Source of the DNA: Octopus sinensis
Lineage: Eukaryota
Direction: 5' to 3'
Length of the DNA: 64,000 bases
NCBI RefSeq assembly: GCF_006345805.1
Contig: NC_042999.1
Location: forward strand, 141,422,001 to 141,486,000
Of this stretch, positions 1-64,000 are shown piece after piece. Position 1 is the first letter of the stretch, and every line of letters starts with the position of its first letter. The translations under genes were made by a program, and so were the position numbers. The notes beneath the pieces were generated by a model. It saw nothing but the letters and a program-made list of their open reading frames with translations. It was not told the origin of the DNA and made no database searches.

Positions 1-1454
1 TTTGATTCTTCAATAAGTCTGCGTAGGCATAGTATCTGGCTCAGCGTTGAGCGCCCATGTCTGAATCCATTTTGGTTCTTTCGGAGCAAAGGTTCAACAA
101 AAAGGACAAGACGATTTATGATCAGTTTGTTGTACAGTTTTGCAGCAATTGACATTAGAGATATACCCCTGTAGTTGGTGACAAGGGATAAATCGCCTTT
201 TTTGGGTATTGGAATGATTTGAGATTGGTGCCAAATCTTTGGAGCGACAAAGGTGGAAAGTGTGTGGTTGCAGAGGTTGAGCAAAAGTGTGTGAAATCTA
301 TCATCCTTCCAAATTACAGCTGGGATGTTGTCGGGACCAAATGCTTTCGAGGCTTTTAGTTGCTTGGTGGCTGCTGTTAGTTCAAATATGGTAAAAGGGG
401 AGGTGTTTATGTTCAGCGTGTCTGATATAGGCACACTTGGAAGAGTGGGGTTATCAGGGATTTTGGCATTCTTCCCAAGGAGGTTTTTAAAATGGGTTGA
501 CCAATTTTCTAAACGCTTCTTAGCTGATCCCCCTTTAATTCTAATTGATGACCCAGAATTTTTGCCTGATAGGTCTTTGATGGATTTCCAGACGAGATGA
601 TGTTTTTTACTAATGTGCTCTTTGGATAGTTTACTAATTTTGCCATTGATAAAGTCGACCTCGGCGTTCAAGTAAGCCTCATCAAGATTCTTCTTGGCAG
701 GTATGAGTTGGATCTTCAGTGACTGGGATGGAGAACGGTGGTAAGCTAGTGATATAGACTTTAGATGGTTTCTGGCTTCGATGACATTTGGAGAATTAGA
801 AGGTTTGCTCTGGCCCCTACTCTTCTTTTTGGGAAGAGTAGCCAGTGCAACTTCCTCTGTTGATTTGATGAGGCTGCTGTATACTTCTTCAATGTTCTCA
901 GCATCTATTTCAGAAGTAGACAGGGATTGAAATGTGTTATAGACCTCAATAGTAAATTGTTTGGACATATCGGGGTTAGATAAGACTTCCTCCCAGTCGA
1001 TCATTTTCATCGGGTGAGGCTTAGCTTTTTTGGATGAGCGAAGACTAAGCTTAACGGTAGCTGATACAATTCTGTGGTCAGAGCCAACAGAACTAAAGGA
1101 AGAGTAGGATCTCGAGTCTTTAACACTATTGCGCCATTTCTTTCGAAAGATGAGGTAGTCAATTTGTGCCCTATCATCAAGTGGGGACTCAAATGTCCAA
1201 AATTGACCTTTTGGTTTCATAAAAGAATTGTTGGAGGTGTAGAGATTAAATTCCTCCAAGAAGTCTTTGAGCATTTCTCCGTTCTGATTAGTTTTAGAGT
1301 TGAAAGTAAACTTGGTCTCATCGGGTCCTAGTCTAGCATTCAGATCACCAGCTATAACTAGAAAATTATGGAGAGGTACTTGCTCAATGGTTGAACGAAG
1401 GGTTGTATAAAAATTCTCAATCTCGTCTGCCACAGACGAATTATGTGGGCTATA
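1..1454 (-). mobile_element. Young non-LTR retrotransposon (APE-type LINE, RTE-like) ORF2, 5'-truncated, continuing beyond the window edge
   Basis: Hand translation gives ~484 stop-free codons: YSPHN, GDLNARLG, QIDYLIF, SDHRIV (endonuclease), then KAFGPDNIP, IIPIPKKGD, NYRGISLMSIAAKLYNK, RKNQNGFRHGRST (RT N-terminus). Confidence 0.93.
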
Positions 1455-1810
1455 GTCTACCTTTCACTCTGAGAGTCCTTTCGTTGCCAACAGAGGTAAT
1501 AGCTCTCCAAACTTCCTCCACCCAATTCTTATTCTAGAAACAATACCTTCAGAACATATTCCACTATTGCTAATTTGATCACCTACGTAACAGAAACTAT
1601 CTACAATCTTAAGAGAGCCTCCTGGGCATTTGAGAGAAGTTCCATGTGCCCTTAGTGCTTATTGTTCCTGCACATCTGCCACATACAAAGATGACTTTAT
1701 TTGTTAATCTACCTATGATTCCACTGCACCTCTTGTGTCCATAGTTTACACTGGGTGCAGCGAATGGAATTTCTTCCAACTCCTTTCCTGAGTCTGATGG
1801 CATGAACTGA
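1455..1810 (-). mobile_element. Older RTE LINE fragment (Cys-rich segment and RT C-terminal region)
   Basis: HKRCSGIIGRLTNKVIFVCGRCAG and IVDSFCYVGD...RIGWRKFGELLPLLATKG...RVKGRL; same family as 25587-26895. Confidence 0.85.
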
Positions 1811-2214
1811 TAGATTGGTATGTAACATCTTCAGGTATATCTTTTTCTCTGAAGAAATTATGCACTTAACATATAAATGCAAATTTAAAGCATAAATCTG
1901 TAATTTACCTTTTGGGCACTAATGTTTGTAAGAAGTAAAGATTACCAATTTGTTAATAATAAATAATTATTAACTTTCAACTCCCCATTTTCTTTCCTTC
2001 AATTAGCTGAACATGAATTACATGCTTAATATATACTTATTGATTTAAGGGAATTTTATCTCCCCAAAATACTAGGTACAGAACCATCCCTTTATGAGGT
2101 TAACATATCCTCTAAGCTAATTATATATATATATATATATATATATTGTTTGTAGAAATATATAAATCTGGAGAAGAAGCACACGTTAATATGTAGAGCA
2201 GTTAATATCATAGT

Positions 2215-3170
2215 GGGGTAGGCCGGTTTATGGAGTTACCCTGGGTTTTTCGCGCATAAGGGGTTTAGCCTTATGGCATATCTTCAGACACTGCTGGCCT
2301 GAAACTTCTTTAAAATATGGAGGGGGAAAAGCCTCATTTTTAAGGGCAAAACTAGGTGATTATTTTCCCTTTGCCATTGTCCCTCGATCTTCGGCCACGC
2401 TGCCATCTTGCAGTCACCAAAGCACCACGAAAGTAAATGATTGTCTCTCTTCAGCCTTGATTATTGGTTTCCAGCTCTGGTGCTGCCCTGCAGATTCCAA
2501 AAAAACTAGCAAGAATTTTCTAAAATGCAAGCAAGGTCTGAAAATCTCTGTCCTGGAGTTCAGGATGCCCCCTGGCATGAGCAAGTCTTTAAGGATCCTT
2601 ATGCGTTTGGCAATGCATAACCTGCACCGTTTCATCCCATTGATGCAGGGGCCTGAGTTCCTGAGTATTTTCCATGCAATCGAGTATGTAATCTCTTTGT
2701 CTCATAATTGCCAGATATGGTTGGCCAGTGATGTTACGTATCTCCTTTCCAGGACTCTGAAGGAAGACAGATGATTGGAAATACGCTGTTTGAGAGAGTT
2801 TCCAGTGCACCTCATGTACTTCTGTGATGACATTGCACCTGTTGCTGTTGTAGGTGCTATTGTTGCTACCATTGCTGCCGTTGGTGGTGTTGCTGCTGGA
2901 GTTGGGGCTGCTACTGTTGGCGTCGTTGGGGATGGTGTTGGTGCCGATCATATTCTTGTCCCTGCGTGTGTTGCCTGTGGTGCAGTCGTTGTTGTTGGCG
3001 TTGCTGCTGTTGTCGCTGCCGCCGGTGTTGCTGTTGTTACTGATGGAGTTGGGGCTGCTGGTATTGTTGCTGGTGATGGTGGATGATGTATTTAAGGAAA
3101 CGTTTTTGGGCTGGTTTGGTCCAAACTGAGACATTTCATTTGCTGATAACTTTAATATTTTTTGAGCTCA
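2215..3170 (-). mobile_element. Penelope-like element remnant (GIY-YIG endonuclease half plus low-complexity linker)
   Basis: KYMRCTGNSLKQRISNHLSSFR...LANHIWQL*DKEITYSIAWKIL...KRCRLCIAKRIRIL...LNSRTEIFRPCLHFRKFLL fits the PLE endonuclease pattern; two in-frame TGA stops; GC/CpG-rich relative to surroundings. Confidence 0.8.
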
Positions 3171-3199
3171 TACGATATCGTATAATTTGAAATAAGAAA

Positions 3200-5900
3200 A
3201 TGGGATAAGCAAGGGGAAAAAAAGTTAATTCAATTATATATGTTACGTGGTGGCAGGGAGTATATATACTTTCACAATATATAAATAAATTCTTGGCCAA
3301 ATCTTTCAATTTCGCGCCTTGAATAATTAAAAAAAAACATGTTTACTAATAAATATAGTTTACCATAATTCTGCATAAAGTTCCAGTTCATTAATAATCT
3401 TAACATGTTTCGGACAGTAACGAAAATTTTTCATTACTTAGTCTTACAGAGCAAATTTTAAAAAATTCATGTTTTTTGTGCCTTTATTTTGTTTATTTCA
3501 TCGAAGGTTACTGGGGTGTTCATGTAATACGTGATGTGACAGCACCGCACAAAGGCAATTCTGTCTATCTATCAACTTTGGTGTGGCAGAAACTGAATCT
3601 GGCAACTTCAGGATAGTATTCTCTTCATAAGATATCAAATTGAACAGCAGAAGTAAATAAATAACCAAAGATTCTTTTAAAATAGTTCATCTAAAAACAT
3701 ATTTGCACTATTTTTATTTAACATATTTTCACTACTTTTTATTAAATAAACGTCTGTATAGATTAATGCAAAGCAGTGTAGAAAACTCTATCACAAAATA
3801 CCAAGCATGATTTTCTATTTCCATAAACTGTTTTATCTCCGCAGTTTTGTTGATCTTTTTTAAAAATATCTTTGTATGGAATTGTCATGCCCAAACAGTT
3901 GTTGGCAAAACCTTAGATAGCAATGAAATGCAATAGGAATGGAGTTTTAAGTTTTTAACCATTATTTCGAATCTTTTGTGGTGAACTGTGTTTTCATTAT
4001 TTATTAAATCATTAATTAGAATAAACATAAATACAAGAAATATTGCATAGACAATATTTCATTAGAAATATATAATCAGAACACAAGTTTTGATACACAT
4101 CACAAGTTTATTTCTCCCAAATCACTCAAAGAAACGGTGACAACTGATGCGGAACACAGTTTGAAAAACCCCGACTTACCTTACAAATAAGTTTAAGTTA
4201 GACAATCAATTATGGCAGTAAGGAGCATCCGTATATATTTAAAACCAATCGTCAATAGACCGCTTCAGCTGAGGGTTAATCTCGTAACTCTCAACTGTTA
4301 ATAAATTTACGAAAGCAATATTTTTGTTAAGAACAATATTTACACAATGCAAATGTCAAATAAGCCCTAATCAAAAATAACATATGTATATATATTAAAC
4401 ACGACGAAAACTTATTAAATATTGTTAATGATAAAGGACGACACCATGCTTCTAAAGAAAGGTAACTCTAGCACTATTTCAGTCCAGCTTTGGACAAGAC
4501 TGGTTTGGCCTGCGTGTGCGTGCGGGACCAACTTGGATATGCAGATGCCATCTGACAAGTGGCTTACTGTTTGTTGTTCCTGAAGGTCACCTTCTTTCCT
4601 TCTCTTTGCAGATAGTTGAAGTCATTGAAAAAGTAACGTTTTCTTCAATGTTTTAAGTTATTCGTTTCTCTGGTAAATACCCCTGAACACTTATCGTTTT
4701 GGATTTTTATTGCATTTCTTCATTCTTGAATTGAAATTATGATTGATTGATCCCAGCATACTAACTTGTCTTAACGATGCTGATTGATTGATTGCATTAT
4801 CGTATCTGTCAGTATTTGTGATTTAAGTTTTGAAGTTAAAGAGGGGTAGAATAAAAAGAAAAGAGGAAATCATAAAACCAACGTTTCAGGTGCTAAGTTC
4901 TTGTCTATGGAATATAGATATTCAGGCGCATTCAAAACAGACATTGTATATGGCTTCTTGCACCTATTAGCTAATCTTGTTATACCAATTGACCATATTA
5001 CATAGGAAATATTAACAAAACTTTGTAATAGTGTAATGACTATTACATAAATAGAATGTCTATTTTACTATTTCGATAGTCAGGTCAGCTGACTCCTTCC
5101 AAACACGGACTTGATTTTTTCATGTTTTTTTTTCTTTGAATTTTAATTCTGTTTATAGCCAGCAGTGACTACTTCAGTTAGTGGCAATTTTTATCTTAAT
5201 ATAATTTATTTTTGGGAGATTGAGAGAAAGATAGTAAATAAGTGTGCTTGACTTGAAGATAAAGATGGGGAATACAACATCTGGTAAACGACACAATTCT
5301 GGGGACGATGCCGGACCTACGATAACAGCAAACCGACTAGGGGATATTTCTCTCGAAGATGACTTCGCACCAAGCCTCTTCAAGGTAAGCTGAAATTTTA
5401 AATTTCTACGTATAGTAATGAGAATAATTATTACTCTTATTTTTGTTTGTGTATTTATTTAGGTGTAGAATTTGACTCTCTACACCTGTCCTGCTTTTTC
5501 AGCGCGGCTGAAGCGTGGGCATGTTTTGTCCACCCAGCCTTTTGCCTGTTTCTCTTAACTTAATGATTTACATTGACTGTTCACAAAACATATTTTAATA
5601 TTTACTTCTTAGCGCGGCTGTTTGTGACGTATGCGAGTACAAATACAATATATTAACTTTATAAATTTATTGTATATATGTATGCTTGTTTATCTGTGCA
5701 CGTATGTGTGTGTGTGTAATGAGTGTTTATTACCTTTTTGTACAATATACATTATGCGTAACTATAATTATTTCGACACGTTCTAGTGTCTTAATACTTG
5801 TTTCCTCTCTTGATATATATTTAGCCCAAAAGTGTGTATATGTGTGTGCATGCATATATATATATATATATATATATAGATTTCGTATGTTTGTATATTT
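3200..5900. promoter_or_regulatory. CpG-retaining promoter/5' region of AMPK beta
   Basis: CpG is visibly frequent around exon 1 and scarce in the introns downstream. A pyrimidine tract + TAG acceptor at 5157-5158 upstream of the ATG implies a non-coding first exon further 5'. Confidence 0.5.
5265..5384 (+). CDS. PRKAB1: AMPK beta coding exon 1
   Basis: MGNTTSGKRHNSGDDAGPTITANRLGDISLEDDFAPSLFK; MGxxxS myristoylation motif (MGNTTS as in human beta2); donor AAG|GTAAGC, phase 0. Confidence 0.9.
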
Positions 5901-7558
5901 TTTATGTTTCTTCCTGTATGATAGTTCTTGTTTACACTGCTAAATTTTTATTTACTCTTTTCTTTAATAAATTTTATTATGAAATGTCTCCCGTTTGTAT
6001 TATGAGTAGTTTCACTGGAATGTCTGTTTATTGTAAACAAACCTTGTCGTTCCTGCACCAGCACACGTACACAGCCCACTCTCTGTTGCAAATTAAGAGG
6101 AAAACAACAAAACTAAATCATTATTTATTTCGTCAACATTTTCTCGGTCAAGTTTTCAATGACTGTGTGAATGTGAGGCCATAAAATTCCTTTGTATCGA
6201 TATAATTGTCTTTGAATTATAGAGAGTAATCAAAAGTTGTGATAGCTATGCATTTCATAAGAATATTAGAGACGTAAATTAGTTTTAAATTGAAATCAAA
6301 ACCTTGTGTTTTCGACTTTAACAGATATATAATTTACTTATTTTATTCTTTCACATACACACTGGATTGGGGTTCGTAGAGGTGGAGAGTAATGAGACTG
6401 AATGTCGTTGATGCCCTTAAAAACATATGTAACTTAAATGTAACTGATGAGAAATACAAAGTCAGCTTAAATGCAGTGGGGGGGGGGGTTGTCTCCTCAA
6501 TAAAGCACTTCTCAGTTCACCTTTATTTTATTAACTACCACTTAATTAGGCTTGTTCGGCCCTCTTCCTCGTGCAATTTTTAGTAATATCTTGTAAATAT
6601 CAAATCGAGGAAAAAAATAAATGTTGCAAATTTTTCAGTCCTTGCATTTTTTTTTCTTTGCTTCTTAAGTTCAGCTTTTTAAACAAACACCCAAATTTCA
6701 GTCAAGTTTGCATGTCAAATATCGGTTCACATATTATTGTTGATTTTAAATTTTGGCGATCTTCATAATTTAATTACTGTAACAATGCACGGGCCCACAA
6801 CACATCAATAATGGTTTAAAATCAATACTCGCTTTGTGCTTCATTTATCTTGTTCAAGTGATAAATATTGATTTCTTTTTGACTAGGTACATGAACAATT
6901 TTGTAGACAAGATGTATTATAGTCAAATTTTTAACGTAGTAGTACATTGCTGCTACTTTATCACGAATTTCCCCCTATGAGATTTCAATTCAGAAATGAA
7001 TGTTAAAACAGTTACAAATTTACAAGGAAAACAAATGAAATTGTGATAGTTATACATGTTTGACTGTCATAACTGAAATGATTTGGCTTTAAGAGATTTT
7101 AAACTGGATCTAAGATTTGCTTAATCCCATCTGGTTGTCCATTTATACAGTCAGTTTTTGCTAACCCTTTAATTCTTTCTGCACTGAAACATTTTATACA
7201 TGGCAGAATGTGTACAAGAATATCACTTTCAAATGATGCTTGAGCAGAGTTCAAGCCCCAAAAGAAATTTATCATCTGTTCATTTTAAACTATTGTTTCA
7301 AATTGACTCCTGGTTTAATTTTCAGTTTTGCGCCTTTATGGCTTTAATCAAATTTATTATTTATTTTTCTTGCTTGGACATACAGTTCGAGGGATTTCTT
7401 TATTTTGTCCAGAATTCTAATTTAAGAGAAAAATACATTAAGAAGAGTTATTTAAACGTATATTTAATGAATCCTATATAATGTAACAAAATAGTCAGTT
7501 GAACCTATTTGTATTAAAAGTTTTGATTGTAGTTAGAGCCTTCCTGATTCTAAACTTA

Positions 7559-8560
7559 CAGGAGTCGGACAAAATAGTGGAAACGTTTTGTTATTAGTGT
7601 GAAGTTCATCCACCTTCGGCATCACTCACAGCTTTTGTGTGAACTAAATTGACTTGTACAGATTCTGAAAGGTTGTTAGGGTTAATTTTGAGCCACTCTT
7701 CAAGTCAAACCTGCGTTAGCTCTTTCAATGATGGTAGTGAAGGAAAGCAGCTCTTCACTTACTGCTCCAAAATGCACCATAAACATATTGTGAGGTCTAG
7801 TGATTGTTGGGGCCAATCTAAGTGGTCTGTTTCACTTTTGTGCTCTTTGTACTAATTCTGAATAACATTGGTCATGTAATTTGGTACATCATCATAGAAG
7901 ATTGTGCTATCATCTAAGAACAAAGTTTATACATGATTGCCAAAATACTCTGATAATCTTTGCTGCTAACTCTATCATATAGAACAACAAAAGAGCCAAG
8001 AGAATATTGATATGGCTTCCCAAATCATCAGAGACAACTCCATGCTTCATAGTAGGTGCCAAACAGTTGGGGTTGAGGGGTCGTTTGGGCTGTCCCCAGA
8101 CATAAACTTGCCCCAAAGTGAGGAAAAAGAAAATGAATGAGAATTCATCAGAGAGATGACAGTGTTCCATTGAGTCATTAACCACATCAGTTAGTCTAGA
8201 TATAATTTTTTCTATTTGTCAATGTTGATGGAAGTAGGAGAGGTTTAGCAATTGCAGCCCTCCTATGGTATTCCATTTTATGAAGCTCACAATGAATGGT
8301 TTTGGTTGAGACAGGTTGGCAGTGTAGTGGTTTAACTCTGCTGTCACTTTTACTACTGTTGTTAAATGGTTTTCAGATACCATATGTTTCATTATTCTTT
8401 TGTCTGTGAGCTTTGCTTTCCATCCAGAATTACAGTTGCCAGAGCTGTTTTTACTTTGGTTTTGGAATGCCAACATTATATTAAACACTGCAGTTCTTGG
8501 GACATTAAATAATTCAACAGTTTTGTGACTGAAGCTTCAGCCATCTGTGCTCCAACAGTT
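7559..8560 (-). mobile_element. Degenerate Tc1-family DNA transposon
   Basis: TA|CAGGAGTCGGACAAAATAGTGGAAAC terminal-repeat-like end; transposase pieces KLTDKRIMKHMVSENHLTTVVKVTAELN and NPNCLAPTMKHG. Confidence 0.8.
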
Positions 8561-9089
8561 TGTACACTTTAGAAATTAGATAGGCCTGATGAAGATGCAT
8601 TTGAACTTATTTAAATATAAATATTTTCAAAAAAGAAAAACGGAGGGCTATAGTAAAGAAGTACAAGGCATACATAATGCATATAGACACATATTGGCTT
8701 CAGATTTTAGTACAAGTTCAGCAATTTTTGGGAAGTGGGTAAGTCAGTTACATCAGCCTCAGTATGCAACTGGTATATATTTTATTGGCCTCAAAAGGAT
8801 GAAAGGTAAAGTTGACCTCAGTGGAATTTGAACTCAGAACATAAAGCTGGGCAAAATGCCACTAAACATTTTGCCCAGCATACTAATGATTCTGCCAGCT
8901 CACTGCCTTAATATGAACACATATATTGAGACTAGAACAATTCTGAATTTGTCATATTGCCAATAGAAAAAATGGTTAAATATAAAGTGATAATTTCCCT
9001 TATTTTGTGCAATCTCTCTCATACACACACGCATATATATATATAGTGCTCATGTCCTCCACTTTACCGAAGGATTCTGAATTCTAAAC

Positions 9090-9500
9090 TATGAGACACA
9101 GGCTTGCAAAGTATATCATCCAACTTGCTGTCATTTATGCCAACAGTATTTCTCTAGTGATATCTTTAGTATCAGAAGCATGCTGTTAAGAATTTGGTGC
9201 AGATGGGTAGAACATGTTTGAATGAAAGATGACTGCATTCTGAAAATTCTTTTGTCTGGTCAACAAGTAGAGGGATACTGCAGTAAATGAGGCCCATCAT
9301 TAGGTATAAGGATAAGTTGAAGCAATCACTAAAGTCTCTACAGCTTAATTTGACATCTTGGGAAAGTCATTGCCTTGACTGATCATCATGGTGTAAAATG
9401 TGTCATGATACATCAAAACAATTTGAGTTGAGGAAACAGAACGGTAAAAGAACTATCCTGCAATCAAGACACATTTGCCCAATCCTAGGCAAAATCAAAA
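9090..9500 (+). mobile_element. RTE-BovB-like LINE 3' fragment
   Basis: Degenerate W.EHV.MKDDCILKILL.GQQVEG...YKDKLKQSLKSL...WE pattern with frameshifts. Confidence 0.55.
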
Positions 9501-10404
9501 TCCTCATTGTCCCTTCACAGCAAAATTTACTTAAATTATACTCACATATCCATCACAAATAGATGCAGCTTCTTTTTTTGTCTTTTTCTCACTTTTTTTT
9601 TCTCTTTAAATCATCTTCTCCAAACATTCATACTTCAAAATTGATGAGTGACCATAATTTTTCTAGTAATTAAATTTTTTTGTTCTTAGTTATCACCTCT
9701 GTTTTTAAAGTTTTGTTAGCCTTGAGATAACACTTTAATAGTTACAGTTCTTTTGATTTATTGGTTGAATAATCACTAAAAATATCAGTATAAATACAGA
9801 TTAACTAAAAATATATTAGTTGTTCAAAATATTAATCTCGAACAAAATTTAAGAAATTTATCTGCTCTTAACTTTTCACAATTTATTAAATCCTTAAATC
9901 CTTAAAAATGTTTTAGCCTGAAGGCCACGGCCATGCTGGGGCACCGACTTCCATCTTAGGTACAATGTGTTTGTGTGTGCATGCGCATGTGCACGCTAAA
10001 GGGAGATAGAATAATTATCACAACCTCATTAAAATGTTGAGTTTACTTCATCAATCTTCTTGGAAGTGGAAAATATTGCCTAAGCTTGTGAGATTTGAAT
10101 TCAGAAGTATGTGAAAAATATGTCATTAAACAGATGGTGCAGAGGAATGGAGTTGGTGCTGATAAGTGTTCATGGCAACAAATATCTTGAATTGCACTAT
10201 GGAAAGCTTACCCTAGCTTTTGATGAGCCTTTATATGACCTTACTGAATAATCTGAGCAGAGAGGAAGTAAAAAAAGATGAGTTAGTTATTCCATGTTTA
10301 TAATTTTTTTCACTGCATTTCATTGTCAGTAATGACTTGTAGATATAAAGCTTCATGTCCTTATCAGCATTACTAACTTGTGTAAAAGAGTATTTAGTTG
10401 CAGA

Positions 10405-10700
10405 ATATATATGTGTGTGAAGGTGCTTGGCTCAGTGGTTATAGCATCGAGCTTACAATCATGAGGTTGTGAGTTTGATTCCTGGACTGGACTGTACTGC
10501 ATGTTGTGTTCTTGAGCAAGACACTTTATTTCACGTTGCTCCAGTTCACTGAGCTGTTGAAATGAGTTGCGATGTCACTGGTGCCAAGCTGTATCAGCCT
10601 TTACCTTTCCCTTGGAAAACATTGGTAGCATGGAGAGGGGAGACTGGTATGCATGGATGACAAGTGGTCTTCCATAAACAACTTTGCCTGGACTTGAAGG
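10405..10700 (+). mobile_element. tRNA-derived SINE
   Basis: A-box-like TGGCTCAGTGG and B-box-like GAGTTTGATTCC, then the central GAGCAAGACACTT...GCTCCAGTTCAC segment and a (TA)n tail. Confidence 0.75.
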
Positions 10701-11124
10701 AAGGGAGTCACCTATATATATATATATATATATATAATGGTTGTGGTTGATGCCAGTGTTGCATAACTGGCACCTGTGCTAGTGGCACGTAAAAAGCACT
10801 CTTCCAACTTTGGACCAGCTGAGATTGCAGTTGTGGCTGATGCCAATACAATGTACTCAACCCAAGGTTGTGGCTATCTCCACTCTTGAATTAGTCTCAA
10901 GGAAGATTGAAATTCCGGTGGTGTAGGAAATCCGGTAGATCCCAACACTGGTAAATCCAAGAATTAACCGTTTGATGCAAGTCCGAAGTGTCATTCTAAT
11001 GTATAAAACTACAAATATTATGTAACTTTACATCTGTCAAGGATGTTGTGAAAGACCTAATGAAATAGTTGTTTGTTTCAGAACTTTACTTTGATACTTT
11101 TTTTTTACTTTAATTTTTATTATC

Positions 11125-12100
11125 ATCATCATTTAGCATCTGTTGTCCATACTGGCATGAGCTGGATGGTTTGACTAGGGCTGGCAAGCTGGAAGGCTGC
11201 ACCAAGTTCCAATCTGATTTGGCATGGTTTCTATGACTGGATGCCATTCCTAAAGCCAATCACTCTGAGAGTGTAATGGGTACTTCTATGTGCCACCAGC
11301 ACAAGTGCTATTTGCATGACACTAGTATCTGCCATGACTGATTTTACTTGGCTTGATGAGTCTTCTTTTCAAGCACGACATAATGCCAAAGGTCTTGGTC
11401 ATTTCTTCCATGAGGTCCAATATTTGAAAGGTGCTTTTTGTATGCCACCGGCATGGGTACCAGTTACATGACACCAGCATCAGCCACTACTATAATTTCA
11501 CTTGGCTTGGTGGGTCTTCTCAAGCACATCAGCAAAGTTCTTGGCCGCTAATCATTGCTTCTATGAGACCCAAAGTTTGAAGATCATGCTTCCACCACCT
11601 TGTCCCACGTCTTCCTGGGTCTACCTCTACCACAGGTTCCCTCCACAGTTAGAGATCAGCATTTCTTTACACAGTTGTCCTCGTCCATATGCATCACATG
11701 ACCATACCAGCACAGTTGTCTCTCTTGCATACCACATCTGATGCCTCTTATACCCAACTTTTCTCTCAAGATGCTTAAACTCTGTTGAACTTGTACACTG
11801 ACATTGCACATCCAGCAAAGCATTCTGGTTTCATTTCTTCCTAGCCTACGCATGTTCTTGGCTGTCATAACCCATGTTTCACTGCTGTGTAGCATAGCTG
11901 TTTGCACACAGGCATCAAACAATCTGCCTTTCACTCTGAGAGAGAGAGAGAGAGAGAGAGAGACCCGTTGTTGCCAGCAGAAGTAGGAGCCCTCTGAACT
12001 TTGCTCAGCCTAATCTTATTCTTCCAGCTATGCTATCGAAGCATCCAGCTCTGCTACTAACTTAGTCACCCAGATAATAGAAGCTATCTTCTACCTCTGG
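11125..12100 (-). mobile_element. RTE LINE 3' fragment with 3' UTR/tail
   Basis: MKGRLFDACVQTAMLHSSETW...LREKLGIRGI...WYGHVMHMDEDNCVKKC, interrupted by (AG)n at 11937-11962; (CAT)n end. Confidence 0.88.
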
Positions 12101-13639
12101 CTTACCTTCTCCCCATCTGGTAGTTTAAAAGTTCCTAATTTAACCAGTTTTTGTTTTTCATGATCTTTGTGTAATTACATTCATTTTACAAAATTCTATT
12201 GCACAATGTAGCTTTCCTTTTTTGAGTTACAAAATATTTCACCATTTTATCATATTTTTTCCATGGTAAATAGCATGAACTGTACAGGTTTTCTATATAT
12301 TGCTTTTGAATTATTTTCTTTAGCCTTCCACCATAGTTTTCTATTACTCTTGGTGCTTTTTTTTTCTAAGTGGCTATTGCTTGCCTCACTTATCCATACT
12401 AGCCTCACTTATCCATACTAGTGCAACATTTCTTTCCTGCATTCATTAGCTAGTCTTGTTATGCTCAGCCTCTTTACCTGCTTGCTTTTCATGCAAGTTA
12501 GCATTGTATATCCAATGGATTAAATTCATTTCTCTTTAGCCTCTACAGATAATTCAGACTGCACACTCGTCATACTCCTTAGACATGTTTCAGCAGTTTT
12601 TCAACTTCAAAATAGTTACACCATATATTAAAGTGCTTCTCATACATTGGCGTTTGTGAGCCCATCATACACAACAAAGTACATCCACATAAGATTATTT
12701 GATGAGCAAACCTTCACTCAGCAATCCACTCAAATTGTCTGGCTCTCTCCTCTCTTTTAGCCCTTTTGATATTAGCCACCAAAGGCCACCCCAAGTTTCA
12801 TGATACAACATTCCTGTTTTAAAATTATCTGACTTAAGTCATCAAAATTGTTAAATTGTGCTCCAAATACTAGCTTAATAGTGTAACTTTACTAAATTCT
12901 TCATATTTTCAATATTAATTGAAACAAAGCAGTTTATTTCAGTAGCTATCTGGTACTAAAAGGGTTAAATCATCACAACAGTCTTGGTCCCTGTTTCAAT
13001 TTCCCAACAATGTATCACCTTTACTTTGAAAATGCACATGTTGCTTTTATCTCATCTTTTCACCATTTCATCAGTAACTCACTAATCCTAGATCCTATAC
13101 TAAGTACTACTTAATCTTTCTTCTCTAGAACTACATCCTTTTATTGTTGTGATAGTTTAAAAATTTTTTTTTTATAGTTTCTATCAGAGTTTTAAAATTT
13201 TCCTGTCCCTTAGTGTTCAAAGCTCTGAAAAAGTTATGCACAATACACTTTGAGCAACAAAAAAAAAATGTATCTATGATAGTTTTGTGGCTACCCTTTT
13301 TAATTTTTCTTATTTATAAATAGCATGAGCAGAAAGCTTCAACCTAGTTACTCTGAATTTTGCACCTGGCAATTATTTTGTTTTCTTGCATTTTAAAAAT
13401 CTGAATTACTTTCTTTTGTCATCCTATTACTTACATGTTGATATAAGCCATATAGGGTTACTGTAAATCATAAAGCACTCCTGTCAGTTGTCATAAGATA
13501 GGAAATGAAGTGGTTTGATTATGTAATACAATACTACAAACCTCTAATGTAGTGATTCTCAAACTGGCAAATATCAGCCACTCTCTAAATATTATTGAAA
13601 TTTTAAGCCCTACATTCATTAGGTGGGCAAACTAAGAAT

Positions 13640-14572
13640 AAAAAGGCTATGAAGATCAAACACCCAGGAAAACTGATGAAGGTGGTCTTGTTTCATCAAA
13701 CAATGCTCCAACAGACAAGTCCTTCATTTCAATGGTTGCTGTGCATGTACTCTCCATTGATGGTATGGCCTTTTTGAAGATAGTCAATAAACACAATGCC
13801 TTTTGCATCCCCAAAAACTAAGGCCATCACCTTCCATGCAGATGAAATGACCTTGGTCTTCTTCAAAGTAAATGAGGAGTGTTTCCACTGCATGGATTGT
13901 CTTTGTCTTTGGTTCAAAGTGATAAAACCAACACTCACCTGGGGTTAGGAAATGTTCAAAAGTTTCCACTGTACAGTACCTTGGGTGAACATTTTTTAAT
14001 CAAAAGGGCCAAAATAGCTAAAGCTTTGTGAGTAAACAGAATCTCACTAGATGGATGGGCTGTACCTATTGGGTGGTAGACATTGCTAGATCTGCCTGAA
14101 ACAATGTCAGATTTTCCTGTGATGTGATCAGCCTGATGTGCTTTTGATCAGTTGTCAGATGTGGCACCCATCAAGCAGAAACCTTTATCGTGCCAAGTTC
14201 ATTGTGAAGAATATTCTCAACTCTCATGGGATATTCTAATAGCATTGGCTATTTGATTTATAGTCAAGCACCTGTCATCCATCCCCATGTGGTGAAGGCA
14301 GTGGTAGGATGCCCAGACCTTGGCTTGTGTTCAAGAATTTCCTTTCCTCTCCTCAATTCAGCTGCCCATTTTTGTACTGTTGATAAAGCTGGAGCGTCAT
14401 TCCCTAATGTAGCAAGCAAGTTAGCATGAATGTCCTTGGGTACTAAACCCTTTTCCTGTAGGTACATGATAGCACCATGATACCAAATTTTGTCCATTTT
14501 CAAGAGTTGTTACTAGTTAGTTCTGAGCTGGATGATATCAGTTTAGCCTATGAACTTCTCAGCTCACCCTTA
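13640..14572 (-). mobile_element. Rearranged mariner (Mos1-like) element
   Basis: TIR-like TAAGGGTGAGCTGAGAAGTTCATAGGCT; transposase MDKIWYHGAI...STVQKWAAE...PRSGHP, WVPH, ECWFYHFEP, KVMALVFGDAKG...TINGEY; carries a foreign 124-nt insert and an inverted segment. Confidence 0.9.
13962..14085 (+). repeat. 124-nt copy of intronic sequence 17341-17465 inserted in the mariner
   Basis: Direct match with 2 substitutions and a 1-nt indel. Confidence 0.93.
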
Positions 14573-17500
14573 TTTTTTTAATATTAAAAATGGCAATTTG
14601 TTTTATTTATAATTAATTTTAGGTCCCCTCTCCTATGAGAAACATTGTTCTAGTGAATATGCTGCCCCATTCCATGAATGTTGGGGATGGAGATTGAGCA
14701 AGATAAAGGAATAAGCAGGGAGGAAACTTGTAGAAAACATGAGGTTGGCTGGCAGCTGGGGAAAATGGAAGATATAGGTTGCATTTCTTGTATACCTGTT
14801 CTGCTGTTAGCTAAGATTTCTTTTGATTGAAAATTACTGGGTTATTCCTTACTGGTTCATATCTTCTACATGCTACTAGCTTTTCTGTTTTTCAATTTCA
14901 TGAATTAAACTTTTTTTTTTTTGTCTGAAGAAAATGTGTTTATGTTCATGGATTTTACAAACTCTCCAAGACTGGGGAAACCAGAGTATATGTGCTCAAG
15001 AACTACAAGTTGAGGGTGGTTGACCTTCTAGAGATGAAGGACCAAGAAAAAGGTTTAGTCCAAGGTGGGTGTAATATGGGTAACAAAGTCGGATTGGATG
15101 AACCTGAATGGAAGTGGTATGAGATAAACCAACTCCAAGAAATAGGGGCCACTATAGTACAACATAGCTGTGGTTTGAACCACAGTCATGTTGGAGTGTT
15201 GGTAAATGACTTCATGTCAGCTAGCTTGATGGTTTCTGTTTTTTTTTATGCAGTCTATGATGGTTATGTATGTGATTAGGAAGCTTGCTTCCCACCTGTG
15301 TAGTCTTCAGTTCAGTCCTACTGTATACTACCTTGGGCAAGTGTCTTCTACTATAGTCCCAGGTCCTCTAAAGCCTTGTTAGTCGATTTCATAGATAAAA
15401 ATTGAAAAGAAGCCTGGCACATATGTATATATTTGCATATGTTTTGTGTGTACAGGTCTCATAGAATCTTTCTACTTGCTGCAGCCCTTTTTCAGCTGGC
15501 ATAAACAGCAAGAGAGAAAACTGACCAGTCCTACTGTTTGTCATGTTTAGTTTGTTTTTGCATTTAGTTTTCACCTATTCTTCCATGCTGGCATGAATTA
15601 GATGAATTCTTGTTGAGGCAGATTTTCTACACTTTGATGCTCTTCTGGTTCCTTGCAAAAAAAGCACTTGTGCCGGTTCTACGCAAAAAAAGCACTTGTG
15701 CCGGTTCCACATAAATGTTGCGTTATGTTGGAAGAGCACTTGCATCATGTAGGAAGAGCACTTGTGCTGGTGCCATGTAATAAAACGCTCAGCACACTCT
15801 GTAAAGTGGTTGGTATTAGGGAGGGCATTTAGTTATAGAAACCAAGCCAAATCAGACAGGAACCTGGTGCAGCTCAACTGCTTGCCAGCACTGTCAACCC
15901 ATGCCAGCATGGAAAACAGATGTTAAATGATGATATATATGACAAGCTTCTTTTCAGTTTTCATATAGCAGTTCCACTTACAAAGCATTGGGCAGCCCAA
16001 GGTTACAGTTGAAGACATTTGTCTAAAGTGCTATGCAATGGGACTGAACCTGGAATCACATTGTTATGAAATGAACTTTGCATCCAGAAAGCCATGATTG
16101 CACATTTTATTATTATTATTATTAAAGAAATCACCAGCATTGTTATCATCTTCCCCAAAAGTTGTCATCTGCCCCAAAACCCATGAGTGTCTCCTCCCTA
16201 TTGAGGATTACACATTGTTTTTGTTTTTTTTCAAATTTTATTCTTGTTTACACACAAAACCTTCACAACTACATACATACACACACACACACATTTTTTT
16301 GTTGTTTTGTCCTGTGCTTTCCATAATGTTTTTCTTCATGTAAACTCTTGTGGTTAATAAAGAAATCATTATTATCATCATTATTGTTTTAATTTTTTTT
16401 ATTTTGTATTATTGAAGTAACTTAAATTCTCATAGTCACATAGATATCAAAGAACAGCAGATATCTAATCTTGTTCATTATGGATTTAATAGTTTAGTTA
16501 GCCTCCTCCTCTCCATTCCTATGTATAATTTTAGTAGAAAATAACTAAGTAGATAATGTACCATCCTTAGTACTGACATTACTGATATTCTTGATAGGGC
16601 CAAGGTTATATTGTTTCTGTAGGCAAAACTCTTTCTTGTCCCCAGTTTTAGTGGAGCAGCTGGTAACAATCTTTCCATTTCATAGTTCATATTGTAAATT
16701 TGCAGATTTTATGAAAGCTTTTCATGTTAACCTGAAACAGATGAATTAACTGGATCATATTATCGAGTCATACAGTATATACAAGCATTGAGTTACAGAC
16801 TTTGAAATAGTAATGATAATGATGATATACTAATTAGTAATTTCATTTATACTGCAGATTGTTTAGTTTTTTTTTATTGGGCTGTATAATCTGAACTACA
16901 AGGTTTATTGATTTCAGAAATCTGTCTATTTAGCTTTGAAATGTAGTGTGGGGGAATTAATTAACAAATATTTTAGTTAAATACTATGGTTCTCATTATT
17001 ACCTGTGCATTGTGCACAGTAGATCAAGTTGATGGGTTATTAGACTATTAGTTAAGTAGTTGACATCTTGTCAATTGCTCTGTCTTGTGCCCATAAAGAT
17101 ACTAAGTTATTATTGTAAATAGGTATCGTGCAATAAGTGCACTTTATACTATACCAGTGGGAGCTCTATAAGTCTTTTTATTAGCTTAGACTGCTGATCC
17201 TTTTGGCAGAGTTGCTATAGAATTGCTATAAACATTTTCTCTACTTCCTAGTGAATCACTAGTGTATGAGGTCTACTACTTTTTTTTTGTGATATGGTCG
17301 TATAGTTAAATTTGTTTTGTGGTTACATGGTACCAAATTTGTTTCCACTGTACAGTACCTTGGGTGAGCATTTTTTTAATCAAAAGGGCCAGAATAGCTA
17401 AAGCTTTGTGAGTAAACAGAATCTCACTAGATGGATGGGCTGTACCTATTGGGTGGTAGACATTGGTTTCACACCACCACTTGGACCTTTAATGGAATAT

Positions 17501-17964
17501 ACTTTGTTGCAAGTATGCAGACTAGATCTCCATTTGTTGTGGTCTCTTCTATCCCATCCCTCCACCTATCTCAGGAGCCTTGCAAAATGGTCTTTCTTCC
17601 TCTCCATGAAAAAATGGTTAAATAATTCAAGTTTCAAATTTGTGTTCTGTTAATTATTGATTTGTGAATTCTTTGGCAAGAATAATGGTAGTTAGTTTGT
17701 ATTCACCCTTCTGTATTTATTTGTTATTCTGAGTTTTAATTTTTTCTTTAGGCCCTTTTAAATTTCAAGAATAGAGACAACTATCTGGTTAATTTTCAGC
17801 TTGAATTGTGAAAGTTGAAAGCAATTCAAATGAAGCTTAACTTCACACAGTTATCCCACTTCAAATCGTGCACAAGAAGAGGCATTATAAAATGAGTATA
17901 GTTGTTGAATGATAGATTGAACATCTTTAGTACAATATCTAAGAGTGTTAGATGTAATAGTGTC

Positions 17965-18460
17965 ATTCATTGTCATCATGTCTGTTTATGCTGGCATGGG
18001 TTGGATGGTTTGATCGGGTTAGCATGCTGGAAGGCTGCACCAGATTCCAGTCTGATTGGCATGGTTTTCTACAGCTGGATGCTCTTCCTAATGCCAACCA
18101 CTCCAAGAATGTTATGGCTGCTTTTACGTCTCACCAGCGTGGGTGCCATTTGCATGACACGAGTGCTTTTGCATGCCACCAGCATGGATACCAATTTGCA
18201 TGACACCAGTATCTGCCATCACTGATTTTGCTTGGCTTCACGGGTGTCCTTTCAAGCACAACATAATGCCAAAGGTCTTGGTCATTGCTCCCTTGAGGCC
18301 CAACACTTCAAAGGAACTCTGCCACTTTGCCTCTGTGAGGCCCAATGCTTGAAAGGAACTCAGCCACTTTGCGTCCGTGAGACCCAGCGCTCGAAAGGAA
18401 CTCAGCTGCTTTGCCTCTGTAAGGCCCAGCAATCGAAAGGAATGAGGCTCAATGCTTGAA
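17965..18460 (-). mobile_element. RTE 3' end with 42-bp minisatellite
   Basis: Shared RTE tail (CATGCTGGCATGGGTTGGA...CTGGATGCTCTTCCTAATGCCAACC) plus 3 full and 2 partial 42-bp units at 18294-18460. Confidence 0.85.
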
Positions 18461-19211
18461 TAGCTTATTGGGAGTAAAAAATGAGTAGTCAACCAACTGA
18501 GATTGGTATAGAAACAGTAGTAAAGACAAACAAATTACTTAATGGTAGTCTATTAGTTGAGGAAATACTACTGAGATTTGCTAATTCATATGTTTACCCT
18601 CAGATCTAACAGATTAACCTTTGTTTCTTTCTCTACATTTTGTTATCCTTACTGTTGCTTTCCTTAAAATCAGCAGTAGGTTGTAGAGATGCCATTATTT
18701 TGAAATTTGTTGAAGTTTTCAAAAATGGAATAGAAGGATGACACTACACAATTTTTTCATTTGCAAATTTTCCAACTTCAAATTCCTTGTAGTTTGATTT
18801 CACCTTTAATTTTTCCAAGATAGGTGATGTAACTATTACTGATATAAAAATTTTAAAACTTTCAGCCACCACCAAATATTTCATCAGCACGTATGTTATG
18901 CATAAGTCAGTCTGATAGAGCTGTTAGGGCTGATAATTGGAACTGGAAGGATTATATGATATTTCTAAATTGGGAATTGTTTCGGAATCACAAACTCAGT
19001 GGTATATCTAGTTATACATTGAGTCAGCTCAAGTGCTTTTATTCCTGCTATACAAAAATTAGCTTTCTATCTCGCAACAAAACATTTCATAACTATGAGA
19101 CAAAATATAAGTACTGTTGTAGGTTTGTATATACATTGTTATACACATTGTTAAATGAAAAGCTGTTTATTTGTATATGTTATTCTTTTTTTTTCTATTT
19201 TTTTTTTGTAG

Positions 19212-19399
19212 ACATCAAGACCTAGTCGAGATTTGCCACTCGATACATATCAGCGTCCACGGTCAAATACAGTTACACATAGTCCAACACTGGTGGAAAA
19301 ATGTTTGCCAACAGTTTTCAGATGGGAGGGAGCAGCAAAAGAAGTCTGCTTGTCAGGGAGCTTCAACAACTGGAAAAATACAATACCCTTAGCTAAAAG
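19212..19399 (+). CDS. PRKAB1: AMPK beta coding exon 2 (start of CBM)
   Basis: Poly-T...GTAG acceptor; TSRPSRDLPLDTYQRPRSNTVTHSPTLVEKCLPTVFRWEGAAKEVCLSGSFNNWKNTIPLAK+AG; donor GTAAGT, phase 2. Confidence 0.96.
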
Positions 19400-21158
19400 G
19401 TAAGTACCTAGTTTTTGAAAAACTTATTTCAACATATACGCACTTACCAAAAAGACAAAACTGATGGAATATTTCTTTTACTGAGTCTTTTTTGTTGCTA
19501 TAGATTTTATGTAAATCAAAGATTGGGAAATGAGGTTCACTTTAAGAATTTATTTTGGATCCCCTTTCACATATTTCTTTATTAGTTAAAAGAGAATGGG
19601 CAGTTAGTTCTAACAAGTTATGGGGTCTTCTGACACTAGTTGGCCAAATCAATAAAGTACAAAGCAACCAACCAAATTGTTGATGGTTCATCATTTGCTA
19701 GTGTTATGCCTGTAACAAAGGCTTTTAACTCTCAACAGTCAAATTCAGTTAGCTGTAGCAGGTATTACATGGTAGCAAATTTACTGCTGTAATCAGCTTC
19801 AAAAATATAAAAGTTTTTGTTAGTTCACAATATTGCTTACAATTCTACATGTGGTCTTGGAGCAGACAGTGAGGAATCATTTCAGTCTACTTATTTAAAA
19901 GTTTGAATATACTGCATGTAGACTGCAAGATATTCCTTCAGTGATATGCTCAGCTACCACTATGCAACAAAGTTACATGGCCAAGCTGGAAGAAGATAAT
20001 CCCAACAGGCTGTTGTAGTAGTAGTAGTAGTAGTAGAGCTTTGTACTATCTTGTATGCTGAACTGTTTCATAACCAATTCTATCTCACTTTAAATAGGTA
20101 CTTTAAATAGTTAAAGCTGTAAGTAGTCTGACTGAACAAGTGTAAGTGTAGAATGAACAAGTTTGCAATACTGAGTTGAAATCTTGCCATGAAGAAGAGA
20201 AATGAACTTAGAGATACTGATTTGCCTGAGATATATGTCTTTAACTCTTTCGATATCAGCCTGTCTCTTCTTTATAATACAAAACTTTTACTTTTAAAGT
20301 GTTTATATTGAAATTAGAACCTTCCATTTTAAGAACCTTTCCGTTTTGTTTCAAACACCAACTTAATGAGAAAGAATTTTATTTTACTAAAACCTCACAA
20401 ATTCTTGATATTTTTTACCCCCTCCTGAAAATTCATTGAAACAGTGCAATTTATTAGAAATGTTGTCACAAGTATAAGAAGTACTCCCAAAATCCAATAA
20501 GTTATGGCCTCACCTTTAAATGTAAGGGATGGAGAAATATATTTGCCTGGATTCAGTGCAATTTTTTACGATTTCATTCAGAGGATTGAGATAGATTTTT
20601 TTTTCCTTCTCAAATTTGTATACTATTGTGGTAGCAGGAGAGGGGACAACATAAAGTGGATTTAATTGAGGCTAGTATGCAATCAATGTTAAAAAAAAAA
20701 AAAGTATTGTAAGACAGGAGAATGCTAGTTTGGAGACAGAGTAAAGAACTGCTAGATTAATGGTGATTGAATTCACTGGCTTTTACAGAAATGAGTAGGA
20801 TAATGAATATATTAGGATTTAGGATATTCATTGAAATAGGGCAGAGGGGCTAGTGAAGGTATATGTCAATACAAAATTGGGTTGTGAATAAGGTATGTGT
20901 TTGAGCACGTCTTCCTCAGGCAAGCTGCCTTAATGTTAGTTTCTGCTGTATATCTCACCAACTTATGACTTCTTATTAGAAATAAAATCTACTCTTCTTA
21001 TCGTAAATAGTTGTTAGAAAATTCCAATCAGAACAATTCAGCTTATTAACTCTGAAGGTTCCTCAGTTTTTTTTTTTTTTTAATTTTTTTTATAAGTTGG
21101 TTCTCTATTTTTGTTTGTTGTATTAGGTATTATTGTTACATCTATTTTGTTTCTTCAG

Positions 21159-21206
21159 CACTGTACGACTAACAGACAGAGGCAGACAGAGACACGATTC
21201 TGATGG
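21159..21206 (+). CDS. PRKAB1: Candidate alternative (cassette) exon of AMPK beta, 48 nt, frame-preserving
   Basis: TTTTGTTTCTTCAG acceptor, GG|GTAAAT donor, 48 nt, open in the required phase 2: (S)TVRLTDRGRQRHDSD(G). Two CpGs retained in a CpG-poor intron. No transcript evidence available here. Confidence 0.55.
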
Positions 21207-22099
21207 GTAAATTTAACAATTTTTTTTTAAAAATCTCTCTCCCTAACTGCTAAAACTGGTAAGATTTTGTAGTAATACAGGTAAAAGAAAAAATGAAATT
21301 GGCTACAATACTGAAGAAACTGAAAAAACAGATTTATTCAATAGTTTAGCTTTATTAAATCTTAATCCCGAAATGGAAAAAAAACCTCAATAAATCTGTT
21401 TTTCTATTGCTTTAACATTGTGGTAACTTTCATCACTCTTTTTTGCATATATCTGAAACTGATGTAGTTTTTCTTCTATCCTACTATAGTGTTAGCTTAG
21501 TAATTGCTATCAAAATGAATTAGACTTTTGTACATTCTCAAAAATACTACACATACACACTGTACTAGGTACTGCATCCATAAAGACAGAGAACTCAATA
21601 CATTTGTAGAGTAGTGTTTTATTATAGGCATAATGAAATTCCTAGTTTCCCTGTCAGGGACAAAACTACTAGTTACAGCATGACATTGAATTTTCCAGTA
21701 TCCACAATATACAGGTGCAGACATAGCTGTGTGGTTGAGAAGTTCTTCTCCTAATCATGTGGTTTAGGGTTCAGACTCACTGCATGGCATCATGGGTAAA
21801 TGTCTTTTCCTATAGCCCTGGGTTGACCAAAGCCTGGAGAGTGGATTTGGCAGACAGAAACTGAAAGAAGCCCACTGTTTGTTTGTGGGTTTCTGTATTT
21901 GGTTTGTAAGATTCTTGATGTGGACTTGTGTGTTTTGTCGTATCTTGGGAAGTTCATTATGTCAATAACACACAAAATGGTTCTATTTCATTTTAATTTT
22001 TTATGTCAATTAGCTATTTCACCAGTTCACTAATCGATTGTTTGATTAATCATTCAGTCCATTTGATCTATACAAGCACAGAAAAAAAAAAGGATTTTA

Positions 22100-22420
22100 T
22101 CTCTATGTGCCGGTGGCACGTAAAAAGCACCGTCCATTGCCAGCCTCACCTGGCCCTCGTGCCAGTGGCACATAAAAAGCACCATCTGTTCGTGGCCGTT
22201 TGCCAGCTCTGTCTGGCACCTGTGCGGGTGGCACGTAAAAAGCACCCACTACACTCACGGAGTGGTTGGCATTAGGAAGGGCATCCAGCCGTAGAAACAC
22301 TGCCAGATTTGACTGGGCCTGATTAAGCCTTCTGGCTTCACAGACCCCAGTAGAACCGTCCAACCCATGCTAGCATGGAAAACAGACGCTAAACGATGAT
22401 GATGATGATGATGATGATAG
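22100..22420 (+). mobile_element. Young RTE-tail/SINE-like copy ending in (GAT)n
   Basis: GGCACGTAAAAAGCACC units, GGAAGGGCATCCAGCCGTAGAAAC, CCAACCCATGCTAGCATGG, (GAT)n; CpGs retained. Confidence 0.88.
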
Positions 22421-23424
22421 GGACTGAGATATCTGGTGATTTGCTGTGCATGCTTAGAACATGCCCATCTATACATACAATCATGTCCATCTGTTAGTCA
22501 AGAGGTCCTGGTCTTGCAGGCTTGTGAGCGCTGGTGCCACATAAAATCTCCAATGCTGGTGCCATGTAAGAAGCACCAATGTTGGTGCAACATAACAAGC
22601 ACACACACATACACACATGAAAAGCTTTTATACAATTTCCATTTGCCAAATTTCACTTACAAGGCTTTGGTTATTAGCAGAGAATACTTGCCTGTGATGC
22701 TATGCAGTGTGATGGAACCTGAAACTCTGGTTGTGAAGTGGACTGGCAATCATATCTGTGCCTTATATGTGTGTTTGTATCTATGTATGCATGTGTAATA
22801 GATTAAATTGATAGACAGGTAAACAACAGGTATCAGTTCATATTCTGACATTTGTATATTTGTACAACACAGGGAGAAAAGTATGCTTTAAGGACTTTAA
22901 ATCACAAGAGGTCAGTAAAAGTTCCACCCAGGAATGTTCATAATGGTTGCTATCTATGCTGGTATACTTTCAGAATAGTTATAAGATAAGGCTGTAGTAT
23001 TGATATTACACAGTAGGTAAAGGCAGGTCAAAATAGGTAAAACCTTAAAAATGAATGAGAGGTAGTGAGGTGTGCAAATTGTCCTTACAGCTGTTTCAAG
23101 AATAGTTATGTAATTTGGTTTAGTTCTCTGCGAGCTCTCTGCAACCAGTATTTTAGTGGTGCTCTATTTCATTTGCAGAGGGAAAGTGCATTGGGACTCA
23201 GGAGATGAATATAACTATTCTAGAAGTATACCAGTATGTCACAACCACTGTGAACATTACTGAATGGAACTTTTACTGATCTTTTGGCATTTAAACTTTT
23301 GAAGCATTTGTTTCTCCCTTTGTGTTGTATAAATATGTCTGAATCTGAACTGTTACCTGTTTGCCTTCTATCTTTTTATTCTATTATATATATGTGTACC
23401 ACCTTGATTGATATAATGCCTGGG

Positions 23425-23775
23425 CCTCATGGAGGCAATTCTGGTGTCATGTAACTGGCACCCTAGCTGGTGGCACATAAAAAGCACTTTTTGGACATTG
23501 GGCCTCATGGAGGCAATAAATGACTGAGATCTTTGGTGATAGGTCGTGCTTGAGAAGACCCATCAAGCCAAGTGAAATCCTAGCTTTGATATGTAAAAAG
23601 CACCCATTACACTCTTGGAGTGGTTAGCATGAGGAAGGGCATCCGGCCGTAGAAACCATGCCAAATCAGATTAGAACCTCATGTAGTCCTTCAGCTTATC
23701 AGTTTCAGTCATACCGACCAACCCGTGCCAGCATGGAAAGTGGATGTTAAATAATAATGATGATGATGATTATGA
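23425..23775 (+). mobile_element. RTE 3' end fragment
   Basis: GGGCCTCATGGAGGCAAT...GAGAAGACC, shared tail and (GAT)n. Confidence 0.8.
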
Positions 23776-25586
23776 TGCATCCTGGTATTTTAAGTTGCTT
23801 TTAAAGTGTTGGAGTTTAAGCATGAAACTGATTTGAGCACTATGATGTGTACCTATTATTTTACATCATATTACATGAAATTAATATATAATTTCACAAT
23901 GGAGAATGCTAACTATAACTCAGTGACTGTGAAGTGAGTTTCACAAACATTGTACTATGGTTGCCTTTTCTTTGTCAACAAGTCACTCATTAGCTCTGTG
24001 TTTTGAAGACATACATAATGAAAAACTCTGGCTTGAAATGCAGGTTAAGAGGCAGGAAGAGCATCTGGCTGTAAAAAAAACAGTACTTCAACAATATGTA
24101 TTTATCTAATCCATGCTAGCGTAGAAAAAACAGTTGTAAAAACAAATGAACATAGATATACTTACATAAATTCAATTATAATCAGCAAGTATTAAATATA
24201 AATGCACACACTGTGCAGACTGGCTTGCTTTCCAACTAAATCTGAGTTGCATGGATAAATTGCTTTTAAGAAAATGCTTTTAGCTTAATGTTTTAAACTT
24301 TTATTCTAATTTCTATGAATGGTGACTGCTTAAAAGTCACTGCTTAAAGCTTCTAACCAACTAAATTTCACCTTTACTAATTCTAATCATTATTAGCTTG
24401 ACCTACCAGTAATGACCTTGAAATTCAAATCCCTTAAGTTTTAAGTATCATGGCAGTATAGGTTTTCTTTAACCTCTCCTACCAAAAAGATGAAAAAAAA
24501 AGGAAAGAAACTGCTAAATGACAAAATGAGTTTTGTATATTTGCATCCAAAACTACATCTTTCAAAACTTTAAACTGCTAGTAAGTTGTATACAGCAGAA
24601 GGTAAGCATACTTTTAAGTTGTGTGTGACTTAGTTTTGCTTCCTGGTTGTGGCTATTTCCCTTCACATATATTGCTAAAGCCAATTCCTATTTTCCCTTT
24701 TCCTCAAAGTCAATAAGATTGTCTATTGATAGATATATCTCCGATTTCAGGAAGTCGAGCAATTTACTTTTCTTTCATAGTACATATGTCAGATAAACAA
24801 ATTTTGTTTTCTTTCGATGTGGTTCACATGCTCCAGATTTGTAGGGGAGAGGGAGGAACAAGATGGGAAATGGATTTGTAACTCGAGGGCTTTATCTACA
24901 TAAGAGATTAGTTGAGTAACATTAACTGAACAATTCAAGATACACAATTCTGTCTGATGTATTCCATTTCTTCTGAAGTTCTAACTTGTTTGTTAAGTTA
25001 CAGTTTCAGTTCTTTGATGACGTTTTTATTCCATTAAAGCTAATGTTAATTTACTTGTGACTTTTTTTCTTTCATATTTATAAAAATAATCCCCTTCCAG
25101 AATAATTTTCATGAGCCTTCTGTTATGTATCTTTATCATTTATTTTTTTTTTATTTATTAATGCTTTCTATAATTTATTTAGAAATAATCTTGGTCTTTC
25201 TTTGAATATAATTCTTCAATTTACAAGAGCTACTTATATAATTTACATATATTAAATACATTACTTCTTGAAAATCTTTGTAGTTGTGTTTTCACAATTT
25301 GAACAGAGAAAGTTGACAATGCATAATATGAATGAAATTTATTTTTTATTTTTGTTACACATTTTATTCTTAAGTCAGTTTTATTTTCTGTCTAAAGGGG
25401 ATCAAATTGGGTAGATTGTATAGATTTGATTTCTTTTTACTGAAATATATTTTACTTTAAATGCAAACTATACTTACCAGTTTTTATTGATATTTAACTC
25501 CTACCTCCTCAGCAAAAATATTTCCAAGTCACTGAAAAAGTTGGTGCACCTTTTTGTCTGTTGACATTTATAGTGATGTTTTCAAA

Positions 25587-26895
25587 ATTAGATAATACAT
25601 CTTTGGCAACAAGTACAGTGAAGAATTCCTGGTAGGGGCCCACCAAGGATCAGTCCTCAGTCCCCTCTTATTCATCATAGTCCTCTAGGCAATAACAGAG
25701 GAATTCAAGACAGGATGCCCCTGGGAGCTTCTCTATGCTGATGACTTTGTTCTAGTAACTGAGTCACTATCAGAACTAGAGAAGTTTGAGGTGTGGCTTT
25801 AGAGCCAATCTAGCAAAAACCAAAGCCTTAATAAGTAGAAAGGCAGATAAACCACAAATCCCTTCAAGTAGATGGCCCTGCTTGATCTGTAGAAAAGGTA
25901 TAGGTAGAAACTCCATAAGATGTACCTGGTGTAAGCTATGGACATGTAAGAGGTGCAGCAATATCAAAGGAAGGCTAACTAGGAAGATAGATTTTGTGTG
26001 TGGCAAATGCTCAGGGGCAATAAACCCTGAAAATGTGCAGAAAACGAGTAAAAGGTAACTGTATGACACATGTGTGCAAGCAGCCATGCTACATTGCAGT
26101 GAAGCATGGGCCGTGACTGGTGAGGACATGCGTAAGCTTGCAAGGAATGAAGCTAGTATGCTTCGCTGGATGTGTAATGTAAGTGTGCATACAGGACAGA
26201 GTGTAAGTGCTCTGAGAGAAAAGTTGGACATAAGAAACATCAGATGGGGTGTGCAAGAGACAACTGCACTGGTATGGTCATGTGTTGCAGATGGATGAGG
26301 ACAGCTGTGTAAAAAAGTGTTACACCCTAGCAGTTGAGGGAACCTGTGGAAAAGGTAGACCCAGGAAGACCTGGGATGATGTGTTGAAGCATGACCTCTG
26401 AATGTTGGGCCTCATAGAGGCAATGACAAGTGACCGAGACCTCTGGAGATATGCTGTGCTTGAGAAGACCCAGCAAGCCAAGTGAGACTGTAACTGTGGG
26501 GCCTTTGCCAGTGCAGCATAACCAGCCCATTTAAGAGTACCCTTCAATGATTGGGCAATAAACTGCGCTTGTGAAGACCTGTTGAGGCAAGTGAAGTCGT
26601 CATCGTGGTCAATGACAGTACTGCCTGATTGGCACCCGTGCGGGTAGCACGTAAAAAGCACCATTCGAGCTTGTTTGTTGCCAGTGCTGTCTGACTGGCT
26701 CCCATGCCAGTGGCACATAAAATGCACTATTTAAGCATGGCTGATGCCAGTACTGCCCGACTGGCCCTTGTGCCAGTGGCATGTAAAAAGCATCCACTAC
26801 ACTCTCTGGTGCAGTCTTCTGGCTTGCCAGCCTTCAGTCAAACTGTGCAGCCCATGCCAACATGGAAAATGGATGTTAAATGACAATGGTGATGA
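25587..26895 (+). mobile_element. RTE LINE, 5'-truncated and internally deleted
   Basis: HQGSVLSPLLF, ELLYADDFVL (RT motifs), Cys-rich WPCLIC...CTWC...KRC...CGKC, C-terminal LREKLDIRNI, tail. Confidence 0.92.
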
Positions 26896-27575
26896 TGTTA
26901 TGAATACCACTTCATTTAATTAAAAAGCATTTTGTTTGCAATGTTATTAATCTCATTGCATTTTGGGGAGTTTACTTTGAGCTTGTGTTATTTTTCTATG
27001 CTTATAAAAATTTAATTTTTTTTTTCTAGATAAATGGAAAAACTTTTGAGATTAGATATAGTTTTAATAAAACCGACATGGTTGCACACACACACACACT
27101 TGTATATGAACTCTCAGAAAGAAATGCAACATAATGCCTATAGTGAAATAAATTTCTGGTTGCTATGGAACAGCTTATTTATTTAACAAATCTCAGAGTT
27201 AGCATCAGGAAGAGAATTTGGTTATAAAATAATGCTTCAATCCCATTTAACCTATGCTAAGATGGAAAATGGAGGAGAAATAAATGAACAAGGGAGAAAA
27301 ATAGCCTTATCCAGTCAGTTGTGTTTTCTAAGAAATTTTTCTTCTCAGGGTAAAGCAACATCTTGTAAAATATTGATGTTTTATTAAGAAGGTGATTTTG
27401 TAAAACAAAAGTATTCATTTCATATTTTTTCAAATTAAACTAAGTGGTTTATTAAATCTATATAAAATTCTGTAATTCTTTGGATTTTTTTTTTTTTTGA
27501 TGTTTCATAGTGAAATGAAGGCATGACAATAATATTTCTAAAACTTACTCTTCTTATATAAACATGCATCATATG

Positions 27576-27581
<6 letters not shown>

Positions 27582-27617
<36 letters not shown>
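27582..27617. repeat. (TA)n microsatellite; others at 2122-2145, 5854-5877, 10713-10736, 28314-28336, 42306-42336, 46888-46921, 63710-63745, 63950-63990
   Basis: Directly visible; boundaries approximate. Confidence 0.95.
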
Positions 27618-27620
<3 letters not shown>

Positions 27621-28311
27621 ATCTCCAGAAAAAACAGTAAATCAAATAAAACTTATTTTTAGTTATGGACATTAATACATAAAGTTTTGTATCCTCCTCT
27701 TATAGATTATGTTGAAAAACCAGAGGGATGGTGTCATAAAAAAACCTAATTTTGTTTTAAAAAAAAACGAATTTGTGACTTATAAAGTTGATATTCATTT
27801 TATTACAGATTCTATTCATAATAATGGAAACTCTTTTGCAGAATTTTCCCATTTGTTTTCTATGTTTGTAACATGGCTACTTCTTATAAATTAACAAATA
27901 TTTTGTGTATGCAGGATTGTTATTTTAATGTCTATTTTTCCATACGTGGAGTAGTTTTCTACAGCTAGATACCCTTCCTAATGCCACCCCTCATCTGTCT
28001 CCAAGTGAAGTGATAATCTCCTAGTCTTTTGAACTATAAGCAACCTGAACTTGATGTGAAGATGTTAAGAACCTTGACACACTTCTGCAGTTGACTGCAA
28101 GTAAATTGCACTGTCCTACATTGTTAGGGAGGCCACTGTTTAGTGAACACTGAAAAAGAAGGAAATACAAACTCAATCACACAAACACACATGTGCACAT
28201 ATATATATATATCTGACGGATTTATTTCAGTGTTCATTTACAGAATCTATTTACAGAATCTATTTACAAGGTTTTGTTTTCCTAGGGCTATATAATACAA
28301 AAGAAGACCAG

Positions 28312-28348
<37 letters not shown>

Positions 28349-30700
28349 AAGTGTATTTGTGTTCTGACATTGTGTAATAATTGTAAGATAGCCTCATCGT
28401 ACAAGCAGTGTCATCCATTTTCATCAGGCATAGGGAAATATTACTTTGCTTGGAAATGTGAGGGTCGGTGACAGGAAAGATGTCAGGCCATAGAAAATTT
28501 GCCTTAACAAATTCTATATGACCTGTGCAAATATGGAAAAATGGACATTAAAACAGTGATTATAATATATATGGTAATAATACTTAATTTCTTCTTTTTT
28601 GAAACAAAACATTCTCTTTTACTCAAATCCTCCTCATTTTGCATCTGCCTATCTATACTAGCTTGGCTTGGACAGGTTATTGTGGTTTGAGTACATTACA
28701 TATTCAGCTAAGATTCTATGACTAGATTTCTTATTTTCAAATATGTTATAGGGTGTACTCTATATATTTTATAGTAGCACCAGTACTAAAGTTTGTCACA
28801 TCCCAAGCAAGATTAGGGTACTCTCTACCCAACATTGTTTCTGTTTGTTCACTGACATCAGAGAGGTCTCATTCTAGTAAAACTAAAGAGTCCTCTCTTG
28901 CATTATCTCTATTCATTTTTTGTTTTTACCCTCTATATTACTGAATAGGAAGAGTGTGATAGAAGAAACAATAATAGAAAAGAACCTAATTAAAGAGAAA
29001 GGTAGTTGTTGACAAAGAGATTGAATAGATGCAATCTGGAGCAAGTGCATTGAGAGAGTACAAAGTGAAAGGGTGATAGAAGTGATGGCTGTTGGTAAAA
29101 GATTTAATCAGTTTATATGAAGATTTAAGTATAATATTTAACATCTCCAATGGATGCATGTTTTGTGAGGTTTGTTCTCTTCACATCACTCTTCACTTCT
29201 TCCCATGTCTTCCTCAGTTTCTTTCTGCAGGTTTCACCTATTTGGAGCACTTTTAAAAATTTTCTTCATTCATCCTATAAATCTCACATGCCCATTCCAC
29301 CAGTCTCCTCTTTAGCACACTACATCCCATCTGATTTCCTCAGTTCATTTGTATTTTGCCTTTCTGCATACTAACTTTATAAAGCCAGCAGAGCATGTCT
29401 GCTTCATTTCTTTGTAGCCTTAGCAAATCATCCATGTGCAACATTGCAGTGTGTACACAAGCAGCATACACTCTATGCTAAAATTAATGCATGTATAGAG
29501 AATTGGTACTAATATTGCTGCTGATTGTTATACTAAGTATGGGCAAAGCTACAGTGACAACTGTGACTTCAAATATATTCCTCCTTCACTGGTTTTATTT
29601 GTTCTCATTGAAGGTGCTGAGTAGTAGAATTATTAGTGCCAGATAAAATGGCTTGCTTATCGTTGCTTGGAGGTTGATAATATAAGCAAACAATCTTGTT
29701 TGGTCTGATGGTGTGTCCCTTCTCTACAATTTCTACTCTCAAGACATTTCTTATTCTGGTAACCTAAGGCCACACCTGATTTTGATTACCATTTCAAGCT
29801 GTTTCCTTTTCACAAAAGTCATTCATCACAATACTGGTTCTCTACCAGTATATAAGGGTTAGCTATTCTTAACTTTTGTGCATTGTTAGTACTTTGACCT
29901 TCAGCTGTGTGACCTGAATTCACATTGCCTTGCTACTTTAAACTATCTAATTTAGTTCTCAGCCACCCTGAGTAGGTGAAATGAACATTCTTATATTTGA
30001 TATGACACACTAAGTATTGTTGCAGTGCATGTGCATGCATTTGAGCATTTACATTCAATAGATTAGGCTAAGCTGGGATAGGATTGCATTTTCATCTGTA
30101 TGCTCTTTAACCCCTGTCACTGCTACAGTATTTGCTCTTTGCTAAATCTTGTATTTATAGTAGCTAGTACTACTATCTTGGCATCTTTGATGTTGGTTTG
30201 AAGTAGGTACTGTGATTAAACAGTAACTTATAAAACCATAACTCCAGTATACATTTAATTCACTGGATCTTCTTCATTTAATGAATTAGTGTCTTTAGAA
30301 AATGTTTGGTTGATTTGACCTAACTTGATAAATCTGATGAATTGTGGCTATGTAAGAATTAATAGTAAAGATGCCACCATTACCATAGCTCTTAGTTGTA
30401 CACTTTGATGAAGCTCTATATTTTAATCACCTCAGTCTTCCTGAAGTTTCTAAGTTCATTGAATTCTCAAAAAAAGTGTTATAAAATGCATCTGCTTAGG
30501 TTTAACCAAAACTCATCTCATTCATTCTAGCCTTCGAAAATGGCTGATAAGCTTTAAAAAGAAATAAAGATTAAAGTTAACTGAACTCATGTAAGTTTAT
30601 TATGTGGGGTTAGTTCAACAACAGGGATTTTGTTTTTCTGATCTAATATTTTTTGTTCATGTAATTTGTTTTTTTCTTTCTTTTTAATCTGTTTTTATAG

Positions 30701-30794
30701 TAATGGTGATTTCTTCACAATTTTGAATCTTCCTGAGGGAGAACACCAATACAAATTCTATGTGGATGGTCAATGGATGCATGATCAGAATGAG
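30701..30794 (+). CDS. PRKAB1: AMPK beta coding exon 3
   Basis: TTTTATAG acceptor; (S)NGDFFTILNLPEGEHQYKFYVDGQWMHDQNE; donor GAG|GTAATG. Confidence 0.98.
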
Positions 30795-31289
30795 GTAATG
30801 TTCTATTTAAATTGTAAAGATTGATTTTAGTTATATTGAAATTTAGTATGGTAGTTATTGTTTAGCCCTTAGTCAACCCTGACTGAACTTATTATCAAAG
30901 GTATTCCAGACATGATCATTTTTCTTTTTTTCTTTCAGGCATTATCTAATGTGCCTTGCCTTTTTGTAAAAAAACAAAAGATGGATGGGGTTTGAGGGAT
31001 TCGGTTGTGAAATTCATGATGTTGAGTGGCCAGGTTTAAGTAGTGATTGTTTTCTTTATTTTGTTTTAATTTCATTTCAGGATTATTTCTTCCAATTTGA
31101 AATATTGTTGGAGATAACTGAGATTGTAGCATTCTAGTTGAGATGCTTTATAGTATCTAGTTTAGTACCTCATACTGTGTTAAAATTCCAGCTGATTAAA
31201 TTTTATCTTCTCTTCAAGATCTAGTAATATACTGGGGTTATTCAATCAACCAAATATCTTTCTTCAACCAAAATTGATTTTGTATTCTT

Positions 31290-31480
31290 TTACTTGTTTC
31301 AGTCATTTGACTGTGGCCATGCTGGAGCACTGCCTTTAGTTGAAGAAATTGATCCCAGGATTTATTCTTTTTAAACCTAGTACTTACTAAGAAATACTAG
31401 GCCTCTTTTGCTGAACCTTTAAGTTTCGGGGACGTAAAGATGCCATCACCGGTTGTCAAGTGATGGTGGGGAGAGAGAGA

Positions 31481-31513
<33 letters not shown>

Positions 31514-31660
31514 GGTTTCTTTGTTTCCATCTACCAAATCCACTCCCAAGGTTTTGGTTGGCCTGAAGTTATAGAAGACTCTTTCCTAAGATGCCACATA
31601 GTGGGTCTGAACTTGGAACCATGTGGCTGGGAAGCAAGCTTTTTACCACACAGCCACTTT
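31290..31660 (-). mobile_element. tRNA-derived SINE, near full length, CpG-decayed
   Basis: Reverse complement starts GTGGCTGTGTGGTAAAAAGCTTGCTTCCCAGCCACATGGTTCCAAGTTCAG (A/B boxes); internal (CA)n; same family as 63755-64000. Confidence 0.82.
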
Positions 31661-32724
31661 TTATTCAGGAGTAAGCAGTAATGGTTGAGTGTTGGGCTCT
31701 GTGCTTTGCATTATTTCCTTACACACCTTATGCTCTGAGGTCAAATTCTCTACCTAGTGAAATCACAGGTACTAGAAATATATTGGAGTTGCTTCTGTCA
31801 GATTGTCCCCAACAAAATTTCGCCTTATACCTTGTCAATAACTATTTGTTATTGACCAGTACTATTCTATAGGATTGAATTCTGGCAAGACTGTGGCTTA
31901 GTTTTAGTATGGCACTTCAGAAAAGGCTTGAGGAATAAAAACTAAGATCACATACAACATATAATGAATATTCCTTTACAAATAAGAAGCCTTATTTGCA
32001 ATTGATCAAGTCAACTCACATGTCCATCATTTTGTGGACTCAATAGTCCACTTCTTTTTACAACAATAAATATTAGTTTTATTGTGCAGTAACTCCTTAT
32101 AGCTGTAATTAATTCTATCACTCTGTGAAACCTACTAACCTGTAAGTGTATCTGGGTTATCTAAAAATCATCTTGACCATAAACCAAACAGTACTCGTCA
32201 CAGTATCAGAGCTGTTGTTCTCTAGACATTCTATCAGGTATGATAATGTTTATATGAATGTTGTTCTGCAGCCCTTAGTCAACTCTGTCTGTTTCTACAG
32301 ACCTATGGCAGGCAGGTTGTTTACCAAACAACTAGGCATGTGTAGTTCTATAAAGGTGTTTCTTTTTTTATAGTCTATTAATATTGAATTTAAAATTTTT
32401 TTAATGTTATGTTTACAGGCTTATTTTGTATTGAAATAATGTGATTTTTTTTAACAAAAGTATTTTGTGAGGCTTTGATGGGAGATAATAATATTCTGAA
32501 ATGTTATGTGAAGTTTTTGTAATTATTGCCTGAAATTTATGTATGTTTTGGAAAATATATTGTTGAAAATGTTTTTTAAACAGTTATTGCTTCTGTCCAC
32601 AATATAGTGTTGACACACATAAAAAATTATTCTGTGACAAATCCTTGTTTAAACAGTATTTAAGCCCTGACTGTTGTCTTTTGTAGTCTCTTCTGTTCAG
32701 AATTTTGTGTGGTATCTGTTGTAA

Positions 32725-32872
32725 TGATATGAAACTAAATATACTTAGTTTCATATTGTTAAATACACTGTCGCGGATAAAAGGTGGTCGGCTTGGTGAT
32801 TAGTGGGGGTGACAGTCGAATAGATAACCAATCACTCTGCATCACGTTATTGGAGTGCTTGTATGGCACAAT
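32725..32872 (+). repeat. 5' LTR-like direct repeat
   Basis: TGATATGAAAC...GGCACAAT; aligns without gaps to 36010-36157 with 24 mismatches. No clear TSD or PBS found. Confidence 0.8.
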
Positions 32873-35800
32873 ATGATGGAAGTGGTAAAATAAGATAAAT
32901 ATATCAAATCAAAACTCGGATTACCAACATGTAAGGTAATGAAATTAATTACAATACATTATGATCATGTCGTGGATCAAAGGCCTGAAAGAAACATACC
33001 CAATTCTTTTCGACAGCCTGGGTAACTTCAAAGAACCTGCACAACTATACATAAAAGCAAGCTCGGAACCCTTCATTGACCTACCTCGGAAATGCTCAGT
33101 TCATCTGAAAAATCTCAAGATTGATCTCCAGAAGATGGAAGAAATGGAGGTCATCAAGCCTGTGAAACAACATACAGATTGATGTTCAAGCATGGCATAT
33201 TCTGTAAAAAAAAGATGGATCACTTTGCATTTGCATCGACCCACAAAAACTTAATCAAGCACTGAAAAGATGCCCCCACAAAATCCCAATGGTGGAAGAG
33301 GTGAACCCTCACTTTGCTGGTTCTGGCATATTCAACAAACTAGATGGAAAAGCAGGATACTGGTCAGTTCATCTGGATGAAGAAAGCCAGCTGCTCACAA
33401 CCTTCCATTTAGAAAATATTGTTGGACTAGATTGCCATTTGGTCTAAAGGTATCTAAAGATATCTTTCAAGTTAAAATGAATGAAATCATTGAAGAACTC
33501 CCAGGGGCTGTTGGAATAACCGATGACATTGCTGTTCATGGCAAAGACAAAGAAGAGCATGACAGAAATCTACAAAGACTCATGGATAAAGCTAAAGAAT
33601 CTGGATCGGTGACAAATGCCACATTTGTCAACCTGAAATCTCTTTTTTTTAAAAATGTTTATATGTTTATTCCAAAGAAGGCATCAGGGCAGACCCAGCA
33701 AAAGCTTGTGACATTTAAAACATGCTTGTTCCAGAAAACAAAGAAGAGCTGCAAAAATTCTTGGGAATGATGAATTACTTTCCAACATTCATTCCAAACT
33801 TCAGCATGGAAGCACAACCATTCAGGGACCTACTCAAGAAAAATATACCATTTGAGCTGTCTGAAGACTACATACACTGCTTTGGAAAACTTAAACCAAC
33901 CATTTCAGAGAAATCAAACCTCAGGTTCTTTGACCCACAGAAGCCAACAGGATTCAAGGTAGACAGCTCTTTGAAAGGACTTGGAGCAGCTGTCATACAA
34001 GATGGCAAACCTGTGGCATTTTCATTGAAAGTAACTCAGTTAAACTACCCAAACATTGATCATGAAATGCTGGCTGTGGTATTCGGAATCACCTGTTTCC
34101 ACACATTCCTTTATGGACTTCCATTTGAAGTCATCACAGACCACAAACCCCTGGAGGTGATCACAGAAAAACCCCTTCTTCGAGCACCACCCTGACGACA
34201 AAGGATGCTCCAGAAAATTCAGGGATATTTCAAAATCAAATACTGCCCAGGGCTTACCATGACATTGGCCAACACCCTCTCTCACCTCCCAAGTTGTGAA
34301 GACAATGAAGACATTGACCTGAACTTGAGAGTAGATGGGATCGAATTGACTGCTGGAGAAGTCCACCAATCTGAATTTGACCGTGTCAATTTTTTCATCA
34401 ACAAACATTACCAACTGCGTGAGTTCACCAACAGAGATTCTACTTTGGCTACACTGATGGAAACAATCACCTATGGGTGGCCAGACAACATCAAACACGT
34501 CCCAGATGATATAAAGGCATACAGGTCTTTTCAAGATGATTTGGCTGTAGAAGGTGGAATCCTCTTTGAAGGGACACAACTGTTGATATCTTCTCTACGA
34601 CATGACATTCTAGTACAGCTCCATGCCTTTTATCAAAGGATAAAAAAGACCAAACTTCCACACATACCTTTACGGACTTCTATTTGAAGTCATCACAGAC
34701 CACAAACCCCTGGAGGTGATCACAGAAAGACCCCGTCTTCGAGCACCACCCTGACTACAAAGGATGTTTGTCCAACAGACACTTGAAAGCGTCTGTTGGA
34801 CAAACATCAAAAAAATGTGCAGATTCTGTCAAATATGCTAAGAATATGCAACTGTCAACAACAAAGAACCACTGATACTGCATGACATTTTCAGTGCACC
34901 ATGGAAAAAACTAGGAATAGATCTATTTGAAATCAACAGTAAAACTTATCTGCTCGTTTGTGACTACTTCTCCAAATTTCCAATTGTGACTCACCTCAGC
35001 CAAACCACAAGCAAAGCAGTTACAGAGGAATTCAAAAAGACTCTCTCTTCGGCAGACCTGATAAAATTTTCAGCGACAATTGTCCTCAATTTACTGGAAA
35101 ACCATTTCAACAATTCACACAGAAATGGGGAAGTCAACACACTATATCATCACCAAGGTACCCCTAATCAAACAGATTCATAGAGACAAGTACTGACAAT
35201 TAAAAAGACAATCCAAAAATGTGAACAAAACTAAGAAGACGTAAACAGTGCATTGTTGAATCTAAGAGCCACACCATTAAACTCAAAGATGCCGTCACCT
35301 GCTGAGATCCTATTGAGCATACCAACCACAACACTTGTGCCATTACGCTGGAGCTATTCTCATGAAACTCAAAGACAGAAAACTTCTTGAAGAAAATACA
35401 AATGAAAACTGCACATGACAAGCATGCAAAGATGGACCTACCTCCATTGCACAAAGGACAAGCTGTACAAGTCCTTGACAAAAGCAACAAACGTTGGATA
35501 CCTGAAGAAATAGCAAGACAATGTAAAGAACTGAGGTCTTACATTGTAGAAACAATACATGGAGATTTGCAGAGAAACAGAGGGGAACTGAGAGATACTG
35601 GAATAGGCATAGACAGACAGTATGAACAGACTACTGAGATGGAAATGTCTGCTAGATCGCCCAACAGTATAGACAACTGTCCAACAGACCCTACATACTC
35701 CATGGAAAATGTTATTCAACTTGACTCAAAGAGAGAAATCACAAATTCTCCACCTGATAACAATGCAAAATCATAAAATAATGGCCAGATGCATGAGAAA

Positions 35801-36009
35801 TGCTCAACACCAACCCCCAAAATAAACACAAGATCAGGCAGAACAATGAAAACACTGGAGTGCTACAAAAACTTTGTACCATAAAACTTATGTTATTTGA
35901 AGTGCATGGTGCATATTGCTCTTGCAACAAGTTTTTTTTCTTTCTTTGAGGGAGAAGAAACCCTATTTTCATTTGTCATTTTTATTAGTTTGTGAATTGC
36001 TTAAAGAAA

Positions 36010-36157
36010 TGATACGAAACTAAATGTACTTAGTTTTGCATTGTTAAATACGCTGTCATGGATAAAAGGCAGTCAGCTTGGTGGCTAGTGGGGACAGCAG
36101 TCGAATAGACAACCAACCACTCTGCATTGCATTATTGAAGTGCTTATATGGCACAAT
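36010..36157 (+). repeat. 3' LTR-like direct repeat
   Basis: TGATACGAAAC...GGCACAAT; a purine tract GAGGGAGAAGAAA lies ~50 nt upstream. Confidence 0.8.
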
Positions 36158-36864
36158 CATTTTCATGTGTACACTTTTCTGCTTGCATAAGTCAAGCATA
36201 ACTATGTTGAAGCAGAGTTTTTCTGTGGCTGGACGCTCTTCTTGTTGCCAATTCCCATTTGTTTCGACTTGAGATAATTATCTTCCAGACAACTGAATGG
36301 CATACATGATGTTTATATGGAGAAATAGAAACACAGGATACTTGATGAACAAACCTTTTGCTTACAAAGATCACACAACATGTCTAAAAGTCTGGATGTG
36401 TTCTTGTGACTGCAAGCAAATGACACTACTAACAAAGATATTATTTACAATCAGTGAATAAATACATGTAAACAAGGAAATATGCACGCAACACTTATCT
36501 GACCAGTTTCTGTATACCAAATCAGGAGGCTTTAATTAACCTGGGGCTATGATAGAAGACACATCCTTGATATGCCATTTGGTTGGGAAGCAAGCTTCTG
36601 AACCACACAGCCATATTCACAGGATAGATTTTAAAGGAGATTTTGCTGAAGTTGGAGGCTTTTTTGTTGAGTCTACCAATATGATTTAGTTTTGTAAGTT
36701 TAAAAATCATAGTCTTCAATCAGCACATAATTTTATCTTTATATGGTCAGATAGGTAGTTTTAAATGTGCATATTTTGTAACTTTTTATTACCTAAAGAG
36801 GATTTTTTGGCCATCGTTAACTGATCAAATTTTTTCTTTTTCTTCTTTTTTTTTTTACTTTCAG

Positions 36865-36982
36865 CCGACAGTTCCAAACGCAATGGGGACATTGAATAAT
36901 GTGGTAGTTGTTAACAAAAGTGATTTTGAAGTATTTGAAGCCCTGGCAATTGACAGTGAAAATTCTGGTAATAAAAGAAAAA
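36865..36982 (+). CDS. PRKAB1: AMPK beta coding exon 4
   Basis: TTTCAG acceptor; PTVPNAMGTLNNVVVVNKSDFEVFEALAIDSENSGNKRK+A; donor GTAAGT, phase 1. Confidence 0.97.
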
Positions 36983-37811
36983 GTAAGTACTTTCTATGTT
37001 TTTGTTATAGCAGTTGACTGCTGGTTTAGTTCAATTAGTAGTCATTAGAAATTTTCTAATTATTAGGTTGTTTAATTATCTTGTTTTTTACCTGGAATAC
37101 AAACTGTCCAATAGAGAACTAAGCTTCTCAATAAGAATGTATGCTGGACATCTTGCTCTTTAGCTGGTGACTTAAACCAAAACTTATAAAGAGTCCTTGC
37201 TTCAATAATTGGACTCAACATGTGTTAAGGAAGAGAAATAATACATCCAGAGCTTGAGCAGGTTGCTTTCCTTCTTTTACATTATGGAATAACAATTGTA
37301 TGTATTTTCTTTTATGTTATAGTTTGTTTTGATCTGCAATGCAGCCTCTCTCCATTTCTCAGATCTTGATTTTCTGTCATCTTATTTGTAAGGCTTAGTG
37401 TTCTAGGCAATGGTAATTCTTTAATTCTTTGCTTTTCACCTTTATTAATGAAATCTATTCTAATTGTCAGTGACATTAAAAACTGCTAACATTTTATACA
37501 GCAGCCTGCAGTGAAAGTTGTTGCTAAACATTCGAGGACTTGCTATGGTTTGGCCTCATTTTGTAAATTTTTGTTGGATAATTTATTTTAATGTACTTTT
37601 CTAGACTTATCTATTTAGGGTTTATATAAGTGAAAAGCACACCTAAAATTAGTTGAAATGAAGCATGAGGGAAGACAAACCTTGAATTCAAGGATGAAAC
37701 GTTAAGCTAATGGTGTTTTTAGAACTTAAATGAAATGATGTTGCTTCTCTTATTTTATTGATAAAATTTTTTACTTCAGAATTTACATAAATTTTTTGCT
37801 GTCTAAATCAG

Positions 37812-37945
37812 ATGATGTTGCTGGTTCCCCATCAGGTGATTATGGTCAAGAAATACCTCCACGGCGGTCAGATAAAATAGCTGGTCCACCTTTCATTCCT
37901 CCTCATTTACTGCAAGTAATTTTGAATAAAGATACTCCTGCCCAT
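37812..37945 (+). CDS. PRKAB1: AMPK beta coding exon 5
   Basis: ATCAG acceptor; (N)DVAGSPSGDYGQEIPPRRSDKIAGPPFIPPHLLQVILNKDTPAH; donor GTAAGT. Confidence 0.97.
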
Positions 37946-39554
37946 GTAAGTAACACTGTTTATTTCTTTGAGTTGTTTCAAAAGACTGAAGATGATGAAC
38001 TCTCACAACATTCTTTTATCAATTATTGATTTAGGGATATTAACCAATAAAGACAGCAAGGTGCTTGAAGCATTTGGATTTGAGGTTGTTATTTTCAGAT
38101 AAGTTTTCAATTGTAGGCTCCTTGACTGTAGCATAGAAAAGACAAAGAGAAAGAGCAACTGTGAGTCTAGCATGGAAAATGTTTAACAAAAGTTTCTTTA
38201 TAAAGTTGATATTCTTATGAATGTAGTCCAGATGATCGAATAAGTTTTGTGATATTGCATATTTGATGATTCAAAAATAAGGTATATTTAGTGTTTGTAG
38301 AGGTCATTACTGGAGTATTATTATGGAATTATATGGTTGTTGCTGGAGTAGTATTATCTGTAACAAGGCAGACCTACTCTTTGAGATATTAATGTTTGAA
38401 TTTGTATGACAGTAAATGCTATTGGGTTAAAAGCTATTATTTAATGCTATAGTTGTCTTGGAGAAAACTGTTTTTGCTGATTAAAGAAAAGGATAATTAG
38501 TGAAAGACATTTGATATGTAAAGTATAATCATTAGAATTGATGGAAACTAGTGTTGGTTTCCATTGACAGGTAAATAAAATAGAAACAAAATGAGGTATG
38601 ATAGTTGACTGTATCATAACTAATTTGTTTTTGTTTAACAAAGCAATAAATTTAATAAATAATTTTACAGTTTCAACTACAGCAATATACAAAAATCTAT
38701 CCATGGTACAATTTACTATGTATGCATGTATGTTTGTGGCTCTGCTCAGTTGGTGGTTGTAATATGTCTCTTACAAACGAAAAAAAGTCTGGCAGTTCAT
38801 CAGTTCATGTGATGTTGTGGAATAAAGTACTTTACATGAAAATGATTAAGGGCCATGATGAGAAAAGTCATCTGACTGTAAAGTATCACTTATATAATTT
38901 TTGTGTAGTCCAGTTTTGTGTCAGAAAAAAACCTAAAAATTGAACATGAGTGAGACCACTAACTAGGACTTGGCATTTGCTTAGAGGTTTGCAGAAATGG
39001 TTGCATTGTATATATTTTCCCAGGTCAATTGGTTCTGAAGAAGAGATTCTTAAATTTGCATACCATGCTTAGTTTATATTTTATCAGGTTAATGTTTGCC
39101 ATGGGGTACATTATTAGAAAGACACTGCATGCTCTATTTTGAAGTACATTGCAACCAAAAGCTTCAGATTTGAAATGATTTTGGTGTGTAGTCTTTATTT
39201 TGAATGCCAGGTTGCCATCACCTGATGTATAATTTTCTTTATATAGTTTATTTGGGAAAAATCAAACTAGTAGTCTCTGTTCAACTTATTACAAATAACC
39301 TGATTTGAATTCAGTGTTGTATATAATGAAGGACTTGTTATAGTTTTCTAGTTATTTGAATGTAACTATGGCCACTTTGTAGGACTGATGGTAGGATATG
39401 AACTGGCTTGTCATGCAGTTTAATAAATATTATTATATTCACTTGGGATCCTTCACATTCTGAAATTTCTATCAATAGACAAGCCAAGTTGCCTGTGGAA
39501 CCAATAATCACCTTAAGCATGCAGAATCACATGCAAACAAATAGAAAGTATGCA

Positions 39555-40470
39555 TCATCATCATTTAACGTCCAATGTCCATGCTGGCATGGGTTGGACA
39601 GTTTGGGCTGGCACACTGAAAGGCTGCGCCAGACTTCAGTCTGATTTGGCATGGTTTTCTATGGCTGGATGCCATGGTATCTGCCATGACTGCGATTTTG
39701 CTCAGCTTGAGGGGGTCTTCTTCTCCAGCATGACATAATGCCAAAGGTCTTGATCATTGCCCTTATGAGATCCAACACTTGAAAGGAACTCAGCCACTTC
39801 GCCTCTGTGAAGCCAAATGCTCAAAAGGAACTCAACTACCTTGCCTCCGTGAGGTTCAACACTCAAAAGGAACTCAGCCATTTTACCTCTTTGAGGCCGA
39901 ATGCTCGAGAGGAACTCAGCCACTTCGCTTCTGTGAGGCCGAATGCTCGAGAGGAAGTCAGCCACTTTGTCTCTATGAGGCCCAACATTCAAAAGATTTT
40001 TTTACGTGCATCAGCATGGGTGAACTTGGCTTGATATGTCTTCTCAAGCATAGCACATTGCCAAAGTTCTTGGTCATCAGTCATTGTTTGAAGATCATGC
40101 TTCACCACTTCATTCCATGTTTTCCTGGGTCTACCTCTACCACAGGTTCCCCTCACAGTTAGAGATTTGCACTTCTTTATACAGCCGTCCTCATCTATAC
40201 ACATCACATGACCATACCAGTGCAGTTGTCTCTTTTGCACATCACATCTGATTCCTCTTATGCTTAACTTTTCTCTCAAGATGCTTGCACTTTGTTGAAC
40301 ATGCACACTGACATTGCACATCCCGTGAAGCATACTGGCTTCATTTCTTTCAAGCCTACTCATGTCCTCGACTGTCATAGCCCATGTTTCACTGCCTTAT
40401 AGCATAGCTGTTTGCACACAGGCATCAAACAATCTGCCTTTCAATCTGAGAGAGAGGCCCTTTGTTGCCA
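39555..40470 (-). mobile_element. RTE 3' fragment with 42-bp minisatellite (5 full units plus a partial, 39766-39995)
   Basis: MTVEDMSRLERNEASMLHGMCNV...WYGHVMCIDEDGCIKKC...GRGRPRKTWNEVVKHDL; shared tail. Confidence 0.9.
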
Positions 40471-40697
40471 GCAGGGGTTATTTACAATCAATGATGTATT
40501 TACAATATATAATATCCATTATATACAATATGTTTAGTAATTGTGTCATACCTTTTTATAATGCAAATATCTTTATGGGACTGCTGACCATTTATTCGAT
40601 GTTCCAAAACCCTATTATTGAGTGCTGTCAGCAACAAATAAATTAATATCAGTTAGTTTATTTGACATTATTGTATTTTCCTTTCCTTTCTTTACAG

Positions 40698-40766
40698 TGT
40701 GAACCAATACTTTTACCTGAGCCCAACCATGTTATGCTAAATCATTTGTACGCTTTATCAATTAAG
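40698..40766 (+). CDS. PRKAB1: AMPK beta coding exon 6
   Basis: TTTACAG acceptor; CEPILLPEPNHVMLNHLYALSIK; donor AAG|GTAAAT. Confidence 0.98.
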
Positions 40767-41424
40767 GTAAATTTTTAAAAGCATTTTAATCCTTTTGTTT
40801 TAATTAATTTGCAACATCAACTTTTTAAGTAACAGTTCAGAACCTCAGCATAATTCCGCCACTTGTTTTTGGAACTTCCATGTCTGTGTGTCAGGCTGTG
40901 GCACTGCTAAAGATTTTATCTACTTAGAATGAATTCAGGTTTATGAGTAGAATAAAAAACAAAAAACAAACTTTATTTTGTTTGCAAGAGAAGTGGCCAA
41001 AGGTAAGAAGTGAGCCCATCATGCTTATTGTAGCACCTATTTGGGATGTTTAAGATGGTCGATACATGACCACTGTAAGTGTATTCCTTTTGCAATACAT
41101 ATGATATGGTGAGAACCAAAATGTCATAGAAATAATTCCTATTTTCATATGACTGAAAATTTTTAAGCAGAAGAACTCTGCCATATTTGTACCTATTTGA
41201 AAAGGATAAGGAATTTAAACTAACAAATAACTTGTCAGAGTTGTTAGTTATAAAGCAATTCTAATTCCTGGAAGTTGAGCACTTGTAAACTTTTCCTGTG
41301 TAACACATTAGGTAACCAATTTCAATTTAACAAGCCCTTGAAATCAGGAAGAAAAGGGGTTTTTTAGTTCTGGTAAAAACTTTCAAGTTGAAAATCTTTC
41401 TGATTAGAGCAATTTAATTATAAT

Positions 41425-42065
41425 CAGCGTTTAATGTCCGTTTTCCATGCTAGCATGGGTTGGACTGTTTGACAGGGGTCTGGGAAGCCAGGAGGCTGCA
41501 CCAGGCTCCAGTCACATCTTGCAGTGTTTCTACAGCTGGATGCCTTTCCTAATGCCAACCACTCTGAGTGTAATGGGTGTTTTTTTACATGTTACCGGCA
41601 CAGGGGTTAGAGGAGGCTGGCAATGGCCACGACCAGTTGGTGCTTTTTATGTGCCACTGGTATGGAAGCCAGTCAAGGCGATGCTGGTATTGTCCACGTT
41701 CAGATGGCGCTTTTTACGTGCCATTGGCACGGGTATCACAACCACAATTTTCATTTTGATGTTGATGTACTTGACTCAATCGGTCTCCTCAAGCACAGCA
41801 TGTCACCCTATGATCCAAGGTACTTTTGAAGGGGCTGGTTATGTGAAACTGGTGTAGGATACAGCTATGAACTAACTTTATTTGCCGGGTCTTCGCAGTC
41901 ACAGCATATCTCCAGAGGTCTCGGTCTTTCGTCATTGCCTCTGTGAGGCCCAATGTTTGAAGGTCATACTTGTCCACCTCATCCCATGTCTTGCTTGGTC
42001 TACCTCTACCCTGGATTTCTTCAACTGTTTGGGAGTGGCACTTCTTCACACATCTCTCCTCATCC
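41425..42065 (-). mobile_element. RTE 3' fragment
   Basis: WMDEERCVKKCHSQTVEEIQGRGRPSKTWDEVDKYDLQTLGLTEAMTKDRDLWRYAV; tail at 41425-41760. Confidence 0.9.
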
Positions 42066-42166
42066 ATCCATACATTCAAATAATTGTAATCTAGACACAT
42101 TTATATAAATTTTCTTATATATTGAATACATTGACTTCTCATCTGGTTTTCTGTTTCTATTTTCAG

Positions 42167-42244
42167 GATGGTGTAATGGTTCTTAGCACTACCCACCGGT
42201 TTCGTAAGAAGTATGTGACTACATTGCTGTACAAGCCAATCTAA
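42167..42244 (+). CDS. PRKAB1: AMPK beta coding exon 7 (last)
   Basis: TTTTCAG acceptor; DGVMVLSTTHRFRKKYVTTLLYKPI* with TAA at 42242-42244. Confidence 0.98.
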   Translation, partial: DGVMVLSTTHRFRKKYVTTLLYKPI

Positions 42245-42300
42245 GAATGCGTGTGCATATGTACATAGACTTGCTTTGTGTGTGTGCATGTATATATGGA

Positions 42301-42342
<42 letters not shown>

Positions 42343-44959
42343 AGAAAACATTTAGGTATAAGTGTATACTTAATATTTAAACTGATTTCACTGTGACTGA
42401 CAAAATCACCAAAGAAACTCGAACTTTGTTTTGCCTAATGCAATCATTAAGTATACATTTGTATAGTTGTCTGTTTTTTGACAGTTATCCTATACAATAA
42501 TGGTAATTTGTCAATTGAAAAATTTAATTAAAAGTTTACCTTTTTCTAATGTATAAAAAAATACTTTCAAGTCCATCAGTAGAAAACAAAAGCATCAGGT
42601 TTTGGTTTACACAAGTGATATTTTCCCATTATTGCTTATGAAATGGTCATAGTTTATCAGTTCTTTTAAGGCCATTACTCTTAGCTAATAACAAATATTT
42701 TAGTATATACATTGCTGGTACTCATTGTTAACATTTATATAATCATTTTTTATGAGTATAATTTTACATAGGATTTTATTTATTTTTGAAAATTCAGTGA
42801 ATTTCAAAATTATTTGTAGTGTAAAAGATGAATGAAAAACGATGGCTAGGAATGAAATAGTGAAAAACCAAAGAAAAAAAGAAAGTGGGTATTTAATTGG
42901 TCCCAATTCATGGGATATATACACACACACACATACAAGTTTTAAAGTAGTTTAGCAGTTAAGTGACCAGCTCTTGTGAATTATGGAAAATAGTTTATCT
43001 GTGAAAACAAATTCAGATTAATGAGACAACAATGGTATATGTATGACATGACTAATTTCTCAACTAATCTCAACCACAGTCTTGCTTTGTTTTTTTTAAT
43101 CCTCTAGACTTGCCTCTTAGAGAATTTTACCATTGCATAAACTCTTACTCAGGCATATTTGTGTTAAAATCTACTGATCTTCCTCCCTCTCCAAATAGTG
43201 AAATTGAAGTATCTTCTTACCTGCTTGTCTTTTCAAATCTTTTGACTGGAGATCTAATGTAAATATCTTTTCCCATTCTTCTATAATAATTTTAACTAAA
43301 GTTACTCCACCTCTCTTTATGAAACATTCATTATGTAAAATTCATTTATATATTTCACAAACTGGATATTTGCATTTAAACTCAATGCAAGATTTTGATG
43401 TTGTGAACTACTTTCATCAAACATTAACATGATGTAGATATGCATGGCTATGTGGTGAAGAAGTTTGCTTTGCAAACCACATAGCTTTGGGTTCAATCCG
43501 ACTGTGCAACACCTTGGGCAAGTGTCATCTACCATAGCTCAGATTGACCAAATATGTGTATGTGTAAATGAATATTTGTGTATGTATGTTGGGCATGTAT
43601 GTGTTTGTGTCTCTCTCTCATCAGTTTGTATAGATATATATATCTGTGTGTGTGTGTGTGTGTGTCTGCGTGTGTGTGTATATATATATGTATAGGCGAG
43701 AAATCTGTAAAACAGGTGCTTTATGAACAATGTCCCTTGAGATATTTGTTCTGCATCAAGTTAGACACTCTCTTGTCACTCATTATCAGAAATGCAATGA
43801 ACAGTGATTGGCCCATTAGAAACTTGTTAATCAATGAGACTATTGTTCACAAATTGCTACATAAAATAAATTCAAACAAATAATTATCATGCTGCTTGCT
43901 CTCTTTCCCTTCTCCTTATTCCCCTGCCCCCACCTACTTTTTCATTCAAATAAAATAGTGAATTTGTTTTTTCATTCTCTGACTAGAGAGATGCTCATCA
44001 TTTTAAATATTGTTTTTAATTTTCTTTTTTCTTTTCTATGATAAACCCATTGAAATACTTTAGTCTTATCATAAAGTGCCTTTTCTTCCCTGGACCCTCC
44101 CCCCACCTTCCCAAAAAAATGGATGAAACTTTTTCATTGGACTCTTGGGCCTAATGATAGCATTAATATGAGTGTTTCAATGAAATGTTTTAATTAAAAA
44201 CACCGTTAACTTTTATCTGCTCTCTCCCTTTTCTCCTTCCCAGTTTGTTGTAATTAAAACCTCGTTGTTTTCTCCATTCAAATAATTTGTTGTTGTAATT
44301 ATTTTAAGTTTTTGATTCATAATTCAACTGATTTTAAATTTACATTTTGAGTAAAATTTTATCCCTACCCACTCCTTAGACCTAGCAGTCACAAAGCAGA
44401 TACTATAGTTGCTTTAATAAATTTGTTTAAATTTTTTTTTTTTTAAAGGTAGCTTGAGCAAGTTTTAATAGCTCCTTGAAGCTGTTTATATAATTTAGTT
44501 TCAAACATTTCACTACACTTGTTTTATTTAATGATATTGTTCCCATAAAACAAAGGCTAATAATCGCTGAATTGTTTAGCGAGCAACTTAAATTAGAATA
44601 TACTCTTGTATAAATTTGCAGCCATGCATCCTCATCCTTATCATCATCATTCTAATGTTCACTTTTCCAAACTTGTATGGGTCAGATAGAATTTGAGGCA
44701 GCTTGTCTATGGCTGGATGTCCTTGTCATCAGCCCTCTCTTGTTTCCAAACTAAGTAATACTTCCCCATAATTAGACATGTTTTCATAAAAGATTAGAAA
44801 CAAATGGCGCCATTTGTATGACAATGGAACTCACAAATATCATGTAATCTCAATACAGAGGCGTGCACACACACACATTATATATCATCATCATCGTTTA
44901 GCGTCCGTTTTCCCTGCTAGCATGGGTTGGACGGTTATATATATATATACACACACACA

Positions 44960-45302
44960 CACCAGGACTACCTGACAAGATCCCGTGTTGGTGGCACGTA
45001 AAAAGCACCATCCGAACATGGCTGATGCCAGTATCCCCTTACTGGCTCCCATGCAGGTGGTATGTAAAAAGCACTATCCGAATGTGATCGATGCCAGGGT
45101 TGCCTAACTGGCTCCTGTGTTGGTAGCATGTAAAAAGCACCCACTACACTCTGAGTGGTTGACGTTAGGAAGGGCATCCAGCTGTAGAAACATTGCCAGA
45201 TCTGATTGGAGCCTGGTGTAGCTGCTGGCTTGCCAGACCTCAGTCAAACTGTCCAACCCATGCCAGCATGGAAAACTGATGTTAAACTATGGTGATGATG
45301 AT
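44960..45302 (+). mobile_element. RTE-tail/SINE-like copy, preceded by an inverted tail fragment at 44884-44936
   Basis: Shared tail motifs and (GAT)n; the upstream fragment is the reverse complement of the same tail. Confidence 0.82.
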
Positions 45303-46886
45303 CCATTAAGGTAAGATCAACAAAAAAATCACTCTATTCAGTGAGAGATAAACCTCATGTGCCTGAGGATTGCTTGAAGATAAGGCATGTTATAAAAACC
45401 TGCCTAGCCACATGCCTTCACAGCAAGAAACTATTAGTAGCTCTTATCTTTATACAGTGTACATTAAATGATATATAATGATGGGCTTCTTTCAGTTTCC
45501 CCTCTATTAAATCCACTCACAATACTGGTTGGCTTGGGACTATATTAGAAGACACTTGCCCAAGGTGCCAAGCAGTGGGACTGAACCTGAAACCACATGG
45601 ATATGAAATTAACTTCTTCACTATATTGACCATGATCACATCACGCCCATAAGTTAAATCAGAATTTCTAAAGGCATCAAGTTAAAGAAATAGTAGCCAG
45701 CCTCTGTTCTAACCTTCTGCTGGTACCAAACTTTTCTTCAACTTGCTTGAGAGGTCTATAAAACTGGAAAAGATAATATACAGGAGTAAATTAATCAACT
45801 ATACCTCTCTTAAAAACAATTGATCTTCAATATACTGAAATTTTAATTTGTTGCTTGTTGCCATCTATTTAATGACTCTGCCAGATTTCCTTGTTTTTGT
45901 TCAATGGTCCATGGAATTTTTGTATTTGTTGTGGGATTTGTACACTTTGTGACATCTGAACCTGCAGTCTTAGATTCCTGAATAATGCTCATTTCATTTC
46001 AGAGTCAAGTTAGCTCCATTACGCTTTCGAATATTTACCTAACAACAAATTTGCACACAAAATTTAAATCTAATTTACAGATGTTGAGACACCATTTAAT
46101 CCTAAGTAATGAATGAACAGTGTTAGTCAGGCAGCCATATATGATAGTAATTTTTTAAAACTGCTACGGCATTAGCATTGACAATATAAGACTTGCTGGT
46201 AAAATCTTTACCTACCATGACTGTAGAATGCTTGTTCTTTCATTATTTTCTTTATTTTTTTATAACTTTTACAGGGAGATGTATATTTTAGATTGTCTGT
46301 AAATCAAAATTGTGTCATGAAAGTACTTCTTTAAAACTTTTTCCATTTTAATATCTGTTAGTCTGATAAAGCCATACTCATGGGAGCTTTTGAACTGGTA
46401 TGGCTCATTAATGATAAAATATCATACAATACTTTCATTTCAGTGATCATATACGTGTGTGTGTATGTATATATATATATATAAAATTAAAATATCATTT
46501 AACATTCACTTTTCCATGCTTGCATGGGTCTGATGGAATTTGTTGAGATTGATTTTCTACAATCAACTGCCCTTCCTCTGTCACCCACCTTCACTTGTTT
46601 CCAAGCAAGGTAATATTTCCCCATGGTCAGTCTTTTTCATGGAAGACTGGAAATGATGATGCTCATTTACAACCATTTTGTGATCTCTAGACACACATAC
46701 ATTGTAGTCGTGGCCAGTGCCAGTGACACATAAAAGGCACTCTTGGAATGGTTGGTATTAGGAAGGGTATCCAACTGTAGAAACCAAGCCAAATTAGACT
46801 GGAGCCTGGTACAGCTCTCTGGCTTATCAGTCCCAGTCAAACCGTCTATCCCATGCCATCATAGAAAACGGATGCTAAATGAGATA

Positions 46887-46923
<37 letters not shown>

Positions 46924-49619
46924 CAGTTTCTGTCTACCATATCCACTTACAAGACTTTGGTTGGCCTGGAGCTATTGAAGACACTTGTCCAAGATCCTTC
47001 TCAGCCACATATCTACACACACACACATGTATATGAATAAATAAAATTATGGTTAGCATTTTTATATTCACATTTATCATGCTAGTATTGGTTGGATGAG
47101 ACCTATTGAGTAGTGTTCTAATCTTAACTTCTGCATAAAGCCTTTGACATCTCTTATGCCATATATCAAACAAGTTACCATAAGGATCTTCACTGCCTTC
47201 AGCCAGACGATGAAAGGTGGCTAAAATTTACAGGCCACTGTTTTTGTTGAACAGGTCAACCTATCATTGCTTTTTTTTTTTCTATAACCCTGTGGTCAGG
47301 CCCACGTGACATATATCCATGAATTTATGTAGGACACAGGACTGTACACAGTCTCAGTACACACACAATGTCATCTTGCACAACCTGGAGGGAAATTTGC
47401 TTTTGTTGGAGTCATCATTCACAAGTGATATGGCATAGACTAAACAAAATATTCTAAAATACTTTTTATTCTGTTGGTTTATGCATGTTGAATCTACCAA
47501 GCTGCAGGTCATTTTGTTTACAGGACTCATGAACATCATTACTGTTCAAGTAATGTGAATATGATAGTATGCAGAGACAAACATATGCATTATTTCTGTC
47601 TTTCCCATCATACTGGTATACGTTAAATGTGACTTCTTGTGGTAGTCTTAATTTGACTTGCCAATGTTCAGTGATGGACAAGAACAAAAATGGTTTTCAG
47701 CATGTGTGTGGCTGGCTTTCATACAATTTTCTTCTATCAAATTTCACTCAAGTTAAGTCTATCTAAACCCCAAACCACTTGATAAAGTTTGATCTTAACC
47801 ACTCAATCATGCCTGGATGTGTATGAACACATGTAGAAATGATTAATTGTCACAAGATAGATAAGAACTACAAACGCTAAATGATATTCTTGTATTTACT
47901 TTCAATTTTGTCTATGAAATAACTGTTAGACAGCCAGAGGGACTACAAATGCCTTCTGTTTGTAGGAATGACTATCTCACTATCTTGAAATTGGAAGGCC
48001 ATGATACTTATGAAACTAAGACATTCTGATTTTGTTAAGTTTGACATGATTGTATTTACTTATTTTATTAAAGTTTTTTTCTTGAAGTTGACAATAAGCT
48101 TTCGTATCTTGGAATTTAAGTATTTACTTTGACATATTTATAAATTACTGTTTGCAATGAAATAGAGCTATGAATGCTTAGTGGCTGGGAGAAAAAATTC
48201 CCATAAGGCTTTCTGAATTTGCTTCCTTGACTACTGAACTATACTGGATAACCATGATCAGTCTTATTTTTGACACATGCTTATTCTGTTCCTCTCACAT
48301 ATACATGATATATGCCTTTTCTTACATAACCTTCCTCCTCTTGGTAACTAAACCATGCAGTTGTGCTATAGTTATATTCTCAGGTGCTATGCATATTCTA
48401 TGTCCCTTTTCTCTTGTTGTATCCTTTCTATTTCTCTCTACTTATCCCTGTCCTCTTGACTTCATCTCATGTCTTGCTAACTTACAGTTATTCTTGGTCA
48501 GCATATATACCCCTTATTACATTTTCTCTTTTCTCCATATATCCCTTCACTCGCTGATATTCTTTATCATACATTCCCTCTGTTATCTCCTTACATATCT
48601 TTCTCTTATAGGACTCCTGTGTATCCCTTTCTCAGCTTTAATATACAGTTTTGCCTAACAATGTTAAGTATTGTAGGCTGTAATTGAAAGTCTTTACTGG
48701 GAAGACATGGATTTCTCAAGCTGCAATAAAGGTAACCCATCCAGGAAAGCAGTACCTCAAAACTGACTTGTTGATAAAACACAACCATTCTATGTTTTGA
48801 AGTGGTTTTAATGAGGGTAACTAGCTAACAAAATAATGCTAAAATCATGAAAATATCTAATTCAATTAAAATCCTGATTGCATATACAAGACTAACTCTA
48901 TACTAGTGTTGTGAATGTTTAGTGAGGTTAGGTGGCAACCTGGCCAAGAATGCCTTGACCATCATCAAAATTGTATATATTCTTTCAGGTGTAGAAAACA
49001 AACTTCAAATGCTTTTCTTATTGGGTAAAAGAGAAAAAAACCCCTCAGTACTGCAACTGTCATTGTGGATACATTGAAAGGTAGATATAGAGATACTAGA
49101 ACAGAGGTAGGTAGATGTGTGCTACATGCGAAAGGTGAGATGGAGGGGAGCAGAACTCATCGAGCAAAGAATATCCACTTTTCCATTCTTGCATGGGTGA
49201 GACAGAATTTCAAGCAGAGTTTCTACAGTAACATGCCTTTCCTAATTACTAGACATGTTTTTCATAGAAGACTAGAAATGAATAAACACTGCTTGTGTGA
49301 TGTTCTTGAGACAAGAGTACAAACAAACACACATATGCATGCTCACCAGTAAAAGATATTTGCCCAAAGTGCCATGCAGTGAGACTGAACTAATATGGTT
49401 AGGAAGCAAGCTTCTTGATCACACAACCATATCTTTACTTTGTACAAATTCTTCTAAGTAGACAACAATACTTAGTTAAGTAGCATAGGTATACTGATGA
49501 CTGAAAAATTAAAAGCAATGGAAGAAATGGGGTAATGTAAAATATTTAAAATAAGTGTTGGTAAAGCATCAGCAAGAACAGTTGTCACTGATTATGTATG
49601 ACAGTTTTTATGAGAACTT

Positions 49620-50390
49620 CCATTGAACCAATTTGATAACGACAGGATTGTCTTGTCTGAATTCAATGGGTAGGTTGGGCAACACCATGATGGTAGCTAT
49701 GGATATGGTTTGAGAAATGAGACGGAGCTGAGGTTTCTAGAGTTATGTAATGCAAACAGTCTAACACAAACTTCAGAAAAACCAACCAGTCACTCGGTCA
49801 CTTTCCAATCAGGTGAAGGTTTGTCTTGTAGGTTTCATTCTACCCAGGAAACATGATTGTTGGCTGTAAATATTTTTCATTCTGTGAATAGTGTAACACT
49901 CAGTACCAATGATTAGTGACCTCAGGATAAGTGCTGGTTGGACTGAGAAAGAGAGCATAGAAATTGAAACAAGTTTCTTATAAACACAGGTCGAGAGAAA
50001 TTCTAGGTGATGTATAAGGAAATGGAGGTTCTACGAGATAACCTGTTGAAAGCTACAAATTAAATTTGTGACTGGAGCAAGGTTCAAACCTGACTAAGGT
50101 AATGTGGTGTCTAAATATCAATGTAGATCCTTAAAAGATAAAAGGCAGGCCTGAAAAGAACAATAATGTGACAGTAAAGAACAATATCAAATTGTTAAAA
50201 GAGAAGCTTTACAAATTGGGAAAGGTTGCATAGTGGGAAAGAAAAGGCAAGAGCTGTGCATAAGAGTGGGAGATAATTTGGTGGGTAACAAATGTAAAGT
50301 GTGAGTGTAGATAATAGTGTAAATGGATGACAGATTGATAAGTGGAATAGTTTTAGGGATTAAGAAAAAGAAGTGGTTTCAAGTAAGAGC
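49620..50390 (+). mobile_element. Degenerate RTE endonuclease-region fragment
   Basis: EFNG*VGQHHDGSYGYGLRNETELRFLELCNANSL..NFRKPTSHSVTFQS pattern. Confidence 0.7.
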
Positions 50391-51020
50391 AGTAGTTAGA
50401 GAAATAGATTATAGCAGAACTGGACTTGAGCACTTCCTTGGCTATTGTCATTAAGATGGCAGGCAAAATGCTTAGTAACATTTTGTCTGTCTTTATGTTC
50501 TGAGTTCAAATTAAGCCAAAGTTGACTTTGCCTTTCCTCCTTCCAGGGTCAATAAAATAAGTACCAGATCATCATCATCATCCAATGTCCACTTTTTCCA
50601 TACTTGCATGGCAAGCATATGTCAAAAACAGAGTAGATGGTTCCTTTTATAACTCTTAATTTTCATTAATTTCAAAAATAATGAAGAATATAATAAAATA
50701 ACTTCATCATTACTAAGTTAATGTATGGAAATTTTCATCTGGATGACTTTAAAACAGGAAATTTGTACCAGATAACCAAGGGGGTTCTCAGTCGGTTTTA
50801 TCCATTTTGATACTAACCTAAGAAAATAAGCAATTGACTGACTGTACAACTTTGCAGGCTCTGTGTGAGAAGGCTCATGGTAGAGTTTATCAATTAAGAA
50901 CTTTCATTATCATGCATTTTTATTTGTAGAATTGTTCATAAATATGATCTGAGTACAAAATTCATAAAAGAAATACTTCAACAAATTATAGAAGAAAAAT
51001 ACAAAAAATATTTTATCCCT

Positions 51021-51026
51021 TTTATT
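51021..51026 (-). promoter_or_regulatory. Candidate PRDX5 polyadenylation signal (AATAAA on minus strand)
   Basis: TTTATT on the + strand about 217 nt past the stop; a second one at 50919-50924. Motif only. Confidence 0.35.
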
Positions 51027-51242
51027 TGTACAAATATTAGAAATTAACTTTTTAAATATAAAATTTAGAATAAAATCTTTTTAAAACTGACTCTACAAAA
51101 CAGTTTTTAAATGTGACAAACATTTCCCAGTTGGTGGCCAAAATACAAAACACTTCAGAGACTGGTTTGGTTTTACATTTTTTTTTTGTTATGTTAAGGT
51201 AGTTAAGTTCATATATCTCACATTTTCTTTTGAAAAGAATCT

Positions 51243-51348
51243 TTAAATTTCACTCATCAGTTTATTGGCTGCACTGCAAGTTAATTCTATTCCACTAGGT
51301 TCTACAAGTAGCTGCTTGACAATACCATTCTCAACAACCATGGCATAC
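51243..51348 (-). CDS. PRDX5: PRDX5 exon 6 (last coding, resolving Cys)
   Basis: TTTTTGCAG acceptor; (R)YAMVVENGIVKQLLVEPSGIELTCSAANKLMSEI*. Confidence 0.97.
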
Positions 51349-53119
51349 CTGCAAAAACAAATTAATGTACACAAAAAAACTGGGATTGATTCATTTGACT
51401 AAAATTTCTTTAAGGTGGTGCCCCAGCATGGCCACAGTCTAATGATGGTGTAAAAATAAAAAGGGTGTGTATATAAATTCATCTTCATGATTTTTGTGTA
51501 TGTGTGCAAAAGAAAGATCACAATACTCAGTAACTGAATGAAATTAGAATATGTAACATACAGGGACATCAAAGAGAGGCACCTTGTTCAAAGATCGTGA
51601 GAAAAACCAGAAAAGAGAAACAGTCAGCAGCTAAGTTACTATCGTGGATGGTTTATATTTGTGGGTAGCACTAAGGCTTACAAATAAAAGAATGAATCTG
51701 AGTCTCAAGATAACTACAAAGGAAAGGGGCTATCTTACACCTCTTACTCAAGTTCCGAAAATACTTCCGCAACATTGAATCTGGTCTCATATTTTCAAAT
51801 GGAGAAGTCACAATAGTAATCATCATTTAACATCCATTTTTCATGCTGGCATGGGTTGGACAATTTGACTAGATCCTATGAGTCACAAGGCTGCCTTGTG
51901 CTCCATGTCAGTTTTGGCATGGTTTCTAAGCTGGATACCCTTCCCAGCCAAGCACATTACAGTGTGTATTGGGTGCAATTTTTTGTGTAATTGGCCCTAG
52001 TGGAGTTGCCAAATAACTTGCAAGACAGGAAAGAACAAGGAAGGGAGATAAGGGAAAAGCCCTTTCAACTAAGTGGTAGGAGTATTTGAGAGGGTAGAGA
52101 GGTGATTTTATGCCAGGGACAAGCAGCACTGTCTTGCTATAGAGATATATAACTACTATAGGGGTGGATGGAGTATCCAGGAAAAAAGTTAAGACAGTAG
52201 TGATAGGATGCAAGAGCTAAACCCTCAAGAAGCAAGAGTTGACATTAGTAGTAGATAAGCAGGTGAAAATGGTTAACGATGGGGGTAGAGGTGAATGTAG
52301 TGAATGATGAACGCGAATTGAGGTATGACTTGATAAGAAATATCAGTATGGGCATCTAGAACAAACTTAATTGTTACAGTTTTGAGAGCTCTGAAAAATA
52401 AGCTGCTCCAAATCATACTGATAACCAGCTATAGAGTTTAAGAATACACAACTTCTTTAGGTTGTACTTTTTGGAATTTCTGGAATTATAAGGTATCGTG
52501 ATAATGTAATCAGATACACAAGGATAGATGGGTCTGTGTCGGCATGAGTGGAATGTAACAGCAACATTTTTACATCTGGTTTTATGTGCTGGCATAGGTG
52601 GGACTGACTGGTTTCAACACAGCACCTGCAGCCCTTTATCTTTGTGAGGGCCCTACATCCTGAATTAAGATTTCTCAATTTCTGTACATTTTTGGTTGCC
52701 TACTTTTCCAGATTCTTTCTTGCATGGTTTAACACTTTTTCACTCATCATTCTTCATGCAAATTAACATTGCACATCAGCAGGGCATGACTATCTCACTT
52801 CTTTCCAGCTTTCGTATATCCTCTATAAGCTGTGCTGATGTCTTGTGATATTGAAATATTGCACTACAAATACAAGCATCATACAGCCTATCCTCATTTA
52901 GAGGAAGAAGCCCTTTGATGCCAACATAGATAATATTTTCCCATTTACCTTGCTCAAGCTACTATACTATTGTTACTACTTCCACTGCTGATTAGATCCC
53001 TGAGGCAGCAGAAGCTGCCTACTGCTCCAAATAAACCTGTACTTTTGAAAGGTGTGTTACAAGAAGGAAGTGAGACTATTTTTAGATGAGGCTTTCACAG
53101 GTTTATGCTATAGACTTAC

Positions 53120-53175
53120 CGTTTTGATCGAACATTTCCTAGCACTGCTGAGAGGTCGATCTCAAGACCAAGAGC
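53120..53175 (-). CDS. PRDX5: PRDX5 exon 5
   Basis: TTTTAG acceptor; ALGLEIDLSAVLGNVRSK+CG; donor GTAAGT, phase 2. Confidence 0.96.
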
Positions 53176-54104
53176 CTAAAATGTAATAAGAAGAATAATA
53201 AGAATGATGACTGAATATTTTTTTTACTAAACACAAAGCCAGTTTTATTGATTGTGGCGGAATGAAAAATTGATCTGCCCCATTAATCATCATCATCATC
53301 ATCGTTTAGCATCCGCTTTCCATCTCACTGCTTTTTCTTTAGTTCAATGTTAAATGTTTATTATATTGGCTCAAGATAAAAATTTATACCAGAGAGCAAC
53401 AAGTACAGAATTGGTATGTATTTTATTAGTTCTGGCAAAGGAAGACAAAGCTGACCAGCATGCTGAGAGATGACAGTAAATCCTAGAAGGTTTTTAGTGT
53501 TCAAACTGTTAATATTTCGATTCTAATTTTAATATTATTACCCGGACAAATAGTCTTTATAGAGATATCAAACTTCAGTTTTATAACAGACAAAAAAAAT
53601 GAGACACTAAAACTTGTCTTTCTAAAAATGAAACTTCTAATAAAATATGGAACTCATATTTTTTGCCAAAGAAGATGGCAAATCTTTAAGAGGGTGGAAA
53701 TGTAACCAACTGAGCTATTTTACTGGAACTAACTTTCATTGATACTAAAAAGATCTAAGCACAAATATTTGAGACAGTTATAAATATAAGAGTGAATTAC
53801 AGTGGGGCAGTTTCATAATCCTTTCATTGAGCCATGAACAGACAGTGTGACTTTGAGCAAAACATTTAATTCTTAATGGCCTGGTCAACTTAGTTACAGA
53901 CAGGTTAATATGGGGATAATACAATCACTATTTCTGATCAGCTGCAGAACTGAATTCAGAGTTAATTTTAAGTATAGCTTGGAGAGAAATAAAGAGACTA
54001 AAAGTCTATTAGTGATATTTGGTGCTTACAAATAAAGTAGGTTTCACAGATATGACATCAAGAAGGTAACACTGAAAAAAAAAAAAAGAGAGAGAGAGAT
54101 TTAC

Positions 54105-54143
54105 CTTTGTAAATTCTGCTTGTATGTCTGCCAACATTCGTAT
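54105..54143 (-). CDS. PRDX5: PRDX5 exon 4 (39 nt)
   Basis: Long pyrimidine tract + TTTCAG; IRMLADIQAEFTK (cf. human VRLLADPTGAFGK); donor AAG|GTAAAT. Confidence 0.95.
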
Positions 54144-54410
54144 CTGAAATAAAAGAAAAAAAAATTTGTTGAATAATTTGTACTCAAAGAAACTTAGGGT
54201 TAGGGTTCCTTGAATGGTACATGAAAAGCCCCAATGGCCTTGACAAGGCAGAAATACATTTTTCTCTTTCTTTTGCATACCTCTCTGAAGGATTGTGGAT
54301 AGCTATCAAACAAAATGTGCCATACTTTAGGTCTTTCAGCAAAATGTTCTATATCTAATATTTCCTTGTTCAGAAGAACGTTTATGAACAATAGTGCTTT
54401 TTTATTGCTC

Positions 54411-55215
54411 AGCACAAGACCAACACCTGGATGTGGCTAAGAAAAAGTGAGCTGAAAGGATGCACTAAGGCGCCAATATGCAGTACTCAGGAACAAGCTC
54501 TGAGAACACATTACACCAAGTTCCAAATAGATAAAAGTGGTAAATCTCCCTTTTGTATGATGTTGTATGACATCAAAAATGAAATTGTTTCACATATTGT
54601 TAGTTAGCATAGCAAATTAGCTCAAAAGGGGTCATGATAACAAAGCTAGGTATGTTCATTGGAGATTGAGAAATATGACCTTGAAAGGACATTGAAATGG
54701 TATGATCGTTAACCAGCTGCCACTGAGAATAATGAGTATTAGATCTTGTGGAATTTTACAATCCAGTATGTTTCAGTGACTGATGTTTGGAGATTAGACA
54801 TTATTGTAGTAGATAAAATGATGAAGGAAATGAAGATCATAGATACTGCTGTACCAAGGGTGATAATGAACTGGAAAAGATGAAGTACAAGCCACTAAAA
54901 GATGAAATTGCACGAATGTGGGCTAAGGAAGAAAGTAACTGTCATCCCACTAGTTATAGGACACTAGGTGCATTAACAATCAGGTTTGAGAAATTTGTTA
55001 GAGAAAATGAGATTGACAGTAGAACATTCTCAGAAAACTGCTTTATTAGGAGTAGCAAAGATTTTGAGATTGGTACTTAGATGTTAAATATCATGGAAAG
55101 AGACTCTGTGAGACTCTTGACAACAAGTTGTCTGCTCTTATAAAATTAACCAAAGCAAGTGAAATTGACAGTTCTGAGAAATGAAATGGAAATAGAATAA
55201 TAATAATAATGATAA
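54411..55215 (+). mobile_element. R4/Dong-like RLE non-LTR retrotransposon 3' end with (TAA)n tail
   Basis: WMWLRKSELKG, QEQALRT, KILWNFTIQ, LDIIVVDK, IIDTAVP, MKYKPLKDEIARMW, LGALT; degenerate CCHC and PD..D-type nuclease region. Confidence 0.8.
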
Positions 55216-55224
55216 TCACTCACT

Positions 55225-55712
55225 CTCTGCAAACATATAGTTTAGTTGCTGCTATAAATAAATAGGATGCTTATTTACATTCGAGGATGACTCAGAGAAA
55301 AAATCATAAGCTAAGATCTTAGCATTATAACACAGTTTTATGTATATGTATATGAAATGTTTTTACCCTGTGTCTTCAATTTAGATCTGAATTTAATTTT
55401 CCTGACCTTGAATTTAAGTAATTTCTTGACAGAAACTTTTTCCCCCATGAGGTACAATCTCAATTTCACACTCTCTATTCATCTCTCTCTCTCTCTCCCT
55501 CCCCCTCTCTGCAAACATAGTTTTGCTGGCGCTATAAATAAATACGGTGTTTATTTACATTCCAGGATGTCTCAGAGAAAAAATTGTAAACTAAGATCTT
55601 AACATTGTAATACACAGATGTATGTATATCTGAATATATATTTGAAATATTTTTGCCATGTGCCTTAAATTTAGATTTGAATTTAATTTTCCTATCCTCA
55701 AATTTAATTAAT
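55225..55712 (+). repeat. Diverged tandem duplication of a ~200-bp unit (55225-55422 and 55504-55712)
   Basis: Both units read CTCTCTGCAAACAT...GCTATAAATAAATA...TTATTTACATTC...CTCAGAGAAAAAA...AATTTAGAT.TGAATTTAATTTTCCT. Confidence 0.8.
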
Positions 55713-56084
55713 TGGCCAGATGGCCAATCTAACCCACTTTGCTCCTAACATAACAGACCAAACCTGAAACCCATCCAATAGGCCCTACCCCTACCCACAA
55801 AATATCTCCCCCAAATAGATATGAACACATGTCAAGGAGGATGAACATTAGCACTCCATTTTGGAAGGTCATAGAAAGTGTTTGAAATCAATAATGACAA
55901 AGGTTATCCTACCAATTCAGTCAACTACAAGAACAAAAGCAGCGAAAATGATCAGAGACAGAAGTGTAATGATAGCAAAAAATTCACTGCAACTAAAGGA
56001 ACTAGTCAAAGAGAACAATAGCTTACAACAGTGCTACCACCGCCAATAACAATACAAGCAAATGATAATAATACTAATAATAAC

Positions 56085-56930
56085 ATGCCCTGGGTATGGC
56101 ATGAAACTGCATCTGGTTATGGCATCAGGACATGGGACGAACAAAGTTATCCTTAACCACAACTACCTTCAGGTCACTGTTGGGCAAAGTATAGTGCCTG
56201 TAAGCCCACCTTGAGACCTAGAAATACTAGGTTGGTGTCTGGCAGGGTGAAGCCTATCTCGTGGGAGGAGGGATCCCTTTAGCCTTGGTCAGAAATCCCT
56301 CTAGAGAAGGTGACTCAATAAAAACACCGATGGTTGTACCACCTCAACACCAAAATTCTCAGGAGTTAAAATGTCAAATACAAAGATATTAAACAATGAA
56401 TTGAACAAAACTGACACTAAAATCAATGTACATGAGGGTAGGAGTGGACTCTTGGAGCCTTGGCTAGCAACCCACCTAATCATGATAAAAGTACTGGCGA
56501 TTGCACAACCTTACAAATACTACCTCTAAATGAGTGATGTCAAAATTAAATAATAACCACAACTGCACTAATAGGATTGGAACTGATAACAGTGAAGGTG
56601 TTGCAGGCAGGGAGTATCTGATCAGGCTCTGGCAGGTCGTCATCAATCAGGACCAAAATCACAGTCAAAAGTGCAAAAGAAAAAGAATGAAATGGGAAAA
56701 AGATGAAAACAAAATATTAGAAGAATGCTGGCTGAGTAGTGAGCCAAATAAAAGAGGCTTCATGAATCGAATGAAGAGAATATGAGATGCAAAAAGAGGT
56801 TTGAAGCATCTGCCCAGTGACCGATAGACCAAGCAAGAGCAATCTGTAGGAATGACTGGATTATGGGAGTAGAGATTGAAGAAATTCAGAGAAACATGAT
56901 AAAAGAAAAGAACAGAAGGAGAGTGAAACA
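56085..56930 (+). mobile_element. R4/Dong-like element 5' portion
   Basis: KRKRMKWEKDENKILEECWLSSEPNKRGFMNRMKRI...EIEEI, a typical R4-clade N-terminus; begins right after a TAA-rich run. Confidence 0.7.
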
Positions 56931-56934
56931 GCAT

Positions 56935-57190
56935 GTAAAAAGTGCCAGTTACACGACACTGGGATCAGCATGACTACGATTTCACATGGCTTGATGGGTC
57001 TTCACGAGCATGGCATATCACCAAAGGTAACTTGTCATTGCCTCTGTGAGGCTCAACATTCGAAGATCATGCTTTCACCACCACGTCCCATGTTTTCCTG
57101 GGTCTACCTCTTCCACAGGTTCCATCCACTGTTAGAGTTTGGCACTTCTTCATACAGCTGTCCTCATCCAAATGCATCACATGACCATCT
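56935..57190 (-). mobile_element. RTE 3' fragment
   Basis: GTCATTGCCTCTGTGAGGCTCAACATTCGAAGATCATGCT...CCTGGGTCTACCTCTTCCACAGG, same family as 41425-42065. Confidence 0.8.
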
Positions 57191-57344
57191 ATATTAGCAC
57201 AAAATCAAACTTGTGTGGGACTGATATTGGTGATTAAATCAATCCTTTATACTATTCATTTAGTTTATTCAACCTAGACGGATATGAAGATAAATCTGAC
57301 ATTGGCAGTACTAACCATTGTTACATTGGTATAAGGCTCAAAAA

Positions 57345-57442
57345 CTTTCATAACAAATGGATCGTTGACTGCCACACAGTTAATAGATGTGATCCCTTTC
57401 TTTTTGAGTTCATTATGTTTTTCAATATAACCAGGCAAATGA
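57345..57442 (-). repeat. 98-nt duplicate of the PRDX5 exon 3 core (source 57808-57905) inside intron 3
   Basis: 97/98 identical by eye (one C/T difference at a CpG), same orientation, 463 nt offset. Confidence 0.95.
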
Positions 57443-57775
57443 ATAATCTATAACATAATGATTGAAGAAGTGGGACTGCATCCAATTTATTTTTGCCTCA
57501 TGTTATTAAAAAAGTCCTAACTTTGAAATTATAAATGAATATTAAAAAAATCTGTAAACCATAACATTTATTCGTATATCAGAAATAAATTATAATGCTT
57601 AATATCAAGTTCCTGAAACTTACCACAAAATTGGAAACCCCAGTCCAATGTAGCTTCCCAAAATATGGTGTGATATCATGACCTATATCTGGAAATGATT
57701 ATACTATTTTAAAGAAAAAAATATGTGACTATTGAATTACTCCAGATGCCATTCCAAATTAAATCAAAAGCTCAC

Positions 57776-57907
57776 CTTTCCTGTTGCATTATGGGTTTCA
57801 CCCCAAGCTTTCATAACAAATGGATCGTTGACTGCCACACAGTTAATAGATGCGATCCCTTTCTTTTTGAGTTCATTATGTTTTTCAATATAACCAGGCA
57901 AATGAGA
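57776..57907 (-). CDS. PRDX5: PRDX5 exon 3
   Basis: TTTTGCAG acceptor; 132 nt, SHLPGYIEKHNELKKKGIASINCVAVNDPFVMKAWGETHNATGK; donor AAG|GTGAGC. Confidence 0.97.
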
Positions 57908-58454
57908 CTGCAAAACCAAAAATATATGTTATTTTACATGTATCACTATATGTTAGTTAAAGATTTTTCAGATCATAAAAACTATATAAGCTATCGTTAA
58001 TTCAGCAATAAAGCAGTTGGCCATAGTTGATTATTTTGTGGCTAAAGGGTGAAAAACTGACATCCCAACCACCAGTGCTGCATTGTATCATTTAAAAAGA
58101 AACCTAATTATTAATGGCTCAACCAAGTGAGCTACTTATATAATATAGGGCTTACAGTAGTATTTCAGGAAGAGTTGGATGCACTTTTTGCAGGTTGAGT
58201 GAATATGTAGAGGCTTCCTTGCAAGGAACATATGTAGCCTGTACTATATCTATCAATACACACACATGAATGTATGTGCACATGTGTGTGTGTGAGAGGG
58301 GATGTAGGTATAGAGATTAAGATATATATATTCCTTGTTTGTTGAGTTCACAGGACTTCAACATCCTCATGCATGTTGGTGTGCAGCATTGAGAGTGATC
58401 ACCTTAAATACTTAGGGCACTTACTTTAGGACCTTCCAAATCAATCACTATTTT

Positions 58455-58620
58455 TTGCCATGTGCCCTATGTAAACTTTGGATGTACAAGAGACGTAGTG
58501 GGATCATAGGTAAGCTGTAGGACAAGGCCACCACATGTAGCAGTTGTACAAAAATAATTAATGGCAAGAACACCTATAAAATAAATTCTTTCAAATACAC
58601 AGAGGGCTTCTTGGAAGATT
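58455..58620 (+). mobile_element. RTE Cys-rich segment fragment
   Basis: CALCKLWMYKRRSGIIGKL*DK..TCSSC resembles 25860-26030. Confidence 0.6.
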
Positions 58621-58925
58621 TGTGAATGCTGGAAAGATATGAGGTGAGAAGGTTCCATTGGACATAGATGTTGGTTAGTGTGCATGAGTGGCAAATTACT
58701 AATGAACTAAGTGAAATATTTGATATAAGAAGAATCAGATGTAATTTATTTCATCAACTCTGAAAAGGTGAAGGGTAAAGGTGATCTCAGCAGCATTTGA
58801 ACTTAGAATGGAAAGAGCCAGGACAAACAGCCCAAAGTATTTTGTGATACCCTAATGAAGCTGCCAATTCACTACCTTCAACATATCTAATAATAATCCT
58901 TTCAAATAATAACAATAATCTTTTC

Positions 58926-58964
<39 letters not shown>
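58926..58964. repeat. (TAA)n microsatellite
   Basis: About 13 perfect units visible. Confidence 0.95.
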
Positions 58965-58965
<1 letters not shown>

Positions 58966-60683
58966 GGCACAAAGCCTGAAATTTTAGTGGAGAGGGCTGG
59001 TCAATTACATCAACTGCAGTGCACAACTGGTACTTATTTCATTGATCCCAAAAGTTAAGATGTTTTTATTATAAATCATTAAATAGTAAATATTTGCAGA
59101 GATAGCAAGAAATATGTGCTTTGAATCTCATCAAAAAGTTTAGCATATTTTAAATGAATTATTGTTTATAAATGTATACTTTGTGTATGAAAGTGTGTAC
59201 AAAGACCACTATTTTTCTGGTTTACTGATCTAGACCCTTAGTTCCCATAGGATTAAGCTACATGATATATCATTAAATGCCTGAGATTATTTGTTAATAA
59301 GATAATAATTTTCTGGATTATGAACCTCTTCTTCAGAGTGTGTATTTATATTTGCATCTGTTCTAGGTTCTGAATGGTTTGATTCACTTTCATACAAAGA
59401 ATCTTATTTCTGAGTATGCATAAGGTCCAGACAGGATTCAAACAACTCTTTTTATTATTCAACCTTTATTAGCAAATTAAAAGATAGTCCTTTTCTTATC
59501 AAGTAAACCACTGATGTGGGTATTAGGTAACATATCTTTGGGTATATACATGGTTACAAACAGGATTCAAAATAGGAACTTTCATTTCTGAATCAAAAGT
59601 AGTTATGTGCTTTTAGCCAAGTGACTAAGTATATTATTACACTTAGTTTAGAAATACAGTCTCCTAGTTTGAATCCACTCAGCAACCATATAAATATCCT
59701 GGGATAAACAATAACAAGTGCAATTGTGAATATTGTAAATCTATAGATAAGATTAATGGCTCATATGATAATTACTCTCTTGAACAAGATCCAAATCTTT
59801 GATAGCCTTATTTACTGGTAAACTGCATGTGCAGGATTTGAATTCTAGGTCAAAAGCCATAAAACACCACAAAACATTCAAGCACTTTAACACTTCACAT
59901 TAAGAGTGACACTTCTTCCTTATGTGATCCAAAACTGGTTTTATTTATAGATGAAACATTAGGTCAAACAATGTAAGGTTTGAATCACAGAACTATACTT
60001 AATCAAAATCAGTCACATGCAAACTACTACACTGTATCTGTGATACTAGATGTTTAATGATAACAATTTGCTGCATAATTTTCTCTATTACTGACCTCAT
60101 CAGGTGTATATGAAGATGAAGATTTTCAATGAATTATCTTGTGACAATTGTAACATTCATGACTTTCCTAATAGCAAAAGGCTTGGCAGTTAATTGGAAA
60201 TGGAAATAACACTACAGATATAGCTCTTCACTTAACAGCAGACAAGGACACATCATACACACACCCTAGCAACAATTTTATTTTGCAAATATAAACAAAA
60301 TTGAGCCCATACATGTAGTCTGGGAGTGAAATCAGTTTTCTAAACGATTTGACACAAAGTTCTGACATTAAAGGTTGCAAGGTTCAGTGGTTCTCTGAGT
60401 ATTTTCAATTGATTTAGTAAGAGTGCTGTAAACACTATATGAGCAGCAACTGGTGCACTAACAATGACAATGATTAGTTAAAAGAGTGGAGACAAAATAT
60501 GGAGAATAACATCCAGCCAAGTGGAACAAGTAGAGTTAGGTATATTGCTCAGAGGCACTAGTAAGAGTTAAACTTGTAGCCAGTCAGCAGTCAAGTATTT
60601 TAATCTTGGAGCCAATTCACCCCATATTACATACATCCTTTAAGCTATCAGATCTCTAGAAAATAAAACAAGAAGCAACTTAC

Positions 60684-60818
60684 TTCTGAACAAGTAGGAG
60701 TAAATGCACCTGGTACACCAAAAATAACATGCTTTCCACTACCAAACAGTTCACTAGAATTCAGTTTGGTGTTAGGGTTGTGTTCAAAGAGACTGGCACT
60801 GGGGATAGCATCACCAAC
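60684..60818 (-). CDS. PRDX5: PRDX5 exon 2 (peroxidatic Cys)
   Basis: TTATAG acceptor; 135 nt, VGDAIPSASLFEHNPNTKLNSSELFGSGKHVIFGVPGAFTPTCSE; donor GAA|GTAAGT. Confidence 0.97.
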
Positions 60819-61022
60819 CTATAATGTAAGAGAAAACAGTACAAATATACATGCGCACACATGAATATGTGAATATATATACCATCAGTAACTTTTTTTT
60901 CAGTTTTAATAATTTCATTATAAATATAAATCATTGTACTTTAATATTAGCATATATGGTGTTCTTATGGAGATGTAAAGTTACAAGTCATATTCATTGT
61001 TGTTGTTATTATTATTATTATT

Positions 61023-61430
61023 ATGGATCTTTTTGGTTTGAACGGCAGTTTTTTCTAGTGGTGTCATATGAAATTGTCACCCATAATTATGACCCTAGTA
61101 TCGATCTATTGCATTTCAATCTATTTTAGGGTTAGGGGAAAGGGTATCTTTTTTCTTCACAAATGTAAATAAACCCAATCTGTTTCTTAAATGAGGGACA
61201 TATTCATGTGGCACAGAATGTTGTTTACCTCAATGGACGTCAGTGATTGGTTGAAATTGCAGAAATTGAAGAAAAAAACAACAAATATCTTACAAACTAT
61301 AGAATTTTCTCAATAAAGCAGAGAGAAAAAGATGTTTTATAAACACATTCTACCAGTATAGGAAGTTGAAAAGTTTTTTAGTTACCTAGAAATTATGTTA
61401 AAAACTGCCGTTCAAACCAAAACGATCCAT
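61023..61430. mobile_element. MITE / non-autonomous DNA transposon with ~30-bp TIRs
   Basis: Left ATGGATCTTTTTGGTTTGAACGGCAGTTTT and right AAAACTGCCGTTCAAACCAAAACGATCCAT (1 mismatch); flanked by (TAT)n on both sides. Confidence 0.85.
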
Positions 61431-62804
61431 TATTATTATTCATAAGCAGGCAATTATCAATCCAAATGACAATTTTCTCACAAACTACTAGCTGTATAAT
61501 GATATTTATGAGAGTGCTAAGTTTTGTAGAGTGATCAATGATAAATTTCAGAGAGATTTCTAAATTTCTCACCCTGGTAGAGATTTAGAAATCACAAAAT
61601 GAAGGTATTTTGGGGCTTAGTTGATTTTCATAAATTTAATTAAGAGAACAGCAGCAATACATATTTAAAGTTCTTCTAGGCTGTAGAAGTGGATAAAGTT
61701 AGTTTAATGTTCATTATTTGAATTATTTGCAAGGCTAAAGTTGTAAGGAAAGGGAACTGCAGGAGAATCCATTGTTTAGAAAGTACTGCGAAATATTTCA
61801 GTGAGACAATATGAATTAAGAGAAATGAATAGAGAGAAGGAATGGTTGGCAAATATTCAGAGTGATACTGACAAAAGGCTTGCCTCTCAGATAAATAGCT
61901 ATTTCTTGAATGTATTCCAGAATGTGTGTAGAGGTCAGATATAGTTTTCTAGTGTTAAGCAAATCTGCCTATTGTATAAACTTAGTAACTGCTCAAGACT
62001 GATATATTTTTCTGGCTGTGAAGAGTAAGTCCATCCTTTGTGAAGTAGACTCGGTTTTTAGGAAGAATATGTGGTAAAGTGGGTTACTCTGAAGATTGTG
62101 AAAATATTGTAAGCTCTAGCGTCTGTAGGAACAAGTTACTTTTAGCTCTATAACAGATAATTCATTGTTGTGAATTTGTTCATATTTTTTAAACTTTTTT
62201 GTTGTTGTGAAGGGTTTTGATGAATGAAATAAGTTCCTATAGCAGTATCTGACAAATCTAGCTAAAACCTATGTTTAATAAGTAGTTATTAGATAAATAT
62301 ATAGTATTAAACTAAATATTTAGAAAGCAATATGTAAACACCATGAGTACACATTTGTCAAATACAGAAGAAAGACAGGTCTAAAGAGGTTTCATAAATT
62401 TGCTATGCAGTAGACAAATTATTCATTTTTCTTACATAAATTAGTTACACCCTTCTGAAATTAGGCCATTCTTGCTACCTTTATAGTTTGATTATTGATA
62501 ACTAAAATACAAAATAACAATACATCACATACATCCCAATAATTTAGTGGCAAAAGAGACTGATAGAATAAATACCAGGCTTAATAAAGGAAAAAATAAC
62601 TACTGGGGCGGATGCGCTCGACTAGAGTGTTTCTAAATAGTACTCCAGTATGACCGCAGTCTAAATGACTAAAATAAGTAAAAGATAAAAGATCTGTATG
62701 ATGTTTTTGCAATTGGATAAATATCAACAGAATTTTTAAACACGATTCACAGTGAAATCCTTGGCTCTTGCTATAATTTTGGTGCCACCTTAGCATCTGT
62801 TCAA

Positions 62805-63225
62805 CACAATGGATGCTGTGGATAATAAAGCTGAATCATGGGATGAAGTGGAACCTTCATTTTTGAATAGTATTTGGGAGAGTATATGGCCAGATTGTAT
62901 CTGTAGCGTTACAAGTTTTCCTCAAGCAGAAAGTCTGCATCAAATTCAGAAAGATATTGCAACACTTGCAAAGGATGTAGGATTTGAAGGAGTCATAGAA
63001 GATGATGTGAAAAAGTTCATCTTATAAGGATCTGATGCTGTTAGGAATAAAAACATGCTGAGAATACAGACAAGACAATGGAAGTTCTATCTACACCGCT
63101 TAAATTGACTACAAAAATTATTGCTAAAGGATTAGCATTTATAGAGGAAGGTCTGCAGGTTTTTGCTGATAAATGATCCCAATTGTGAAGGTAGCATAAA
63201 AATGACAGGAGGAGTTTACAAAGTG
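62805..63225 (+). mobile_element. Pogo/Tigger transposase C-terminal fragment
   Basis: DAVDNKAESWDEVEPSFLNSIWESIWPDC...IATLAKDVGFEGVIEDDVKK and KGLAFIEEGLQVFA resemble the Tigger C-terminus. Confidence 0.7.
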
Positions 63226-63374
63226 TGATTTTTACCCCCAAAAAAATCTGTAGGTATGCCCCTTGATAATATGAAAATCAATAGGAAAATTTTCTTTCTT
63301 TTTTGGCTTTTTTTCTTTATCTTTCTTTTGTAAAATATATTCCTGTTCATATTTTGAATAAAACCTACTGCCTA

Positions 63375-63610
63375 TGTAAAAAGCACCATCCAATCGTGGC
63401 CGTTTGCCAGCCTCGTTTGGCACCTGTGCCGGTGGCACGTAAATAGCACCTACTACACTCATGGAGTGGTTGGCGTTAGGAAGGGCATCCAGCCGTAGAA
63501 ACATTACCAGATCAGACTGGGCCTGGTGGAGCCTTCTGGCTTCCCAGACCCCGGTTGAACCGTCCAACCCATGCCAGCATGAAAAGCGGACGCTAAACGA
63601 TGATGATGTT
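63375..63610 (+). mobile_element. Young RTE-tail/SINE-like copy
   Basis: Near-identical to 22170-22410, CpGs intact, (GAT)n end. Confidence 0.88.
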
Positions 63611-63706
63611 AAAGACTTTTTCACTTCCCGAGCGTTAAACTAATACATCTGTTTGTTGTCTACACCACCTGTCTTCGTCTTTTGTTTTTTTTTGTGAATT
63701 CTCCCC

Positions 63707-63751
<45 letters not shown>

Positions 63752-63754
63752 TCT

Positions 63755-63957
63755 TTTAACTTGTTTGTTAATCGACTGCGGCCATGATGGAGCACCGTCT
63801 TTCGAACAAATCGACCCCAGGACTTATTCTTTGTAAGCCTAGTACTTATACTATCGGTCTCTTTTGTCGAATCGCTACCTTATGGGGACGTAAACACCAA
63901 CATCAGTGTCAAGCGATGGTGGGTGGGTACAAACAAAGGCACACAAATATATATATA

Positions 63958-63990
<33 letters not shown>

Positions 63991-64000
63991 CACGATGGCT
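63755..64000 (-). mobile_element. tRNA-derived SINE 3' part (CpG-intact), running off the window edge
   Basis: CGACTGCGGCCATGATGGAGCACCG...TCGACCCCAGGACTTATTCT...GGGGACGTAAAC; same family as 31290-31660. Confidence 0.82.

What the first reader, a model, noticed from the sequence alone, without database searches (positions are those of the whole stretch)
57316..57447. Duplicated PRDX5 exon 3 core sits between an AG and a GT exactly 132 nt apart: a possible newborn alternative exon
Seen: 98 nt of exon 3 are copied 463 nt downstream (transcript sense), 97/98 identical. On the minus strand the copy is preceded by CTTCTTCAATCATTATGTTATAG| and followed by ATG|GTTAGT. This defines a stop-free, phase 0/0, 132-nt exon, the same length as true exon 3: IIHLPGYIEKHNELKKKGITSINCVAVNDPFVMKVFEPYTNVTM. 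It lacks the conserved AWG Trp. A second in-frame donor (AAT|GTAACA) would give 123 nt. Inference: this could be a mutually exclusive or tandem exon caught at birth, or an older duplicate homogenised by gene conversion (flank AATGTAACA vs AATGCAACA in the real exon). The length match could also be chance.
Basis: partly seen in the sequence, partly recalled or inferred. Interest (0 to 1): 0.75.

Follow-up and report, generated by a model that had tools for sequence, protein, structure and literature searches.

The report
Partial PRDX5 exon copy in intron
In the common-octopus lineage, 98 bases of exon 3 of the peroxiredoxin-5 gene were pasted into the next intron together with 164 bases of unknown origin; the result looks like a spliceable exon by chance, nothing shows it is used, and it is most likely an inert DNA-repair scar.

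Summary
The window is Octopus sinensis, and PRDX5 lies on the minus strand. Exon 3 nt 3-100 (57905-57808) recur at 57442-57345, 97/98 identical. An AG/GT-bounded, stop-free, phase 0/0 frame of 132 nt (57447-57316) exists.

It is not an assembly artefact. The independent long-read O. vulgaris assembly carries the same copy, 98/98 identical to its exon 3.

O. bimaculoides has a clean empty site. A 258-nt block (57606-57349: a 164-nt AT-rich filler plus the exon copy) is missing. The junction shows a 4-nt AAAG microhomology, a 1-nt deletion, no target-site duplication and no poly(A). The last 29-33 nt of the putative exon and its GTTAGT donor are ancestral intron, 33/33 identical in O. bimaculoides. 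This refutes "old duplicate homogenised by gene conversion" and makes the AATGTAACA/AATGCAACA resemblance chance.

The AG comes from the filler. In random placements, 28% gave a stop-free AG..GT frame and 1.9% gave exactly 132 nt.

The candidate exon replaces near-invariant A-W-G...K with V-F-E...M. All annotated O. sinensis and O. vulgaris isoforms use only canonical exon 3. Expression could not be tested directly.

Verdict: a lineage-specific templated insertion, about 2.5-34 My old, that forms an unproven pseudo-exon. Low interest.

The parts
57776..57907 (-). Canonical PRDX5 exon 3 (132 nt, phase 0/0; SHLPGY...AWGETHNATGK), the source of the copy
   Evidence: identical to the exon used in P0121/P0122
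57345..57442 (-). 98-nt copy of exon 3 nt 3-100; 97/98 identical in O. sinensis and 98/98 in O. vulgaris
57443..57606 (-). 164-nt AT-rich filler (GC 22.6%) of unknown origin. It was co-inserted with the copy and supplies the candidate polypyrimidine tract and acceptor AG
   Evidence: no match in the window or in any of the five loci fetched
57349..57606 (-). Whole 258-nt block present in O. sinensis and O. vulgaris but absent from O. bimaculoides, which has 1 nt there
57345..57348 (-). AAAG microhomology shared by the exon-3 template (ATGAAAG) and the empty target site (CTTAAAAG|TTTTT)
   Evidence: direct reading of both sequences
57316..57344 (-). 3' end of the putative exon. This is ancestral intron 3 sequence, not exon-derived
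   Evidence: window 57348-57316 is 33/33 identical to L001 16953-16985
57448..57449 (-). Candidate acceptor AG, which lies in the filler
   Evidence: 11 of 17 pyrimidines upstream; 82 of 569 AGs in the gene region do as well
57314..57315 (-). Candidate donor GT (ATG|GTTAGT), pre-existing in the ancestral intron
   Evidence: 2.3 bits against 3.6-7.2 for the four real donors
57316..57447 (-).
60684..60818 (-). PRDX5 exon 2 (carries the peroxidatic Cys, ...PGAFTPTCSE); ends in phase 0
54105..54143 (-). PRDX5 exon 4 (IRMLADIQAEFTK), phase 0/0
53120..53175 (-). PRDX5 exon 5 (ALGLEIDLSAVLGNVRSK-)
51246..51348 (-). PRDX5 last coding exon (YAMVVENG...LTCSAANKLMSEI); 51246 is the last codon, and the stop codon TAA follows immediately after it

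Best explanation
This is a lineage-specific, two-piece templated insertion in intron 3 of the Octopus sinensis peroxiredoxin-5 gene. A break or stalled fork in the intron was patched in an ancestor of O. vulgaris and O. sinensis, after that lineage split from O. bimaculoides. The patch has two pieces: (i) 164 nt of AT-rich DNA from an unidentified donor, and (ii) 94-98 nt templated from the gene's own exon 3, 463 nt upstream. It was sealed at a 4-nt AAAG microhomology with loss of one base, and shows no target-site duplication or poly(A). The copy is in frame by descent. An AG in the filler and a pre-existing intronic GT happen to bracket it at 132 nt, which produces an exon-like open frame. 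It is most likely a neutral pseudo-exon that is skipped or used only as splicing noise. If it were used, it would yield a PRDX5 lacking the near-invariant A-W-G...K motif. Shown: the presence/absence pattern, the junction anatomy, the ancestral origin of the 3' end and donor, the loss of conserved residues, and the weak donor. Inferred: the repair mechanism and the lack of splicing.
For: The window equals O. sinensis CM016861.1 (100% over 1001 nt), and O. vulgaris carries the same structure at 99.7%. O. bimaculoides aligns collinearly on both sides with a 258-nt versus 1-nt gap exactly at 57606-57349. The empty site reads ...caggaactt|aaaag|tttttgagccttataccaatgtaacaatggttagt. O. bimaculoides, Argonauta hians and a third octopus transcript (SRR16213285) each have one exon 3. 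The copy carries the states derived in the sinensis/vulgaris lineage at exon nt 63 and 81. The filler matches nothing in the window or in the loci, and no close PRDX5 paralogue appears among the protein hits. The AG..GT frame is expected in 28% of random placements and the 132-nt length in 1.9%. The donor scores below all four real donors, and 27 of 584 GTs in the gene score at least as well. The replaced positions are conserved as A 117, W 122, G 121 and K 122 of 123 homologues. All five members of the Octopus PRDX5 protein cluster, including O. sinensis X1/X2 and the two O. vulgaris models, use canonical exon 3. The O. vulgaris annotation used Iso-Seq plus RNA-seq with PASA isoform updates (PMC10700109). 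A search with the conceptual alternative isoform found no protein containing the alternative exon. These introns carry many other lineage-specific indels.
Against: No read-level expression data could be examined. The absence of an annotated isoform does not exclude low or tissue-specific use. The copy carries whatever splicing enhancers exon 3 has. Its acceptor tract is no poorer in pyrimidines than those of real exons 3 and 6. Inclusion stays in frame, alone or in tandem, so nonsense-mediated decay would not hide it. The copy begins only 2 nt inside the exon's 5' boundary, which a random DNA breakpoint does not explain well and which hints at an RNA or cDNA template. The donor of the filler is unknown, so the mechanism is inferred from junction anatomy alone.
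Confidence: 0.75

Rival explanations
1. It is a genuine newborn alternative exon, spliced either as a cassette after exon 3 (a 44-aa in-frame insertion) or in place of exon 3 (mutually exclusive), and it gives a PRDX5 isoform with an altered alpha-3 region.
For: The frame is open, phase 0/0 and 132 nt, with AG and GT at the boundaries. The acceptor tract is comparable to those of real exons 3 and 6. The exon body is inherited from a constitutive exon. It has been retained in two species for at least ~2.5 My.
Against: Neither splice site was inherited: the AG is in the filler and the GT is in the ancestral intron. The donor is weaker than every real donor. Such frames arise in 28% of random placements. 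A, W, G and K, conserved in 117-122 of 123 homologues, are replaced, and a proline is introduced. No annotated isoform uses it in O. sinensis or in the Iso-Seq-supported O. vulgaris set. Nothing would enforce mutual exclusivity, because the intervening intron is 328 nt and both exons are phase 0/0. The only substitution since the species split is non-synonymous.
Confidence: 0.12
2. It is an old tandem duplication of the whole of exon 3, whose core is kept identical by gene conversion while the ends diverged.
Against: The 3' end and donor are 33/33 identical to the uninterrupted intron of O. bimaculoides, which has a clean empty site. Argonauta has a single exon 3. The 164 nt upstream of the copy show no similarity to intron 2. 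Loss by recombination between the repeats would remove 463 nt including the 3' end of exon 3, and that is not what O. bimaculoides shows.
Confidence: 0.02
3. It is an assembly artefact: a falsely duplicated segment.
For: None beyond the general possibility.
Against: The same structure is in two independent assemblies of two species, with one base difference inside the copy. The O. vulgaris assembly is based on ONT long reads (PMC10700109). The two copies have different flanks.
Confidence: 0.01
4. A mobile element that had captured part of exon 3 (transduplication) inserted here, or the filler is a mitochondrial fragment (NUMT) captured in the same repair event.
For: The filler is foreign to the locus and much more AT-rich than the rest of the intron (22.6% vs 37% GC). 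One frame is open over all 54 codons under the invertebrate mitochondrial code, whereas the standard code gives two TGA stops.
Against: There are no terminal inverted repeats, target-site duplication or poly(A), and no tRNA or Rfam match. There are no further copies in the 64-kb window or in the loci. By my estimate, one open frame among six in DNA this AT-rich has a chance of roughly 0.08. The peptide has no Pfam or PDB hit at E<=10.
Confidence: 0.08

Closest known systems
Tandem exon duplication giving mutually exclusive or substitution exons (reviews: PMC9013439; PMC9741552)
   Same: A copy of an exon lies in the adjacent intron on the same strand. It is in frame, has the same length and phase, and is bounded by AG and GT.
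   Different: Only 98 of 132 nt are homologous. The splice sites were not duplicated: one comes from foreign filler and the other from the old intron. There is no transcript evidence, and the conserved AWG...K motif is lost. Known events are mostly ancient and highly expressed (abstract of PMC9741552, seen). This one is restricted to the vulgaris/sinensis clade.
Class 2 templated sequence insertions: double-strand-break repair patches with end-joining signatures (PMC5110952)
   Same: It is a short insert of a few hundred nt templated from elsewhere. It has no target-site duplication and no poly(A). It shows microhomology and a micro-deletion at the junction.
   Different: One piece is templated from only 463 nt away in the same gene, which looks more like a replication template switch of the FoSTeS/MMBIR type (named from my own knowledge). 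The donor of the other piece is unidentified. Whether the template was RNA or DNA is unknown.
Exonisation of intronic sequence, or pseudo-exons with fortuitous splice sites
   Same: The splice-site-like signals are accidental, and the candidate exon is young and lineage-specific.
   Different: The body of the candidate derives from the gene's own coding exon, so it is in frame and may carry that exon's splicing enhancers.

Membership tests
Mutually exclusive exon pair from tandem exon duplication | The candidate exon is homologous to the neighbouring exon over essentially its whole length | tested here: not met
   Homology covers exon nt 3-100 only. The last 29-33 nt are ancestral intron.
Mutually exclusive exon pair from tandem exon duplication | Same length (or the same modulo 3) and compatible phases with flanking AG/GT | tested here: met
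   132 nt, phase 0/0. Expected by chance in 1.9% (exact length) or 28% (any in-frame AG..GT) of random placements.
Mutually exclusive exon pair from tandem exon duplication | Transcripts contain one and only one of the two exons | not testable with these tools
   No read data are available. Indirectly negative: all annotated isoforms of O. sinensis, O. vulgaris and O. bimaculoides and one related transcript use canonical exon 3. No protein containing the alternative exon was found. One search also found none, but it failed to return even the canonical Octopus protein, so it is uninformative.
Mutually exclusive exon pair from tandem exon duplication | A mechanism that enforces exclusivity (too-short intron, frame shift with NMD on double inclusion, or competing RNA structures) | tested here: not met
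   The intervening intron is 328 nt, and both exons are phase 0/0, so double inclusion stays in frame. The RNA fold of the insert is unremarkable, z = +0.52.
Mutually exclusive exon pair from tandem exon duplication | The duplicate is conserved across species under purifying selection | tested here: not met
   Present only in O. sinensis and O. vulgaris; absent in O. bimaculoides and Argonauta. The single substitution is non-synonymous. There are too few changes for a selection test.
Class 2 templated sequence insertion (break-repair patch) | No target-site duplication and no poly(A) tail or signal | tested here: met
   Comparison of the filled and empty sites.
Class 2 templated sequence insertion (break-repair patch) | End-joining signatures at the junctions (microhomology, micro-deletion) | tested here: met
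   4-nt AAAG microhomology and loss of one A at the target.
Class 2 templated sequence insertion (break-repair patch) | An identifiable donor sequence elsewhere in the genome | tested here: inconclusive
   The donor of the 98-nt piece is exon 3. The donor of the 164-nt filler was not found in the window or loci. The whole genome cannot be searched here.
Class 2 templated sequence insertion (break-repair patch) | RNA-derived template | tested here: inconclusive
   The copy starts 2 nt inside the 5' boundary of exon 3, which is suggestive. However, it is not joined to exon 2, and it stops in mid-exon.
Peroxiredoxin-5 (Prx5 subfamily), the host gene | Redoxin/AhpC-TSA fold with the peroxidatic Cys in PGAFTPxCS, the VNDxFVMxAWG motif and a C-terminal resolving Cys | tested here: met
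   Hits carry PF08534/PF00578. The best hits are named peroxiredoxin-5 of Octopus, and the motifs are present in the canonical exons. The candidate exon itself lacks AWG.
Transposon-mediated exon capture | Terminal repeats, a target-site duplication and multiple genomic copies | tested here: not met
   No terminal inverted repeats or target-site duplication. No other copy in the window or loci. Genome-wide copy number is not testable here.
NUMT (nuclear copy of mitochondrial DNA) as the source of the filler | Sequence identity to the species' mitochondrial genome | not testable with these tools
   Only indirect evidence: one frame is open under mitochondrial code 5, and there is no Pfam or PDB hit.

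The most novel reading that the evidence does not exclude
The insert is a proto-exon observed soon after its origin. A partial copy of a constitutive exon, imported together with a foreign acceptor, recruits an old intronic GT and is spliced at a low or tissue-specific level in O. vulgaris and O. sinensis. This would document a route to alternative exons in which only the exon body is duplicated and both splice sites are co-opted, with the ancestral empty site still available in O. bimaculoides.
Probability: 0.1. Interest if true: 0.55.

Novelty: new member of a known kind. Interest (0 to 1): 0.2.

Why it matters
As it stands, it matters little. It is one of many lineage-specific indels in the introns of this gene, and it most likely has no effect on the protein. 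It has three modest uses. First, it is a clean, datable example of a two-piece templated insertion, with the filled and empty sites both preserved in sequenced octopus genomes. Second, it warns annotators that an in-frame, same-length exon look-alike can arise from a partial exon copy plus chance splice sites. Third, it marks a possible instability: the two 98-nt direct repeats could recombine and delete the conserved 3' end of exon 3. If junction reads showed that it is spliced, it would become a useful natural experiment on how alternative exons are born.

Tried and rejected
- **Old duplication plus gene conversion:** rejected on the O. bimaculoides empty site.
- **Assembly artefact:** rejected because two independent assemblies carry the copy.
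- **Origin of the filler, local search:** BLAST with word size 7 against the window and all five loci found nothing. Rfam at E<=1 and tRNA scans found nothing. There are no terminal repeats.
- **NUMT idea:** the open frame under the mitochondrial code gave no Pfam or PDB hit. The search of protein representatives turned the peptide away because it is not an exact window sequence, and it rejected the exact window translation because of two stops.
- **Protein evidence for the alternative exon:** the full conceptual isoform recovered only canonical proteins. A short 71-aa junction query returned only 24 unrelated short peroxiredoxins and not even the Octopus protein, so that negative is uninformative.
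- **Exact-sequence look-ups of conceptual isoforms:** not attempted. The canonical O. sinensis and O. vulgaris proteins are recorded only from genome records, so the positive control would fail.
- **Structure prediction of the conceptual isoform:** not attempted. A spliced conceptual protein is not an exact window sequence, and the conservation table already answers the question.
- **RNA structure of the insert:** no signal.
- **Literature:** searches for a known PRDX5 duplicated or alternative exon 3 found nothing relevant.

Full report
**Locus and gene model.** A probe with human PRDX5 and frame translations map a peroxiredoxin-5 gene on the minus strand.
- Exon 2: 60818-60684 (VGDAIP...PGAFTPTCSE).
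- Exon 3: 57907-57776 (132 nt, SHLPGY...VNDPFVMKAWGETHNATGK).
- Exon 4: 54143-54105.
- Exon 5: 53175-53120.
- Last coding exon: 51348-51246.

The junctions around exon 3 are all phase 0. A protein search names the gene. The best hit is peroxiredoxin-5, mitochondrial, of Octopus. The cluster holds the X1 and X2 isoforms of O. bimaculoides and O. sinensis and two O. vulgaris models. The window is 100% identical over 1001 nt to O. sinensis CM016861.1 (L002) and 99.7% identical to O. vulgaris OX597816.1 (L003). The first coding exons lie beyond the window end (and the L002 mapping).

Exon 3 nt 3-100 (57905-57808) recur at 57442-57345, 463 nt downstream in transcript sense. Identity is 97/98 in O. 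sinensis (G>A at 57390, Ala>Thr) and 98/98 in O. vulgaris. No third copy exists in the 64 kb. The candidate exon 57447-57316 is preceded by ...gttatag and followed by gttagt. It is stop-free, phase 0/0 and 132 nt. The 123-nt alternative donor also exists.

**It is real DNA.** Two independent assemblies of two species carry it, and they differ by one base inside the copy. The O. vulgaris assembly was built from ONT long reads plus Illumina (PMC10700109).

**What it is.** The orthologous O. bimaculoides locus (L001) aligns collinearly on both sides but lacks 258 nt, window 57606-57349, and has a single base in their place. Read directly:
- Empty site: ...caggaactt-aaaag-tttttgagccttataccaatgtaacaatggttagtactgcc.
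- Filled site: ...caggaactt-[gatattaagc...ccatttgttatg]-aaag-tttttgagcc...

The insert therefore has two pieces. The first is 164 nt of filler (57606-57443, GC 22.6% against 37% for the rest of the intron). It matches nothing in the window or in any fetched locus. The second is the exon-3 copy. The copy's last four bases, AAAG, are shared with the target, which is a microhomology. One A of the target is lost. There is no target-site duplication and no poly(A).

The last 33 nt of the candidate exon, window 57348-57316, are 33/33 identical to the uninterrupted O. bimaculoides intron. The GTTAGT donor that follows them reads the same at the empty site. The 3' end of the "exon" is therefore old intron and not a diverged exon copy. 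The AATGTAACA/AATGCAACA resemblance is coincidence.

**Polarity and age.**
- Argonauta hians and O. bimaculoides each have one exon 3. A transcript from a third octopus (SRR16213285) shows only the canonical exon.
- At exon nt 63 and 81, O. sinensis and O. vulgaris carry states that differ from O. bimaculoides, SRR16213285 and Argonauta. The copy has those derived states. The copy was therefore made in the sinensis/vulgaris lineage after the split.
- Deletion by recombination between the repeats would remove 463 nt, including the 3' end of exon 3. That is not what O. bimaculoides shows.
- With the dates quoted in PMC10700109, the event falls between about 34 and 2.5 Mya. No differences are shared by the two species' copies, which favours the younger part of that range but only weakly.
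- These introns contain many other lineage-specific indels, so such events are routine here.

**Is it an exon?** None of its exon-like features needs selection to explain it.
- *Frame.* The open frame over the core is inherited. The AG lies in the filler and the GT in the old intron. When the core was placed at random positions in this gene's introns, 28% of trials gave a stop-free in-frame AG..GT frame and 1.9% gave exactly 132 nt.
- *Splice sites.* These were scored with a rough consensus matrix whose frequencies I recalled from the literature, so it is only a yardstick. The donor ATG|GTTAGT scores 2.3 bits against 3.6-7.2 for the four real donors, and 27 of 584 GTs in the region score at least as well. 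The acceptor has 11 of 17 pyrimidines, equal to the poorest real acceptors, and 82 of 569 AGs match that.
- *Exclusivity.* The intron between exon 3 and the candidate is 328 nt, and both exons are symmetric. Nothing would make them mutually exclusive.
- *Protein.* The candidate keeps the exon-3 residues up to VNDPFVMK. It then replaces A-W-G-E-T-H-N-A-T-G-K with V-F-E-P-Y-T-N-V-T-M. In 123 homologues those positions are A in 117, W in 122, G in 121 and K in 122. By homology with human PRDX5 (my own numbering from the mature sequence: peroxidatic Cys47, Trp84), this is helix alpha-3, and the candidate puts a proline inside it. That last point is inference.
- *Transcripts.* All five members of the Octopus PRDX5 protein cluster use canonical exon 3. 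The O. vulgaris gene set was built with Iso-Seq from several stages, bulk RNA-seq and PASA isoform updates. A search with the conceptual alternative isoform returned no protein carrying the alternative exon. A second, short query was uninformative, because it did not even recover the Octopus protein.

**Mechanism.** The junction anatomy fits a break-repair or template-switch patch. It is two templated pieces, one of them taken from 463 nt away, with microhomology, a one-base deletion and no transposon hallmarks. This matches the class 2 templated sequence insertions described in human genomes (PMC5110952). It also matches microhomology-mediated template switching, which I name from my own knowledge.

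Two loose ends remain.
- The copy starts only 2 nt inside the 5' boundary of exon 3. This could point to an RNA or cDNA template. However, the sequence upstream is not exon 2, and the copy stops in mid-exon.
- The filler is open in one frame under the invertebrate mitochondrial code. That is weak evidence by my own estimate, about 0.08 by chance. It has no Pfam or PDB support.

**Comparison with what is known, and verdict.** It resembles the starting material of tandem-exon-duplication events (PMC9013439, PMC9741552). It fails the features that define them: full-length homology, inherited splice sites, an exclusivity mechanism, conservation and transcripts. It is best filed as a young templated insertion that happens to form a pseudo-exon. 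No literature on a duplicated PRDX5 exon was found. Interest is low unless junction reads show that it is used.

Noticed in passing
window 61017-61429 (arms 61014-61053 and 61400-61439): A ~413-nt block bounded by 40-nt inverted repeats (90% complementary) lies in the intron upstream of exon 2. It is present in O. sinensis and O. vulgaris and absent from O. bimaculoides, so it looks like a MITE-type insertion.
   Followed up: partly
window 55216-55713, inside 54151-56927: Two ~210-nt units, about 80% identical and spaced 280-290 nt, sit within a ~2.8-kb stretch of intron 3 that has no counterpart in O. bimaculoides. This is another lineage-specific insertion or duplication.
   Followed up: partly
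window 57443-57606, minus strand, frame 1: The 164-nt filler is open over all 54 codons under the invertebrate mitochondrial code, whereas the standard code gives two TGA stops. Its GC is 22.6%. It may be a mitochondrial fragment, but the evidence is weak and there is no Pfam or PDB hit.
   Followed up: partly
window 57345-57442 and 57808-57905: The two 98-nt direct repeats could mediate a 463-nt deletion. That would fuse the start of exon 3 to the VFEPYTNVTM|gttagt end and remove the conserved AWG motif from the only exon 3. This is a potential instability and was not tested.
   Followed up: no
window 57390 (also 57751 and 57119): Only three differences separate O. sinensis from O. vulgaris over 1001 nt (0.3%). 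One is the G>A inside the copy, which turns Ala into Thr in the conceptual exon.
   Followed up: yes
beyond window end (>64000); L002 3001-6977: The first coding exons of both annotated isoforms (MACSRISAV... and MDVIK) are not in the window. The gene runs about 4 kb past its high end.
   Followed up: partly
window 58934-58965 and 60993-61024: (ATT)n/(AAT)n microsatellites lie in the introns flanking exon 2.
   Followed up: no
L003 21774-22257 (roughly window 48200-48700, plus strand): In the O. vulgaris record, a gene whose product carries AMPK beta-subunit domains (PF16561, PF04739) ends convergently just downstream of PRDX5. I found no coding ORF in that stretch of the window, so it is probably 3' UTR there.
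   Followed up: partly
(tool behaviour): A 71-aa query to the search for homologous proteins returned only 24 candidates of 103-125 aa and missed the 189-aa Octopus PRDX5, which shares most of its words. Negatives from short queries with that tool should not be trusted.
   Followed up: no
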